Source of the DNA: Planctomycetota bacterium
GTDB lineage: Bacteria; Planctomycetota; SZUA-567; H5-PLA8
Direction: 5' to 3'
Length of the DNA: 64,000 nt
Assembly: GCA_038227875.1 (NCBI GenBank)
Contig: JBBRPR010000003.1
Span: 64,001 to 128,000 of the forward strand
The notes under the pieces: model-generated
Told to the model about the DNA's origin: nothing
Database searches by the model: none
Seen by the model: the letters and a program-made list of their open reading frames with translations, nothing else
Position numbers and translations under genes: made by a program
In this document: positions 1 through 64,000 of the stretch, in pieces
Layout: each line of letters starts with the position of its first letter
How positions within the stretch are numbered: the first letter of the stretch is position 1

Positions 1-2
1 TC

Positions 3-383
3 CTCTTCGACGACCGCTGTCCCATGTGTACGTTTCAATCGCGCTTGATGACGCGGCTGGACTGGCTGCATCGCCTGGAATTCGTGCCGATCTCCGATCC
101 TCGCGTGCGAACGCTGGTTCCGGATGTGAAGCACGAAGAGCTGATGGCGTCGATGCATGTGCTGACGCCCAGCGGCAAATTGCATCACGGTGCACGCGGA
201 ATCCGCTTCATCGCGGGACGCTTACCGTTGTTGTGGCTGGTCTGCCTGCTGTTGTGGGTGCCGGGTATGATTTACATCAGTGAATTTCTGTATCGCCGCG
301 TCGCGAACAATCGATATTTGATCTCGAAGCTTTTCGGTTGCAAGACTGCTTGCGCAATAATGCCGCAAAAAAAGCCTAAATAA
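3..383 (+). CDS. DCC1-like thiol-disulfide oxidoreductase family protein (DUF393), 5'-truncated by window edge
   Basis: Frame is open from base 3: LFDDRCPMC (DxxCxxC motif); C-terminal 'YRRVANNRY' is typical of the family. Confidence 0.8.
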   Translation, partial: LFDDRCPMCTFQSRLMTRLDWLHRLEFVPISDPRVRTLVPDVKHEELMASMHVLTPSGKLHHGARGIRFIAGRLPLLWLVCLLLWVPGMIYISEFLYRRVANNRYLISKLFGCKTACAIMPQKKPK

Positions 384-426
384 ACGCTATAATTCTTTCG
401 ATCTAACACTGTGCACGACAAAGGCG

Positions 427-456
427 TTGACATAAACGCTTTCTGGGCTATGAAAT
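427..456 (+). promoter_or_regulatory. Candidate sigma70 promoter for the ankyrin gene
   Basis: TTGACA at 427-432 and TGAAAT at 451-456 in an AT-rich spacer. Confidence 0.4.
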
Positions 457-585
457 AGTGAGATTGGGTTCGTAAAATAACTGAATTCGCCTGACGGGCG
501 CAAGTTTCGCTCTTGTCCGGTGGGATCGGTCGCTCGACGACAAGAATTTGCACCCAAGCGTGGGCTGATTGAGATTGCCGCGGTC

Positions 586-2739
586 ATGGCCATTTTCGAC
601 GAAATCTCTGTCAAAATGCAGCTTGCGATGGGGCGCAAGTCGGTCGATGAATTCATCGACGAAGCGATCACAAACGACAGTCCCGGCACCATTTCTGTCC
701 TGATCAAGAAACCGGAAGTCGCCGACCGCATCGACACCATTCTGGAGCTGGCGATCAAGAAGGGCGCGGTTAAGTCCTTCAAAGTCATCGCCGGCGCTCA
801 GGGCGAAGAGAAATTCAATAAAGCCACCTCCAAAGGCAGCCACATTCCATCCCTGATTGCCCGCACCGGCAACATCGAGATGGTGCGCTCGCTGGCGGAA
901 CTCGGCTACGACCTGAATTCACCCAGCCCTGAAGGCAAGACGCTGGCCTTCATCGCGCTGGAAGAAGGCAAGACGGAGCTGTTCAAATTCCTCGTCGAAT
1001 CCATTCACAAGCAGGACGAGAAGGCGCAGAAAGCCGGCAAGAAGAAGCCCGGCGAAAGCGCGCTCGACGCCTGCTTCCGTGACGTGCCGACGCTGATGGA
1101 ACTGGCGATCAAGGAACAGCGCCTGGATGAAGTGAAGCTGCTGCTGGCCAACGGCGCCAGCCCCAATCCGCAGCAGGAAGATCTTTCGGGCCTGGGCCGC
1201 ATCGAACGCATGCGCCGCGCGAAGGCCGGGAAGAAATCGTACGTCCAGATGGCGATCGAAGCGCAGGCCGCGCCGATGATCGAAGCGCTCGCGGAAGCCA
1301 AGGCCGATCTCAATCCGCCCGGCGTCTGCCTGCTGGAAGTGGCCCTCGGTTTCCCCGACATGTCGATCGTGAAATTGATTGCGCGCAAAATGGGCAAGGA
1401 CGCGGTCAATGCCGCGCGCGACGAGATGGGCAACTCGATGCTCAACCGCGCCGTGCTCGACAACAACCTGCCGATCGCGGAATTCTTCATGACCCTGCCT
1501 GGCGCGGACCTGGCAGCGCTGAATTTCAAGCACGTGACGCCGCTGTGTGAAGCGGCCAACAACACGCGCCTGGACCTGGTCGAACTGCTGATGAAAAACG
1601 GCGTCAGCATCAACCAGCCGGTCAATCCCGATACCAACCAGACGCTGCTGCACACCGCCGTGGCCAACCAGAATCTCCTTCTGGCGCAGTGGCTGATGCA
1701 CCGAGCCATCGACGTCAACGCCGTCGATGCGCACGGCAACACCGCGCTGGATCTGGCGGTGCAGGCGCGCAACATGAAGCTGATCGAACTGATCGTCGAC
1801 AGCGACCGGACGGACATCAATTCCGGCGCGACCAAACCAGAAGCCGGTCAGACGATCAAGAACACCGGTTCCACGATCTACCGCCGCCCACCGCTGCAAC
1901 TGGGCGTGCGGCTGATGCTCGAATCCAGCGACCTGCACCAGATGAACACGCTGGCCGATGTGGTGAACCTGCTGATCGATTTGGAAGCCGATGTCAACGC
2001 GCAGGATTCCAACGGCACGACGGCGCTGCATCTGATGGCTGTCGAGTTGGACAAGATCAAGGCACAGTGGGGCGCCCGCGCCGATCGCGCGCCAAACGTG
2101 CGCCGCATCCTCAAAGCGCTGATCAAGGCCGGCGCCGATCCGAACATCGCCGATTGCGAAGGCAAGCGCGCCATCGATCACGCACGCCAGGGCGCTCAGG
2201 ATTTGAAGATCCTCTTCGAGTCCGGCGACATCGAAATTCACGCACCGGAACAGTACGCCAGCGGCGAAGCAACGTTTGCCAACCGCGGCACCGCCGGCCC
2301 GCAGGGCGTGACGCAGACCGGCGTCTATCCGCGCCAGACGCCCATCCCGGGAGCTCAACCGGGCACGACGCAAACCGGAGTGTTTCCGCGCCCTGCCGCC
2401 TCACCGACCGGCACGACGGGATCGTTCCCGCGGCCCGCGCCTTCGCAGACCGGGACCACCGGCGCGTACCCGCGCTTGTCTCCCGTGCCCGTTCCGGCCA
2501 CCGGCACGACCGGCACGTTTCCACGCCAGGTGACGCAGACAGGTTCGTTTCCGCCCGCGACTGGAGCCGGATCCGGCGGCAGCGCCTCGCGCATTCCCGC
2601 GGCAACGCCAGGCCAGTCCGGTGTGCGCATGACCGGCCGCTTCAAGTTTGGCGAGGACGCCCCGCCGAAGTCGGAAGACGAAGCGCCGAAGACTCCGCCA
2701 CCCACACCGCCTGCACCGCCGCCGAATACTGGCTCTTAG
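586..2739 (+). CDS. Ankyrin-repeat protein with Thr/Gly/Pro-rich repetitive C-terminal tail
   Basis: Multiple ankyrin motifs (GNTALDLAV, GTTALHLMA, GADPNIAD, TPLCEAA); ATG at 586 preferred over GTG at 520. Confidence 0.85.
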   Translation: MAIFDEISVKMQLAMGRKSVDEFIDEAITNDSPGTISVLIKKPEVADRIDTILELAIKKGAVKSFKVIAGAQGEEKFNKATSKGSHIPSLIARTGNIEMVRSLAELGYDLNSPSPEGKTLAFIALEEGKTELFKFLVESIHKQDEKAQKAGKKKPGESALDACFRDVPTLMELAIKEQRLDEVKLLLANGASPNPQQEDLSGLGRIERMRRAKAGKKSYVQMAIEAQAAPMIEALAEAKADLNPPGVCLLEVALGFPDMSIVKLIARKMGKDAVNAARDEMGNSMLNRAVLDNNLPIAEFFMTLPGADLAALNFKHVTPLCEAANNTRLDLVELLMKNGVSINQPVNPDTNQTLLHTAVANQNLLLAQWLMHRAIDVNAVDAHGNTALDLAVQARNMKLIELIVDSDRTDINSGATKPEAGQTIKNTGSTIYRRPPLQLGVRLMLESSDLHQMNTLADVVNLLIDLEADVNAQDSNGTTALHLMAVELDKIKAQWGARADRAPNVRRILKALIKAGADPNIADCEGKRAIDHARQGAQDLKILFESGDIEIHAPEQYASGEATFANRGTAGPQGVTQTGVYPRQTPIPGAQPGTTQTGVFPRPAASPTGTTGSFPRPAPSQTGTTGAYPRLSPVPVPATGTTGTFPRQVTQTGSFPPATGAGSGGSASRIPAATPGQSGVRMTGRFKFGEDAPPKSEDEAPKTPPPTPPAPPPNTGS

Positions 2740-2822
2740 CTCTTGGCTCTTGGGCCTGTCGGTTTGCATTTTCCCCAATAATGAATAGCGATTAACCGCC
2801 AGGTCCAAGAGCCAAGAGCCGC
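2731..2822. repeat. Inverted heptamer-array element (GGCTCTT)3 ... (AAGAGCC)2, copy 1
   Basis: ggctctt agctctt ggctctt at 2731-2751 faces aagagcc aagagcc at 2807-2820; the left arm supplies the ankyrin TAG stop. Confidence 0.85.
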
Positions 2823-2828
2823 CTCCCC

Positions 2829-3644
2829 ATGCTCACTTCTGATCTCAACGTGGTCCGCGATGTCGAGTATGCGCGCTACGGCGAGCGGGGGTTGCAGCTC
2901 GATCTTTACATTCCGCAAAGAGCGCTCTCGCCCAACGGCTTGTTACCGGTGGTGGCGTGGTTTGTGGGCGGCGGGTGGATGCTCTGCGATCGCAAGGTCG
3001 TCGCGCCCCTGTTTCTGACCGAACATGGCATCGCCGTGGCCTCCGTGACTTACCGCGTCAGCGCCGCGGCGAAAGCGCCGGCCAGCATTCATGACGCGAA
3101 AGCCGCAATCCGCTTCCTGCGCGCCAACGCGGCGCAATATGGCTTCGATCCCGGTCGCATCGGCGCGTTCGGGCAGTCGTCGGGCGGACACTTGGCGCTG
3201 ATGACAGCCCTGACGCCGCATCTTCCGGAACTCGAAGGCGACGGCGGCAACCCAGGCGTTTCCAGCGCCGTGGCCTGCATCGCGGACTTCTGCGCGCCGA
3301 CCGATCTGCGCCGCGTCGCCGAGCCGGACATGCGTGCACAGTATTCGATGCTCCACGATCTCACCGAGAAGTACCTCGGCGGTCCCATTGCGGACAAGGC
3401 GGAGCTCGCTCGGTTGATCAGTCCCATCGCACACGTGTCGAAGGACGTGCGGCCGCCTCCGCTGCTCATCATTCACGGACGCAAGGATTCAGTGGTGCCG
3501 ATCAGCGAAAGCGAACGGATGCACGCCGCTTTGCAGGCGGCGGGCGCGGACGCGGAGTTTTTCGTGGTGGAAGACGGGGAACACGTCTGGAACTGGAAGC
3601 TCACGCGCGAACGCGCGATCGATTTCTTTCTGCGCACGCTTTAG
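2829..3644 (+). CDS. Alpha/beta hydrolase (esterase/lipase, BD-FAE-like)
   Basis: GGGW oxyanion motif, GQSSGG nucleophile elbow, HGRKDSVVP, C-terminal His. Confidence 0.9.
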   Translation: MLTSDLNVVRDVEYARYGERGLQLDLYIPQRALSPNGLLPVVAWFVGGGWMLCDRKVVAPLFLTEHGIAVASVTYRVSAAAKAPASIHDAKAAIRFLRANAAQYGFDPGRIGAFGQSSGGHLALMTALTPHLPELEGDGGNPGVSSAVACIADFCAPTDLRRVAEPDMRAQYSMLHDLTEKYLGGPIADKAELARLISPIAHVSKDVRPPPLLIIHGRKDSVVPISESERMHAALQAAGADAEFFVVEDGEHVWNWKLTRERAIDFFLRTL

Positions 3645-3910
3645 TTCGTGAACGTGAACGATCCGGGCCGGCCAAAGTTGATCGTGCAGATTCTGCCGTG
3701 ACGCGCGTACATCAGCGCATGCTGGTCGAGCGTGCGGGCGGTGATCACCGAGAGACTTTTGCTCATCTGGACCGCGCCGACGATCTTCCAGCCCATGCTT
3801 TGAAGGTGTTTCATCGATTCCGGAAGCGTGCAGCCGTAGATGTTGGCGAACACATTCAGGTTCGATTCGGGTATGCATTCATTCTTGCTCACGACCGTCG
3901 ACCTCCCCAC
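3641..3910 (-). CDS. Small hypothetical protein
   Basis: Compact ORF converging on the hydrolase stop; GGGAGG precedes an in-frame GTG near 3892. Confidence 0.45.
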   Translation of the reverse strand: MGRSTVVSKNECIPESNLNVFANIYGCTLPESMKHLQSMGWKIVGAVQMSKSLSVITARTLDQHALMYARHGRICTINFGRPGSFTFTN

Positions 3911-3979
3911 GTCATCTTTTTCCGCATTCGATCCGACGGAAGAGATAAGGCGAAAGGCATGCCAAGCGGAGTGTGCGAA

Positions 3980-4300
3980 TTATTCGTGGTCCGCGGATTG
4001 CGCAGGTGCGTTTTCCTGTCGCAGCAAAAATAATCCTTCCGTCACGTCCTTCTGAAAATCGCTCAGTCGCACCTCCCGAAACGCGGTCGCCTCCTGAATC
4101 AGCTCGCGCCGACCGTCGCGATGCACGCGAAAACTGTGGTAGGTGAGGAGGCTCGACCCCACGGTGAGGATTTCGATTTCATAGCTTCCCATTTCATTCC
4201 ACCAGGGGTCGGAGCCTAGTGGCAGGCAGTGTCGCGATAAGGTTCCGATATACTTCTGACCCATCCGGATCAAATTTGTCGGCATATTTTCAGTGCTCAC
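3980..4300 (-). CDS. Small hypothetical protein
   Basis: 106-aa ORF filling the gap, protein-like composition, no recognisable motif. Confidence 0.35.
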   Translation of the reverse strand: MSTENMPTNLIRMGQKYIGTLSRHCLPLGSDPWWNEMGSYEIEILTVGSSLLTYHSFRVHRDGRRELIQEATAFREVRLSDFQKDVTEGLFLLRQENAPAQSADHE

Positions 4301-4443
4301 TTTTCTTTTGAATCGGTTCGTTGTTCCGGATGCGGGGCGTGGAGCTTGCTGCTCGACTCCTTTTGCGCGCGGTATTCGCCGCGCGCCGCGGTGCAGTGGA
4401 ATGCGCCGTGATGAAAAAGAACAACTGCAGAGGAGAGTGTCGC

Positions 4444-4947
4444 ATGGAAATGGAAATGTTTCGAGATCTGTTTATCGAAGAACTTCAAGATCTCTATAGC
4501 GCCGAAACGCAACTGATCAAAGCGTTGCCGAAGATGGCCAAAGCCGCAACCAACGCCGACTTGAAGAAGGGTTTCGAGCAGCACTTGGAGCAGACGAAAG
4601 GTCATGCCCAGCGTCTCGAAAATATCTTCACCAAGCTCAATGAGAAATCGAAGGGGCATAAGTGCAAGGCGATGGAAGGGCTGATTGCCGAGGGCAAGGA
4701 ATTGATCGACGACCACGAAGCCGGCGAATTGCTCGACGCGGGTTTGATCTGCGCGGCGCAGAAAGTTGAACACTACGAGATCGCCAGCTACGGCACGGCG
4801 AAAGCCTGGGCCACGCAGTTGAGCCTGGATGACGTGGCGACGATCCTGGAAGAAACGCTGGACGAAGAGAAGGAAACGAACGAGAAGCTGACGGAACTGG
4901 CGACGTCCACGGTCAACGCGGAAGCGATGGCCGGACACGAGCAATAA
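4444..4947 (+). CDS. yciF: Ferritin-like domain protein, YciE/YciF (DUF892) family
   Basis: LQDLYSAETQLIKALPKMA, HLEQT, AQKVEHYEIASYGT; AGGAG RBS upstream. Confidence 0.93.
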   Translation: MEMEMFRDLFIEELQDLYSAETQLIKALPKMAKAATNADLKKGFEQHLEQTKGHAQRLENIFTKLNEKSKGHKCKAMEGLIAEGKELIDDHEAGELLDAGLICAAQKVEHYEIASYGTAKAWATQLSLDDVATILEETLDEEKETNEKLTELATSTVNAEAMAGHEQ

Positions 4948-4952
4948 CAACG

Positions 4953-4992
4953 CTGCGCCGCGGAACACGGAGTTCCGCGGCGCAGTATTTTT
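4953..4992 (+). terminator. Intrinsic terminator after yciF
   Basis: ctgcgccgcggaac / gttccgcggcgcag 14-bp stem followed by tattttt. Confidence 0.85.
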
Positions 4993-5008
4993 CGAACACC
5001 CCACTGAC

Positions 5009-5770
5009 TCAATAATTACATTCGTCGAACGCGTGCTTGAGCGCCGGGAGCGCGCTGCCTTTGGGCATGAACTCCTGGCCGACGAAGCCTGTGTACCCGG
5101 TGGCGCTGATCGCCTTGGCGATCGCCGGATAGTAGAGCTCCTGATCTTTGTCCAGATCGTTGCGGCCGGGATTTCCCGCGGTATGGAAGTGGCCGATGTA
5201 CTGAATGTTCTCCTTGATCGTGCGGATCACGTCGCCTTCCATGATCTGCATGTGGTAAATGTCGTAGAGCAGCTTTACGCGCGGCGAATCGACGCGCTTG
5301 ATCACGTTGACGCCCCACATCGTCCGGTCGCACTGGTAATCCTTGTGGTCGACTTTGCTGTTAAGCAGTTCGAGCACCAGCGTGACGCCGGCGGCCTCGG
5401 CCGCCTTTTTGACGCGGATCAGGCCTTCGGCGGTGTTGTCCAAGCCGCGGTAGTCGTCGAGCCCGCAGCGGTTGCCGCTGAAGACGATCAGGCACGGAAT
5501 CTTGTTTTTCTTCGCCACTTCCAGCTTGGCGCCGATTTCGTTTTCGATACGCGAATGGTTCTCGCGCTTGTTGAGGCCGTCGGTGAGCGTGCCGTGTCCG
5601 CCCACGGTGGCGACCGTCATGCCGGCATCGTGCACGGCCGACCAGTATTTCTCGTCGATCATCTCGACGCCTTTGTAGCCGAGCTTGGCGGTCTCCTTGA
5701 TGAAGGCAAGCGGATCTTCCGCCTTACCGCCGACGCACCACCACGCGTACGATTGCTTGAACGTTGACAT
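5009..5770 (-). CDS. Hydroxypyruvate isomerase / xylose-isomerase-like TIM barrel protein
   Basis: LELLNSKVDH, LLYDIYHMQIMEGD, HFHTAGNPGR; AAGGAG RBS. Confidence 0.9.
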   Translation of the reverse strand: MSTFKQSYAWWCVGGKAEDPLAFIKETAKLGYKGVEMIDEKYWSAVHDAGMTVATVGGHGTLTDGLNKRENHSRIENEIGAKLEVAKKNKIPCLIVFSGNRCGLDDYRGLDNTAEGLIRVKKAAEAAGVTLVLELLNSKVDHKDYQCDRTMWGVNVIKRVDSPRVKLLYDIYHMQIMEGDVIRTIKENIQYIGHFHTAGNPGRNDLDKDQELYYPAIAKAISATGYTGFVGQEFMPKGSALPALKHAFDECNY

Positions 5771-5876
5771 GCATGCTCCTTGAAATCGATTTTTGAATAC
5801 CAGTGGTGCGGGCGTCTGACGCCCGCACAATCATTATCTTTTTACCGGGCAGTGACGCCTGGTCCACTGGAGAGTG

Positions 5877-6881
5877 CTACAGCGTTACGGGCTTGCCGGT
5901 GCGGATCGATTCTTCGGCGGCGATCGTCAGCAGCGCGGTCTTGGCGCCATCCTGGTACGGTGACTTCACGGCGCTGGGGTCCTTGCGCTTGATTGCGTCG
6001 ATGAAGATGCGGTCTTCCTTGCCGAAAATGTCGTCTTCGCCCTTGATCTCTTCGCTCCAGCCGCCGGTGTGCTCGATCTTCACCGAATGTTCCCAGCCCG
6101 TGAAGCGCGCGGTTTCGGCCGTACCGTGAACGTTCAGAAACACGCCGCCGACCGGGGTCTGCACCGACGAGAAAAGCGTCGCCACCGCGCCGTTCTTGAA
6201 ACGGATGTTCACGGCGCTGGCGTCGTCCATGGTGTAGCCAGGATGCGGATCGCTGAAGGCTTTCGTGAAATGCGTGAAGACTTCCGCTGCGTCGCCGCAA
6301 AGGTAGCGCACGACGTCGAACGTATGCGTCGACTGCTCGATAATCTGCCCGCCGCTCTTGGACTTATCGCCCCACCACGATCCGATGCCGGATTCCGCGA
6401 GCTTCGGCCGCTTACCAGCGCCTCCGCCGAGCCAGCCGCCGTAAACAACGACCGGCGGATTGGCGACGAAGAGTTCCTTCGCGCGCTGCACCGACTTGCG
6501 GTGGCGGTTCATGTAGCCGACGCAGGACATCACGCCGGACTTGTCGGCTTCCTGGCTGATCTCGGTGATCAAGCCCGGATCCTTGCCGACGGGCTTTTCC
6601 ACGAAGAAGGGGACTTTGTGTTTCATGGCGAGCAGTTCGGGTTCGCCGTGTGCGAAGGGCGGGAGCAGCAGAAAGACAGCGTCGAGCTTTACATTCTGAA
6701 ACATCTCCGCCGGCTTGTTGAACGCCACGCCGCCATTTTCGGCCGTCATCTTCTGAGCGGCTTCGAGACGGACGTCGCAGAACGCCGCGAACTCCACGTC
6801 CTCGAAACCCTTCATCGCCTTGACGTGTGCGGCAGCCATGCCGCCGGCACCCACGAACCCGACCTTGAATTTCTCAGCCAC
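5877..6881 (-). CDS. Gfo/Idh/MocA family oxidoreductase
   Basis: GFVGAGGMA Rossmann fold, VEKPV, GYMNR, GGQIIEQSTH. Confidence 0.92.
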   Translation of the reverse strand: MAEKFKVGFVGAGGMAAAHVKAMKGFEDVEFAAFCDVRLEAAQKMTAENGGVAFNKPAEMFQNVKLDAVFLLLPPFAHGEPELLAMKHKVPFFVEKPVGKDPGLITEISQEADKSGVMSCVGYMNRHRKSVQRAKELFVANPPVVVYGGWLGGGAGKRPKLAESGIGSWWGDKSKSGGQIIEQSTHTFDVVRYLCGDAAEVFTHFTKAFSDPHPGYTMDDASAVNIRFKNGAVATLFSSVQTPVGGVFLNVHGTAETARFTGWEHSVKIEHTGGWSEEIKGEDDIFGKEDRIFIDAIKRKDPSAVKSPYQDGAKTALLTIAAEESIRTGKPVTL

Positions 6882-7167
6882 GAGCGATTCCTCCAGTGTT
6901 GGTTTGAGTTTGGAATGGTTGGAATGATTGTATTTTCTGGCATCCCGCCACGGCCCACCGCGACAGGTCTGCTATCTAAACACGAGTGCAGTTTTGCAGC
7001 AATGGAGCGCTTGGGAGAAGTTTTGTGTAATCTGGTAATCGCCACCGAAGTTGATAAAGTATCCGAAGTGGTAATTTGCAATGCCGAATGGCGCAGAGTT
7101 GTTGTACGTGTGGAACCTTAGTAGCCATGGCTATTAAGGTCAAAGTGACTCGATTAAGTGATAGCGT

Positions 7168-8007
7168 ATGAAAAAAGCTCAGAACTTCACCGTCCGTGTC
7201 GGGCACCGCGAGCCACTCGACCCGCGCCGCAGCGCCGTGGCCGCGGCTGCATTCATGCACAACAAGACGCAGTGGGTCCGCCGCCGTGTGATCAAGGTCG
7301 AAGAGTACTACATTATGTACGTGCTCAACGGCAGCGGCACGTACGAGGATCCGCTCAACGGCCAGATCGCCGTGAACGAAGGCGACGCGATCATCACGTT
7401 TCCGGGCCTTGAGCACACCTACGGTCCGACGACGATGTGGGACGAAGCCTACATCGTGCTGCGCGGCCCGATGTTCACGCAGCTCGAAACCGAAGGCGTC
7501 CTCCGCCGCAACAGTCCAGTGCTCTCCTTGGGCAACTCACCGGCGTTGAAATCGTCGGTGATGTCGCTGGTCGAAGATTTCCTGCGCGAACAGCGTCTGG
7601 CCAATCCGATCCAGACCGCGCGCGCACACATGCTGGTCGCGCAGATGATCGACACGCATCTGGCTCACGTCGCCGCGAGCGCCACGCAGCCGGGCGCTGA
7701 TTTTGTCCGCCGCGCCTGCGCGCTGCTCGAGACGGACCTCGATCGCGAAACCGACTTGCAGCAAGTCTCGCGGCGTTTCGGTTTCGGCTACGAGCGCTTC
7801 CGCAAACTATTCGCCGACGAAACCGGCGTCTCCCCCGCACGCTACCGCATCCTGCGGCGCATCGACCACGCCAAGTCCCTCTTGATGGAAGGCCGCGTCC
7901 CGATCAAACGCATCGCCGAACAGCTTGGCTACTGCGACGTCTACTTTTTCGCGCGCCAGTTCAAGCAGGTGACGGGGAGGACGCCGAGTGAGTTCAGGCG
8001 GTTTTGA
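7168..8007 (+). CDS. AraC family transcriptional regulator
   Basis: Cupin N-terminus and C-terminal IAEQLGYCDVYFFARQFKQVTGRTPSEFR; divergent from the oxidoreductase operon. Confidence 0.92.
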   Translation: MKKAQNFTVRVGHREPLDPRRSAVAAAAFMHNKTQWVRRRVIKVEEYYIMYVLNGSGTYEDPLNGQIAVNEGDAIITFPGLEHTYGPTTMWDEAYIVLRGPMFTQLETEGVLRRNSPVLSLGNSPALKSSVMSLVEDFLREQRLANPIQTARAHMLVAQMIDTHLAHVAASATQPGADFVRRACALLETDLDRETDLQQVSRRFGFGYERFRKLFADETGVSPARYRILRRIDHAKSLLMEGRVPIKRIAEQLGYCDVYFFARQFKQVTGRTPSEFRRF

Positions 8008-8034
8008 AATAGTCGATGCGCAATGTCGGGAGTT

Positions 8035-8128
8035 GAAGGCAGAAGGCTGTGACAGTAGGCAGTCTCGTTTTGCTGTGAGCAGGAATTGTGATTATGCAAG
8101 ACCACCAACTGCTGTGCCTTCTGCCTTC
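8035..8128. repeat. Inverted heptamer-array element, GGCAGAA/GGCAGTA family
   Basis: gaaggcagaaggctgtgacagtaggcagt faces actgctgtgccttctgccttc between convergent genes; related arrays at 26793-26807 and 28441-28481. Confidence 0.65.
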
Positions 8129-9039
8129 TACAATGTCTTCACCCACGCGTACACCAGCCCCTCGATCTCCTCGATCGTGTACTTGTTGTCGAACATCGCG
8201 CGCAGGGAGTCCTGGGGCTTTTCGTCCTTGGCGTCGCGGACGCGTGCGTAGAAGGCTTCGAGTTTGCCTTTGTCCTGCAGGTACTGCATCAGGTAGCGCA
8301 TCGAGGCGTAGTTGGAGCCGCGGTGATCGCCGTAAAAATCGGCGTCGCTGATGCCGATCAAATCGCGGTAGTGTGCGGCCTTGCCGTTGGCGAGGTCCTG
8401 GAGCAGACCTTTGAGCCGCCAGTTCTTCACGCCGATGACTTTGCGGGTCGAACTGATCGTCGGCATCTCGTAGAGACTGCCGAGACCTTCGTTCAGCCAT
8501 GCCGGGATGGAAGGAAAATCGGCCTCGGCCATTGCATGCGTCATTTCGTGAGTCAGGGTGCCGTCGCCGGTGCCGATGTTCATCACCAGCGCGCGTTTGG
8601 CGCGGCTGAAGTAGCCGTAGGGCGTGGTCGGCTTTTCCTTGTAGAGTTTCAGATTCCATTTGTTGTAGCTCTCGCCGTCTTTGAAGAGCATCACTTTCAG
8701 CGGTTCGGTCACGGTCGCTTTGGTAAAGAGCTGGCGCTGAATCTGCGCAGCGTAGAAGCCGATGGTCCAGTCGGTGATCGAGCGGAGTTCGTCCGGTTCC
8801 AGATCGGTGGCGATCAACCACGGTCCGACGTTGGCGTAGCGGAACTCGCGGCCGAATTCGGCTTTCATCTCCGCGACCATCGGGTCAGATTTTTCCGCCG
8901 CCGGCGCCGTCCACGGCAGCCGCGGAGTGGCCGAGGCCATCTCTTGCGCCGAGCCGTCGCCGCGGGCGGACTCAGCAAAGGCGAAAACGCCCAGCGTCAG
9001 CGATAGCGCGGCGAGTATCGATAGAATTCGGACACACAT
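8128..9039 (-). CDS. Secreted zinc metallopeptidase-like protein (DUF1570 / peptidase MA-like)
   Basis: Signal peptide, THEMTH (HExxH) followed by PAWLNEGL. Confidence 0.75.
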   Translation of the reverse strand: MCVRILSILAALSLTLGVFAFAESARGDGSAQEMASATPRLPWTAPAAEKSDPMVAEMKAEFGREFRYANVGPWLIATDLEPDELRSITDWTIGFYAAQIQRQLFTKATVTEPLKVMLFKDGESYNKWNLKLYKEKPTTPYGYFSRAKRALVMNIGTGDGTLTHEMTHAMAEADFPSIPAWLNEGLGSLYEMPTISSTRKVIGVKNWRLKGLLQDLANGKAAHYRDLIGISDADFYGDHRGSNYASMRYLMQYLQDKGKLEAFYARVRDAKDEKPQDSLRAMFDNKYTIEEIEGLVYAWVKTL

Positions 9040-9201
9040 GTGCGTGCACCTCCATAATCCGTGCTTCTATTAATACATCGAGATTGAAAAGGTCACCGTA
9101 ACAGCCCGGTAAAATGTTTTTTCAGGGTTGCGCCACAGTGGCCTGCGAATACTGTCGATTGAGTAAGTAAGTCACCCGGTTGATGCATCGCTGGAGGTAC
9201 T

Positions 9202-9762
9202 ATGGCCGCCTCAAAACACCATCCTCACGTTCTGATTCTGACCGGCGACTGCGCTGAAGCGCTGGAGGTGCTCTACCCGCTGCAGCGGCTACGCGAAGGA
9301 AACTACGTCGTGGAGCTCGCCACGCCCAACGGCAAAGTCGTGCGCAGTGTCATCCACGATTTCGAGCCGGAATTCGAAACGTACACGGAGAAGCCCGGCT
9401 ACCGCATCCCTGCCGATCTCTCTTTCGCGATGGTCAAGGCCGACCGCTACGACGGCTTGGTCATTCCCGGCGGCCGCGCGCCCGAGTACATCCGCAACGA
9501 GCCGCGCGCGCTGGAGATCGTCGAGTCCTTCATGAAGGCGAAGAAGCCTGTCGCCGCGATTTGCCACGCGGCTCAGATGCTGGTGGCCGCCAATCTATGT
9601 AAGGGCCGGCGCATGACCTGCTATCCGGCCTTGCGACTCGACGTCGAACGCGCCGGCGCGACGTTCATCGACGCTGAAGTAGTCGTCGACGACAATCTCG
9701 TCACGTCCCGTGCGTGGCCCGATCATCCCGCCTTTATGCGTGAGTTCATAAAGAAGCTGTGA
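9202..9762 (+). CDS. DJ-1/PfpI family protein (type 1 glutamine amidotransferase-like)
   Basis: IPGGRAPEYIR, AAICHAAQ, LVTSRAWPD; GGAGG RBS. Confidence 0.93.
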   Translation: MAASKHHPHVLILTGDCAEALEVLYPLQRLREGNYVVELATPNGKVVRSVIHDFEPEFETYTEKPGYRIPADLSFAMVKADRYDGLVIPGGRAPEYIRNEPRALEIVESFMKAKKPVAAICHAAQMLVAANLCKGRRMTCYPALRLDVERAGATFIDAEVVVDDNLVTSRAWPDHPAFMREFIKKL

Positions 9763-10958
9763 ACCGCGCAGGGGACCCGACACCGCAATCACAGACTCGT
9801 TTTTGGGACCGCGATTGCCGGGTCTTTCTCTTCGTTATCGTCTGCACCTTTTTTGGACTGCGGTTGGGGGGCGCGCTGCCCGAATTCTGGTGGGACAAAT
9901 TTCCCAGCCCCGACGCGGTGCCGTTTGCTGACCTGGTCTTTATCACGCAGGGCGGTGAAGCGCTGGCCCATGGAGAGCCTGCGGTCGCGACGGGCGCTTT
10001 CTCCTATCCCCCGCCCTGCTATTGGTTCGGCTACCTGGGCCTGCGCGACTCGCATCGCATTATTCTCGGCTGGGCGCTGGCTGTGGTTTTCTTCGCCTCG
10101 GTACTCTGGATGAGCGGACGCATTGCGTTCGTGCACGCGCCGCTTTATCTGGTGCTGCTCTGCTCGCCGCCGTTGGTGCTGGCGGTGAGCCGGGGCAATA
10201 TCGATCTCTTTGTGGTCATCCTGATGGCCTGCGCCGTCGCGCTGCTGGGGAGACAAAGCCCGCTGCCCAGAGCGTTCGCGTACGCGCTCATTTTTTACGC
10301 CGCGCTGTTGAAGCTCTATCCAATCGCGGCAGTGGTCGTGGCGGTTCGCGAGCGCCGGTGGCGTGGCGTGCTCATCGCCACCGGACTGGTGGCTGCGTTT
10401 GGACTTTACGCCTGGGTGATTCGCGACCAATTGCGGCAGATGACGCTGCTGGTGCCGCACGGTAAATATCTCTCGTTTGGCGCGGCAGTGCTCGTCGATC
10501 GAGCCACAGCCAACTACGCGTACAACAAAGGGATCGGATTCGGCCTGAGCGCGCTGGTGCTGGTCTGTGCCTGGCTGACCAGTTGGCGGGGAAGGTGGGC
10601 GGGAGTGCTGGCCGCGCCGGAATCCAGATCGTTGGACGCCTTCCGAATTGGCGCGGCGCTCTTTGCGGGCTGCTTTGCGGTGGTTCAGTACAATTTCATT
10701 TACCGCTTCGTCGTAGTGCTCCTGACGGTGCCGCAATGGATCGCGTGGAGCCGGAAACTGGGATTGACTGCCTCGCTCGCGACAACGGCATTGACACTGC
10801 TGGTGCTGACCTTCTGGATTCCCCGCTACCCGTGGAACTGGACGCAACTGGACCAAGTGTGCGATCTTGCCTTATTCGCGCTGAATCTCTTTGCCTTGGT
10901 GGACTCGCTGCCGGCGCACTACCGCATTGATCGCATCAATCGCCCGGCGGAAATTTGA
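9759..10958 (+). CDS. GT-C fold membrane glycosyltransferase (GT87/DUF2029-like)
   Basis: Multi-TM; FSYPP, RGNID, LKLYP motifs. Confidence 0.7.
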   Translation: MNRAGDPTPQSQTRFWDRDCRVFLFVIVCTFFGLRLGGALPEFWWDKFPSPDAVPFADLVFITQGGEALAHGEPAVATGAFSYPPPCYWFGYLGLRDSHRIILGWALAVVFFASVLWMSGRIAFVHAPLYLVLLCSPPLVLAVSRGNIDLFVVILMACAVALLGRQSPLPRAFAYALIFYAALLKLYPIAAVVVAVRERRWRGVLIATGLVAAFGLYAWVIRDQLRQMTLLVPHGKYLSFGAAVLVDRATANYAYNKGIGFGLSALVLVCAWLTSWRGRWAGVLAAPESRSLDAFRIGAALFAGCFAVVQYNFIYRFVVVLLTVPQWIAWSRKLGLTASLATTALTLLVLTFWIPRYPWNWTQLDQVCDLALFALNLFALVDSLPAHYRIDRINRPAEI

Positions 10959-10998
10959 CGCTCTCTCGCGGCGCTGTTTGTGGTACATATCACCCATC

Positions 10999-12015
10999 AT
11001 GACACGCACCGGTCCGGCGTCGCTCGACGTCATCATTCCGCTCTTTAACGAAGAGGAGATGATCGATCTGCTCACGGCGGAGCTGTCGCGTACGTTTTCG
11101 CCCGAAGCGCTGGCCAAGCACGGGCTCAGCCGCGTTCGTTACATCATGATCGACGACGGCAGCAGCGACAATACGGCCACGGCGGTGAGCGCGAAAATCG
11201 CCGCGGGTTTTCCGGCAGTGCTCTGCCGGCTCTCGCGAAATTTCGGACATCAAAACGCTGTCTGCGCCGGTCTGGATTACTCGGACGCCGATCTGACCGG
11301 TGTCATCGACGCCGATTTGCAGGACCCGCCGGAATTGCTGCTGCAAATGGCCGACAAGTGGCGCGAGGGGTTCCACGTCATTTACGCCGAGCGCCGCAAA
11401 CGCCAGGAATCGGTGGTGAAGCGGATTGGCTACTGGTCCTTCTATCGCATCGTCGCCTTTCTCTCGAGCGTCCACATGCCGCTGGACAGCGGCGATTTCT
11501 GTCTGATGGATCGCCAGGTCGTCAAAGCGCTGCGGCGGCTGCCGGAGAATCTGCGCTTCGTTCGCGGCCTGCGCGCGTGGGTGGGATTCAAGCAGACGGG
11601 ATTGCCCTTCGACCGTCCCGCGCGCAAGGCCGGCGTGACCAAATACTCCTTCGGCAAATTGTACAAACTGGCCACCGACGGCATCGCTTCGTTCAGCATC
11701 CGGCCCTTGAAAGTCGCGCAGGTTTTGTCGTTCTCCTATTTTATTCTCTCCGCGGGGCTGGTCGGATTTCTGCTCGTGGGTTTGCTGCTGGGCCACCAGT
11801 TTTCCATTCCGCCGCTGACGCTGATTACTTATTTGCTGATCGTCTCGGGCAACGGTGCGCTCTGCTTGTGCGTGTACATCTTGGGCGCCTACGTGGGACG
11901 CACGTATCTGGAGGTCAAGCAGCGGCCGGTCTATATCGTTCAGGAAATCGTCCACAACAACGACGTCGTCGGCACACCGAGAAACGCCGCCGACGCGCCG
12001 CACGTCCTCGATTGA
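10999..12015 (+). CDS. Family 2 glycosyltransferase, GtrB/ArnC-like polyprenyl-phosphate sugar transferase
   Basis: IIPLFNEEE, DDGSSD, LSRNFGHQ, IDADLQDPPE, GDFCLMDR, two C-terminal TMs. Confidence 0.93.
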   Translation: MTRTGPASLDVIIPLFNEEEMIDLLTAELSRTFSPEALAKHGLSRVRYIMIDDGSSDNTATAVSAKIAAGFPAVLCRLSRNFGHQNAVCAGLDYSDADLTGVIDADLQDPPELLLQMADKWREGFHVIYAERRKRQESVVKRIGYWSFYRIVAFLSSVHMPLDSGDFCLMDRQVVKALRRLPENLRFVRGLRAWVGFKQTGLPFDRPARKAGVTKYSFGKLYKLATDGIASFSIRPLKVAQVLSFSYFILSAGLVGFLLVGLLLGHQFSIPPLTLITYLLIVSGNGALCLCVYILGAYVGRTYLEVKQRPVYIVQEIVHNNDVVGTPRNAADAPHVLD

Positions 12016-12021
12016 CCAGAA

Positions 12022-13935
12022 TCAATGCCCGTTGCTTGACCGCGCGGCATACACGGCGAAAAATCCATCGCTGATCGGTTTGACCGTCATGCCGGGCGGA
12101 ACGCGCGGCAGCGTTCGCTTCAAGATCACAATCACATCGCAATGGTCGCGGGCGAATGCCTGCTCCAGGTCGATGAAATCATCGTCGTAGCGCGTGACGA
12201 AATGTTCAAAATGGGGCCCGAAGAGTGCGTATTCGGTGACGAACGTTCCGGTGCCGGAACCGATCCGCGACGGCGGCAGGCCGGCGACAAAGTGCTCCAG
12301 TGGAATCACGCGCGAATTGCCTCGCCAGCGTTGCTCCTCGGGCGGTAGTTGCCAGATCGCCGGCCCGGCTTTGGTGGGAATGAGCGGTTTGTCGAGATTC
12401 AACAGCAGAGTCATGAACGATCCCGTGACGGGCAGCACGGTGATAAGCGACCACGCCACGCGACGGGTCGACCGTGAGCACTTTCCTGAAATCCACCAGA
12501 GCCCCCACGAGCCCAATGTGACCGAACAGAGCATGGGGGCGCAAAAAAAACGGCCGGCGGTCTGGTAGCGCAGCATCACCAGATGAAACACCGTATGGCC
12601 TACCGGAAGCGCCGCCAGTCCCAGCCAGACCAGGCCGCTGGTTCTCCGTCGCAGGAGCCGGGCGGCAGCGCGGACCATGGCGATCAAACTTCCCAGCATG
12701 ATCAAGTCGCCGGCCACTCCAAACCACGCGAACCGGTCCGTACGCTCGTTGTAGTCAAAGCCGAAGTAGCCGCCAAACAGCGTGGACTCCGGCGCGTTCA
12801 GCCAGCGTTCGTCGGGAAAAAAGTACTGGACCTCCCGCTTGAATTTGTCTTCAAGGCCATCCAGTGGGTATGGCAGGTCGTTGGTATCGATGACATCGCT
12901 GGCCAGTCGCAGCGCATTGACCGCGACGGTCCTGCTGTTGGGATAGATCACGAAGACGTGGCTATGCTCGCAGACAAAGTGGCCGATGCTCCGGTACACG
13001 CGCAGCATGTGCGGCACGGTGAAGAGCAGTATTCCCAGCAGCATGACGCCGCCGATGCCCGCCAGATCCGGCAGCGACAAAGTCCGGTAACGCCTCGCGG
13101 CGAGGACATACAAAACCGCCAGCCCCGGCGCGAGAAACCAGGTGGTCGGCTTGGTGCCGCCGGCGAGACCCACACTGATCGCGGCCAGCAGCGCATACGG
13201 CGTGAACGCGCGCTGCGCGAAGCTCAGCGTAAAGTAAACGGCCGCCACGCAGAACCAGGCGGCGATGCCGTCCACCAGCACGCTGGTTGCTTGAATGGCG
13301 ATCTGCGGAAAGCCCAGTGCCAGCGCCGCGCTAAGCACGACCAATCCCCGCGGAAATTTCAGACGCCACGAAATTCCGGCGACCGCAATCGCACCAAAGA
13401 TACTCGCGAACCACGAGACCAGCGCCGCGAGGCGGTCGCTGTGCGTCAACGCGCAGCTCCAGATCATCAGCAGCGTCGCATTGATTGGGAAGAGAGTCTC
13501 TCGCTGGTCCGGCGACGGGAACACGTCTAGCGAATTGCGCGCAAGGTATTGGAAAATGCGCGGCAAGTGATACGCCAGCCCGTCCGGAGTATTCGGCGGA
13601 ACCGCAATCGCGAGCACGAACAGCCCTGCGTAAGCCACACCGACAAGGCGCAGCGGCCACGAGCGCACGAAATCCCACGATGGTTTTTGGATCAGCGCTC
13701 TGGGTTTCAGCAGTGCCGCCGCACCGGCGGCAACGAGTGGCGCCGCAAACCAGTGCACCGGACTGTTGAGAATTCGGAGCAACGACAGCGTTTCGCCAAG
13801 AAGGACGATTCCCGCGGCGCAAAAAATGGGCGCTGCGACCGCGCGATCGAACGAGCGGTCAAAGAGCCGGGCCGCCACGCGATAGCTGGCGTACCCCGCG
13901 GCGGCTGCGGATATAAACCAGGCTAGAAATCCCAT
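12022..13935 (-). CDS. Multi-TM GT-C-like glycosyltransferase (ArnT/PMT-like)
   Basis: PPNTPDGLAYHLPR motif, GTKPT, many TM segments. Confidence 0.7.
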   Translation of the reverse strand: MGFLAWFISAAAAGYASYRVAARLFDRSFDRAVAAPIFCAAGIVLLGETLSLLRILNSPVHWFAAPLVAAGAAALLKPRALIQKPSWDFVRSWPLRLVGVAYAGLFVLAIAVPPNTPDGLAYHLPRIFQYLARNSLDVFPSPDQRETLFPINATLLMIWSCALTHSDRLAALVSWFASIFGAIAVAGISWRLKFPRGLVVLSAALALGFPQIAIQATSVLVDGIAAWFCVAAVYFTLSFAQRAFTPYALLAAISVGLAGGTKPTTWFLAPGLAVLYVLAARRYRTLSLPDLAGIGGVMLLGILLFTVPHMLRVYRSIGHFVCEHSHVFVIYPNSRTVAVNALRLASDVIDTNDLPYPLDGLEDKFKREVQYFFPDERWLNAPESTLFGGYFGFDYNERTDRFAWFGVAGDLIMLGSLIAMVRAAARLLRRRTSGLVWLGLAALPVGHTVFHLVMLRYQTAGRFFCAPMLCSVTLGSWGLWWISGKCSRSTRRVAWSLITVLPVTGSFMTLLLNLDKPLIPTKAGPAIWQLPPEEQRWRGNSRVIPLEHFVAGLPPSRIGSGTGTFVTEYALFGPHFEHFVTRYDDDFIDLEQAFARDHCDVIVILKRTLPRVPPGMTVKPISDGFFAVYAARSSNGH

Positions 13936-13986
13936 CGATCCGCGTGGCCTCGCGTGACTGCCAAGTGTAACGTTGCGAGTTGGATT

Positions 13987-15906
13987 CTAGTCCACGGCCG
14001 CGGGCGAGTCGGAGGTATTTTTGGATTTTCGGCGACGGAGTTTTTCCAGCGTCCACTGCCAGAATTCGCGGGGCTCTTCCATGCGCAGCGCCATCGAGAT
14101 GCCCAGATATATCAACGCGCCCACGACCGCGATAATGGCTGCTTCGCCGCCGTGAATCAGCTTGGCCATTTTCGAGAGCGACTGAGTCTGCGCGTCGCCC
14201 CTGGTGAATTTGTCGATCTGCTTGGTCACGATCGGATTCAATGCCATCGACAAACCCCACGCACACACGGCTGTGGCAGTGCCGGCAACCAACGTGCGGA
14301 AGACGAAGCCAATATTTTCGGCAACGGGAAAAACCGGAACGGTACTCTTCAACATCGTCACCAGCACGATGACTTTCAGGACGCGCGCCAGAACCAGGCA
14401 GATCGACAGACCAATCAGGATATCCATGGGATCGGTGAGATTGTCCCCCAGCGCCTTCGCTGCCGCGGCAGTCAGTCCGGAGAAGATCAACCCGGCGATC
14501 GTCGGCGCGATCATGCGGCGGCTGGAGAAAAACGCCTGCATCACCATCATTTCCACGGCGACGAACGTCATTTCAATACAGAAGATCTGAACGACCACGG
14601 ACGAAAACTTCGCTTCCTTGAGGCCGATGTTTTCGCCCGCGAACAAGGCCAGCGTCAGCGGCAGGGCGCCAGCCGCGATCACGATGCTCAAAGGCACGAA
14701 AAACCAGACCAGCATCCGGATCACGCGCGTCAGCACGTCGCCGAGCTGCTTGTTGTCGTCGCGCGCGGAGATGTCGCAGAAAAACGGCAGCAGCGCGATG
14801 GAGAGCGCATACGGAATCAGCGAATTAACTGAACCCGAGATGGTTCGGCCGAGCTTGTAGTACGTCGGCAGATTGGCTTTCGAGGTCAGTACGTACTGCA
14901 CGACATTGTCGCGGAAACGCGAAATGAAAATGCCCGCCAGCAGCGGCAGTACCAGCATGATAAACGCACTGACATACGGGTCGCGCAGGTTCAGCGAGAA
15001 GCGGTACTGTTTCAACCGACTCCAGCGCAAAGCCAGCACGTGGGTCATCAATTTAACGCCGCCGCCGAGCACCACACCCAGCGCCAGAAAACGCCAGTCG
15101 CCCCTGTTGACGCCTTGATGAATACCCAGCAGCGCTCCGGCGAGTATCCCGATCTTCACGGCTGCGTCGCCGAAGGCCGCCCAGAAGAATTCCTTGTACG
15201 CGTTTAAAATCATGTAGGTGAGGCTGGCCAGCGAAAGACCCAGCAGCCCCAGCGCCGACCAGCGCAGCATCTTCACCGCGTAATCGAAACGTTCGCTCCG
15301 CCCGGCCAAATCCTTGTCGATGGCCTCGGCATTGAGGACCTCCGCGCGCGTCACAGTCTCCTCGATGATCTCAGAGCCATCTTTTGAGGATACGTGAAAC
15401 GTGTATTCCTGCGGCGTGCTGGAAACCATTTCGGCTTTGTATTTCGACGCGAGAGTCTCCACTTCCACCGTGCGGCTGTCCCATTTCGCCAGCACGCGCA
15501 CCACCTGAGTGGGGAAGACCATCAGCACGGAGATCACGCCGATGAGAATGATCGTTTGCGCATTGAACAAAATGGAGGTGTAGTGCCATGCGCGCGCTTC
15601 GCCGTCCTTTTCGCGCGCGCTGGTGAAGACCGGCAGGTACGCGGGGCCCAGACATTGCTCGCCGATCAGGAACGCGGTGTTGAGCACGCTTTCCCAGATC
15701 ACGTTGTACGCGTCACTGACAGCCAGCGAATAACCGTTGGAGATGCGGTTGGTCATGACGTAGCCGGCCAGCCGCACGCAGACGTGCGCCGCCAGCACGA
15801 CAAACCCCGCGCGGAGAATGCGGTTGCCCAGTGATTTCTTCGGCTTCGGAGATGTAGGGGAAGGCGTGGTTTCCAGAAGCGGCTCCGTACGGGTGTTGGA
15901 ACTCAA
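13987..15906 (-). CDS. murJ: Lipid II flippase MurJ (MviN)
   Basis: SDAY, GPAYLPVF, LNAYKEFFWAAF, ALSIALLP, QAFFS; 14-TM-like pattern. Confidence 0.85.
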   Translation of the reverse strand: MSSNTRTEPLLETTPSPTSPKPKKSLGNRILRAGFVVLAAHVCVRLAGYVMTNRISNGYSLAVSDAYNVIWESVLNTAFLIGEQCLGPAYLPVFTSAREKDGEARAWHYTSILFNAQTIILIGVISVLMVFPTQVVRVLAKWDSRTVEVETLASKYKAEMVSSTPQEYTFHVSSKDGSEIIEETVTRAEVLNAEAIDKDLAGRSERFDYAVKMLRWSALGLLGLSLASLTYMILNAYKEFFWAAFGDAAVKIGILAGALLGIHQGVNRGDWRFLALGVVLGGGVKLMTHVLALRWSRLKQYRFSLNLRDPYVSAFIMLVLPLLAGIFISRFRDNVVQYVLTSKANLPTYYKLGRTISGSVNSLIPYALSIALLPFFCDISARDDNKQLGDVLTRVIRMLVWFFVPLSIVIAAGALPLTLALFAGENIGLKEAKFSSVVVQIFCIEMTFVAVEMMVMQAFFSSRRMIAPTIAGLIFSGLTAAAAKALGDNLTDPMDILIGLSICLVLARVLKVIVLVTMLKSTVPVFPVAENIGFVFRTLVAGTATAVCAWGLSMALNPIVTKQIDKFTRGDAQTQSLSKMAKLIHGGEAAIIAVVGALIYLGISMALRMEEPREFWQWTLEKLRRRKSKNTSDSPAAVD

Positions 15907-15933
15907 CCGTTCAACGAAAGACGTACACGAGCA

Positions 15934-16695
15934 CTACTTCTTGTTTTCCGCCGCGGCCTGATTGGCCTGATTGGCTGCCTGCATTTTCAATTCCGGGCCG
16001 CTGGCTCGCAGGTACAGCGGGGCGAGACTGTGAATCGCCGCCGGCGTGCGCTGCGCTTCCCCGCGCACCAGGCGTTCCCAGCCGCATTCCGCCAGCGCCG
16101 CCGCCGTGATGTGTTCGCAGCCGCGCAGCACGGTCCAGTTGCGCTTCGCTGCTTCGGCTTCCAGCGCCGCCAGGCAGACTTCGTCGCCGCAGAGCGCCAC
16201 AGGAATGCCCGGATGCTTTTCCAGCGCCGCGTCCACCGCACTCAACATCGGCGCTTGCTCCAACACGCCTTCAACTACCCACCGTTCAGGCTGACTGGAA
16301 GTCTCGCCAAATAGCGCGCAAAAATGCCAGCCGTTGCGGCCATCGCGCAGGGTCAACCGCGCATGACCTGGCGCGCGCCGGGACGCGTCGAAGGCGAGCG
16401 CTTCAAAACTGGGTACACCGAGAACGCCGATCTGTGCGCCCCAAGCCAGCGCTTTTGCGGCGCTCAGCCCGATGCGCAGGCCCGTCCACGATCCCGGTCC
16501 CAGCGAAACGGCGACGGCTTCCAGTTCCTGCGGCTTGAGATTCTGCGCGCTCAACGCCTTGTCAATCAGCGGTGCCAGAGCACGGCCGTGAATCGAGCCG
16601 GCTGTCACGTTCTCCGAAAACAGCAATCCGCTCTCGGCGCGCAGCGCGACACCCAACGATTTACCAGACGTTTCAATGGCCAACAGCGGACGCAT
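15934..16695 (-). CDS. tsaB: tRNA threonylcarbamoyladenosine biosynthesis protein TsaB
   Basis: LLAIETS, VSLGPGSWTGLRIG, LAPLYLR. Confidence 0.92.
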   Translation of the reverse strand: MRPLLAIETSGKSLGVALRAESGLLFSENVTAGSIHGRALAPLIDKALSAQNLKPQELEAVAVSLGPGSWTGLRIGLSAAKALAWGAQIGVLGVPSFEALAFDASRRAPGHARLTLRDGRNGWHFCALFGETSSQPERWVVEGVLEQAPMLSAVDAALEKHPGIPVALCGDEVCLAALEAEAAKRNWTVLRGCEHITAAALAECGWERLVRGEAQRTPAAIHSLAPLYLRASGPELKMQAANQANQAAAENKK

Positions 16696-16830
16696 GATGG
16701 GAGCTCTTTCGGCAATGTGGTTCGAAGTTCCGAATCTACGCGCAGAGTTAAGAATCGTCAACGAAAGGGGAACAGACATAAGGAGGCAGCTGCAGTAGGC
16801 GGTTCTTGGCGGCTCTGCGTGTGAATGGAA

Positions 16831-19545
16831 TTACAGGGATTTCTTGTCGCTGGCGATTTCCAGCTTCCAGTCTTTCATCGGCGTGTTTTCGAGATTGACC
16901 TGGTTGACGAAGTAGAAGAGCGCGCGCGTGGCGGGCTTGTCGATGAAATTGAAGCGTTCCTTCAGGTAGTACGGCGGCAGGGATTGATAGTAAAGCGTCG
17001 CGCTGACGATCAGTGGTTGATTGGGCGCGAGCGTCAACGGGACCTCGTAGCGCAGCGTGTCGCTGCCGCTGCCGTCGTTGTAGTCCTTGTCCTTCTTCGC
17101 GTCGCCGACCGGCGCGGTTAGATCCGCGTCAGGTCCGTTGTGGCTCCAGCCCCGCGGCAGGATCCGGTTGTCTTTCACAATGTCGCGCAGGCTGATGAAA
17201 CTGGTCGTCAGGTGGTGATCGCTGCCGGCGACGAGCAACTCGTAAATCTGAACTTGATCCTCGCGCGTGATGGTGTCGAAGTGTGGCTGGTACTGATTTT
17301 TCTCGAGCGACTCCGAGTTCAGCGGCACAAACACGCCCTTCTCGGTTATGCCGATCGTGCCGAAGCTGTCCGTGCCACCGGAGACCCAGATCGGTTGGCC
17401 GCCGGACGTGACTTTGAATTCAATGAACGCGCGGCGGAATCCGACACCGGAGGGGAACTTGTGCCCGGCCTGATTCTCGATTTTTACGCTCGCGGAGATC
17501 CCCTTGTCGGTGCGCTTGAGGTCAAAGAGCGTGATTTTCGCGGTCTGCTTCTGCGCCATTTCCAGGCTGGTCTGCAGCGCAAGATCCTGGCCGGGGATGC
17601 CGTTTTCAGCAGTGAAGAGATTGTCGCGGCGCTGAACTCCCAGCAGCCATGGAAACTGGCTGAACATCTCCGTGACGAACGTGTTGATGCCGTGGAGCGA
17701 ATGTCGCGAGTACGGTTCCTTCGGATCTTCGCCGCGCAGCGCGAGCGTGAGTTTCGCATCCGGGGCGCGGCCTTCGTTGGCGGGAAACGTGTTGTCCTCG
17801 ATGGTCGCAATTTTGAATTTGAGCGGCGCTGCGCCTACGCCACTGTACGTGCGCGGCATGTGGCAATTCTGGCAGCTCTGCTTGCGGGGATTGTCGGGCT
17901 TCTCCTCGTCGGAGAATTCGCTGTTCTTCCACTCCAGGTACGTGGTCTGTTCGTGAAATGTTTTCGCGGGCTTTTCCACATCAGCCTTCGCGTATTTTTT
18001 GTCGCGATCGAGCGACGGCGTCACGACCGTATGGCAGGAGCCGCACATTTTGGAGCTGCGCAGCTGTTCGCCATACTTGGGCGTCAGACCGAGGCTCTGT
18101 TCCATCGGCAGCGTCATCACGGTCTGATACGGCCCGAATATTTCGTTGGCCTTCTCAGCGACCTTGAATTTCCCCGTGTACGACGCGGGCGTGCCGAGCC
18201 CATCGGGCAGCATGCGGTGGCAGACCGCGCACGAGACCCCGTCGCGCGCGAGCGCGCCGTATGCAGCGTGATCGCCATCCTTGTCCGCGGCGGCGGTGAC
18301 AAAACCGTGCTGGAAGAGTTCGTCGCCGCCCTTGTCGTGAGCGAACTGCCGCTGGCCCATAACGCCATGGCAGCTCAGGCACGTGTTGTCGATCTCTTTG
18401 GCAAGCTCGGGATGCAATTCGCGCTCGGCTTCCAACTGCGCATAGAAGACCGGATCGCGGCCGGACAGGCCCATCATCGAATTACGCCATTCACTGAACG
18501 GCGACAGGTTGGCCAGCTTCTCGGCTTTCGGGCCGACGGGCATGATCATATTGGGCAGCGTCGAGAAAAACTGCGTCGCACCGTGGCACGCCGAACAGTT
18601 GCTGGCGGTGACGAACTGCTTGTGCCCGTCCGGCTGCGGCCCCTGCGGAACGTGATCGTAACTCGAGAACGGCAGCGGCTCCGGCACAAAGCCGTCGGAG
18701 ATCTTGTCCAGGACCCTCCAGTAGTCGGCGCGCTTTTTCGAGAATGGAACCTTCCACGTTTCGGTGTTGTAACGCTCGTCGCTCGGCGGCGTATGGATGT
18801 CAACAATCGACGTCGCTTTGCCGATCATCGGGATGGGCACGATCGTTGTGAACGAGGGCTGCGGGCCGTTGACATTCCGCATCGTGGCGAAAATCGATTC
18901 CTTGTTGTCCGTCGACGCGTGGCAGGTGATGCAGGAGAGTCCGAAGCCGGCGTTGGGATCGAAAAAGCGGAGCGCGTTTTCCGGCTTGGGTTTGAGCAGT
19001 GGTCCGCCATCGCTCCAGAACCAGCCATCCCACGAAGCTTTCTTGTCTTTGATGGCGATGCTATACGACGTCGCTTCGTTCAGAAATTTCTCGGGATTCT
19101 TCGGGTCGCGCGGGAAGATTTCCTTCACGATCATTTCGCCATCGGCGATCGCGCCCGTCCGGCCGCCGCTCAGCCACGCCCAGACGCCGGGTGAATAATA
19201 TACTTTTACGCCGCCCGGCCCGTGCGTCCCGAAAGACTCGATTGTGCCAGCCGTGGTGACAATGTACGGCCCGGTCGCGCGGATCTCGGGGTCGTGATTC
19301 CACTGGTGGTATTTGGCGGCAATGATAAAGGCGTTGAGCTTTTCGGAGAACTTCTCCGCGCCCATTTCAGAGGGAATGCCGATGGGAAATTTGTAATCAT
19401 CGGCGGCGAAAACCGGTTGCGTCGCAAGGGCGCTGAACAGCAACGCGAGGGCGGTCAGAAATTCAACGCGGAGATGGAAAATTAGACTGGGGAGAGAGCG
19501 TCGTTGCATAAGGGTCCGCTGTGGCCGCGCGCACGTCACACTCAT
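16831..19545 (-). CDS. Periplasmic multiheme cytochrome c (6 CxxCH) with N-terminal cytochrome P460-like domain
   Basis: Signal peptide; GEMIVKE, GWFW and CITCH (P460-like), then CSACH, CLSCH, CAVCH, CGSCH, CQNCH, and GHKFPSG; alternative start 19509. Confidence 0.85.
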   Translation of the reverse strand: MSVTCARPQRTLMQRRSLPSLIFHLRVEFLTALALLFSALATQPVFAADDYKFPIGIPSEMGAEKFSEKLNAFIIAAKYHQWNHDPEIRATGPYIVTTAGTIESFGTHGPGGVKVYYSPGVWAWLSGGRTGAIADGEMIVKEIFPRDPKNPEKFLNEATSYSIAIKDKKASWDGWFWSDGGPLLKPKPENALRFFDPNAGFGLSCITCHASTDNKESIFATMRNVNGPQPSFTTIVPIPMIGKATSIVDIHTPPSDERYNTETWKVPFSKKRADYWRVLDKISDGFVPEPLPFSSYDHVPQGPQPDGHKQFVTASNCSACHGATQFFSTLPNMIMPVGPKAEKLANLSPFSEWRNSMMGLSGRDPVFYAQLEAERELHPELAKEIDNTCLSCHGVMGQRQFAHDKGGDELFQHGFVTAAADKDGDHAAYGALARDGVSCAVCHRMLPDGLGTPASYTGKFKVAEKANEIFGPYQTVMTLPMEQSLGLTPKYGEQLRSSKMCGSCHTVVTPSLDRDKKYAKADVEKPAKTFHEQTTYLEWKNSEFSDEEKPDNPRKQSCQNCHMPRTYSGVGAAPLKFKIATIEDNTFPANEGRAPDAKLTLALRGEDPKEPYSRHSLHGINTFVTEMFSQFPWLLGVQRRDNLFTAENGIPGQDLALQTSLEMAQKQTAKITLFDLKRTDKGISASVKIENQAGHKFPSGVGFRRAFIEFKVTSGGQPIWVSGGTDSFGTIGITEKGVFVPLNSESLEKNQYQPHFDTITREDQVQIYELLVAGSDHHLTTSFISLRDIVKDNRILPRGWSHNGPDADLTAPVGDAKKDKDYNDGSGSDTLRYEVPLTLAPNQPLIVSATLYYQSLPPYYLKERFNFIDKPATRALFYFVNQVNLENTPMKDWKLEIASDKKSL

Positions 19546-19694
19546 GTTAGTAATAGGACGCGCGCGGGCAACGGGAATTCAAACGGAGTGCGCATTGCTT
19601 GAACTTCATTTTTATTTAGCACTTTCACCGTTCTCGCGTCTATAATCGTGGGCCGCGCCGGGTTGCAGGCGCGGGTGAGTGTGAAGGATAGATT

Positions 19695-20186
19695 ATGCAG
19701 TGGGTTGTGTGGTTGCCGTGGCTGGCCTATTTCGGTTCCGGATGGGCGATCGGTCTGGTCCTCGAGTACTTCCTTCACATCATCATGCACCGCCGCAGTC
19801 TGGCGTTTCACATTCATCATCATCATGATTTTTTCAATCTGCCCGCGCGCGAAGTGGCGATCAAGGACCTGAGCCCCCGCTTGAACGTGGTCTTCCTGCT
19901 GGGTCTGCTGCTGGTGGCTGCTCCATTGATGTACTGGCTGGGCTGGAAGCCCGTCGTCGTGGGCTGGGCTGGCGTGGTCTGGCATATCCTGATCGTTTAC
20001 GAAGCCTGCCACGCGCTGATACATTACGACGCGATCATTCCGGAGCTGATCGAGCGGCGCGGCGCCTATCAATGGTGGCGCGCGTGCCATGTGGAACACC
20101 ACCGGCATTCACCCGCGGGAAATTACTGCGTTTCGTTTCCCGTGCTGGATGTTCTCTTCGGAACATATATTCGTCCGAAGACCTGA
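19695..20186 (+). CDS. Fatty acid hydroxylase / sterol desaturase family membrane di-iron protein
   Basis: His boxes HIIMH, HIHHH, HALIH, HVEHH; GNYCVSFPVLDVLFGT. Confidence 0.85.
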   Translation: MQWVVWLPWLAYFGSGWAIGLVLEYFLHIIMHRRSLAFHIHHHHDFFNLPAREVAIKDLSPRLNVVFLLGLLLVAAPLMYWLGWKPVVVGWAGVVWHILIVYEACHALIHYDAIIPELIERRGAYQWWRACHVEHHRHSPAGNYCVSFPVLDVLFGTYIRPKT

Positions 20187-20236
20187 ATTTCTCGCAAGTT
20201 CCAACTCGATTATTCGTTTAACGTGCGGGGAGAACT

Positions 20237-21211
20237 ATGCCCGCGCGCAGCTATTCGATTCGAATTCCGCTACTTTCAATGGCCTTGGCGCTGCTCTGCG
20301 TTTTTCTCGCGGCACTGAAACTTACGCCGCGGCAGGACTTCACCGTTTCACTCCCCGCGTTACCAGCGCCGACTTTGAACTCCGCGCCTGGCCGGACCGT
20401 GCGTGTCGCGGCGATTCAATGCCCTTCGCAGATGGGCCGGCTCCGCGAAAATCGCGTGCGGCTCACTGAGCTGATCACGCAGGCCGCGAAGCGCGGCGCG
20501 AAAATCGTCGTGCTTCCCGAATGCGCGGTGCACGGCTATTTCGATCCGCTGGAGGACCTCAAGTGGACACGCTCCACCGAACCTGACGCGCACGAACTTC
20601 CCGCCTCGGACGTGGCTGAACACGTGCCGGGGACGTCGACACGTTACTTCGGAGATCTCGCGCGAACACTGGGCATTTACCTGACCGTGCCGCTGGTCGA
20701 GAGTGATCGCGGCGTGTATTTCAACAGCGTGGTGCTGATGGGCCCCGACGGAAAAATCGCCGCGCGGCACCGCAAGAGCGATCTCTGGAACGAAGGCGAC
20801 AGTTCGTGGGCCACCGCGGGAGTTGGCGACGCCCAAGTGGCATCGACGCCGTATGGTCGTCTCGGTCTGATGATCTGTCACGACTACCAGACGCTGCCGA
20901 AGCAACTGCGTGGCAAGGCCGACATCGTGCTCTACTCCGTGGGCTGGTACGGCCCGAACACGGAAGGCTGGTACAGCGACATGTTCCCGCGCCAGGTCGT
21001 GGTGCCCAACGGCTTCGCCGTGATCGCCGCCAACTGGGCTGCCGCCGCGAGCGACGATCTCTGGCAGGGCGTCGGCTACAGCACGATCTACAAAGCCGAC
21101 GGCACGGTCGTCGCCATGAGCTCCCGGACGAGCGGCAATGACATTGTGTACGGCGATCTGCCAATTCCCGTCCGTCCTGTGTCTCCGCCTGTGGCGATCG
21201 ACGACGAGTAG
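20237..21211 (+). CDS. Carbon-nitrogen hydrolase (nitrilase superfamily) with N-terminal membrane anchor
   Basis: Triad motifs LPEC, HRK, ICHD. Confidence 0.88.
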   Translation: MPARSYSIRIPLLSMALALLCVFLAALKLTPRQDFTVSLPALPAPTLNSAPGRTVRVAAIQCPSQMGRLRENRVRLTELITQAAKRGAKIVVLPECAVHGYFDPLEDLKWTRSTEPDAHELPASDVAEHVPGTSTRYFGDLARTLGIYLTVPLVESDRGVYFNSVVLMGPDGKIAARHRKSDLWNEGDSSWATAGVGDAQVASTPYGRLGLMICHDYQTLPKQLRGKADIVLYSVGWYGPNTEGWYSDMFPRQVVVPNGFAVIAANWAAAASDDLWQGVGYSTIYKADGTVVAMSSRTSGNDIVYGDLPIPVRPVSPPVAIDDE

Positions 21212-21447
21212 CGTGCGAGGTGCTGTTGCTTCGACAGCATCAACTCTGGGACAGCTGTCCCTACGGCGTGATCGAAATTGCGTCGGTTTCTTCGTAAGTA
21301 AATGTCCTAGCGTTCGTCTCTCATTCATACGCAGGCCTATGGTTTATCGTGGGATAACAGTGAATCCCTGAAAAATCTGTGACGCGTCTCTGCTATAGGG
21401 GTGAGCAGAAGCGCGAACAGAAGTTTTTTCACGTGATGGGGACCCTC

Positions 21448-22827
21448 ATGTTCAAGTGGATCGTGATTGCTATTCTTGTGCTGGTGATTCTCGCTGGTGG
21501 CGGTGCGGCGGTCGCCTATGGTCGCGCGGCGAAGAAGCCAGCTAACGTGTGGAAGTCGGCGAAGGTCAAGCGCGGCGATTTGAATACGACGGTGATGGCC
21601 AGCGGCAAGGTCGGTCCGGTTCAGACCGTCCAGATCGGCGCACAGGCCTCCGGTCTGGTGAAAGAAGTGCGCAAAGGTCCAAACGATTCGGTGAAAAAGG
21701 GCGAAGTCCTGGCGCTGCTGGATACCGAGCTGCTCGACGCCGACCGCCGTGCGGCGCAAGTGCGGCTGAATCAGGTACGCGCCGCCGCCGCGCTGCTGCA
21801 GATCCAGCACGACGACCTGCGCCTGCGCGATTTGAAATTGAAGTCGGACCGCGAACACAAAAAGCTCAGCCTCGATCGCGCCAAGGCCACGTTCGATATG
21901 ACCAAGAAAGTCTACGACCGCAGCGTCCCGCTGGTCGGCATGGCCATGTCGCAGCTGGACCTCGAACGCCTGCAGACCGAGGCGCTCAACGCCAACCGCG
22001 ACCACAGCATGCTGAAACTCGACGTGGAACTCTGCGACGTCGACGCCGAACAGATCCTCGCCGACACCCGCAAGCTCGCGGCGCAGGAAGAGCAGGCCCA
22101 GGCCGACGTACTTCAAGCCGAAGCGGCGCTGGCGCGCGCGGAGACCAACCTGCGCTACGCGACGATCACCTCGCCGATCGACGGCGTGGTGCTGGAGCGC
22201 ACGATCGAACTCGGGCAGACGATCGCGGCGTCGTTCCAAACGCCCAATCTCTTCAAGATCGCGTCGACGCTCACGGAGATCCGCATCGAAGCGCACGTTG
22301 ACGAGGCGGACATCGGCCGCATTGCGGCGGGGCAGGATGTAAAATTCGAAGTCGACGCGTACTCCGGTGAATCGCTTTCCGGCCAGGTGCTGATGGCGAG
22401 GCTGCAGCCCACGATGCTCAACAATCAGGAGACGACACCCGTTACCTACCCGGTGGTGATCCGCGCGAGCAATCCTGCCGACGCCGTTCATCCGTTTGGC
22501 AAGTTGCTGCCGGGAATGACGGCGAGCTTGCAATTCACGATCGAACACCGCGCCGATGTGCTGCTGCTCCCCGCGGCGGCGCTGCGCTTCAAACCAGAGA
22601 ACGCGCCAGCGGCCCCTTCACACGCAACCACGGTGCCCAAGCCCGGTGCGGCCTGGGGCACGATTTATCTCGCGGGAAGCGACGGCGCGCTGGTGCCCAA
22701 GTCCATCGCCGTCGGCGCCAGCAGCGCGGACAGTTACGAGCTGATCGAGAGTCCGCTGAAGGAAGGCGACGCGGTCGTCACAGGCGAGAAGCATGATGGC
22801 AATCTCTTCAATGACGAAGGCGACTAG
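21448..22827 (+). CDS. Efflux periplasmic adaptor subunit (MacA/HlyD family)
   Basis: N-terminal TM, ASGKV, TITSPIDGVV, VDEADIG, LLPGMTA. Confidence 0.9.
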   Translation: MFKWIVIAILVLVILAGGGAAVAYGRAAKKPANVWKSAKVKRGDLNTTVMASGKVGPVQTVQIGAQASGLVKEVRKGPNDSVKKGEVLALLDTELLDADRRAAQVRLNQVRAAAALLQIQHDDLRLRDLKLKSDREHKKLSLDRAKATFDMTKKVYDRSVPLVGMAMSQLDLERLQTEALNANRDHSMLKLDVELCDVDAEQILADTRKLAAQEEQAQADVLQAEAALARAETNLRYATITSPIDGVVLERTIELGQTIAASFQTPNLFKIASTLTEIRIEAHVDEADIGRIAAGQDVKFEVDAYSGESLSGQVLMARLQPTMLNNQETTPVTYPVVIRASNPADAVHPFGKLLPGMTASLQFTIEHRADVLLLPAAALRFKPENAPAAPSHATTVPKPGAAWGTIYLAGSDGALVPKSIAVGASSADSYELIESPLKEGDAVVTGEKHDGNLFNDEGD

Positions 22828-22829
22828 CG

Positions 22830-23618
22830 ATGCCTGAGTCTGCAGCTTCTGGAAACGCGGTCATCGCCGCCGATCACATCGTCAAGACGTACGGCGCGGG
22901 TGGCGTGGCGCCCGTGCACGCGCTGCGCGGCGTCTCGTTCGAGGTCCGCGCCGGCGAGTTCGTCGCGATCATGGGCGCGTCGGGTTCGGGCAAATCGACG
23001 CTGATGAATATCCTCGGCTGCCTCGACCGCCCGACCACCGGCACCTATCGTCTAGACGGCAAGGACGTCTCCAACTACACGCGGCGAAACCTCGCGCACG
23101 TCCGCTCGTCGGTGCTGGGCTTTGTCTTTCAGAATTTCCAACTGCTGCCGCGCCTCACGGCTCAGGCCAATGTTGAATTGCCGCTGCAATACGTGAGAGG
23201 ACTCTCCGGCTCGCAGCGCCGCGCGATGGCCGTTCAGTCGCTGACGCGCGTCGGACTGGCCGACAAGCTCGGGCGGCGGCCGTCGGAGCTTTCCGGCGGA
23301 CAGCAGCAGCGCGTCGCCATCGCGCGCGCATTGGTCAACGCGCCCAAGATTCTGCTCGCCGACGAACCGACCGGAAATCTCGACACGCGCACCGGCTTCG
23401 AAGTCCTCGCGCTGCTGCAGGAGCTGCACCGCGGCGGACTGACGATTGTGCTGGTGACGCACGAACTCGACGTCGCAGCCTGTACCTCGCGCCGGCTGCT
23501 GGTTCGCGACGGGCGCCTGGTCACCGATCTGAGGCAGCAACCGGTGGACGCCACGGTCGAACTGCGCCGCCTGGAACAGGAAGCGCTGCTAGAAAAAGCC
23601 GAAAGTGGTGCGGCATGA
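22830..23618 (+). CDS. ABC transporter ATP-binding protein (MacB/LolD family)
   Basis: [33 protein letters not shown]. Confidence 0.95.
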
Positions 23619-24805
23619 TCGCGGCACTGCGGCTCGCGTTTCAGGCGCTCTTCGCCAACAAGTTGCGCTCGGCGCTGACGATGCTCGGCAACATCATCGG
23701 CGTGACCTGCGTCGTCGCGCTGATCAACATCGGGTTAAGCGGGCGGCAGTACATCCAGGTGAGTCTCTCATCGATGGGCGAGAATCTGGTCTACGTCTAC
23801 AGCCGCGACGACGACCCGCGCGCCCGCCCCAAGCCGCTGACCGTTCATGATGCGATAGCATTGGCCAATCAATGCCCGTCCGCGAAAGCGGTGACGCCGA
23901 TGGCAAATAAATACGATGCCAACGTGGTCTATGGCAACCAAAACACCAAAGCGATGCTGCGCGGTGTCTGGGCCAGCGGCTTCGATGTCTGCAAATTCAC
24001 CGTCGCAAAAGGTGTGGCCTTCACGGAACTCGACGAACAGGGTGGCAACCGTGTCTGCCTGCTCGGCGACACGATCGTGCAGAAACTTTTCGGCAATCTC
24101 GATCCGCTCGGCCAGATAGTGCGTATTGAAAATCAGCCCTACACAGTCATCGGCACACTGGCGAAGAAGGGTGCGACGCTGGGCCAGGATGAGGACAGCC
24201 AGGTTGTCGCACCGTTTTCGGCCATCCACGACCGCGTCGCCGGCGGCAATGCCGTCAGCCATATTCTCTGCACCGCTCGCAGCCGCGAAGAGATGCCGAA
24301 GTTGAAAGAAGAAATTCTCGCGTGCATTCGAGAACGACATCACGTTCCAGCCGCGGCCAAAAGCGACGTGAAGGCCGCGGATTTTCAGGGCGCCGAGATG
24401 GTCGACAAGATCATCCTTGCCGCGACAGGCTTGCTCGCCTCAATCGCGTTCATCTCGCTCCTCGTCGGCGGCATCGGCATCATGAACATCATGCTCGTCG
24501 CGATCACGGAGCGTACGCGCGAGATCGGCCTGCGCATGGCCGTCGGCGCGACGGACCTGCACATACTATTTCAATTCCTGATCGAAGCCGTGGTGATGAG
24601 CGCTGTGGGCGGAATGCTCGGCGTCGTGGTCGGCATCGGCCTGAGTGTCGTGGTCACGATGGTCCTGGAATGGCCGATGATCCTGAGCACGCTTTCGGTA
24701 ATCGCCGCCCTGGGCTTCTCGGCAGCCGTCGGATTGTTCTTCGGCATCTACCCTGCGTGGCGCGCATCGCGGCTGGACCCGATGGTCGCGATCCGCATGG
24801 ACTAG
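23615..24805 (+). CDS. ABC transporter permease (MacB/FtsX family)
   Basis: [42 protein letters not shown]. Confidence 0.95.
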
Positions 24806-24835
24806 CTGCCCGTTGATAAAATCCCACGGGCAGCT
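24804..24835. terminator. Hairpin between convergent genes
   Basis: agctgcccgt ... acgggcagct 10-bp stem. Confidence 0.6.
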
Positions 24836-24849
24836 CTACAGATTCGAAG

Positions 24850-25676
24850 TTAGCCCCACGGCCCCCGTCCGTGAAAGCCGTAGAGCCGCAGTTGGCGCGC
24901 GGTCGCTTTCGCTTTCACGTGTTCCGGCAGAGTGTACCCCGTGAACGGGAAGAAGCGTTGAGCGAAGCAGCGCTTGCCATAGGAATATTGGAGCAGGTAC
25001 CGCGTCTTGTCGCTCAACACCGCGGCGCCGCGATGCCAGACTTGCGCGTGCTGCAAGGCGACGTCGCCGGCGTTGACGATCAGCGATTTCGCCGCGTGCT
25101 GCTTGTAGCTGGGCAGTTCATCCGGACCGACTTTCGGCGGGTGTTGTCCGGCTCGGTGGCTGTACGGCACGACCTGCGTCGGGCCATCGTCGGGGCCGAC
25201 GTCGGTCAGGTACCATTGCGTGTTCAGGGAAAAGCATGGCAGTTCGATGCGTTCGTCAAGCTCCACGCCGGCCGGCAGCGGAAAGAGCAACTCCTCGTCG
25301 CAGTGCCAGGTGGTGATTGCGAACTCCTTGCCGTTGCGGACGATGTTGTTGGCGATCAGATGGCAGTTGGAACCGAGAATCGCTTCGACGACATCGATGA
25401 CCGGCGAGTAATCAATGTGTTGCGCGAAGATGTCGCTGTAATGAAAGAGCTTCACGCGCAGCCAGTCGCCATATCCCTGCTCGGGCGCGGTGGACGGAAC
25501 TTCGCGGTAGATGCGGTCGATTTCGGAGCGGAATTGAGCGCATTTCTCGCGTGAGATCACGTTCGGGATGACGACGTAGCCTTCACGCCGGAACGTCGTG
25601 GCCAACGCCTGTGTATTTCCTCCGCCGAATGGCGCGGTTTCGTTTCGGGTTCGATCGCCGTGCTTGCAGTCGACAT
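24850..25676 (-). CDS. Phytanoyl-CoA dioxygenase (PhyH) family Fe(II)/2OG enzyme, apparent frameshift near 25612
   Basis: FRREGYVVI, WHCDE (HxD), GPTQVVPYSH, WHRG; RBS and ATG at 25676 are out of frame with the main ORF 24850-25605. Confidence 0.8.
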
Positions 25677-25800
25677 TTCAGATGCTCCTGGGGTTGTGCG
25701 GCTCTGCGCACTGACACCTTCTGAATACCTCGCAAAATCCACCCCCGCCACGGATTTGAGACTTCACAAACAGGGGTCATGGGGGCTAAAATCGACTTTT

Positions 25801-26739
25801 ATGAGTACCCACCCCGCGCAGCGCCATTTCATCACACTCGATCAGATCTGCCCCAGCATGGACCTCGCCAGCGCGTGGGAATACGATCACGACGTCTGGT
25901 ACACCTACCGAAACCCCGGGCATCATTTGTTGCTGATTGAAAAAGGTGCGATCGAAGCACGCACTCCGGAAGGGCGATTTTCAGGCAAGGCCGGCGATCT
26001 GCTCTGCTTCCGGCCGACGGAAGTCAACGAATACGGCAGCGTCGGCGCGATCCGCTTCTACCAACTTCACGTCAACTTCGGAGCACCGCCGCGCGACCAG
26101 CACACCCCGTATCTCGATGAGATCGGCCCGCTGCCCCTGCATCTGTCTCTCGGAGAAGGCTTCGCACCGATGCGGCGCGTCTTCGAAACCTGCTGCCTGG
26201 AGTTATCGCAAAGCGGTGCCGCTCACCGCTTGCGCGTGCAGGCTGCCGTTTTCGAATTGCTCGCCATCGTCGCCGACGCCGCCGGCCGCGACCGCTCCCG
26301 CACGCCGAAGCTCGACGCCTGGCAGCGCATGCGGCTGCGCCTGGGTTCGCAACTGAACGCGGAGATGCGCATCGCAAAACTGGCGCGCGAAATGGGCATC
26401 GGCACCGACCATTTCATCCGGCAGTTCAAACAACGTTTCGGCACCAGCCCCAAGGCCTACCGCACGCACGCGAAAATGCGCGAAGCCGCGCGGCTGCTGC
26501 GCGCCGGCGATCAATCGGTGAAGTCCATCGCCTACGCGCTGGGTTTCCCCGACACCAAATCGTTCTCGCGCATTTTCAAACGCACGCTCGGCATGGTGCC
26601 CTCAGACATGCGCTCACAAACCGGCGCTGTCGGCCTGGCGGACGCACCGCTGCTGGCCGGACAACTTTACCCGATCAATCAACACGTCGTCCCGCCGCAC
26701 GCGGGCACGGACTGGTTCAAAAAGTGGGTGCCGCGATAG
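25801..26739 (+). CDS. AraC family transcriptional regulator
   Basis: IAYALGFPDTKSFSRIFKRTLG; divergent from the PhyH gene. Confidence 0.9.
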   Translation: MSTHPAQRHFITLDQICPSMDLASAWEYDHDVWYTYRNPGHHLLLIEKGAIEARTPEGRFSGKAGDLLCFRPTEVNEYGSVGAIRFYQLHVNFGAPPRDQHTPYLDEIGPLPLHLSLGEGFAPMRRVFETCCLELSQSGAAHRLRVQAAVFELLAIVADAAGRDRSRTPKLDAWQRMRLRLGSQLNAEMRIAKLAREMGIGTDHFIRQFKQRFGTSPKAYRTHAKMREAARLLRAGDQSVKSIAYALGFPDTKSFSRIFKRTLGMVPSDMRSQTGAVGLADAPLLAGQLYPINQHVVPPHAGTDWFKKWVPR

Positions 26740-26750
26740 GCGCTTTTTTA

Positions 26751-26779
26751 TCTCGCGCAAAGACGCAAAGTCGCAAAGA
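26751..26779 (+). repeat. Dispersed post-stop repeat TCTCGCGCAAAGACGCAAAG
   Basis: Copies at 26751, 39531-39558 and (reverse) 52138-52165. Confidence 0.75.
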
Positions 26780-26804
26780 ACTGCTTACGGCAACTGCCTT
26801 CTGC

Positions 26805-28289
26805 CTATTCGTCTGTCGCGGGTTCGGGCTCGCCTTCTTGAGGCAGCACGCCGTATTTCATCAACTTGCGGTAGAGCGTCTTCAGGCCGATGCCGAGCAT
26901 CTTGGCGGCAAGTGTCTTGTTGCCTTTGGCCTTGTCGTAGACGGCGAGGATGAAGCGCTCTTCCACTTCGTCGAGTTTCAAATCGAGCGAGAGCTGCAGA
27001 TCCAATCCGGGCACCGTCGCGGTCGCCGCGAGGCCCGGGCCGGCCAGCGCCGCGGCCATGGGCGACGACGGGGACGTCGGCAACGCGATCCCCGCGCGCA
27101 GCAACACATCTTCGGGGAACGTTTCCGGATTGATCTCGTCGCCGGGCGAAAGCAAGTACGCCCGCTCGACGGCATTGCGCAGTTCGCGCACATTGCCGGG
27201 CCAATCGTAGCGCTGCAGCACGTCGGAAGCCGCGGGTGTGAAGGCCTTCGCGCGATTCTGCTGCGCGTTGAAATCCTTCAAGAAGTGTGCGGCGAGGAGC
27301 GGGATGTCGTCGCGCCGTTCGCGCAGCGGCGGCACGGGAATCTGGATGACGTTGATGCGGAAATAGAGGTCCTGGCGGAAGCGGCCGGCCGCCATCTCCG
27401 CTTTCAAATCGCGGTTGGTGGCGAAGATCATGCGCACATCCGTGCGGATGGTCTCGTTGCCGCCGACGCGCTCGAATTCCTGCTCCTGCAACACGCGCAG
27501 CAACTTCACCTGGATTTCCGGCGGGCATTCAGCAATTTCGTCGAGGAAGAGCGTGCCGCCGTCGGCCAGTTCGAAGCGGCCTTTGCGCATCCGCACCGCG
27601 CTGGTGAACGCGCCTTTTTCGTGGCCGAACAATTCGCTTTCGAGCAGATCGCGGGGCAGTGCGGCGACGTTGACTTTGACGAACGGTTTGCCCGCGCGGT
27701 CGCTGGCCGCCTGCAGCGCGCCGGCGACGACTTCCTTGCCCGCGCCGGATTCGCCGGTCAGCAGCACCGTCGCGTGCGTCGGGCCGATCTGGCGAATCAT
27801 GTCCTTGATGCGCTGAATCGCCGACGAGACGCCGACGAGTTCACTGTCGCCGCGCCGCCGCGTGACCAGCTCCTGTTGGAGCTCCGCGTTTTCGACCTGA
27901 ACTTTGCGCCAGCGCAGCGCGCCTTCGATCTCCGCGCGCAGGCGATTGAGGTCGATGGGCTTGGAGAGGTAATTGAACGCGCCCTTCTTCATCGCCTGGA
28001 CGGCCGTCTCTTCGCTGCCGTGCCCGGTGATCAGGATCACCGGCGACCCGGCCGATAGACGGCGCGCTTCTTCCAGCAACTCCATGCCGTCACCATCGGG
28101 CAGGCGCAGGTCGGTGATGATCATGTCGAATTCTTCGTCGCGCAGCTTTTCACGCGCCGCGCCGGCCGATGCCACTGCCGTGACCTTGCAGCCTTCCCTT
28201 TCGATCACGCCCGCCAGCGTGATGCGCGTGGTCTCGTGGTCTTCGACGAGCAGTACGGTGCGAGTCTGACGATAAGCGGGTGCAGCCAT
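26805..28289 (-). CDS. Sigma-54-dependent response regulator (NtrC/AtoC family)
   Basis: REC domain (DLRLPD), GESGAGKE, ESELFGHEKGAFTSA, WPGNVREL, Fis-type HTH. Confidence 0.95.
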   Translation of the reverse strand: MAAPAYRQTRTVLLVEDHETTRITLAGVIEREGCKVTAVASAGAAREKLRDEEFDMIITDLRLPDGDGMELLEEARRLSAGSPVILITGHGSEETAVQAMKKGAFNYLSKPIDLNRLRAEIEGALRWRKVQVENAELQQELVTRRRGDSELVGVSSAIQRIKDMIRQIGPTHATVLLTGESGAGKEVVAGALQAASDRAGKPFVKVNVAALPRDLLESELFGHEKGAFTSAVRMRKGRFELADGGTLFLDEIAECPPEIQVKLLRVLQEQEFERVGGNETIRTDVRMIFATNRDLKAEMAAGRFRQDLYFRINVIQIPVPPLRERRDDIPLLAAHFLKDFNAQQNRAKAFTPAASDVLQRYDWPGNVRELRNAVERAYLLSPGDEINPETFPEDVLLRAGIALPTSPSSPMAAALAGPGLAATATVPGLDLQLSLDLKLDEVEERFILAVYDKAKGNKTLAAKMLGIGLKTLYRKLMKYGVLPQEGEPEPATDE

Positions 28290-28366
28290 TGAATTCCTCG
28301 TGAGTGCCGTTCGAATTGAATTATGCGGTACGCATCTCCCCCGCGCAAGCGCGCGCTGACGCGCGA

Positions 28367-28481
28367 GGGGCCAGTGTTCAGGGGCCAGGGGTCAGTGGTG
28401 GGTGCGTGCACGGTCGAGAGTGAAGTGCACGCGCGGTTGTGGCGTAGAAGGCAGAAGGCAGTGGCAATGGCAGTAGGCAGG
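28367..28481 (+). repeat. Heptamer arrays (GGGGCCA/GGGGTCA and GGCAGAA types)
   Basis: ggggcca gtgttca ggggcca ggggtca at 28367-28394; aaggcag repeats at 28441-28481. Confidence 0.7.
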
Positions 28482-28553
28482 ACGGCTCGCGAGCCACTAG
28501 CGGCGGTGCTAGTTGATATCGGAATGACGAAGCGCTTGGAATTTGGACCGTTG

Positions 28554-28738
28554 TTGTGTGCCACTGGTGGCTGGCAGTTTAGCCACCAGTGCTGACCTCG
28601 CATGTGGCGCTGATCGGCGGAGTTGCCGGATCGCGTTGAAGCTCGCTCTGTGGCTTTTCCGACTGAATTTTCCGACTGAATACCGCCGTCCGCGAGTTCG
28701 CACTGGTGGCTCAACAGCCAGCCACCAGTGGCACACAA
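28554..28738. repeat. REP doublet (REPIN/BIME-like): two inverted ~47-bp palindromic units
   Basis: ttgtgtgccactggtggctggcagtttagccaccagtgc... versus ...gcactggtggctcaacagccagccaccagtggcacacaa; internal tandem ttttccgactgaa x2. Confidence 0.85.
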
Positions 28739-28776
28739 AAGCGGCCTAAATTGCAGTACAATGCGTCTTCTGCGAT

Positions 28777-29091
28777 TTACTGCTTAGGCATGCTTTTCAA
28801 TTTGAGTTTGATTCCCGCGTCAAGCGTGCGGACCAAGCTAAAGGAATTTTCAGTCGTAGCCCACTTTTCGTCGTAGGACTTAAAGTATATTTCTCTCATC
28901 GCGGCTTCATCGAAATCATGACCGTACTCGATGAGCGCTGCTGGCAAGTTGTGGATGGCATCTCCCAAGTCTCGGAATTGAGCGTCGCTAATATCGGCGC
29001 GCCAATATCCGCGCATATACAGCGCGACTTGATAGAACATAGTGTCCGGCGCTAAAGAAAGGTTCAGGAGCGAGGCGATAGGCATAACCAA
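28777..29091 (-). CDS. Hypothetical protein, lower GC
   Basis: 104-aa ORF with a GGAG upstream, visibly AT-richer than flanks. Confidence 0.5.
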   Translation of the reverse strand: MVMPIASLLNLSLAPDTMFYQVALYMRGYWRADISDAQFRDLGDAIHNLPAALIEYGHDFDEAAMREIYFKSYDEKWATTENSFSLVRTLDAGIKLKLKSMPKQ

Positions 29092-29124
29092 ACATGGCGT
29101 AACTCCACTATAGATTTCTCAACG

Positions 29125-29829
29125 TCAATCGTCCTTCAGCGCCACGCACAGCTGGCACAAATTCGCGTCGTGAACTCCGCCGACGCGGTGGCGCGCCAGG
29201 ATCCGGCGGGAAATCTCGGCGAGTTCGCGGCGCACTTCGCGGCGGCGGCCTTTGATGCGCGCAATCGTCATCTGGTCGTAGGCGGTGGTGGCGTGGCGCA
29301 TCCAGGCGATCACGGCGGCTTCGGCGCGCTCCTCGACGGGAATCCGTTCCGTGCGCGCCACCGTGCCGCTGCCGACGGGCGTGGCGTGAGCGGCGACGCG
29401 ATCGGCGAGCGTCAACGCGAGCATCGCGTGCTCGGGCGCGAAATCGAGGAACTGCAGCACCGCCAGCGAGAATTCGCCGACGTACGCTTCCTGTTTCTGC
29501 TCGCGGCGTTTGGTGTCGGCGACGCGTCGCTTGGCGTACGCGGGCGTGGCGCGCTCCTGTTCGAGCACCGCACGCGCGGCGGCGATGTTGGCGGCCGGAG
29601 CCCACAGGCCCTGTGAAAATTTCTTGCGGCCTGTCACTTCGATCACCTGCCACGACGGTCCGGCGGCCTTCACGCGCCGCGTCAATCCCGCATCGCCCGG
29701 CGGCAGACACGCCCAGTCGCTCGGCGGCGACACGAGCGTTCCGTCCGGCTTGCGAAAGCGATGGCGCTCCGGCGTCGGACTCAAGATCAGGCATTCACCG
29801 GCGCTTGTGCCGGTTGAAACGGTCGTCAT
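29125..29829 (-). CDS. DUF2293 domain-containing protein
   Basis: LPPGDAGLTRR, GSGTVART, AVIAWMRHATTAYD. Confidence 0.85.
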   Translation of the reverse strand: MTTVSTGTSAGECLILSPTPERHRFRKPDGTLVSPPSDWACLPPGDAGLTRRVKAAGPSWQVIEVTGRKKFSQGLWAPAANIAAARAVLEQERATPAYAKRRVADTKRREQKQEAYVGEFSLAVLQFLDFAPEHAMLALTLADRVAAHATPVGSGTVARTERIPVEERAEAAVIAWMRHATTAYDQMTIARIKGRRREVRRELAEISRRILARHRVGGVHDANLCQLCVALKDD

Positions 29830-31919
29830 TTATGCAACTCCACACGGATGTCATCGACGTAGAGCGGGCCGGCGTCGCCGTCTCCGCCCATCAGAAACAA
29901 GGCGACTGTGCCGTGCGGAACAAATTTGGCAACCAGATTCCCGAGCGGCCTGCCGCCGCCGGTCATCTTGGGATTGGCCCGGTCGCTGAAGTCGAACACC
30001 CATTCGCTCCAGCCTTTCGTTCGGCCGAGATTGGCGGGATGCGGGTCGTACCAGTTGTTTTCGCCGGTGTTGAACCACGCGAAATTTGCATCGCCGTCCA
30101 GATAGCTCCGCCAGCAGGTTCGCACGGCAAGAATGTCGCCATCGGCGGTCTTCACGCCCCAGCCCGGCCCGGTCAGCGTTTTGTTTCCGAACGTTTTGCC
30201 GTTGTCGTAAATCCAGAACGAGACTTTCACTGGAAGGTCGTCGTCGCCGCCAAAATTCAGAACGGCCGTCTGCCCGCCGGCGAGTTTCAAACTTTTCTTT
30301 CCGCCATGCGCCTGCTCGGCGCTGACAGTCGCCCCTTCAACATGCCAGCGCTTGTCGAGCGCATCTGTTTCGAAATCCACGCTGATCGAATCTCCCGGGC
30401 TGAGCACCGCCGGCCCGGCGTTCTCGCGTTTCGTCCCCAGCTTGACCCAGACCGGTTCGACGCGGCTTTCGCCGTTGAGCGTCCAGCGGATGCGGTATTC
30501 GCCGAGGTCCTTCTTGCCGGTTTTCGGGTTCGTGCCATCCCAGCGCGGCGCGTTGTATTCGGCGTCTTTGGGAACGTCGACGGTCGCCAGCGTCCCCAGC
30601 ACGGTCTTGCCCGTCGCGTCGAGCAGTTCGATCTTCAAATTTCCGGCGGCCAGCGTTTTGGTCGCCAGACGCAGGCGGCTTCCGGCGGCGGTTTCGATGA
30701 GATCCGGAATCGGCAACGCCAGCGCGAGGGCCTGCCCGGCCTGCAGCGGCGGATGCGCGACCTTGATCTGCGCCGGATCCTTGACGTACAGACGATCCCA
30801 TTTCAGATGCTGGCTGGTGACGTTTTTGAAATACGCGCGCGCAATCTGCGTTCGCGCATCGGTCTTCGCGCCCAGACTTTCTTCAAATTTCGCGCGCAAC
30901 GTTGCGTCGAAGCGAATCAGCCCGCTCCACAGCGCTCCGGCTTCCGACGAGCCGTCCGCGGAGCGCCACGGGTGCTTGCCGTCGCCTTTGCTCATCCACA
31001 GATTCGTGCGGATCATGCGTTCGAGATCGGCCTGCTCGAAGACCAATCCCGAATCGTAGACCTCCACGATCGCCGAGACTTCACCTTCCTGATACCCCGG
31101 CCGCGTCGGATGCACGCCAACCCAGTGCTTGGGCGTGCGGCCTTCAATGTCCCACGCGCCGTGCGGCATCCAGTAATTCCAGACGACACGATCTTCTGTC
31201 GGATAGTGCTGAAAGAGCATCTTCCCGCGCCCGAAGATGCGCTCGACGCGTTCGCGGTATTCCGGCTTGCCGGTGATGCGCCACAACCGCAGCAGCACAA
31301 TGGCCGCGTCGAAACTTTTGTTCAGCGGCTGCGTCAGCACCGTGTCCGGACGCTCGATCCACTTGCCGGTCTGCGTGTCGATCGCCTTTCCGTACGTGTG
31401 GTAGCTGCCCCAGCCGTCCTGATCCTGATAGTAGCAGCCGCGCTTGTTCCACTTTTCCCACAGGATGCGCGTGGTCAGATCGACGTAACTCTGCGCCTTT
31501 TTTCCGAAGCGTTCTTTAAGCGCCGGATCGCGCAGGACGACTTCCGCGAACTCCACCAGATGCGCGCAGAGCACCGCGTCTCCAACGAGCGCGTCTTCGT
31601 GAATCGTCGGCGTCGAGTCCTCTGTCGGGCCGATCCAGCCTTCGTAGCCGTCGGGATCTTTGCCGAGTTTCGCGATGCAGTAATCGAAGTAGAGAACCGC
31701 TTCGTCGAGCCACTTCGTGTTTTTGTAGGCCTGGTACGCTTCGAGAAAATCGCCCGCGGAATACGCCGCGTGCCAGCAGAAGGATTCGCCCTTTTCTTTC
31801 TCGAGCGACGGATCGGTCATCACATCGGCGTGGTACGCAACCGGATCGGGTTCATCGGACGCGCGAAGGCCGGCGGGCAGGAAACTCGCCACAAGAAGAA
31901 CGAGCATCAGCGTTCTCAT
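29826..31919 (-). CDS. Secreted protein: helical-barrel-like catalytic domain, FlgD-like Ig module and C-terminal beta-sandwich
   Basis: Signal peptide MRTLMLVLL; Trp/Tyr-rich helical repeats; 'WDGTNPKTGK...GEYRIR' FlgD-Ig signature. Confidence 0.65.
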   Translation of the reverse strand: MRTLMLVLLVASFLPAGLRASDEPDPVAYHADVMTDPSLEKEKGESFCWHAAYSAGDFLEAYQAYKNTKWLDEAVLYFDYCIAKLGKDPDGYEGWIGPTEDSTPTIHEDALVGDAVLCAHLVEFAEVVLRDPALKERFGKKAQSYVDLTTRILWEKWNKRGCYYQDQDGWGSYHTYGKAIDTQTGKWIERPDTVLTQPLNKSFDAAIVLLRLWRITGKPEYRERVERIFGRGKMLFQHYPTEDRVVWNYWMPHGAWDIEGRTPKHWVGVHPTRPGYQEGEVSAIVEVYDSGLVFEQADLERMIRTNLWMSKGDGKHPWRSADGSSEAGALWSGLIRFDATLRAKFEESLGAKTDARTQIARAYFKNVTSQHLKWDRLYVKDPAQIKVAHPPLQAGQALALALPIPDLIETAAGSRLRLATKTLAAGNLKIELLDATGKTVLGTLATVDVPKDAEYNAPRWDGTNPKTGKKDLGEYRIRWTLNGESRVEPVWVKLGTKRENAGPAVLSPGDSISVDFETDALDKRWHVEGATVSAEQAHGGKKSLKLAGGQTAVLNFGGDDDLPVKVSFWIYDNGKTFGNKTLTGPGWGVKTADGDILAVRTCWRSYLDGDANFAWFNTGENNWYDPHPANLGRTKGWSEWVFDFSDRANPKMTGGGRPLGNLVAKFVPHGTVALFLMGGDGDAGPLYVDDIRVELHK

Positions 31920-31957
31920 GCCGCGACTCCCATTTTCGAATCCTGAAATCCGAACCG

Positions 31958-32665
31958 TTACGCGTTCGTTCCGACGAAGCGATAAATCGGCCGGCCCTGC
32001 TTGAGGTATTTGATCTCGTAGTTCGTCCGGCCTTCCGGCGCGTCGGGCCAGGGCTCGGGATGTTCGCGGACCGCCAGCGCCACGCGCACGCGCGGGAGGA
32101 GTTCTTCGTAATATTCGGCGTGATCGGTGGCGAAGTACAGAATGCCGCCGGGAATCAGCGTGCGCTTGAGCTGCGCGCAGAAACTTTCCGAGATCAGCCG
32201 GCGCTTGTGGTGCCGCTTCTTCGGCCACGGGTCTGGGAAGTAGATGTGGTATTCGTGGACCGATGCGTCGGGAAAAAAGCGCGCGATCAGATACGTCGCG
32301 TCGCAGCGCGTGATGCGGAAGTTGGGCATCAGCCGCTTCTCCGCGCGCTCGAGGAGCAGGCGGTAGTATTCGCCCGCGCGTTCGCAGCCTAGAAAATTCC
32401 ACGCCGGCCGCGCTTCGGCCATGCCGATCACGGTGCGCCCGCCGCCGCAGCCAATCTCCACCGCCAGCGGCGCCGAACGGCCGTAGACCTTCGCAAAATC
32501 CTTCGTCTCGCCGAGCACTCCCAGCGGCAGTTCACTTTTGTGAAGCGGAATCAGCGGCGGCGTGTGCGTGGGCTGCACCGGATGGTCCAGCTCAGCGTCA
32601 TGAGGCTCGGTATCAGCAGCGATTTTGGTCGGGGCGTCAGCAGTGTCTTGCGGTTCAACGGGCAC
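31958..32665 (-). CDS. trmB: tRNA (guanine-N7)-methyltransferase
   Basis: VEIGCGGG, YFPDPWPKKRHHKRRL, FATD, TNYEIKY. Confidence 0.93.
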   Translation of the reverse strand: MPVEPQDTADAPTKIAADTEPHDAELDHPVQPTHTPPLIPLHKSELPLGVLGETKDFAKVYGRSAPLAVEIGCGGGRTVIGMAEARPAWNFLGCERAGEYYRLLLERAEKRLMPNFRITRCDATYLIARFFPDASVHEYHIYFPDPWPKKRHHKRRLISESFCAQLKRTLIPGGILYFATDHAEYYEELLPRVRVALAVREHPEPWPDAPEGRTNYEIKYLKQGRPIYRFVGTNA

Positions 32666-32723
32666 AGTCGGAATCCTGGTTTAAGTTGCTTTGAAACGTG
32701 AGGTCTGACTCACGAGAGAAAAT

Positions 32724-33350
32724 TTACGCGCCCACCGCTTCCATCCACGCCTGAGCGATGACCGCGTGTCCGGCAACGGTCGGATGGCAGCCGTCGCTGG
32801 TCCAGCGCACGGTCGGATTGGCCTTGATCGCGCTGAGCAGCTTGGTGCGCGCCGGAACGTAGGGCGCATGAATTTCGCGCGCGAGCAACTGAACTTTGGC
32901 GTCGTACTCCGCGATCATGCGGTTCATCTCGGTGTCCTGGTCGTCCTCGATCACCGTCGGCGAGACCAGCACCAGCCGTTGCACGCCGTAGCCCTTCGCC
33001 CGCTCAATCAGCGTGCGGTAGTTGGCGATGAACGCGTCGATCGGAATGTACCGCGACGGCGTTTTGGTTTTGCCGTACACATCGTTGATGCCGATCAATA
33101 TGGAGAGCCACGTCGGCTGGAGCGGCTTGACGTCGTCGTCCCAGCGCTTGAGCAGCTCTTCCGTGCGGTCGCCGCTGCTGCCGCGGTTGAGCACCGTGAC
33201 TTTCAATTCCGGATGCCGCGCCGAAAGCAGCCCACGCACCACGGAAACATAGCCGGTGCCGAGCGGATTGGCGTTCGACGTATCGCGACAGCCGCAGTCG
33301 GTGATGCTGTCCCCTTGAAAGAGGATGCGATCGCCGTTCTTAAAGATCAT
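32724..33350 (-). CDS. SGNH/GDSL hydrolase
   Basis: FQGDSIT, NRGSSG, IGINDV, DGCHP. Confidence 0.92.
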   Translation of the reverse strand: MIFKNGDRILFQGDSITDCGCRDTSNANPLGTGYVSVVRGLLSARHPELKVTVLNRGSSGDRTEELLKRWDDDVKPLQPTWLSILIGINDVYGKTKTPSRYIPIDAFIANYRTLIERAKGYGVQRLVLVSPTVIEDDQDTEMNRMIAEYDAKVQLLAREIHAPYVPARTKLLSAIKANPTVRWTSDGCHPTVAGHAVIAQAWMEAVGA

Positions 33351-33368
33351 GCTGGACAAGAGAGTCTC

Positions 33369-33473
33369 GGCTCCTGGCTCTTAGCTCTTGGTGCTGTAGA
33401 CACGAACAAGGTTCAACAGACGCGCCATCGACGCTCCGCTCCCAAGAGCTAAGAGCCAACAGCCAAGAGCCGC
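33369..33473. repeat. Inverted heptamer-array element, copy 2
   Basis: ggctcct ggctctt agctctt ... aagagct aagagcc aacagcc aagagcc. Confidence 0.85.
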
Positions 33474-33474
33474 C

Positions 33475-34668
33475 CTATTTCTTCTTTCGCTTTGCTTCCG
33501 CCGACAGCGGCATGTTCCAGACCTTCATGAAGCCTTCGGCCGCTTCGTTGTTGAGCGCGTCGCGCTCGGAGTTACCGGCCGTGTAGAGACTGAATTCGCT
33601 CGAACGCGCGACGATCGTCGCCAGGCCTTTGTACAAGCGCATCGTCACTTTGCCGGTGACGTTCTTGTTGATGCGTTCGTAGAAGCTGTCGAGCGCTTCG
33701 CGCAGGTCGCTGAACCACTGGCCGTTGTAGACGGCGCGTCCATAAGCGGTGGCCAGACCTTCGCGCACCTGCAGCGTTTCGCGCGAGAGGCACATCTGTT
33801 CCAGCGCGCGCTTGGCGCTGTAGAGCACCGTGGCGGCGGGCGCTTCGTAGACTTCGCGCGATTTGAATCCGATCAGGCGGTCTTCGATCACATCCTTGCG
33901 CCCGATGCCGTGTCCGCCGGCCATGGTGTTGAGCTTGTCGATCAGCGGCACGGGATTCATGCGCTTGCCGTTGATGCCGATGGGCAGGCCTTCGCGGAAT
34001 TCGATCTCGATCATTTCCGGTTCGTTGGGCGCGGCCATCGCGCTGACGGTCATCGTGTACGCTTCTTCCGGCGGCGGCTTGGACGGATCCTCCAGCGCTC
34101 CGCACTCGATCGACTGCCCCCACAGATTGCGGTCGTAGCCGTAACGCATGCCGGTCTGAGACTGCTTGGGCAGCGGCAGGCGCTTGGCCTTGGCGTACTC
34201 CAGACGCTGTTCGCGGTCGCGGTATTCCCACTCCCGCAGCGGCGCGACGATCTTGATGTACGGCGCGAGCACGCCGATGCTCGCTTCAAAGCGGATCTGG
34301 TCGTTGCCCTTGCTCGAACACCCGTGAGCCACGTGGGTGGCGCCTTCTTCCGAGGCGACGCGGACGAGCTCGCGCGCGATCAACGGCCGCGACAACGCGG
34401 ATGCGAGCAGGTAGTGAATTTCGTAATGCGCCAGCGCGCGCAGCGACGGCGTGATGTAATCCTTGAAGAACACCTCGCGCAAGTCTTCCACGCGTGCCGA
34501 AACCGCGCCGGCCCGCAGCGCCATTTCGCCGAGGTCGTCCAGATCGTCGTAGCCCTGTCCCAGATCGATGGCCAGCGCGACGACGTCGAGATTGCGCCGC
34601 TCCTTCAGCCACGAAATGGCGACGAGCGTGTCGAGACCCCCCGAAAATGCGAGCACACACTTGGCCAT
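33475..34668 (-). CDS. argG: Argininosuccinate synthase
   Basis: VLAFSGGLDT, HGCSSKGNDQIRFE, DRNLWG, KSREVYEAP; AAGGAG RBS. Confidence 0.95.
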   Translation of the reverse strand: MAKCVLAFSGGLDTLVAISWLKERRNLDVVALAIDLGQGYDDLDDLGEMALRAGAVSARVEDLREVFFKDYITPSLRALAHYEIHYLLASALSRPLIARELVRVASEEGATHVAHGCSSKGNDQIRFEASIGVLAPYIKIVAPLREWEYRDREQRLEYAKAKRLPLPKQSQTGMRYGYDRNLWGQSIECGALEDPSKPPPEEAYTMTVSAMAAPNEPEMIEIEFREGLPIGINGKRMNPVPLIDKLNTMAGGHGIGRKDVIEDRLIGFKSREVYEAPAATVLYSAKRALEQMCLSRETLQVREGLATAYGRAVYNGQWFSDLREALDSFYERINKNVTGKVTMRLYKGLATIVARSSEFSLYTAGNSERDALNNEAAEGFMKVWNMPLSAEAKRKKK

Positions 34669-34736
34669 AAGCAACGCTCCTTCAAGCCCCGCGATTATCG
34701 CGCACGTGTGAGGGGATGGCAACGGTAAATAGAGTG

Positions 34737-34898
34737 GCGGCTCTTGGGTGTTAGCTCTCGGCTCTTGGGATTCCTGTCAGGCGAAGGTAGCTCCAGTGGA
34801 TGGCGCGGGGTGGACACCCCGCCCTGACACCCCGCGACGGCAGGATGCACTCCGCCCCTCGCACCCCCAAGAGCCAAAAGCTAAGAGCCAGGAGCCGC
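34737..34898. repeat. Inverted heptamer-array element, copy 3, with internal hairpin
   Basis: Four left heptamers at 34739-34766 and four right heptamers at 34869-34896; internal gcggggtggacaccccgc hairpin. Confidence 0.85.
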
Positions 34899-34967
34899 TT
34901 TCCCCCTTAATTCCATACGAAGCCGCCCGATGAGTTCGACAGTTGGTGTTCTCGGGGGAGAGTCAAC

Positions 34968-36521
34968 GTGCAGATTCAGACGGGGCCTGCCACTGCGGTC
35001 GGCCAGATTGATGTGTCACCGGATCAGACCGGTCAGGCCCTGGCTAACGCCAAGCCCGATCAGCTCATCCAAGCGCGCGTGCAGGCGGCCAGTGATGGCA
35101 GCGGCGCGATCATCAATCTGCTCGGCAACACCTTCCGTGTGCCGCCTTCGCTGGATCTGCCGATGGGATCCCAAGTGCTGCTGCGCGTGATGGAAAATTC
35201 CGGCGGCCGCCTGCAACTCGACATTTTTTCGCATCTGCCGCAGAAAGGCGCCACCTCGTCGCAGCGTGCGGGAGATTCTGCCGGCGCGCAGGAGCTCGGC
35301 ACGTTCGAAGCCACCGTGGAACTGGAGATCCCGTCGTCGGAAGTCGTCTCGCGGAAGGCCTCCACCAGCAACGCCGAATGGCAGGCGCTTTCGGACGAAG
35401 ATTACTCCGGCCAGCACCTGCCGACTAAACATGCCGACGAGACGGAGACGCCGGACGCGGCGGGAAAAGCCGGAGACTCCAAGCAGCCCGCCACTACGCG
35501 TCAATCCTCGTCGAGCAACGTCCGCATTCCTCCAGCGATCGCCGATCGGCTCGATGCGTACCAAACGTACGCGAGCGAAGCGGCTGACGCGACGGCGGCC
35601 AGCGACGTGCCGGCGCTGATGCAGCGCAAAGTCGACTTCGAGATGAATCTGCCCGCCGAATCCGCGCCCGCCGCCGCGGCTCTGGCGCGCGCGGGCTTGC
35701 CTGTCACCACGGCCAACGTCGTCAGCATCCGCCAGGCTCTGGCGCTGGGCCTCGCGCGCAGTCCGGAAACATTGGCGTGGCTGCGCGCGGCGCATGTCGA
35801 AGCCACTCCCGAACGCACCGCGGCGCTCGACAGCGTGCTGATGGCCAACGCCACCAAGCTCGGCGCGCTGCTGGCCCAATCCACGCCGGGGACCGCCGAG
35901 AACCTGCAGCCGATGCTGCTTCATCCCGAACGCCCGCCGGCGGAAGTCGCATCCGTCCTGCGCGACGTTCTGACGCACCTGACGCACGCGGAAGCCGGCG
36001 CGACGAAAACTGCCGCGCAGTCGGCGCAACTGGTGAGGGACGCATTTCCGGCGCTCCATCCCGATGCCGACCCGCGCGCCGCGGACGTCGCCACGAATTT
36101 GCGCGGGCAACTGCTGCTGCCGGCCGTTCAAGCCCGCACCGATGCGCCGCCGCAGGGGCTTTATCTGCAGATGCCCGTGCAGATGGGCGCGCAGCTGCGC
36201 ACGCTCGAATTGAAAATCACCCAGCGCCATTCCAGCCAGAGCCACCATGACGTGCCGGACATCACCGATATTTCCGTGCGACTGGACACCGAAGCCTTCG
36301 GCCCCGTCGACGCGCGCTTGACCGCGTTGGGGCGCAACGTCGCGCTGGCGTTTACGTTTCAGAACGCCGGGGCGCTGCGCACCTTTCAGAACGCTCAGGA
36401 AGAACTGCGCGCCGGCCTGGCCGAACAGAATGTGGCCTGCGGCGCGATCGTCTGCCGCGTCGCCCCAACGCTCCCGCCGCTGACGCACGACGGACGCTTG
36501 AACGTGGATGCGCGGGGATAA
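34968..36521 (+). CDS. fliK: FliK-like (flagellar hook-length control C-terminal domain) protein
   Basis: C-terminal YLQMPV ... ISVRLDTEAFGPVDARL ... LRAGL pattern; adjacent to an FlhB-C-like gene. Confidence 0.65.
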   Translation: MQIQTGPATAVGQIDVSPDQTGQALANAKPDQLIQARVQAASDGSGAIINLLGNTFRVPPSLDLPMGSQVLLRVMENSGGRLQLDIFSHLPQKGATSSQRAGDSAGAQELGTFEATVELEIPSSEVVSRKASTSNAEWQALSDEDYSGQHLPTKHADETETPDAAGKAGDSKQPATTRQSSSSNVRIPPAIADRLDAYQTYASEAADATAASDVPALMQRKVDFEMNLPAESAPAAAALARAGLPVTTANVVSIRQALALGLARSPETLAWLRAAHVEATPERTAALDSVLMANATKLGALLAQSTPGTAENLQPMLLHPERPPAEVASVLRDVLTHLTHAEAGATKTAAQSAQLVRDAFPALHPDADPRAADVATNLRGQLLLPAVQARTDAPPQGLYLQMPVQMGAQLRTLELKITQRHSSQSHHDVPDITDISVRLDTEAFGPVDARLTALGRNVALAFTFQNAGALRTFQNAQEELRAGLAEQNVACGAIVCRVAPTLPPLTHDGRLNVDARG

Positions 36522-36526
36522 CGATC

Positions 36527-36841
36527 ATGAACGACGCGACACGTTACAAGAAAGCCGCCGCACTCGAATTCGACGGCAGCGGCGCGCCCCGCGTGACGGC
36601 CAAGGGCAGCGGATTAATCGCCGAACAGATCATCCAGCGCGCCGAAGCCGCGGGCGTTCCCGTCCGCGAAGACCCCGCGCTGACCAAGCTGCTGACCACG
36701 CTGGACCTCGGCACGGAGATTCCGCCGGAGCTCTACTGCGCCGTCGCGGAGATCATTGCGTGGGTCTATAAGCTCGATCGGAAGAGCGCCGAATCCCGCC
36801 GCGATGAAGCTCACGCAGCCCGCGATCGGCGCCAGCGGTAG
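36527..36841 (+). CDS. FlhB C-terminal-like protein (EscU/YscU/HrcU family, FlhX-type)
   Basis: AAALEF..APRVTAKGSG..AEQII..A..GVPVREDP..EIPPELYCAVAEIIAWVY. Confidence 0.88.
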   Translation: MNDATRYKKAAALEFDGSGAPRVTAKGSGLIAEQIIQRAEAAGVPVREDPALTKLLTTLDLGTEIPPELYCAVAEIIAWVYKLDRKSAESRRDEAHAARDRRQR

Positions 36842-36857
36842 TACGGAGCTCGGACAC

Positions 36858-37286
36858 TCAGATGTTCAGCAGCCAGAGAATGACGCCCGGCACTGCGGTC
36901 AGAAGTCCACACACTTTCATCACGTTGCTCAGCACTCGATTCGTGCCGACGCTGTCCACGGCCGGCAAGCTCAGCAAAATGGGATCGGTCGGACTGGTGA
37001 TGCGCGATTTGTTGGCTACTGCAAGCGCCCAAGCGGCGGTGCTTGCGCGCACGATCCGGTTGTAGTTCCAGCGCAGCAGCGCGAAGATCAGGCTGCAGCC
37101 AATCAAAAATGTTCCGTAGGGCGGACCAAATCCGGGCAGACTCATCAGCACGGTACCAATCACCGAACCGGCTGCCGCAGCAACACACGCCAGGATTGTC
37201 GAAGCGATCACCGTGCTGATGGTCGTCTCGTCCGGAACAACATCCGGAAGCGGTGGCGGCATGATGTAGGATGGCAATTCGTCCAT
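36858..37286 (-). CDS. Small hypothetical membrane protein
   Basis: Three hydrophobic segments, somewhat lower GC. Confidence 0.5.
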   Translation of the reverse strand: MDELPSYIMPPPLPDVVPDETTISTVIASTILACVAAAAGSVIGTVLMSLPGFGPPYGTFLIGCSLIFALLRWNYNRIVRASTAAWALAVANKSRITSPTDPILLSLPAVDSVGTNRVLSNVMKVCGLLTAVPGVILWLLNI

Positions 37287-37295
37287 GGAATCAGT

Positions 37296-37770
37296 TTACT
37301 TCGGTTTCAAAGCGCTGCCGCGAAAACTCCTCACGAGACCTCCTGGACGATGGTCCAGACACAGCGCGGGTGCGACGAGTTTCGCCGGTTGTTCCGGTTT
37401 GGCCGGCCGGAACTTCGCGGAGAGTTCGCGGCGGTTGAGCGTCAGTAGGCGCTGTTGCTCGTCGGGCGGGAATTCCGCGATCTTCGCGGCAGTGGATACC
37501 GCGAGTGCACCTTGATCCATTTGCCGATCAGTTCCGGAATGCCATTTTGGAGCAGCCGGCGTGCTCGATCGACGCTTGTGCCGGAGACATTGAAAATCTT
37601 GCCGACAACCTGCCTCGTCTTGCCCGGGCACCAATTGGTGCCCCGCCGAGTTGAAGGGGGTGCATTCCGTCGCTGCTCCACTTCATCCTCAAAATGAGGA
37701 AACATCCGCGCCGCCACCATCGCGCGCTGATTCTCCTTCAAGTGCCGCCGCCGCAGGTTCGCGATCGTTA
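37296..37770 (-). pseudogene. Truncated, frameshifted phage/ICE-type ParB-associated HTH protein
   Basis: NLRRRHLKENQRAMVAARM ... FNVSGTSVDRARR ... GIPEL, then a frame change near 37525 into GALAVSTAAKIA; in-frame stop just upstream. Confidence 0.7.
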
Positions 37771-37857
37771 GTTATTGAAATTAAATGTGTTATGAACGGC
37801 AAAAAGTTGGGATTATATTATTGGAAATGGATCTTGGAGCGCAGGGGCGCCTTGAAA

Positions 37858-38045
37858 AGGAGGTTGCCCGGCCTCTAAGGCCGGGTCGCTTGGCGACAAG
37901 AGGCTCCAAGACAGTCGCTGCCGTACGAGAATGGCAGCGTTTGTCCGGCACGCTTCGAAGTCGTATGAATTTTTCGGCAGGGGTGCGTCTGTCCTGGAGC
38001 TTCTTGTTGCTAACGCAACCCGGCCCGAGGGGCCGGGCCACCCCT
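37858..38045. mobile_element. REPIN/MITE-like element with ~56-bp imperfect terminal inverted repeats
   Basis: 37858-37913 is the imperfect reverse complement of 37990-38045; each arm ends in a cccggc..gccggg hairpin. Confidence 0.75.
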
Positions 38046-38237
38046 CGCGGGATTTGGCGATGACTTGAGAAGCGAACCGCGATTCCCGCTCCTCGGGTTC
38101 ATCGTTCATCAATCATCGTTCTGAATTTCGCTTTCTGAAATCCCCTCAAGTCGGCCTCATTTTCCGACGATCCCTCTGAGTACGCCTCAGCACCGTTGGC
38201 ATCAGGCCGCAACTCAGGGAGAATCATCATCGTGGGA

Positions 38238-39530
38238 TTGGAAAAATTCGTCATTGAAGGCGGGCACAAGCTGAAGGGTGAAGTCACCGTCAGCGGTTCG
38301 AAAAATTCGGCCCTGCCGATCATGGCCGCCACGATTCTTGCCAATGGCCCCTGCAGCCTGGGCAACGTTCCGCGCCTGCGCGACGTCGACGTCCTTGGAC
38401 GCATCATGCAGATGCTCGGCGTCTCCGTCGAACGCGATGGCGCCGGCCGCCTGGCAACGCGCGTCGTCAATGAAGACGCCAGCGTCGCGCCGTATGAACT
38501 GGTCAGCATGATGCGCGCCAGCTTCTGCGTGCTCGGACCGCTGCTGGCCAAGCGCGGCTACGCCAAAGTTTCACTCCCCGGCGGCTGCGCCTTTGGCGAC
38601 CGGCCCGTCGACCTCCATCTTAAGGGACTGCGCGCGCTCGGCGCCGACATCCAGATCGAACACGGTTACGTCATCGCCAAAGCCACGAAACTGCGCGGCG
38701 CGAACATCTACCTCGGCGGCCCGTCCGGCTCGTCGGTGCTCGGCACCGGCAATGTGATGATGGCCGCGGTGCTGGCCGAAGGCCAGACGATCATCGAACA
38801 CGCGGCCTGCGAACCGGAAGTCGTCGACCTGGCGAATTTCCTGATCGCGATGGGCGCGAGCATCGAAGGCGCCGGCAGCCACCGCATCCGCATCCGCGGC
38901 GTGCGCACGCTGGAAGGCTGCAACTACGAAATCATTCCCGACCGCATCGAAGCCGCCACGCTGCTGATGGCCGGCGCGATGACCCACGGCGAAGTGGTCG
39001 TCCGCAACATCGACCCGACTCACCTGGAAGCGATCTGGGACAAATTCCGCGAAGCCAACATCGGCTTCAATCGCAACTGCAAGACCGTCTCCGTCCACAT
39101 GGAAGGCCGCCCGAAGGAAGTGGAGATCTCCACCCTCCCCTACCCCGGCTTCCCGACTGACCTGCAGGCGCAGATGATGACGTTGATGTGCCTGGGCAGT
39201 GGCGCGAGCGTCTTTACCGACGGCATTTACCCCGACCGCCTCAACCACGTCGCGGAACTCAAACGCATGGGCGCTCACGTCGTCCGCGTCAACAACACCG
39301 TGGTCGTGATCGGCGGCAACAAGCTGCAGGGCGCGCCCGTGATGGCCAGCGACCTGCGCGCCGGAGCGGCGTTGGTGATGGGCGGCCTGGCCGCTGAAGG
39401 CGAAACGACGATCCGCCGCATCTACCACATCGACCGCGGCTACGAGAATTTCGAAGGCAAGCTGCGCAGCCTCGGCGCGGTGATCAAACGCCTGCCGGAC
39501 GAGACGCCTGAGAAGCCACCGCAACTATAG
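38238..39530 (+). CDS. murA: UDP-N-acetylglucosamine 1-carboxyvinyltransferase
   Basis: SGSKNSALPI, MRAS, LPGGCAFGDRPVDLH, PYPGFPTDLQ, DLRAGAALV, IDRGYE; start uncertain (38232 or 38238). Confidence 0.97.
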   Translation: MEKFVIEGGHKLKGEVTVSGSKNSALPIMAATILANGPCSLGNVPRLRDVDVLGRIMQMLGVSVERDGAGRLATRVVNEDASVAPYELVSMMRASFCVLGPLLAKRGYAKVSLPGGCAFGDRPVDLHLKGLRALGADIQIEHGYVIAKATKLRGANIYLGGPSGSSVLGTGNVMMAAVLAEGQTIIEHAACEPEVVDLANFLIAMGASIEGAGSHRIRIRGVRTLEGCNYEIIPDRIEAATLLMAGAMTHGEVVVRNIDPTHLEAIWDKFREANIGFNRNCKTVSVHMEGRPKEVEISTLPYPGFPTDLQAQMMTLMCLGSGASVFTDGIYPDRLNHVAELKRMGAHVVRVNNTVVVIGGNKLQGAPVMASDLRAGAALVMGGLAAEGETTIRRIYHIDRGYENFEGKLRSLGAVIKRLPDETPEKPPQL

Positions 39531-39566
39531 TCTCGCGCAAAGACGCAAAGAACGGCGAACAGACTT

Positions 39567-39596
39567 GGGGGTTCTGAGCAATTGCTCAGAACCCCC
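39567..39596. terminator. Perfect 30-bp palindrome between convergent genes
   Basis: GGGGGTTCTGAGCAATTGCTCAGAACCCCC. Confidence 0.7.
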
Positions 39597-39604
39597 CGCT
39601 AGTT

Positions 39605-40672
39605 TTAAGGTTGATCAAGCACTACTGTTCCATTTTTGAATTCGTACTTCCAATCGCCAAGTTTACAGATCCAGTTGAGCCACATATCAACGGTCATATC
39701 CGTCACCCGCAACGTAATGGATGGAAGTCTTGACAGGTCCTTGGTCATCCGCGGAGTGAGTTCACATTTAATTCCGGCCCGGTCCCACAGTTCGCGCTTG
39801 AGGCGATCCATATCGGCATCCAGCAACTCCGATGAGACGAGCAATTCTATTCGTTGTTCCTCTGGTACAAGCAACGGCGACCAACCTTCGGAATCATTAG
39901 GAATTCGCTGGATGTGAACATTCATTGACTGCGCGTTTTGGCGCATTTGAATTACTCGGGTTCTCAGTAAGGAAAGACGCTCTCGACCCTGTTGTTCAGA
40001 CACAATGGCGTCGTCGCTTCGTTCGTGTTCAAAATCACTATGACTCTGCTGATGTAGCATGTAGATGGTTATTGCCACGTTTTCATCCGGTTCGAGACTC
40101 ACGGGAGTCGCGGGTAACTTCGACACCGACAATTGCTGCTGCACCCAGGTTCGAATCTGTTGTTCGGAATGCGTGGGAAGTGCGCCACGAATCGAATCAA
40201 TCACTTCGGGTTCAAACTGGGCTCTTCATTCGGACAGAGTTTTGGCAAGAGTCTTGTTCGAACTCGCCAATTCTTCTTCCAGAACGGCAATCGCCTGCAA
40301 ATCGGATTGCACCGCTGCTTCTGCCGCGCGCACACGCTGGTCGCGCAGCACATAAGCTCCTGAATACGCACCCAGTGCCATCGCTAGTGAATACACAAGG
40401 TAATGCGGGATGCGGCGGCCTTCCGATCTCAGCGCGATGCGCAGCACCAGGCCGCTGCCCATCACGCCCAGACACGCGCCGGTCAGGAGCACGTTATCCG
40501 CACGGCTCCACGCCGCCGCGAACGCGAGCGTATACGCGGCCATCCACTCCAGCATGGTCGCCAGCGAAAAGCGTGTCTGTTCGCGCAGCTTCGCGGCGAC
40601 GCGGCGCAGCAAGGGCGGCCGTGGCGGGGCCGCGATGGCAGGCGGATTGATCGGATCTTCAAGCGCTGCCAT
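39605..40672 (-). pseudogene. Paralog C of tandem membrane-protein family, interrupted by in-frame TGA at 40226-40228
   Basis: ORFs 40226-40672 and 39605-40204 are in the same frame; the stop aligns with Arg in both paralogs (CGA in copy A). Confidence 0.85.
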
Positions 40673-40736
40673 GGAATTTCTCCACGTCGATTCTGTCGAT
40701 ATTAGCAATGGCTCAAAATAATTTTCATTACTACGG

Positions 40737-41816
40737 TCACTCATCGATCTCATCGATCAACACCTTGTCCCCTTTGAACTCGCATTTCCAATTTCCGAGT
40801 CTGCAGACCCATAAAATCCAGAGCTCGGCGCTCATATCCGTCACACGCAGGTTGATATTTGCTGGGTAGCCAGTGAGGATTTGCTTCTGCATCGGTTGCG
40901 AAAATTCGCAACGCAGGCCCGTCAATTCCCAGACATCCCGCTTCAATTTCTCCGGGTCGGTGTCGATGAGGTCCGCTGATATGTGTAGATATTTCCGCCG
41001 CTCCACCGGCACCAGCAGTGGCGACCAGCCATTCGCCGTGGCGGGCAGCGGAACAATGCGGACATCCATGGACTCGGCTTCCTGCTTGATCTGGCAGAGC
41101 CGCGTTTTCAGCAGGTTCGACCGCTGCAACAGGTCGCGTTCCTTTTGTTCGTTGGCTAGTTCACTGGCTACGAAGTAATCCTCAAAGTGAGCTCTCTTTA
41201 ACTGGACCACCGAAGCGACCAAAGCTTCGCTCGAACCCGATTTGATCCTGTCCTTCTGAGATGCATTTCCGAGCCATTCTTGATCCACCCAGGATTTCAG
41301 CTGCTCATCCGTAGCATCCTTCATTTTCGCACTCAGCGATTTCATGGCTTCGGCTTTCAATTCCTCTTTGCGCTTTGCCTGTTCGTCGGCGACGGCTTGT
41401 TTCTGTCCCGCTCGCTCGGCCTCTACTGCTGTGACGTCGCGTTCTGCTTGCTCAAGCAACGGCGCCGCCGCTCGAATCCGTTGATCGCGCAGTACATAGG
41501 CGCCTGAATACGCGCCCAGGGCCATGGCCAGCGCAAACACCAGGTAGTGCGGGACACGCCGTCCTTCCGAACGCACTGCGATGCGCAGGATCAGACCGAA
41601 TCCGATAATGCCGAGGCACGCGCCGGACAACAGCGCGTTATCCGCGCGGCTCCACGCCGCCGCGAACGCGAGCGTGTATGCCGCCATCCACTCGAGCATC
41701 GTGGCGAGCGAAAAGCGCAACTGCTCGCGCAGCTTCGCGGCGATGCGGCGCAGCAGCGGCGGCCGCTTTGAAACCGGGGTCACAATTGCAGCGATCGGGT
41801 CTCGGAGTGCTTCCAT
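40737..41816 (-). CDS. Paralog B: N-terminal TM module, coiled coil and STN-like C-terminal domain
   Basis: RFSLATMLEW N-terminus, GWSPLLVP, INLRVTDM..W..WVCRL. Confidence 0.8.
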   Translation of the reverse strand: MEALRDPIAAIVTPVSKRPPLLRRIAAKLREQLRFSLATMLEWMAAYTLAFAAAWSRADNALLSGACLGIIGFGLILRIAVRSEGRRVPHYLVFALAMALGAYSGAYVLRDQRIRAAAPLLEQAERDVTAVEAERAGQKQAVADEQAKRKEELKAEAMKSLSAKMKDATDEQLKSWVDQEWLGNASQKDRIKSGSSEALVASVVQLKRAHFEDYFVASELANEQKERDLLQRSNLLKTRLCQIKQEAESMDVRIVPLPATANGWSPLLVPVERRKYLHISADLIDTDPEKLKRDVWELTGLRCEFSQPMQKQILTGYPANINLRVTDMSAELWILWVCRLGNWKCEFKGDKVLIDEIDE

Positions 41817-41832
41817 GGTTTCCGTTCCGTAG

Positions 41833-42927
41833 CTAGCGCTCATTCAGATCGAAGTAGAGCTTTCCACTCCTGATTTCGAAATTCATATCGAACGAGCCAC
41901 AGATGAAATGAAGCCATCTATCGGCGATCATCGGCGGTCCGCTTAAATCCAGAGTTGTGCTGATTGTGAGTCGCTTCGCCTCAAGGCGCTCCGAGAAAAC
42001 GCACTCCAATCCGGTCAGATCTTGGATTCTTGTCTTTAGTCGTTGGAGATCGATGTCATCCAGCCCGCAATATACTTCCAATTGCATCCGTCGATCGACC
42101 GGCACCAGTAGTGGAGTCCAGCCGTCAGGCGTGTCGGGAATTTTCACGATGTGGACATCCAAGGATTCTGCCTGCTGCTTGATTTGACAGAGCCAAGTGC
42201 TGAGGACAGCGATGCGTCGCTCAAGTTCGATCTTCTTGCGTCCGTAGTAGCTTCCCCGGTCGAGCTCAAATTGTTTAAAGCGCTCCACCTCAAGTCGCAC
42301 CAATGCTGCTGCGCGCACGTCAAGCTGGTCGGAATAATTCAAGGCGCCATTCTTGATTCGAGGTCCGTTCCATTCAAATGCCACGCCCTCATCAATGCGA
42401 TCTTCAAGATGTTGCTGATCCGTCGCAGCGGCAAAGTAGGTTTGCAGAGATTTCACGGACGCGGCGTACAAATCCTTTTTTCGCTGCGCCACTTCCGCGG
42501 TAATTGCCGCGCCCAATCCCGCTTGCTCATTTTTTACGGCTCGGATTTGGCTTTCCAGTTGTTGCAACACGGGTGCCGCCTCGCGTGCCCTTGGCCCGCA
42601 GAGCAAACGCGCACCCATGTAACCACCCAGCGCCACAGTCAGTGCGAAAACCAGATAGTGGCTGATGCGCCGCCCCTCCGATCGAAAGGCAATGCGCACC
42701 ACCAGGCCGGCTCCAATTGCGCCCAGACACGCGCCGGACAGCAGCTCATTGTCCGCGCGATTCCACGCCGCCGCGAACCCGAGCGTATACGCGGCTATCC
42801 ACTCCAGCATTGTCGCCAGCGAAAAACGCGTCTGCTCGCGCAGTTTCCCGGCGATGCGACTTTTGAACCGAGCGCGGGGCGGAGTTGCAACGGCGGGAGG
42901 CGCAATTGGATCTTCAAGTACAGCCAT
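41833..42927 (-). CDS. Paralog A: same architecture as paralog B
   Basis: RFSLATMLEW, GWTPLLVP; GGAGG RBS before ATG 42927. Confidence 0.8.
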   Translation of the reverse strand: MAVLEDPIAPPAVATPPRARFKSRIAGKLREQTRFSLATMLEWIAAYTLGFAAAWNRADNELLSGACLGAIGAGLVVRIAFRSEGRRISHYLVFALTVALGGYMGARLLCGPRAREAAPVLQQLESQIRAVKNEQAGLGAAITAEVAQRKKDLYAASVKSLQTYFAAATDQQHLEDRIDEGVAFEWNGPRIKNGALNYSDQLDVRAAALVRLEVERFKQFELDRGSYYGRKKIELERRIAVLSTWLCQIKQQAESLDVHIVKIPDTPDGWTPLLVPVDRRMQLEVYCGLDDIDLQRLKTRIQDLTGLECVFSERLEAKRLTISTTLDLSGPPMIADRWLHFICGSFDMNFEIRSGKLYFDLNER

Positions 42928-43057
42928 AGAATTCCTCCACGACGATTGGACGACGATGGCCACTGAGCATTACACGGAGATTGTCGATTTTTCTCACAAA
43001 ACCCTTGCCCTCTTCAAATTCATAGTGTTAAGTAAACACTATGAAGGAGAGATTACT

Positions 43058-43912
43058 ATGAAACAAACACAACGCGTCACTGCAGCCAAGAAGACGCTGG
43101 AGATTATCGAACGGGGCGGCTACGCGAATCCTGCGGGACAAGACGTCCCGCTGCGCGCCGCGATCGAGCGCTGCGTCGGTGGTTCGAAATTGTATCTGCC
43201 GGAAGAACTGGACGTCCTCCGCGACGCCGTACTGGCCCAGTCCAAGCCCTACGCCACGACGCGGTTTGAACTTCGCAACGAAACCACGCTGGAAGGCGCG
43301 CTGCGCGTGGTCCGCAGCGGCGAATTCTCGAACGTCGCCGCGCTGAACTTCGCCTCCGCGCGCAATCCCGGCGGCGGATTCCTCGGCGGCGCGCAAGCGC
43401 AGGAAGAGAGCATCGCGCGCAGTTCGGCGCTGTATGCGAGTCTGCGGGCGTGTTTCGCGTTCTATGAATACCACCGCGGCATGCAATCGCTGCTCTACAC
43501 CGACCGCATGATCTACACGCCGCAGTGCCCCGTCTTCCGCACCGACAACGGCGCGCTGCTGAACGAGCCCTACTGCTTGAGCATCATTACCAGCCCGGCG
43601 CCGAACGCGGGCGCGCTGCAGCGCAACCAGCCGCAGGACGTGGCGAAGATCCCCGGCGTCTTCCGCGAGCGCACGGCCAAACTCCTGGCGCTGGCCGTGG
43701 AGCAACACTGCGACGCGCTGCTTCTCGGTGCGTGGGGCTGCGGCGTATTCAAGAATTCGCCCGCTGTCGTGGCCTCAACGTTCCGCGAACTCCTGGCGCC
43801 TGGCGGGGCCTTTCACGGACGCTTCAGTTTCGTGCTCTTCTCGGTCTACGACACGACCGAGGGTCTGCCGATCTACACGGAATTCGCGAAGCAGCTCGAA
43901 GAGTTCTGCTAG
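43058..43912 (+). CDS. TIGR02452 / DUF2263 macrodomain (bacterial PARG-like ADP-ribose glycohydrolase)
   Basis: LNFASARNPGGGFLGGAQAQEES, LGAWGCGVFKN; AAGGAG RBS. Confidence 0.92.
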   Translation: MKQTQRVTAAKKTLEIIERGGYANPAGQDVPLRAAIERCVGGSKLYLPEELDVLRDAVLAQSKPYATTRFELRNETTLEGALRVVRSGEFSNVAALNFASARNPGGGFLGGAQAQEESIARSSALYASLRACFAFYEYHRGMQSLLYTDRMIYTPQCPVFRTDNGALLNEPYCLSIITSPAPNAGALQRNQPQDVAKIPGVFRERTAKLLALAVEQHCDALLLGAWGCGVFKNSPAVVASTFRELLAPGGAFHGRFSFVLFSVYDTTEGLPIYTEFAKQLEEFC

Positions 43913-44541
43913 CCAGAACTCTCCAGCGTGAATTCCGACCCGGTGTACACCCGCACCGGATTTCCGCGCTCCAGGCTCTGGTGCTGCGCCCAGCGCTGCC
44001 GCTCGACGTGTTGAGCGGCGGCGCCGCTCTTTTGCGCGAGGGCTTCGGCCAAACGCGCGAAGGCGAGTTTCCGATTCGCGTGTTGCGAACGTTCTTCGCG
44101 ACCAACCACGACCAGGCCCGTGGGGACGTGCCGGATGCGCACGGCGCTTTCCGTTTTGTTCACGTGCTGACCGCCCGGACCACCAGCGCAGAGAAATGAA
44201 ATCTCGATCTCTTTCATCGACCACGCCGGTTTTTCCGGGACGCTCAGCGCATTGACGCCGACGAACCAGTTTCGCCGCTTGTAGTTCGCCCGGAACGGAC
44301 TCTTGCCGATCCACAGCACCGTTCCGGTCCACGTGGCGAGAAAGGCGGCGAGTCCCCGGCCGTCGACGGCCGTCAGCACCGAGTCGAGCGTCCCTGACTC
44401 GCGTCCCGCGACCGAATGCAGCAGCGTCACGCCGATGCCCACGCGCTGGGCTTCGCCGCAGAAGCAGCGCAACACGCGGGGCACGACCCAGGCGCATTCC
44501 GATGGCCCCTGCCCTGCGGTAATTTGAAGCCAGCAGCTCAT
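43909..44541 (-). CDS. prfH: Peptide chain release factor H
   Basis: LQITAGQGPSEC, SPFR...RRNWFVG, GPGGQHVNKTESAVR, HQSLERGNPVR. Confidence 0.93.
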   Translation of the reverse strand: MSCWLQITAGQGPSECAWVVPRVLRCFCGEAQRVGIGVTLLHSVAGRESGTLDSVLTAVDGRGLAAFLATWTGTVLWIGKSPFRANYKRRNWFVGVNALSVPEKPAWSMKEIEISFLCAGGPGGQHVNKTESAVRIRHVPTGLVVVGREERSQHANRKLAFARLAEALAQKSGAAAQHVERQRWAQHQSLERGNPVRVYTGSEFTLESSG

Positions 44542-45668
44542 CGCGCCTCCCTTCGCACCTTATAGGTGATCAGCGGCCGCAGGCGCGCGATCACGCGCAC
44601 CAGACCGGCCTGGACCAGATCGTTGACGACCACATCGACATTTTTGTACGCCTGCGGCGCTTCTTCGTAGAGCAGATCGCGATCTTCGCAGATCACGCGG
44701 CCGCCGATTTCCGTGCGCACCAGCTCCGCTTCGTCAAAGCGCCCGCGCAGCCGCGCGCGACAGTCGGTGCGATTCCATTTCCGGCCCGCGCCGTGCGAGA
44801 GACTCCACGCATGCGCCGCCTGCTCGCTGACCTCACCCCGCGGCATCACGAGGTAAGAGAGCGTGCCGCGGCTGCCGGGAATCATCAGCGCGCCGCGCGT
44901 CGAGGGGTTGGCTCCCTTGCGGTGCACCCACGCTTCGCCGCTCGACTCCACACGCTCGATGTAATTGTGCGGCAGGTCGAGCACCGTCTGCGCCTCCGAA
45001 CCCAGCGCATCCAGGAAACGGCTGGCGATCAATGCGCGACTGGCCTGCGCCCACGTCACGGCGTAATCGTGAAGCGCCGTGTATTCGCGCGCGTCATCGC
45101 CGTCGGTAGGCAACGCAGCATAGCCGTGCTTGAGCATGTGCGAGCGCAGGACGTCATGCCCGAGGCCCCGCGAGCCGCTGTGGACGAGCACCACGAGGCG
45201 GTCCTCGTCGAGTCCCAGCGCGGCGAAGGCCGCCGCGTCATCTACGCGCTCCACCTGCTGCAGCTCGCCAAAGTGATTGCCGCCGCCGATCGTGCCGAGC
45301 GACTGATCCTGCGCGCTGGGACCGATCGCGAAGTTGCTGAGCCACTTTTCGCGATCGCCGTTCCACGGTTGATCGAGGTCCGTCAGTTTCTTCTCCCAGC
45401 GTTCCAGCTTCGCCTTGCGGGCCATTAAGTCCGACCGCCACAGCCCCATGCCGCAGCCGACATCGTTGCCGACCAGGTGCGGATAGATCACACCGCGCGA
45501 GACGAATGCCGCGCCGACCGGCCCGCATTTTCCGGGATGCAAATCCGGCAAGCCCACCGCCAGTTCCATTCCCGGCAGCCCGGCGGTCCCCTTGAGCTGC
45601 GAGACCGCGTTTCCTTCGATCCAATTTTCATCCGACGAAATCAGACGCACGTTTGCAGAGACGCTCAT
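44538..45668 (-). CDS. rtcB: PrfH-coupled RNA ligase RtcB (RtcB2)
   Basis: PDLHPG, VGNDVGCGM, GTIGGGNHFGE, HSGSRG, HRKG, SHGAGR, EEAPQAYK; overlaps the prfH start (ATGA). Confidence 0.94.
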   Translation of the reverse strand: MSVSANVRLISSDENWIEGNAVSQLKGTAGLPGMELAVGLPDLHPGKCGPVGAAFVSRGVIYPHLVGNDVGCGMGLWRSDLMARKAKLERWEKKLTDLDQPWNGDREKWLSNFAIGPSAQDQSLGTIGGGNHFGELQQVERVDDAAAFAALGLDEDRLVVLVHSGSRGLGHDVLRSHMLKHGYAALPTDGDDAREYTALHDYAVTWAQASRALIASRFLDALGSEAQTVLDLPHNYIERVESSGEAWVHRKGANPSTRGALMIPGSRGTLSYLVMPRGEVSEQAAHAWSLSHGAGRKWNRTDCRARLRGRFDEAELVRTEIGGRVICEDRDLLYEEAPQAYKNVDVVVNDLVQAGLVRVIARLRPLITYKVRREAR

Positions 45669-45960
45669 AAAAATCCTCACGAATCCGCGCTGCGAAGCAC
45701 GGAGCATCACACGGTCCAGACGCAAAGCGCGGCTGGAAAAAGTGACAGCGCTGAACCGGTGCGCAGTTTGAGCGCGTAACGGCAGAGCTTCAGACGAGTG
45801 AGTTTGGGTTTGGCGGATCGTGAAGGATTCGAGCGTGGAACGCGGGGTGTTGCAGAACTATTTTACGCGAGCGCAGCGCCGGATTTCAGATCGCCGAGAT
45901 TCGTGAGGTGCGTCATGGGAGTGCTCCTATTAGTGCAGTCGCGGCCGTTCTGCCGCGCCT
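45669..45960 (-). promoter_or_regulatory. Structured 5' leader / putative attenuator of rtcB2-prfH
   Basis: Two anti-SD segments (45898-45908 and 45813-45830) are complementary to the rtcB2 SD region 45672-45688; alternative stem 45685-45694 / 45721-45732. Confidence 0.7.
45863..45916 (-). CDS. Leader peptide MTHLTNLGDLKSGAALA (17 aa)
   Basis: TAGGAG RBS 7 nt before ATG 45916, TAA at 45865-45863. Confidence 0.7.
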   Translation of the reverse strand: MTHLTNLGDLKSGAALA

Positions 45961-45999
45961 ATTGTGAGCATGAACAAACCCCATGAATCGCACGTTGTC

Positions 46000-46092
46000 A
46001 AGTCGTATGAAATATCGGCAGGGGTAATTATGTCCTGGAGCTTCTTGTTGCTGACGCAACCCGGCCCGAGGGGCCGGGCCACCCCTCGCGGG
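46000..46092 (+). repeat. Half copy of the 37858-38045 element
   Basis: Matches 37958-38051; 62-bp core tgtcctggag...cgcggg with one mismatch. Confidence 0.85.
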
Positions 46093-46156
46093 TTGTTCGG
46101 TCACGCTAGAGAAATTAGCGCGCCGCTACTTCGTCATTCGTTATTCGACATTCGCA

Positions 46157-46624
46157 CTACTTCTTCCCGTTCGCCTTCAGCAAATCCGCCAGCGCGGTTG
46201 CCAGTTCGGCATTTTTGCCCAACGTCCAGGACGGCGTGTTCAGGCGGACGACGCCCCATTCTCCGTCGCCGTAGACCCAGACCTGGCGGAGCATCTTCGG
46301 GCCTTTGAAGCAGCGCAGCGTCATCGCGATTTCGCCGGCGGAAGGTTCGACTTCCGAGATTTTCATCGCGTCGGTGATCTTCTTCAGATCGTCGGCGTCG
46401 GTGATGTTCGCTTTTTTCGGCAGGCTCTGGTCGGGCGCGGTTTTCTCGAGCACGATCTCGATGCGGTCGCACGATTTGATCGCGGGAAGATCGGAACCCT
46501 TCCCCTGCCCAAGCGCGGCCTTCTGCGTCTCCGCGTCTTTTTCGTGATCGTCGGCGCCATACGTGGCCGTGGCGGTCACGCAGAACAACACCAATAGGGG
46601 GAGCATTCGAAGCAGCGTGCGCAT
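46157..46624 (-). CDS. Secreted hypothetical protein
   Basis: Signal peptide MRTLLRMLPLLVLFCVTATA; GAGG RBS. Confidence 0.65.
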   Translation of the reverse strand: MRTLLRMLPLLVLFCVTATATYGADDHEKDAETQKAALGQGKGSDLPAIKSCDRIEIVLEKTAPDQSLPKKANITDADDLKKITDAMKISEVEPSAGEIAMTLRCFKGPKMLRQVWVYGDGEWGVVRLNTPSWTLGKNAELATALADLLKANGKK

Positions 46625-46747
46625 GAGCGGGATCCTCTTTTCAGTCGAGACGGTGCCACGTTACGCCTGCGCCGCCTTCGCGTCAACGCGCGCGATTGCT
46701 CTGCGCGTTGAACTCCACCTGCGCTCCGCTACGATGATTTCCGCATC

Positions 46748-48028
46748 ATGAGCGCCGCCGATCCGTACTCCGCCCTTCGACTCCGCGATTTTCGCTGCTA
46801 TCTCGCCAGTTCCATGTTGGGCACGATTGGCTTTCAGGTCCAGATTCTCGCGGTGCGTTACGAAGTCTTCGGCCGCTCCAACGACGACTACATGTCGCTG
46901 GGTTGGATGGGCCTGCTGATGACCGCCCCCGCCCTGCTGCTCACGCTGCCGGCCGGACAGATTGCCGACTGGTTCGACCGCCGCCTGGTAATATGCATCG
47001 CGCTCTTTGTCGCCGCGTGCGGTGCGCTGGGTTTGTACTTCGTCTCCATCTACCACGGTCCCTTGTGGATGGTCTACGCCGCGGTGTTGTTGCGCGCGAC
47101 GGCCGGCACGTTCACACAACCGGCGCGCGGCGCGTTGCTGCCGCAGATCGTGCCCAACGATGAGCTGGCCAACGCGATCACGTGGAATTCCAGCAACATG
47201 CAAATGGCGCTAATGGTCGGCCCGGCGCTCGGCGGCTTCATCGCATCGAAGAGCATCTCCGCCGCGTACCTCACCGACGCCGCCTGCATGATTGTCTCGC
47301 TCTTCAGCATTCTTGCGATCCGCCACCGCCGCCCCGTGGCCAAGCGCGAACCGGCGACGCTTCACGCGGTGATGGCCGGCCTGCGTTACGTGACAAAAAC
47401 GAAAGTCATTCTCGCCACGCTGACGCTGGATCTGATGGCGACGATCTTCGGCGGCGCCACCGCGCTGCTGCCGGGTTTCGCCAAGAATATTCTTCACGTC
47501 GGCCCGACTGAACTGGGCTGGCTCAACGCCGCTCCGGCCGCCGGAGCGGTGGTGATGTCCGGATTGATCGCGCACTTCGGGCCGCTCAAGAACGCCGGCC
47601 GCGCGTTGATCATCGCCGTGATCGGCTTCGGCGCGGCAACGGCGCTGTTCGGCATCTCCGAATCGTTTTACCTTTCGCTCTTCCTGCTCTTCCTGACCGG
47701 CGCGTTCGACAACATCAGCGTGGTGGTGCGGCACACGCTGGTGATGGCGCTGGCGCCGGAGAACATGCGCGGCCGCATCTCCGCGGTCAACAGTTTGTTC
47801 ATCGGCGCGAGCAATCGCTTGAGCGATTTTGAATCGGGATTGACGGCGCGTCTCTGGGGCCCGGTGGCGTCCGTGGTTTTCGGCGGTGTGGGATCGATGA
47901 TCTGCGTTGTCGCCGCCGCGGTGAAGTGGCCGGAACTCCGTCAGATCGGTTCGCTGGAAGACTTGCGGCCCGGCATCAGTCCCGCTGAAGCCGAGGAGAA
48001 GGGCGTTGAAGAGAAGGCTCCAGCGTAA
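46748..48028 (+). CDS. MFS transporter (EntS / H+ antiporter-like)
   Basis: AGQIADWFDRR, GPALGG, APENMRGRISA; 12 TMs. Confidence 0.9.
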   Translation: MSAADPYSALRLRDFRCYLASSMLGTIGFQVQILAVRYEVFGRSNDDYMSLGWMGLLMTAPALLLTLPAGQIADWFDRRLVICIALFVAACGALGLYFVSIYHGPLWMVYAAVLLRATAGTFTQPARGALLPQIVPNDELANAITWNSSNMQMALMVGPALGGFIASKSISAAYLTDAACMIVSLFSILAIRHRRPVAKREPATLHAVMAGLRYVTKTKVILATLTLDLMATIFGGATALLPGFAKNILHVGPTELGWLNAAPAAGAVVMSGLIAHFGPLKNAGRALIIAVIGFGAATALFGISESFYLSLFLLFLTGAFDNISVVVRHTLVMALAPENMRGRISAVNSLFIGASNRLSDFESGLTARLWGPVASVVFGGVGSMICVVAAAVKWPELRQIGSLEDLRPGISPAEAEEKGVEEKAPA

Positions 48029-48116
48029 TTCCGCTGAATGCGATTGCACGCGCGACAATCTTCCCATAAGAAATCAGAAATACGAAATCACGTGAAATCC
48101 TATAAAAGGCGTCTCC

Positions 48117-49709
48117 ATGGCTGCTCCTGCCCGCGTCACGTGCCCCACTTGCGGGCAGGCGATCATCAATCCAGCCAGCCATGCGGGGAAGGTCCGCTGC
48201 GTCGGTTGCGAAGAGGAATTTCCGCTCGCTGACGCAGCCGACACCGGTGCTTCGCCCGACGCGTCACCGCCGCTCCCGCCGTTGGGCAAAGAGCCGACTT
48301 CGGGAACGTACGGCTTGCTCCTGATGTTCGCGTACGTCCTGCTCGCGCTGCGCGTGATCCTGGGCATCCAGGAACTCTACATGCTGATTGCGCGTCCTGA
48401 CGCCGCGATCAACGCGGCCGCCGCCTCGTCTACGATATCGCTGGGGACGCAATCGCGGGTGCTGCCGACGATTCAGGCCGTGTTCTCGATTTCGCTTCAT
48501 CTCGTCTGGGCGTTGCTCTCCGTACTCACAGTGGCACGCGTGGAATTAATCGACCGGCTGAGCACCTGGCTGGCCTGGCGCAGCGGCGCGCGCACCGAAG
48601 CGGTCTCCGAACCGCCGGGAAGTTCCCTGCCGTTCATTCTCCCGTGGACGGTCTGCGGCGGCCTGCTGGTCGTCAGCGGAATCGTCGTCTTCGCCAACTA
48701 CCATTCCGTTGAGCCCGGCACCGTACCGCCCCTGTCGCTCACTTCACGGTACGGCAGCCTGGCGCTGCTGGGCAGCGGCGTGATGTTATTTCTGATGGGC
48801 CTGGCCTGCGGCGAACTGCGCCGCTTTTTCTGGCGCATGCAGCAAGTCGCCCGCTCACTGCCGAGGCGCACGCGCGGCGAGGAACTCGGCATCGAACCTG
48901 CGCTCGCGCCCAAAGTAAAGCGCGCCGCCACCGGTTCGCCGGCCTACGTGCTGCTGATGTTGCCGGTGCTGCTGCTGCTCTACGCCTTGACCATCGCCAC
49001 GATGACGGCGACCGGCGCAACATTCAGCGCGCTGATCCAGGATAACTGGGCCATCGCCTTGGCCGCGTTGATCGGCATTGTCGGCGGCGCGTTTTCGATT
49101 TTCAAACTCACTGGCCACTTCAGCGAAACGTTGAGCGCCTGGGAGGCGGCGGCCGAAACGGTGAAGACGATCAAACGCAAAAGCTACGGCGCGTCCTCCA
49201 CGCGGGTGCTCACGATTGTGAATTGGACCGTCGGTGCGCTGTTCACCGCGGCTCAGGTCACCATGTTTCTGACCATGCCGCTGAGCGTTCCCGGCGAAGC
49301 CAAGGTGCTACTTTTCTGCTCGGGCATCATGATCATGCTGTTTCTGGGCTGGTTGGCATCGCTGAAGATCGATTGCACGCGGATCGTGAAGGCCACGTCA
49401 GCGTTCGGCCGCGGCACGCAGTCCTCCAGCGGCCTGCTGACCGCGACGAGGGCGTTGAAGATTCTCTGTGTCGTCTGCCTGATCTGGACCGGCGTGATGC
49501 TGGTCCCGGCCTATCTGGAGATCGCCGCGCTGTCCGCGTCGCCGATGATGAAGGACTACTTTCTAATGATGGTACTGGCGGCCATTCAGAGCGTGCTCGG
49601 CGTTCTGGCGATCACGTTGCTTCCGGCCTATTGGTTTTCGCTGATCGCGCTGGACCTTGATCAGGCCTGTGCGAATCTCCAGCACATTCAAGAAAACTCA
49701 CCCGGGTGA
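48117..49709 (+). CDS. Membrane protein with N-terminal zinc ribbon
   Basis: CPTC...CVGC followed by about 10 TM segments. Confidence 0.7.
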   Translation: MAAPARVTCPTCGQAIINPASHAGKVRCVGCEEEFPLADAADTGASPDASPPLPPLGKEPTSGTYGLLLMFAYVLLALRVILGIQELYMLIARPDAAINAAAASSTISLGTQSRVLPTIQAVFSISLHLVWALLSVLTVARVELIDRLSTWLAWRSGARTEAVSEPPGSSLPFILPWTVCGGLLVVSGIVVFANYHSVEPGTVPPLSLTSRYGSLALLGSGVMLFLMGLACGELRRFFWRMQQVARSLPRRTRGEELGIEPALAPKVKRAATGSPAYVLLMLPVLLLLYALTIATMTATGATFSALIQDNWAIALAALIGIVGGAFSIFKLTGHFSETLSAWEAAAETVKTIKRKSYGASSTRVLTIVNWTVGALFTAAQVTMFLTMPLSVPGEAKVLLFCSGIMIMLFLGWLASLKIDCTRIVKATSAFGRGTQSSSGLLTATRALKILCVVCLIWTGVMLVPAYLEIAALSASPMMKDYFLMMVLAAIQSVLGVLAITLLPAYWFSLIALDLDQACANLQHIQENSPG

Positions 49710-49730
49710 AATCCGACGTGTATAAATAGC

Positions 49731-49766
49731 GCGCTCCGAAATCCAACTGTCCGGATTTCGGAGCGT
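49731..49766. terminator. Bidirectional hairpin between convergent genes
   Basis: cgctccgaaatcc / ggatttcggagcg 13-bp stem. Confidence 0.75.
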
Positions 49767-49783
49767 GTTGACTTAAAATCGAG

Positions 49784-50164
49784 CTACTTCTTGCTCGTAT
49801 CAACGAACGGATTGTTGCTTCCGTTTCCTTGGTCGACGGGCGCTCCGGCCGGATCGTGGTGCGCCGGTTCAACGTGCTGGACGTTCTGGTCATGGTGCAC
49901 TGGCTCGTCGTGTCCGCCATTCTGATACGACGTGCCGCTGGTCACGGCCGGGCTCTTCACGGGAACCCGGTTCTGCGGCGGCGTTTCGACGCCCTGTTCC
50001 TGCGGCCGCGGCGCGTTCTTGGCATCGGGGTCGGGATTGGGATTGGTCGTCGTCACCGTCGCCTGCTTGGGCGTATCACTGGTCGGCGCGACATCCGCAG
50101 CCGAGGCATTGCTCAACACGAGAAAGACGGCGATGAACGTGGGAAGAATGAGTGTTCTAAGCAT
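49784..50164 (-). CDS. Small secreted low-complexity protein
   Basis: Signal peptide, Pro/His/Asp-rich; GGAGG RBS. Confidence 0.65.
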   Translation of the reverse strand: MLRTLILPTFIAVFLVLSNASAADVAPTSDTPKQATVTTTNPNPDPDAKNAPRPQEQGVETPPQNRVPVKSPAVTSGTSYQNGGHDEPVHHDQNVQHVEPAHHDPAGAPVDQGNGSNNPFVDTSKK

Positions 50165-50367
50165 ATATTTTTGACCTCCATCACGGCAGCCGCGGTACTT
50201 CCGCTAGCTGCGCTGACGTGAGGTATTGCAAACGAATGCCCAGTTGAACATGTTTTTAGAAATGGCGCGGCGAGCTCCGTCCCGCCTATGGTACTGAGTG
50301 CGCTTTTCGCCGCGTGGACCCGTATGGCCAGTGTACTCACCACTATCGCTCAATAAGGACTCTCGCC

Positions 50368-51912
50368 ATGCGCTACGCCGCCGTACTGATTCTCGCCCTC
50401 ACTCTCGCGGGTTTCGCCCGCGCTGAAGACGAACCGACCGTCTGGCAGAACGCCACGGGAGATCTCGGTGGGTCCGAATGGAAAAAGGATGGCATCTGGA
50501 AAATCGTCGCCGTGCCGGGCAGCAAGGAGCTCGTCTGTTCGATGATCGGGCTGGGACTGTGGTCGAGCCTCGACGGCGGCACGACGTGGAAGCGCCTGGG
50601 CGTCGAAGGCAGCCGCCCGATCAACCAGGGCCAGGCCGTGCAATTCGTTTTCGATCCGAAGGACTCCAAACAATGGTGGACCAGCGGCATGTACAATTAC
50701 GCCGTCTGGAAAACCTCCGACGGCGGCGCACACTTCACCAAGCTCGGCGACTTCAATCATGCTGACGGCATCGGCGTCGACTTCACCGATCCCGAACGCA
50801 AGACGGTCGTGATCGGGCTCCACGAACAGGAGCGCAGCCTCCACAAATCCACCGACGGCGGGAAGACGTGGGTGAAGATCGGCGACAAGCTGCCCGAAAA
50901 TTCCGCCTTCAGCACCGACCCGATTGTGCTCGATGCAAAGACCTACATCACCAGCGGCGCGGGTTACAAAAAGAACGAACCGTGGGGCATCTACCGCACC
51001 GAAGACGGCGGCGCGTCGTGGGGAAAAGTCTCCGACGCCGGCGCGTCGGGCAATCCGCTGGTCACTTCCGACGGTTTGATTTTCTGGAGCTGCCTCTGGG
51101 ACGGATCGCTAATCAAGAGCGCCGACAAAGGCAAAACATTCACGTCCGTACAAGGGCCCGTGCGTGGGATGTTGATCGAACTGCCCGGCCACCGCATCGT
51201 CGGCGTCAAGGAAACGCAACTCTTCGTCTCCGTCGATGCCGGCGCGACGTGGGCGGCGTTTGGTGAGCCGCTGCCATTCAAGCCTTCGGGTCTCGCCTAC
51301 AGCGACGGTCTGCGCAGCCTCGTGGCGTATCAGGCCGGCGGCAAGGGTCCGAAGGTGATTGTGCGCTGGGAACTTCCGTCGGATATCGACTCCGCCTTCA
51401 AGGCCGTGGTGCCGGGAAAGCTGATGGTGTTCGACGGCGAAGGTTTCGCCGGCGGCAGCGGCTGGTCCGGCGGTGGTTTCGTCAAAATTCAGAAAGCGGA
51501 AAAGCACAGCGGCGCGCAGGCGCTGGAGTACCACGTCGAAGGCGTCGAGAAATGGGAAGGTGGCTTCAACTGGTTCAATTGGGCGCAGACGCAACTGACC
51601 GACACGACCGGCTTCAAGAATCTGTCGATCTGGGTGAAGTACGCCGGCGGCGCGACGAAGCCCACCGAATTGAATGTCGCGCTCAATTGCGGCCCGAACA
51701 AAATGTCCTCCGAATATGTCCCGCTCGCGACGTACTGTCCAGAGATCTTCGACGGCCAGTGGCACGACGTCCGCATCCCGCTCAAGGACCTCGCCAAGCA
51801 GAACTTCGACCCCCGCAGCGTCTACGAACTACGCGTCTCTGCCGCGACGACCAAAGAGAACAAGTTCAGCGTCTTCATCGACGACGTTCGCTTCGACAAC
51901 CGCGAGAAGTAG
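50368..51912 (+). CDS. BNR/Asp-box beta-propeller protein with C-terminal carbohydrate-binding-like domain
   Basis: Repeated SxDGGxTW motifs; C-terminal WHDVRIPL ... FIDDVRF. Confidence 0.85.
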   Translation: MRYAAVLILALTLAGFARAEDEPTVWQNATGDLGGSEWKKDGIWKIVAVPGSKELVCSMIGLGLWSSLDGGTTWKRLGVEGSRPINQGQAVQFVFDPKDSKQWWTSGMYNYAVWKTSDGGAHFTKLGDFNHADGIGVDFTDPERKTVVIGLHEQERSLHKSTDGGKTWVKIGDKLPENSAFSTDPIVLDAKTYITSGAGYKKNEPWGIYRTEDGGASWGKVSDAGASGNPLVTSDGLIFWSCLWDGSLIKSADKGKTFTSVQGPVRGMLIELPGHRIVGVKETQLFVSVDAGATWAAFGEPLPFKPSGLAYSDGLRSLVAYQAGGKGPKVIVRWELPSDIDSAFKAVVPGKLMVFDGEGFAGGSGWSGGGFVKIQKAEKHSGAQALEYHVEGVEKWEGGFNWFNWAQTQLTDTTGFKNLSIWVKYAGGATKPTELNVALNCGPNKMSSEYVPLATYCPEIFDGQWHDVRIPLKDLAKQNFDPRSVYELRVSAATTKENKFSVFIDDVRFDNREK

Positions 51913-52173
51913 CGAACTCGCGCCATCGCGAAGCAGAAGAAAATCGCCGCAATCAATTTCGTAACGCTGGCCGACCCATCGCCGGAGGTCGCCAGAAAAA
52001 TCATGGAACTGAGCCCCAGCCTGGAGTGGTTCAACTACCTCGGCGTCGCTGATTCCACCGGAGCCACCAAGCCCGGATTCGATGCGATGAAAAGGTGGAA
52101 AGCACTGAAGCGGGAGTAAATCCCGCTTCAACACCCGTCGCCGTTCTTTGCGTCTTTGCGAGAGATTAGAGAC

Positions 52174-52764
52174 TCAGTTCTTCCGGTTAAGCAGCCGCAG
52201 CGGCGAGGCGTCGAGTTTGCTCGTCAGGATCAATCCCTTGAGCAGCGTGCGGCCGTGCGTCGCGACTTTGCGCAAGTAGCCGACGCGGGCGCGGCGGAAA
52301 TCGAGATCGCTGTGCTCCTCTTTCGCGGCGCGTTCCTTGGCGTCGTGCGACTGTTCCTTCAAGGTCTCTTCGGCGCGCTGGAACGTTTCGCAGGCGCTAT
52401 CGACTTCGCGCAGTTCGCGGTCCGAGAGCACGCGCGTGACCATCTTCCAGATGTCCTCTTCGGCGCGGAAGTACTCCTTGCGGTCGGCCGGCTTGTGCGC
52501 GCGGGTGACGGTGCCCCAGAGCTGCAGTTCGTTGAGCGCCATCGAGACAGCGCCGGAACTCATGGTGAGCTTGTCGCCGATCTCCGCGGCGCTTAACGGC
52601 TGTGGTGCGAGATACAGGAGCGCCCACACGCGCCCGAGCGCGCGCTTGAAGCCCCAGAATTCGATCAAGCGGCCGACCGATTCGACGACTTCCGCTTCGG
52701 GATCGACGCCGAGCCGACCTGAACCATAGCCACTGCCGGGAGGGGGAGTTCCGTCTGCGTGCAT
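52174..52764 (-). CDS. GbsR/MarR family transcriptional regulator
   Basis: WGFKRALGRVWALLYL, SSGAVSMALNEL, DRKEYF. Confidence 0.88.
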   Translation of the reverse strand: MHADGTPPPGSGYGSGRLGVDPEAEVVESVGRLIEFWGFKRALGRVWALLYLAPQPLSAAEIGDKLTMSSGAVSMALNELQLWGTVTRAHKPADRKEYFRAEEDIWKMVTRVLSDRELREVDSACETFQRAEETLKEQSHDAKERAAKEEHSDLDFRRARVGYLRKVATHGRTLLKGLILTSKLDASPLRLLNRKN

Positions 52765-52879
52765 GGTTGTTTTCTCCAATCTGTGCATTCTAAACTTTCA
52801 ATATCTATTGAAACTATAGCATGTTCAGAGAGGACAAGCAAGGGAAAAGGTCGGCTCTTAGGACCAATAGCAATGAGCC

Positions 52880-52911
52880 AAAACAAAGCGGGCGAGCTTT
52901 CGCTCGCCCGC
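52880..52911 (-). terminator. Intrinsic terminator
   Basis: gcgggcgagc-GAAA-gctcgcccgc followed by tttgtttt on the minus strand. Confidence 0.85.
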
Positions 52912-52939
52912 CGGTTTGAAAAGTGTACTGCGGCGTTGC

Positions 52940-53872
52940 TCAGCCGTTGCCCTTGATTTCGCCATCGAATTCGCCCAGCGGCTTCTTGTCCTGCGGGTCG
53001 CCGGGGGAGTTCTTGTACATCCAGCGGTAGACCGGCGTCGAGCTGCCATGGTTCAGGAACGGCGGGATGATGCGCTGCTGTGAGGCCTGATCGTAGTGGC
53101 CGCGGGTCATCATCACGGCCGCGATGCTGGCGGTGAACGCGAAGAGGACCGTGTTGACAATCATGATCGCGGTCATGAACGGATGTGCGGGCTTGGGCTG
53201 GTAGACGGCCGCGGTGCGGCGCGACGTCGCCATGCTCACACCCTGATTGGCCGGGGCGCGGGCGACGCGGCTCTGTCCGCCGATCGCGGGAGCGCCCGTC
53301 AACGGCGGCGCCTGGCGGCGGCCGGAACCGACGGCGGTGGCCGAGCCGGTCGCGACGTTCGGGGCGTCTTCCATAACGGTCATCTGGCCGGTGATCACGC
53401 CTGACGTGACGCCGGAAGTCTGACCCGATTCGATCACGGTCTGGCCGCCGATGCCAGTCTGGTGTCCGGTCTGGACGCCCGTCTGGATCGTGACCTGCTG
53501 CGTGCCGGCGGCGTCCATATCCGTGGGCATCAGCTCAATGTCTTCCAGCACGATCTCGCCGGTCTGTTCGCCGGGCGGAGTGGCCGGGTGAACGGCGCTG
53601 GCGATGCGTGACGGCGGCTTGGCGGGACTGCCCAGCGCCGGGAGAATTCCGCTGCCGCCGGTCTTCTTGGCTCCGGCTGCGGGAATAATGATGGTCGGCT
53701 CGGTGCCCTTTTCAGATTTCAGGGAGCCAACGTCGTCGCGCCGGAACTTCATCGTGCCGGCGGAACGGAACGCGCGCAAGTCGCCGCGGGCGACAAGCGT
53801 CTGAAGCTCATTCTCGTTGATGCCGAGAATCTGCATTGCTTCTCGCGCGTCGAGCAAATCACCTTCAGCCAT
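52940..53872 (-). CDS. Excisionase-like HTH (HTH_17) protein with disordered linker and C-terminal TM helix
   Basis: EAMQILGI...GDLRAFR...MKFRRDDV; TM segment FMTAIMIVNTVLFAFTASIAAVMM. Confidence 0.8.
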   Translation of the reverse strand: MAEGDLLDAREAMQILGINENELQTLVARGDLRAFRSAGTMKFRRDDVGSLKSEKGTEPTIIIPAAGAKKTGGSGILPALGSPAKPPSRIASAVHPATPPGEQTGEIVLEDIELMPTDMDAAGTQQVTIQTGVQTGHQTGIGGQTVIESGQTSGVTSGVITGQMTVMEDAPNVATGSATAVGSGRRQAPPLTGAPAIGGQSRVARAPANQGVSMATSRRTAAVYQPKPAHPFMTAIMIVNTVLFAFTASIAAVMMTRGHYDQASQQRIIPPFLNHGSSTPVYRWMYKNSPGDPQDKKPLGEFDGEIKGNG

Positions 53873-53957
53873 CGGTATTCCCTCGTCTGAAAAACGCGGT
53901 CGTAGGTCCAAAGACTACTCACGCGTAAGTTTAGCTTTTCTCACTATTAACGCAAGA

Positions 53958-54362
53958 CTACTTATTCTTATCCTGCCAGTCGCGGAAGACTTCCGTGAAC
54001 GTGGCGCCCTGCTGGTACTTCTGTTCGACCTGCTGGCTGGCTGACGTATCGACCAGTTCGACGTCGTACTTAAAGGAGCGCGCGCCGATGAGACGGAACT
54101 TGCCGTTGGCGCCTTCCGCGCGGTAGATCATGATGTTCTGGCCGGAGGTCTTGTCATTGGGATCCGTGTTCAGCAGAATCAACTGTTCGTTCTGACTGGC
54201 GGCAATCGCCATGATGCCGTTGGTTTCCCAACCGCCGCCGGCCGCGAGCGCCGTCGAGCTGCCGGTATTGAGGTAGAAGCCAACGAGCAGGACCAGGATG
54301 ATGGCCAGCAGTCCGTTGATCAACCAGGCGTTTCGTTTTTCGTTCATCTTCACTGACTCCAT
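53958..54362 (-). CDS. Small exported hypothetical protein (paralog of next gene)
   Basis: N-terminal TM; IMIYR...FRLIGARSFKYD. Confidence 0.7.
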   Translation of the reverse strand: MESVKMNEKRNAWLINGLLAIILVLLVGFYLNTGSSTALAAGGGWETNGIMAIAASQNEQLILLNTDPNDKTSGQNIMIYRAEGANGKFRLIGARSFKYDVELVDTSASQQVEQKYQQGATFTEVFRDWQDKNK

Positions 54363-54390
54363 TATTATTGACGCGGGAGCGGCGAATGTG

Positions 54391-54840
54391 TCAGGGCTTT
54401 TTCTTACCCTGTTCAATCAGCTTCTGCATGTCTTCGGCGAACTTCTTGGCCTGATCGCGCGTGGCGCCGTCGCCGCCTTCCATGGCCTTGCCGTTCATCA
54501 GCGGCAGGCTCGCGTCCCAAATCTTTTCGTCTTCATCGAACTTGCGCGCGGCGACCAGGCGAATGGCCGCGGTCTGAATGCGGTAAACGCAGATCACCTT
54601 TTTGTTCGTATCGATGATGTAGAATTTGTCGGTGCCACCCGTCGTCGCGAGCGCCAGGTAATTGGGCGCGGAACAAATTCCGCCGCCGGCGTTGGCGGTG
54701 CTCATGCGAAACGGATTGGCGGAGAGGCGCTGTTGCGGCGGCGCGGTAATCAACAGCGCCGCGACTACGGCAATACCGGCCAGCAGCAGATAGCGGCTGA
54801 TGCGGCACGCACAATCACCCCACTCGGTCATTGATGCCAT
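54391..54840 (-). CDS. Small exported hypothetical protein
   Basis: N-terminal TM; ICVYR...IRLVAARKFDED; GAGG RBS. Confidence 0.7.
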   Translation of the reverse strand: MASMTEWGDCACRISRYLLLAGIAVVAALLITAPPQQRLSANPFRMSTANAGGGICSAPNYLALATTGGTDKFYIIDTNKKVICVYRIQTAAIRLVAARKFDEDEKIWDASLPLMNGKAMEGGDGATRDQAKKFAEDMQKLIEQGKKKP

Positions 54841-55000
54841 TTTTTCTTTTCCTCAGTGACGACGCTGCCAGATAAGCTGACCTGACACCTCGCCGATTAT
54901 TACGCGAAAAAGGACTTATACTTACTTCCGCAAATGCCCGCAAGCAGTTTTACATATTAGGATAATATTCGGTCGCATTGCTTTGGGTCGTTTGAGGCGC

Positions 55001-55963
55001 TCATCCGACGTGACCGACGCCCATCAACTTCATGATCCGCTCGAAGTCTTCGACGGAGTAAAACTCGATCGTGATGCGACCGGCCGTCGCGCCATCTTCG
55101 ACGCGGACGCGGGTGCCGAAATGTTCACGGAGGCGGCGTTCAACTTCCTGGTGATCGGAGTTGATGTAGTTGCGCGTCATCACGCGCGACGGGCGTGACA
55201 GCGCTCCGGGCTTGGCTTTGGGGCGGTCGGCGGCGATCAGGCGTTCGAGGTCGCGGACGGTCAGATTCTCGGCCTGCGCTTTGGCGGCGAGTTGGGATTG
55301 GATTTTGGAGTCGGGCACCGCCAGCAGCGCTTTGGCGTGACCGATGGAAAGCTTGTTGGACTTCAGCGCATCCTGGACGGCTTCGGGCAGGTCCAGCAGG
55401 CGGATGAAATTGGAGATGGTGACTCTCCCCTTGCCCACCCCGTCGGCGATCTGTTCCTGCGTCAGGTTGAACGTCTTGGCGAGGCGATCGTACGCGAGGG
55501 CTTCTTCGATGGGATTGAGGTCGTCACGCTGCAGATTTTCGACCAGCGAAAGCAACAGGATGTCGCGCTCGACAAACGTGTTTTTAACGACGACGGGAAT
55601 CGTCTTTAGTCCAGCCAACTGCGAGGCGCGCCAGCGACGCTCACCGGCGATGAGCTCGTAGCGATGACTAGTCGTGCCATGCTCTTCGGGCTTGAGTGGC
55701 CGGACGACTGCCGGCTGGATGATGCCTTGAACTTTGATCGAGGCGGCGAGTTCCTGGAGCGCTTCGGGATCGAACTCGGTGCGGGGCTGGTTGGGATTGG
55801 CGCGTACGGTGACGATGTCGACTTGAAGCAGCGCCAGCCCGTCCGGCGACGCGCTGGTTTCCGCGGTCGCGGGTGACGTTGGCGGGGACGCGGTTTCGGC
55901 GGGTTTGGAGGTATTGGCGAGCAGCGCCATGAGTCCGCGCTTGGGTTTTGCAGCGTTGTCCAT
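55001..55963 (-). CDS. parB: Chromosome partitioning protein ParB/Spo0J
   Basis: NPNQPRTEF, GIIQP, IAGERRWRA, ENLQRDDLNPIEEA, GHAKALL. Confidence 0.96.
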   Translation of the reverse strand: MDNAAKPKRGLMALLANTSKPAETASPPTSPATAETSASPDGLALLQVDIVTVRANPNQPRTEFDPEALQELAASIKVQGIIQPAVVRPLKPEEHGTTSHRYELIAGERRWRASQLAGLKTIPVVVKNTFVERDILLLSLVENLQRDDLNPIEEALAYDRLAKTFNLTQEQIADGVGKGRVTISNFIRLLDLPEAVQDALKSNKLSIGHAKALLAVPDSKIQSQLAAKAQAENLTVRDLERLIAADRPKAKPGALSRPSRVMTRNYINSDHQEVERRLREHFGTRVRVEDGATAGRITIEFYSVEDFERIMKLMGVGHVG

Positions 55964-56031
55964 AGTTTCGAGCTTCTCCGATGCGTTGTTGAGCGCGATT
56001 GTCTCCAGAACCGAGCGAAGTGCAAGGAAAA

Positions 56032-56047
56032 TGTTCCACGTGGAACA
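56032..56047. promoter_or_regulatory. parS site 1
   Basis: TGTTCCACGTGGAACA, matches the TGTTNCACGTGAAACA parS consensus apart from one A-to-G change. Confidence 0.92.
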
Positions 56048-56168
56048 TTAGGGTATATTTAGCCTGCAGCGTGTCGATTTGACCTAATGTTACAAAATGT
56101 TACATAATGTTACTATACTCGGGCGGGCAGCATGCCATTTTTGGCTAGGACCTCTGCTTCGATCAAAA

Positions 56169-56184
56169 TGTTCCACGTGGAACA
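56169..56184. promoter_or_regulatory. parS site 2
   Basis: TGTTCCACGTGGAACA. Confidence 0.92.
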
Positions 56185-56210
56185 TTAGGGTGTTCTTCGC
56201 AACGAGCGAA

Positions 56211-56226
56211 TGTTTCACGTGGAACA
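56211..56226. promoter_or_regulatory. parS site 3
   Basis: TGTTTCACGTGGAACA. Confidence 0.92.
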
Positions 56227-56348
56227 TTAGGGTGGAATCAAGAGCTAGGTGCCCTCCGCTTTCCTGTGGAAATTTTCGCTGCACATGTTATCACTATATC
56301 CATCACCGTTTCCCAGTTCCCACCGTCGGACCTCAGGGGAGCCGTCTT

Positions 56349-57275
56349 ATGATTCTTGCTCTGATCAACAACAAAGGTGGAGTCGGTAAGACCACCACGG
56401 CCGTGAACCTCGCCGCAGCGCTCGCCAAAGATGGGCAGCGCGTGTTGCTGATCGACTTGGATAGCCAGGGCGCCGCCAGCTTGTCCTGCGGCCTCCGACG
56501 CTCGGAGTTGAATCCATCGGCTGCGGAGATGCTCTTTCAGAACGCGCCGATCGCGTCCGTGATCCGCAAGACGTCCATGGAGAACCTCGACCTGATCCCC
56601 GGCTCCAACGATCTCGCCGACGCCGACCGCCTGCTGGCTACTGCGGACGATCGCGAGATTCGGCTCCGAGCGATTCTTGAATCGGTCCGCGGGAATTACG
56701 ACGCGATCATCATCGACTGTCCGCCGAGCCTCACCGTGTTGTCCAGCAACGCGCTGATCGCCGCCGACGCGTACCTCGTCCCCGTTCCGCCGCATTACCT
56801 GGCGCTGGGCGGGCTCGCCAGTCTGCTCGAAGGAGTCAACCGGCTCTGCGATGCCGGCAAGGGCGATGTCGCGGAGTTGCTGGGCTTCGTGCTGACGCTG
56901 GTCGACTACCGCAACAAGATGACGCCGACGATGATCGAAGCGCTCCGCAAGAACTGGAATCAGAACGTCTTCAAGACCGAGATCCGCGTCAACGTGAAGC
57001 TGACGGAAGCCCCACAGCACGGTAAGTCGATCTTCGAATACGCCAGCGATTCCACCGGCGCGAAGTCGTACCGCGCGCTGGCCAAGGAGGTGAAGCGGCG
57101 CTTCGAGTCGTTGTTCGCTGAGGCCGGCCAAGCCGGCGAGGGGTCAGGGGCCAGGGGCCAGGGGTCAGAGGAGTGCAACGGCCCCGCGAATGGCAATGGG
57201 AATGGGGTGGAGGAGGGGAGCCAAGCCTCAACCACTGCTCCGGCCGCGCAGAGCGAGACGCAGCCGACTGCGTAG
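56349..57275 (+). CDS. parA: ParA/Soj family ATPase
   Basis: NNKGGVGKTT, LIDLDSQG, IIIDCPPSL, KLTEAP. Confidence 0.93.
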   Translation: MILALINNKGGVGKTTTAVNLAAALAKDGQRVLLIDLDSQGAASLSCGLRRSELNPSAAEMLFQNAPIASVIRKTSMENLDLIPGSNDLADADRLLATADDREIRLRAILESVRGNYDAIIIDCPPSLTVLSSNALIAADAYLVPVPPHYLALGGLASLLEGVNRLCDAGKGDVAELLGFVLTLVDYRNKMTPTMIEALRKNWNQNVFKTEIRVNVKLTEAPQHGKSIFEYASDSTGAKSYRALAKEVKRRFESLFAEAGQAGEGSGARGQGSEECNGPANGNGNGVEEGSQASTTAPAAQSETQPTA

Positions 57276-57484
57276 TACCTATTTACTAGTATTTTTATAT
57301 TTAGCTATCCTTGCCTGCGGCTCGTATTTTTATTAAACCGTAATCGAACTCTACGAGCAGCCGATTGCGGACTTCAAGTCACTGATGCGAAACATTTTAC
57401 CTTAAAGTATTGCGACTCTGATTCCTCCCTCTAACATACAGGGTTCGAACGTGCACGTGCCGCCAATTGTTCCGGAAAGAAAAC

Positions 57485-60400
57485 ATGTATCGAATCACGC
57501 TCATGATAGTCGCGCTGACGCTTTGCGCCCTGCCGCGCGCACTCTTTGCGCTGGCGGCCTCGGACATGAGTCCCACGCCTGGCACGACGCTGACCACGCC
57601 GCCGACGAGCATTACCGTGACGCTCGACCAACCGCCCGCAACGGGCAGCGTGAATGCGTACTCGGTGCGTCTCGTTCGTGCCGGTGCCGATGGGGTGCTT
57701 GGCACTGCCGACGATCTCACGATCCTACCCGCGGGCATTTCGACGAGTGGCACGACCATCACGCTGGATTTGACAGGCGTGAAACTGCCGAACGATCAGT
57801 ATCAAGTGACGCTGGTGAGTGGACAAAGCACGACTTCCGGGCTGGTCGCCCATTGGAAGTTCGACGAAGGCAGCGGCACGACTGTGCTGGATTCGTCAGG
57901 TAACGGCAATTCGGGAGCGCTCAACAGCGGCGCGACATTTACCTCGACCAATTTGGTCCTGCCGGGAAGCGCGGTGAAATTCGATGGCGTCACCGGCGCG
58001 ATCAAGGTTCCACAAAGCGCGTCATTGGAGCCCGCATTGGCCGTGACAGTCAGCATGTGGGGCTACATCACGGACACGATGGGCGGTGGTGTGGGAGAAT
58101 TGTTACGCAAGCAGACCAAGGATTTTGGCGGATACATTCTCCGCTGGAACGTCGACGACGGACACATCGGCTGGTTTATCTGCGCCAACAACGGGTCCTA
58201 TTGGTATTCGCGGGACCCCCAGCCGAATTCGAATTACCTCAACGCGTGGCATCACTACGCCGCGACCTACGATACCGCCACACACCTCTTGGATTTGTAT
58301 ATCGATGGAACGCTGCGCAACTCCGTGTCTGGCGGGCCGGCCGGAGGACTCGACCACACCGACGATCTCTATCTGATGTTTAGAAACAACAACACGACCA
58401 ACGCCACGCCCGGCACGCTGGACGACGTCCGGGTTTTCAACCGCGCGTTGACCGCTGCCGAGATTCAGACTCTCGCCCGCGTTCCCATTACCGATTCCAG
58501 CGGCAACCCGCTGGACGGAAAATTCACCGGCACGTTTCCGTCGGGCGACGGCGCGTTGACGGACTTTGCCGCAACGTTTACGATTGCAGCGCCGCCCTTG
58601 CAAGTGACCGCACTGACGCCGGCTCTTAACGCGGTGCTGGCCGCGCCGCCCGCGTCGCTCGTCGCGACGCTCAGCAAGAACGTTGATCCGGCATCCGTCG
58701 ACGGTTCCTCGGTTCGTTTGATTCGTGCGGGGCCGGATGGGGTGCTGGGAACTGCCGACGATTTCTCCGTGCCGGTAACGTCGGTCAACGCAAGCGGCGG
58801 ACAGATCACGGTCGATTTAACCAGCACACACGTCCCCAACGACCTCTATCAATTCAAGCTATTGGCTCGGCGCGCGGGAGGGCTGACCTTTACGGATTCG
58901 CAATTGGTCGCCATTCCGGATCGGCCCATTTATCAAGTCACTGATTTCACCGTGGAAGCCTGGTTTCGCGCGGATGCCGTGCCTACCTCTGACGAGCAGA
59001 TATTTTTCCGCGCCGATGACCGGTCTGGCTTGGATCCGTTCAGCTTGAAACTGGTCTCAGGCGGCAATGTGGCATTTCGCATTGATACCCAGAGCAACAG
59101 CAATTTTACCGTGACGAGCCCGGCGGTAGTAGCGCAGGGCTCCTGGGTTCATGCCGCGGGAACCTTCGATTCCGCATCCAAGACGTTGAGTCTTTACGTA
59201 AACGGCACCTTGGTGGGCAGCGCCGTTGCCGATGATCTCCCGGTGACGACGTTGAGTGGCGCCAATCCGGGTCTGGCGATTGGAAATATCCAATCGCTGC
59301 TCATCCGCGGGCCTCAGGGTTTCCAGGGCGAAATCCGGGACGTACGCCTTTGGAATGTCGCGCGGAGCCAGACGGAAATCGCCGCGGCGATGTCGCAGAC
59401 TCTGACCGGAGCGGAAGCCGGACTGCTGGGTCTCTGGCCGGTGGATGAAGGCAGCGGTCAGGTCGTTCATGACCGGACCAGCAATGCCAATGCGGGGACC
59501 TTGGGAGCCGACGCCAGTGCTGGCAGCGATGATCCCGCATGGGATCCTTTAACCAGTGCCGCGGTTACCGATGCCGCCGGCAATCCGCTCGATGGAAAAT
59601 TCACCGGTACTTTCCCGTCCGGCGACGGGACCTTCGCGGATTTCACCTCGACGTTCACGGTCGCAGCGCCGTTGTTGCACGTCACCGCGCTGACCGTGGC
59701 GCCGAACGCGGTGCTGAATGCACCGCCATCGTCAATCGTCGCCACGTTCAATAAGAATGTCGATCCGGCTACAGCGAATGGAAACTCAGTTCTGCTGATC
59801 GGCGCCGGGCCGGACAAGACCTTCGGTACCGCGGACGATGTGACGATTTCGCCGTCATCTCTCGTAGCGTCAGGCAATCTGGTCACGATAAACCTGAATG
59901 GACAGACAGCGCCAGGCAAATACCGACTGAAGTTCAAGTCCACGCCGGTCAGTGTCACCGATCTGGATGGAAATCTCATCGACGGTGAATTCGTCGGCAC
60001 TTTCCCCTCCGGCAACGGCACTGCCGGCGGCGACTTTGTCTCCGATTTCCGCATCAACGGCCTGCCCGTGGCGTCGGCACAGGCACTATCGCTCCATTCG
60101 AGTACGTCGCTTCCGATTGTGCTTGTCGCCACCGACGGCGACAACGATCCCGTGAGCTATTCGATCGTCACGGCTCCCAGCCACGGAACGTTGACCGGCA
60201 CGCCGCCGAACGTGACCTATTCGACTTCAGGTTACGCGGGTCCGGACAGTTTCACGTTCAAAGCCAATGACGGCCTGGCCGATGGAAACGTCGCGACCAT
60301 CACCATCAACGTCACCAACAACACGCCAGTCGCTCAGGCGCAGACCGCGAGTGTCCATTCCAGGGTCGCACTACCACTCGCGCTTGCCGCGACCGACGCC

Positions 60401-61579
60401 GACGGCGATGCGCTTACCTATTCCATCGTCACGCCACCCGCGCATGGAACGCTGAGCGGTGTGCTGCCCAATGTCACCTACACCTCTGGAGCCTACGCCG
60501 GCCCCGACAGCTTCACCTTTAAGGCCAACGACGGCGTCGCGGACAGCACTCCCGCCACGGTCTCGATCAGCCTGGTCGATCAGCCGCCCACCGCGTCGCT
60601 GACTGCAACGCCGACGATTCTCATCGAAGGACAGTCGGTCGACTTTATTTCCGGCGCATCCGATCCCGACGGAGATGCTTTGCCCTACGCCTGGGATTTC
60701 GGCGACGGCGGCAGTTCCACCGATGCCAACCCCGCGCATGTGTACGCGGCCGCGGGCGTCTACACGGCTACGCTAACGGTTACGGACACCGCTGGCCTGA
60801 CGGCGATGCAGAGCATCACCATCAACGTTTACCACGATTCCGACCGTCCGATCGCGCGCTTTGTTTCCAGCGATCTCAACGGCTACGTCGGCCAGCCGAT
60901 CGGTTTCGATGCGACATTCAGTACCGATCCGGCCAACCGCATCGTCTCGTATCTCTGGGATTTCGGCGACGGTTCGCCATCTGGAGTCGGGCAATTGATC
61001 TCGCGCGATTACACTGCGACCGGGACGTACACGGTGACGCTGACGATCACCAACGCCCAGGGGCTGACGGATACCACGTCGCTGACGATGGTCGTGCTGC
61101 CGGCGGCGCAGGCCGGGCTGTTCAGCGCGAACATCAAGTACAGCGTCAGTTGGAACCGCACGGCGCAGAATTCGGACACGCTGAGCCTGACTGCGACGGT
61201 GAACGCCGGCACGACCGTCGTGACCCGCTCGTCGCTGTTGTCGTTAGACGTGGTCGGCCAGACATTCAGCGGCACCTCGTCGACGAAGCTCTCGCTGTCG
61301 CGCGCGGCGCGCGGCGGCGTTCAAGTGAAGTGGCAGATCAAAGCAAACACGAAAAAAGGCGCGCCGAAGGGAACGTACGACCTGAAATGCGCGATCACGC
61401 ACGCGACGCTCGGCAATGCGTTCGCGCGGGCGGGAGCGACCGGCGTAAAAAATTCGACCACGAAGATTCCGATTCGCCTGGGCATCGGCGCGAGTTCATT
61501 CGAATCGTCGATCACGTCGCTATTCCGCTTCGGTGGCAACGGAGCGAAGGCCAGCGGCGGCGGGCAAGGGCCGAAGTAA
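57485..61579 (+). CDS. Large secreted surface protein: 3 Ig-like (Big_5-type) modules, 2 LamG domains, 2 cadherin-like Big_9 modules, 2 PKD domains
   Basis: Signal peptide; WKFDEGSG and LDDVRVFNRAL (LamG); GPDSFTFKANDG x2; WDFGDG x2. Confidence 0.9.
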   Translation: MYRITLMIVALTLCALPRALFALAASDMSPTPGTTLTTPPTSITVTLDQPPATGSVNAYSVRLVRAGADGVLGTADDLTILPAGISTSGTTITLDLTGVKLPNDQYQVTLVSGQSTTSGLVAHWKFDEGSGTTVLDSSGNGNSGALNSGATFTSTNLVLPGSAVKFDGVTGAIKVPQSASLEPALAVTVSMWGYITDTMGGGVGELLRKQTKDFGGYILRWNVDDGHIGWFICANNGSYWYSRDPQPNSNYLNAWHHYAATYDTATHLLDLYIDGTLRNSVSGGPAGGLDHTDDLYLMFRNNNTTNATPGTLDDVRVFNRALTAAEIQTLARVPITDSSGNPLDGKFTGTFPSGDGALTDFAATFTIAAPPLQVTALTPALNAVLAAPPASLVATLSKNVDPASVDGSSVRLIRAGPDGVLGTADDFSVPVTSVNASGGQITVDLTSTHVPNDLYQFKLLARRAGGLTFTDSQLVAIPDRPIYQVTDFTVEAWFRADAVPTSDEQIFFRADDRSGLDPFSLKLVSGGNVAFRIDTQSNSNFTVTSPAVVAQGSWVHAAGTFDSASKTLSLYVNGTLVGSAVADDLPVTTLSGANPGLAIGNIQSLLIRGPQGFQGEIRDVRLWNVARSQTEIAAAMSQTLTGAEAGLLGLWPVDEGSGQVVHDRTSNANAGTLGADASAGSDDPAWDPLTSAAVTDAAGNPLDGKFTGTFPSGDGTFADFTSTFTVAAPLLHVTALTVAPNAVLNAPPSSIVATFNKNVDPATANGNSVLLIGAGPDKTFGTADDVTISPSSLVASGNLVTINLNGQTAPGKYRLKFKSTPVSVTDLDGNLIDGEFVGTFPSGNGTAGGDFVSDFRINGLPVASAQALSLHSSTSLPIVLVATDGDNDPVSYSIVTAPSHGTLTGTPPNVTYSTSGYAGPDSFTFKANDGLADGNVATITINVTNNTPVAQAQTASVHSRVALPLALAATDADGDALTYSIVTPPAHGTLSGVLPNVTYTSGAYAGPDSFTFKANDGVADSTPATVSISLVDQPPTASLTATPTILIEGQSVDFISGASDPDGDALPYAWDFGDGGSSTDANPAHVYAAAGVYTATLTVTDTAGLTAMQSITINVYHDSDRPIARFVSSDLNGYVGQPIGFDATFSTDPANRIVSYLWDFGDGSPSGVGQLISRDYTATGTYTVTLTITNAQGLTDTTSLTMVVLPAAQAGLFSANIKYSVSWNRTAQNSDTLSLTATVNAGTTVVTRSSLLSLDVVGQTFSGTSSTKLSLSRAARGGVQVKWQIKANTKKGAPKGTYDLKCAITHATLGNAFARAGATGVKNSTTKIPIRLGIGASSFESSITSLFRFGGNGAKASGGGQGPK

Positions 61580-61821
61580 GGGCTCGTTGAATCTCCACCC
61601 AGCTACATTGTGGCGGGTTCGTCGGTGCGGTTGCGCCGGGAGCTCACGGAGATTGCGGCGGCGCTCGCGGCCAATCGGGGGCTGGAGTTGCTTAACGAGC
61701 AACAGGTCCGTGCGATTCGAAGCGGGTGTGCGCAGATGCAGAAACTGAGCGGGAATTACCTTCGAAACCGCGGCAAGGCACCTGAAAAAGTCCTCACGGA
61801 CACGTCAGGCCAATTGTTTTT

Positions 61822-62568
61822 ATGAAACAAGAAAAGAGTTCAGCTGTGTGGGACTTCCTCTTTCTCGGTTCCCTGGTTGTTCCCAAGTGGCGAGAATATT
61901 GGTGGCGTTACCTGCTGCTTCTTTTCATCGGAGTTGCGGTTCTCGGGTTGACCACTTTTCATAACGTTTGGCTGCACCAAAACGATGCTTCGTCGACCGT
62001 TAACTCATTCGGAATTACCTTACATCCGGATGATACCGTAGTGGACTTCCAAGAATTCATAAATGTTGTTTACCGAGCCACCCTGCTGATAATTTGGAGC
62101 GTGTACGTCCTGCTCGTCATCGCCATCTATGGTCCGCGCCGGTTTTGGCAAGCTGCAACTCGCGCCTCCATGAAAACGGTCGCGTGCTACATCGTTGGAG
62201 TTGGCGCTATGCTCGTATTTGGGGGATATCTGATTGAACGGTTCGGGGCTTACTCAGGAGATCCCACTAATCAGCGCACATCCACGACGGCACTATATCT
62301 TTTCAGCGTGATGGGTCCCCTCATGGAAGAGATGTTTGCGCGGTTCACTCTATTCCAGATGATACGCGCCAAGTTCCCCTTTTGGGTCGCGGCGACTCTG
62401 TCTTCGTTGGTGTTCGGCCTTCTCCATTTCGGTTACCCAGAGCCGATCAAGATGCTGATGGCCGGTATCTCCGGTATTTTGCTTTGCTGGACATACGAGA
62501 AGACGGATTCCATTGCTACGCCGATTGGTATCCACGTCCTGAATAATCTTTGGATGCTGCTGGGATGA
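61822..62568 (+). CDS. CPBP (Abi/CAAX) intramembrane metalloprotease
   Basis: EEMFAR, FGLLH, HVLNN; lower GC than flanks. Confidence 0.88.
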   Translation: MKQEKSSAVWDFLFLGSLVVPKWREYWWRYLLLLFIGVAVLGLTTFHNVWLHQNDASSTVNSFGITLHPDDTVVDFQEFINVVYRATLLIIWSVYVLLVIAIYGPRRFWQAATRASMKTVACYIVGVGAMLVFGGYLIERFGAYSGDPTNQRTSTTALYLFSVMGPLMEEMFARFTLFQMIRAKFPFWVAATLSSLVFGLLHFGYPEPIKMLMAGISGILLCWTYEKTDSIATPIGIHVLNNLWMLLG

Positions 62569-62644
62569 ATTACAGCGGGGGCGACTCCCGCAACTTAAGG
62601 GCGCAAGACGACAGCGGCGGGTGGAGACTTCGGCCACGCTTCGG

Positions 62645-62745
62645 CCACAACTCTTTCAGAGTTGGTCGCGTTTGGGAATTGGTAACCCAGGGTAGCACCT
62701 GCGGTGCAACCCTGGGCTTTGTAGCCGATGCCGCGTTGGGGCATT
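62645..62745. repeat. REP-like multi-hairpin sequence
   Basis: caactct-ttc-agagttg and cccagggt-agcacctgcggtgca-accctggg hairpins between convergent genes. Confidence 0.6.
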
Positions 62746-62774
62746 GGGGATGTACTACGTCTATCGCTTCTTCC

Positions 62775-64000
62775 CTACTTCTTTTCCGGCGCGGGGGCGG
62801 GGGCGGGGGCGTCTTGGGGCTTGGCGGGAGCTTTGGCTCCGCCTTCTTTGGCCGGGCCGATCACGATCGTGTGCGCGACGGGGACCACAGCGGCGCGGAC
62901 GTCGCTCTGGAGTTTCTCTTCCTTCGCGTAGAACTTCTTCTTCAGCACGTCGACGGCGGCGGTGACTTCGGCGTCGCCAGGGAAGGTGTTGGCCAGTGAA
63001 CCGAAGCGGGTGATGTTGTTCTTGATCATGTCGGTTTCGAAGTTCTGCTTCGCGGCGATCATGCCTTCGATCTTCGCGAAGGGCGCGGAGAACGGATTGT
63101 CCGGGAACGCGGCGGCCAGGTTGATGCCCTTCTCCAGATCGGCCTTGCTGAAATTCTTGAATTCCGCCCCCCACGTCACGCTCATTTCGTCGGCGTCGAC
63201 GTTCTTGACGATCAGCGTGAAGCGGTTGAGCTCGTCGTTGAACGGCAGCAGGCCGAGGATCGAGCGCGGACTCGCCGGGGACTTCGGATCGCCGCCGCTG
63301 AAGCAGTACGGGTAGCGGGAGCTCTGCAGATCGACTTTGCCGCCTTCGGACTTTACCACGGTGTGGCCTTCGCTGGCGGTGGTCTGGCCTTTCAGGTCGA
63401 CGGTGATCGTGCCGATCTCGCCGTCGAGACCCATTCCCTTTAAGAGGGAATAGGCCATGATCACATGGCCGTTGGGTCGCGGGTGGACGCCGTCCTGGCC
63501 GCAGACGTCGTATGCGTCGCCGAATTCGGTCTTGGCCTTGGCCATCACGTTGACCATCGTTTCGTGCAGGTCGGCGAAGGGCATGCCGGTACTTTCGGCC
63601 AGTGCCTTGTCGATGTCGCGCAGCTTGCCCAGCGTCTCGTTGTAGACTTTGGCCTGCTCGGGACTGTTGTGATAGTACTTCGTGTCCACGGCGCCCGGCG
63701 AGCCGATCACCACGACGGCTTCGGCCTTCTTCAGGCGCGAGACGATCTCCGTCATCGCCGCTTTGTACGTGTTGCCCGTGTTGTCATTGAAGGCGGTGTA
63801 GTTTCCATCGTTCATGCCGTAAACGGTGGTCACCACGGTCGGCTCAAAGGGCATCAGATCGTTGTTCATGCGATTCTGAAAGCCGGGCGCGCGTTCGCCG
63901 CTCCAGCCAAACTGCATCACTTTCAATTCGTACTGCGGCACGCAGAGGGTCAGGTAGGCTTCCATGAATTTGCTGTAGAGCTTCTGTTCGGTGATCGAGT
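62775..64000 (-). CDS. SGNH/GDSL hydrolase, 5'-truncated by window edge
   Basis: SITEQ at the edge, GWSGE, YGMNDG, DGVHP. Confidence 0.9.
   Translation of the reverse strand, partial: SITEQKLYSKFMEAYLTLCVPQYELKVMQFGWSGERAPGFQNRMNNDLMPFEPTVVTTVYGMNDGNYTAFNDNTGNTYKAAMTEIVSRLKKAEAVVVIGSPGAVDTKYYHNSPEQAKVYNETLGKLRDIDKALAESTGMPFADLHETMVNVMAKAKTEFGDAYDVCGQDGVHPRPNGHVIMAYSLLKGMGLDGEIGTITVDLKGQTTASEGHTVVKSEGGKVDLQSSRYPYCFSGGDPKSPASPRSILGLLPFNDELNRFTLIVKNVDADEMSVTWGAEFKNFSKADLEKGINLAAAFPDNPFSAPFAKIEGMIAAKQNFETDMIKNNITRFGSLANTFPGDAEVTAAVDVLKKKFYAKEEKLQSDVRAAVVPVAHTIVIGPAKEGGAKAPAKPQDAPAPAPAPEKK

Follow-up and report, generated by a model that had tools for sequence, protein, structure and literature searches.

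RtcB2 and PrfH are described as a pair that rescues ribosomes with cut 16S rRNA and re-ligates them, the known substrate being colicin-E3-cut 16S rRNA. The closest described regulatory system is found in Pseudomonas aeruginosa, where armZ (PA5471) encodes an RtcB-like ligase and PA5470 corresponds to prfH; the leader peptide PA5471.1 acts there via transcription attenuation, according to two reports (PMC12057347; PMC13041342). The same reports propose that PA5471.1 senses stalled ribosomes and thereby turns on an operon that is off by default. This precedent had been put forward correctly in a first-pass annotation of the DNA discussed here. In the literature search, direct sensing of ribosome failure by a ribosome-repair operon was described only for this P. 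aeruginosa armZ operon.

A second system with related logic, the toiL uORF of the Escherichia coli topAI-yjhQ transcript, senses stalling; the ribosome-binding site (RBS) of the downstream gene is occluded by leader structure, and the untranslated message undergoes premature Rho termination (PMC12121999). The rtcB2-prfH operon of E. coli E2348/69 shows a 15-codon leader ORF of its own, MTNPLSMTLCRPFQD, with an AAGGAGG Shine-Dalgarno sequence (SD), ending 66 nt 5' of rtcB2, and the rtcB2 SD GGAATGG faces CCATTTCC. This ORF is absent from the annotation of the RefSeq record (3 features), and the word "leader" occurs 0 times in the paper on the E. coli operon. In the tryptophanase operon of E. 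coli, the stop codon of the leader tnaC adjoins the Rho loading site, and Rho is blocked as long as a ribosome stays at the end of the ORF.

The locus considered here lies in a window of 64,000 nucleotides, the whole stretch of DNA that was analyzed, from a planctomycete, a phylum distant from Pseudomonas as the annotation had held. Its layout is that of PA5471.1-armZ-prfH, with a short SD-led leader ORF followed by an RtcB-family ligase gene and then prfH, and the same release from a default off state is proposed for it. The two systems differ in phylum, and the additional anti-MexZ role of ArmZ shows no sign of a counterpart. The E. coli leader has the same operon and layout as the window but differs in its short spacer, the missing C-rich tract and the lack of sequence similarity.

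The operon and its leader ORF

All features described below are on the minus strand. The rtcB2 gene (44538..45668) encodes a release-factor-H-coupled RtcB family RNA ligase of 376 aa, which matches Pfam RtcB, NF007153 with 501 bits (cut-off 407) and TIGR03073 with 449 bits (cut-off 271.8), over nearly the full length. The prfH gene (43909..44541) encodes 210 aa with a GGQ motif, found in the protein as GGPGGQ, and matches TIGR03072 with 231 bits (cut-off 166.65). The stop codon of rtcB2 and the start codon of prfH share the ATGA at 44541-44538, an overlap of the kind reported in the 2006 description of the operon. Judged by these profile matches, the pair is a bona fide rtcB2-prfH in a Planctomycetota genome, in agreement with the earlier gene assignment. 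The neighboring ORFs show no Pfam or NCBIfam match, except for a divergent MFS transporter.

The leader ORF (45863..45916; ATG at 45916, TAA at 45865-45863) comprises 17 sense codons and the stop codon, MTHLTNLGDLKSGAALA, and ends 194 nt before the ATG of rtcB2 at 45668. Its SD, AGGAG (45924..45928), lies 7 nt 5' of the leader ATG. On re-reading of the sequence, this ORF with its RBS, three complementarities to the rtcB2 RBS and an alternative stem were all present as the first-pass annotation had described them.

Conservation was followed in nine leaders, consisting of the window and eight relatives with RtcB2 proteins 60 to 92% identical to that of the window; the closest, L111, has the 92% identical protein. 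An SD-led ORF starts at the same aligned, invariant ATG in all nine (8/8 relatives), preceded each time by an SD-like purine block. The ORF has 17 to 20 codons in eight of the nine leaders, the window included, and 42 codons in L117. The L111 leader peptide is identical to that of the window, all three nucleotide changes in the ORF being synonymous, while 78 of the 331 same-residue codons of rtcB2 differ between the two. Since L111 is so closely related to the window, agreement between them amounts to nearly one observation. The short ORF is thus very probably a real leader peptide, as had been claimed, going by its position and by the substitutions it has accepted.

The peptides begin with a threonine-rich N terminus, with Thr at 22 of the 48 positions at codons 2 to 7 of the eight distinct peptides; these codons all start with AC and end in any of the four bases (ACC, ACG, ACA, and ACT). 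Such a composition raises the reading that hungry codons near the ORF start sense the tRNA pool and not ribosome integrity, through charged or intact tRNA-Thr or through the tRNAs for His, Asn, Asp, and Tyr. The latter four are targets of anticodon nucleases. Besides the threonines, the window peptide has His, Asn, and Asp at codons 3, 6, and 9, and residues of this kind abound in the rtcB2 leaders of proteobacteria, for example MRNIHTHK and MINTYTHTR. In a P. aeruginosa cca mutant, the single-copy tRNA codons of PA5471.1 matter as well (PMC13041342). However, His, Asn, Asp, and Tyr show no enrichment in most peptides of the clade, the A/C-rich start may have no other role than to leave the initiation region free of structure, and the known RtcB2-PrfH substrate is a cut rRNA; tRNA sensing is accordingly considered very improbable.

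Upstream of the ORF, a putative promoter shows the -35 box TTGACA (45996..46001), of which TTGAC is invariant in all nine aligned leaders and precedes a conserved GG(T/C)T block, with a weak -10 sequence, TTTGTT, at 45978-45973. Continuous similarity between the window and L111 begins at the -35 box. The transcript most likely starts at ∼45966, about 50 nt ahead of the leader ORF, as predicted from these elements. In 160 rtcB2 loci, the promoter pattern matches the clade members and one sequence common to L079 and L163. The predicted transcript carries a 5'-terminal hairpin (45936..45961) in the minimum free energy (MFE) structures, and the 5'-terminal region of L111, of different sequence, likewise forms a hairpin. 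A consensus promoter scan left the TTGACA site unscored and returned a rival match inside the leader ORF, CTGAAA-18-TAAAAT (45889-45860), with 9 of 12 consensus positions. Should this match be a real promoter, the leader ORF would be off the mRNA.

Searches for further copies and known families were negative. The same genome contains no second copy of the leader, the best other match having an E value of 0.06; Rfam, searched over 43000-48000 with an E value limit of 10, yielded nothing but an RT-12 match below threshold within prfH; and three 20-aa relatives of the leader peptide had no match in NCBIfam. Contigs from four DNA runs spanning 45746-45940 show 0 differences and hence no variants for covariation. 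Inspection by eye for similarity between the leader and either the 3' end of 16S rRNA or the colicin E3 site yielded only the 8-nt GTCGTAAC in L034, and the idea was dropped.

Predicted pairing of the leader with the rtcB2 ribosome-binding site

The translation initiation region (TIR) of rtcB2 (45666..45685) consists of GATTCGTGAGGA, containing the SD GAGGA at 45678-45674, followed by UUUUU and the AUG at 45668. Three leader segments can pair with it or its immediate surroundings. Anti-SD 1, CCTCACGAATC (45898..45908, codons 3 to 7), is an 11/11 reverse complement of GATTCGTGAGG (45685-45675), which includes the rtcB2 SD. Segment B, AATCCGGCGCTGCG (45872..45885, codons 11 to 15), can form a duplex with CGCAGCGCGGATT (45694-45682) in which one G is bulged. 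Anti-SD 2, AATCCTTCACGATCCGC (45813..45829), lies past the leader stop in a C-rich tract and is complementary to the SD region over 17 bp with two one-base bulges. The predicted duplex energies are -23.5 kcal/mol for anti-SD 1 (1:4), -26.6 kcal/mol for segment B (2:4), and -24.7 kcal/mol for anti-SD 2 (3:4), compared to -17.4 kcal/mol for the alternative stem 45732-45721/45694-45685. Direct pairing of the ORF with the SD is an addition relative to the PA5471.1 model.

These complementarities exceed chance in the window. With the TIR defined as -30 to +3 relative to rtcB2, its longest exact complement in the upstream leader is 11 nt, a length reached by 16 of 2,000 dinucleotide shuffles. The TIR:leader duplex has -35.8 kcal/mol versus -26.1 ± 2.6 kcal/mol for shuffled sequences, with 0/300 shuffles as strong; in L111, 5/300 shuffles reach the observed duplex. 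The ORF:TIR pairing of L111 is about as strong as that of the window (-34.4 versus -36.6 kcal/mol) despite differing TIR regions, and the segment B pairing shows one A-U to G-C double change between the two. The predicted probability that the SD is unpaired in the window is 0.13, compared to 0.31 ± 0.09 with a shuffled upstream part (2/60 as low).

Beyond L111, the pairing is not a property of the family. The duplex test is borderline in L112 (13/300 shuffles), with a partner outside the ORF, and gives no significance in the six other relatives (P values of 0.35 to 0.96). The SD occlusion test is significant in none of the eight relatives, the fraction of shuffles as low as the observed value being 0.28 to 0.93, and RBS occlusion by leader structure is predicted in the window and not in the other eight leaders. 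A duplex calculation for the ORF and all of the leader 3' of it permitted huge loops and was uninformative. ORF:TIR pairing thus exceeds chance in two leaders only, those of the window and of L111. Of the ORF:SD pairing that had been proposed, the part concerning the window holds and extends to L111, but it is not conserved in the other seven relatives, and the expectation that the complementarity would be conserved in homologous loci did not withstand the comparison.

The first-pass annotation had further supposed that a ribosome stalled on the leader unmasks the SD. Equilibrium folding predicts that the SD is mostly paired in the window, but forcing the leader ORF to be single stranded lowers the unpaired probability of the SD from 0.13 to 0.09 in the window and from 0.26 to 0.20 in L111, and brings no gain in any of the nine leaders. 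In the predicted fold, anti-SD 2 (45829-45813) becomes the partner of the SD once the ORF is blocked. Because the fold with a blocked ORF keeps the SD paired, unmasking by a stalled ribosome does not follow from thermodynamics. This also marks a difference from toiL-topAI: the two leaders resemble each other in the uORF, in the leader-occluded RBS (predicted in the window only among the nine leaders) and in Rho termination, for which the window leader is a candidate, but relief of occlusion by ribosome occupancy, as in toiL, was not reproduced by in silico folding here, and the genes and sequences are unrelated.

The lack of family-wide conservation of the pairings favors an alternative, that of no switch at all. 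In this case, the leader would be a long constitutive 5' untranslated region with a fortuitous ORF or a translational "starter," and the complementarities would be due to chance or mRNA stability. The MFE of the whole leader is ordinary (z = -1.24; 12/100 shuffles fold as well), and the 194-nt spacer diverges between the window and L111 by about as much as synonymous sites, as judged by eye, both of which fit such an untranslated region. It does not account for the ATG, SD, ORF length, and Thr-rich start being kept in position down to 60% RtcB2 identity, for the exclusively synonymous changes in the L111 ORF, for the conserved C-rich tract and hairpins, or for the independent leader ORFs preceding rtcB2 in E. 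coli and P. aeruginosa. A constitutive leader is therefore regarded as improbable.

The C-rich tract, the hairpins and possible transcription termination

The spacer between the leader ORF and rtcB2 begins with a C-rich, G-poor tract (45792..45857), with C of 0.47 and G of 0.12 over 60 nt. The tract is rut-like and a candidate for Rho loading, and three stretches of such composition, itself included, occur in the 64 kb, both strands counted. A comparable tract is present in all nine leaders, more weakly in L117 and L034. Of 125 rtcB2 upstream regions, 14 have a C-G difference of at least 0.30, and six of these 14 belong to the clade. The tract starts about 6 nt past the leader stop in the window and 6 to 16 nt past it in five of the nine leaders; in three it lies 37 to 94 nt downstream, and in L117 it is inside the 42-codon ORF. 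Rho itself is encoded in the same genome (TIGR00767, 682 bits; cut-off 509).

Three hairpins follow. H1 is an imperfect hairpin (45791-45742, -15.8 kcal/mol) which together with UUUUU at 45741-45737 forms a weak intrinsic-terminator-like site (45737..45791). H2 (45716..45736) has a CGC-N5-GCG top that is invariant in six of six sequences. RNAalifold of six 3' leader parts recovered this invariant mini-stem (CGC/GCG) and nothing else, its covariation term being 0, so the stem extensions were counted by hand; their sequence differs among relatives, and they pair at 3 to 6 of 6 positions. In 160 rtcB2 loci, the H2 motif matches the clade members (RtcB2 at least 60% identical) and, as a dissimilar match, L094. 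H3, UCCGUGCU/AGCGCGGA (45684..45703), is located directly 5' of the rtcB2 SD in the MFE folds, and its 3' strand also serves the pairing with segment B. The relatives show an equivalent hairpin of different sequence just 5' of the SD in their MFE folds.

The C-rich tract and the hairpins between the ORF and rtcB2 are, by alignment and predicted folding, the family-conserved feature, which points to control that works at least partly by early termination of transcription. The translation-level switch proposed earlier is retained for the predicted SD masking in the window, but the features kept by the family point to a transcription component in addition. Since the promoter box, SD-led ORF, Thr-rich start, C-rich tract, and hairpins are common to the leaders, a leader-peptide regulator of rtcB2-prfH is well supported on comparative grounds.

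Termination could be intrinsic, as in the PA5471.1 model, which uses a 3:4 terminator (PMC13041342, Fig. 6 legend). H1 with its U run (45791-45737) would then terminate transcription, and a stall on the leader would favor an antiterminator. The stability of H1 and the U5 that stands behind it in the window, at -73, are compatible with this, as is the presence of a hairpin with a U run also in L112 and L117. However, such a site is found in only three of the nine leaders, H1 is long and imperfect, the consensus scan for terminators was blank within the window leader, and no conserved antiterminator pairing was found among the leaders. An intrinsic terminator is accordingly rated as quite improbable for this family, in which the conserved element is the C-rich tract.

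The tract points instead to Rho, and attenuation as in tnaC, through Rho and at the level of transcription only, could explain its presence in all nine leaders, its rarity in the window and in other rtcB2 upstream regions, its start close behind the stop in five leaders and the presence of Rho. The ORF would gate the access of Rho to the stop-adjacent tract, and the anti-SD elements would be a lineage-specific extra or a by-product of a pyrimidine-rich tract lying opposite a purine-rich SD, in keeping with SD masking that is not conserved. This reading is nevertheless unlikely to be the whole explanation: the complementarity of ORF and TIR exceeds chance in the window and persists in L111 despite a different TIR, the tract is remote from the stop in three of the nine leaders, and predicted tract accessibility fails to separate the ribosome states, an early stall giving no consistent in silico difference from a ribosome that has reached the stop. 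The window leader resembles tnaC in its tract starting just past the stop and differs from it in lacking a tryptophan-sensing arrest motif and in the three leaders with a remote tract. From toiL-topAI it differs in that Rho acts inside topAI, whereas the candidate rut site here is in the leader.

In a model of early stalls, the G-rich 3' half of the ORF might itself hide the C-rich tract. The predicted duplexes between the two are strong, with -20 to -33 kcal/mol in eight of the nine leaders, and go beyond composition only in the window (0.02), L111 (0.04), L116 (0.01), and L034 (0.05).

A proposed ribosome-sensing leader in Planctomycetota

The explanation preferred here, held with about even confidence, is that the leader of rtcB2-prfH is a ribosome-sensing cis regulator combining RBS occlusion with Rho-dependent termination, a planctomycete counterpart of PA5471.1-armZ-prfH. 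In the window genome, the ORF RNA (codons 3 to 16) and anti-SD 2 would both pair with the rtcB2 RBS, leaving rtcB2 untranslated by default. The ∼65-nt C-rich tract would at the same time be left naked, and Rho loaded on it would end the transcript early, either within the spacer with its hairpins or within rtcB2 as long as that gene is untranslated. Ribosomes stalled on the leader as a result of damaged 16S rRNA, antibiotics or tRNA damage would refold the leader or shield the tract, allowing RNA polymerase to read on and rtcB2-prfH to be translated. The leader would thus most likely switch rtcB2-prfH on when ribosomes falter.

A more elaborate and rather doubtful version describes a sensor of ribosome damage that has two layers and is confined to a single planctomycete family. 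Here, the ORF RNA acts as an anti-RBS, with three redundant RBS partners in all, and Rho aborts transcription via the rut-like tract; only early stalls on the Thr-rich start, for example by ribosomes with cleaved 16S rRNA, would free the RBS and hide the tract. If true, it would give Planctomycetota a first demonstrated leader-peptide switch coupled to Rho and would provide more evidence that ribosome-repair operons across phyla sense ribosome failure directly. The 11-nt perfect ORF:SD complement with two further partners makes the window an unusually explicit experimental case.

The planctomycete leader is most likely a further example of the control known from Pseudomonas. The occurrence of independent leader ORFs before rtcB2-prfH in several lineages, with those of Planctomycetota and E. 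coli described above, suggests that leader-peptide sensing of the ribosome is perhaps a general control logic of these operons, whose readout would vary by lineage between an intrinsic terminator, masking of the RBS and possibly Rho.

The rtcB2-prfH operon and its leader ORF

The minus strand of the window carries rtcB2 (45668-44538; NF007153, 501 bits against a cut-off of 407; TIGR03073, 449 bits) and prfH (44541-43909; TIGR03072, 231 bits, cut-off 166.65), whose ATG overlaps the rtcB2 stop codon as ATGA. PrfH retains the GGQ motif. The host is assigned to the Planctomycetota by the names of its relatives, and a profile match shows Rho to be encoded in the genome (682 bits versus a cut-off of 509). 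Upstream of rtcB2 lies the 17-codon ORF MTHLTNLGDLKSGAALA (45916-45863, minus strand), with AGGAG 7 nt upstream of its ATG. The leader is single-copy in this genome.

RtcB2 relatives were sought in 41 neighborhood genomes, in a genome set dereplicated by species (80 of 497 matches kept) and in metagenome contigs (80 of 481 kept). The unpublished genome G017 underlies none of the conclusions. The matches kept contain eight distinct leaders (L111, L112, L116, L117, and L031 to L034; L118 duplicates L034 and is left out), with RtcB2 proteins 60 to 92% identical to that of the window. In all nine leaders, including that of the window, a TTGAC box precedes a conserved GG(T/C)T block, and their alignment shows an SD sequence, an invariant ATG, and a short ORF. 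This ORF spans 17 to 20 codons in eight of them; the ORF of L117 (728-856) has 42 codons and runs through the C-rich tract, reflecting either a genuine extension or an indel in the metagenome contig. Threonine occupies 22 of 48 positions at codons 2 to 7 across eight distinct peptides. The AC of its codons is fixed and the third base is variable, a pattern of the coding type that would equally arise from an unstructured start rich in A and C. In L111 (RtcB2 92% identical), the peptide is the same as in the window and all three nucleotide changes are synonymous; 78 of 331 same-residue codons differ between the two rtcB2 genes. Because the ATG, SD, and length are conserved across the relatives and L111 differs by synonymous changes only, the 17-codon ORF is, on comparative grounds, a real, conserved leader ORF with putative translation.

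Continuous similarity between the window and L111 begins at the -35 box. The sole similarity beyond it is a GC-rich hairpin, CCCGGCCC-CTC-GGGCCGGG (46050-46083, minus strand), about 50 to 80 nt upstream of this box, which probably terminates or insulates the preceding unit. A consensus scan of 45400-46400 gives a sole promoter-like site, the sigma-70-like match CTGAAA-18-TAAAAT (9/12; 45889-45860, minus strand), within the final part of the leader ORF. Its spacing is not retained in L033 or L112. A promoter may lie within the ORF at this position.

Predicted masking of the rtcB2 Shine-Dalgarno sequence

The ORF, its SD, and every complementarity described in the first-pass annotation are found again on rereading the sequence, all on the minus strand. 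Codons 3 to 7 (CCTCACGAATC, 45908-45898) are exactly complementary to GATTCGTGAGG (45685-45675), where the rtcB2 SD lies. Segment B, in codons 11 to 15 (AATCCGGCGCTGCG, 45885-45872), pairs with CGCAGCGCGGATT (45694-45682) with one bulge, and a second anti-SD (AATCCTTCACGATCCGC, 45829-45813) faces the same SD region. Exact complementarity of the rtcB2 translation initiation region (TIR) to the leader upstream of it extends over at most 11 nt, a length reached by 16 of 2000 dinucleotide shuffles. The best TIR:leader duplex, with the leader ORF as the partner, has an energy of -35.8 kcal/mol versus -26.1 +/- 2.6 for shuffled sequences, none of which reaches it (0/300). The SD is predicted to be unpaired with a probability of 0.13, compared to 0.31 +/- 0.09 with the upstream part shuffled (equally low in 2/60). 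The three partners are similar in strength: codons 3 to 7 give -23.5 kcal/mol, codons 9 to 17 give -26.6 kcal/mol (-36.6 kcal/mol for both together), and the second anti-SD gives -24.7 kcal/mol. The folding energy of the whole window leader is unremarkable (z = -1.24).

Conservation of this complementarity among the relatives holds in part. Judged by duplex shuffles, the window (0/300) and L111 (5/300) have a significant ORF:TIR pairing and six leaders do not (p 0.35-0.96); the L112 duplex is borderline (13/300) and involves another partner, located outside the ORF. Exact-match and SD-occlusion tests give the same outcome across the relatives. Several TIR positions differ between the window and L111, and the three TIR pairings of L111 keep their strength (-23.0, -22.1, and -21.9 kcal/mol; whole ORF, -34.4 kcal/mol). 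Segment B shows one A-U to G-C double change relative to L111, via a synonymous AAA to AAG replacement; the same target change leads to an A.C mismatch in the codon 3 to 7 helix. Since strength is kept between the window and L111 and the pairing is insignificant in the distant leaders, masking of the ribosome-binding site (RBS) by the leader ORF looks, from these sequences, to be selected in one genus-level lineage. It is not the common denominator of the family.

Equilibrium folding does not support the earlier proposal that a stalled ribosome on the leader unmasks the SD. With the ORF forced single-stranded (whole ORF or codons 1 to 8), SD accessibility increases in none of the nine leaders; the unpaired probability, 0.13 in the window and 0.26 in L111, becomes 0.09 and 0.20, respectively, values that are equilibrium predictions from which co-transcriptional kinetics could differ. 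The SD stays closed because the second anti-SD takes over.

The C-rich tract and the spacer hairpins

A C-rich, G-poor tract (45857-45792, minus strand; C 0.47, G 0.12 in a 60-nt stretch) is found directly 3' of the leader ORF. Both strands of the 64 kb contain three such tracts (60 nt, C >= 0.45, G <= 0.13). The other two (19655-19726, minus strand; 8117-8176, plus strand) each at least partly overlap a long ORF. A comparable tract is found in all nine leaders, seven of them with C of 0.43 to 0.58 and G of 0.10 to 0.20; it is weaker in L117 (C 0.38, G 0.17) and in the AT-rich L034 (C 0.32, G 0.08). The tract starts 6 to 16 nt past the ORF stop in five leaders and 37 to 94 nt past it in three, and in L117 it lies within the long ORF. 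Of 125 distinct regions upstream of rtcB2, drawn from all phyla, 14 have a C-G excess of >= 0.30, and six of the 14 belong to members of the clade. In composition, the tract looks like a Rho loading site and is a candidate rut. An early-stall model, in which the tract is hidden by the G-rich second half of the ORF, is compatible with the duplex energies and receives no support from tract accessibility calculations.

Three hairpins, H1 to H3, follow downstream. H1 is GC-rich and is directly followed by UUUUU in the window, and H3, just 5' of the SD, has a different sequence in every lineage. At the top of H2 (45716-45736, minus strand), CGC-N5-GCG is invariant; six leaders carry AAACGC...GCG flanks, and the stem extension varies in sequence (CCAG/CTGG, AAAA/TTTT, and GTGAA/TTCAC; 3 to 6 of 6 positions paired). 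This sequence conservation exceeds the needs of a plain hairpin; the top may be where a protein or the ribosome makes contact, or it may signal a pause. An intrinsic-terminator-like hairpin with a U-run is listed in only three of the nine leaders.

Other rtcB2 leaders and the proposed mechanism

Proteobacterial and other rtcB2 loci contain SD-led ORFs of 8 to 15 codons in which His, Asn, Tyr, and Thr seem to be frequent (MRNIHTHK, MRNIHTHN, MINTYTHTR, MRNIYAYTR, and MTHHALISLCRPLQA); the loci are L043, L048, L064, and L076 (about -184 to -230 before rtcB2) as well as L050, L083, and L085. Queuosine tRNAs, which decode the His, Asn, Tyr, and Asp codons, are cleavage targets of some anticodon nucleases. 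In Escherichia coli E2348/69 (L192), an unannotated 15-codon ORF, MTNPLSMTLCRPFQD (620-667), with an AAGGAGG SD lies 66 nt before rtcB2 (start at 733), whose SD, GGAATGG, stands opposite CCATTTCC about 20 nt upstream. Loci of the Melainabacteria/Obscuribacterales show no mini-leader and instead a conserved 32- to 48-aa ORF (MKRNASVYVKGRIRHADHAT...WHRVLMNTE...FLD) 45 to 200 nt upstream (L074, L079, L081, L084, L099, L100, and L103; shorter forms in L068, L078, L082, and L097). It has no significant match in Pfam and could encode either a long leader peptide or a small partner protein.

In the available portions of the literature, including PMC12057347 and PMC4007540, leader control of an rtcB-prfH operon is described for Pseudomonas aeruginosa and for no other organism. 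The word "leader" does not occur in the 2006 paper on the rtcB-prfH operon or in the paper on E. coli ATCC25922. The Pseudomonas precedent cited in the first-pass annotation is borne out by PMC12057347 and PMC13041342: armZ encodes an RtcB-like ligase, prfH corresponds to PA5470, and a terminator is abolished when a ribosome stalls on the leader. For the E. coli uORF toiL and topAI, a logic of occlusion and termination has been demonstrated, according to the abstract of PMC12121999.

The best reading of the window leader is a leader-peptide ribosome-stall sensor that would combine RBS occlusion with premature termination in the spacer, as in toiL-topAI, and serve the same biological purpose as PA5471.1 before armZ-prfH in P. 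aeruginosa. For the window, the shuffle statistics show the occlusion, and premature termination is suggested by the rut-like tract together with a genome-encoded Rho. The kind of leader is already known; the present member has a lineage-specific architecture in which a long spacer carries a C-rich tract and the anti-RBS is triple.
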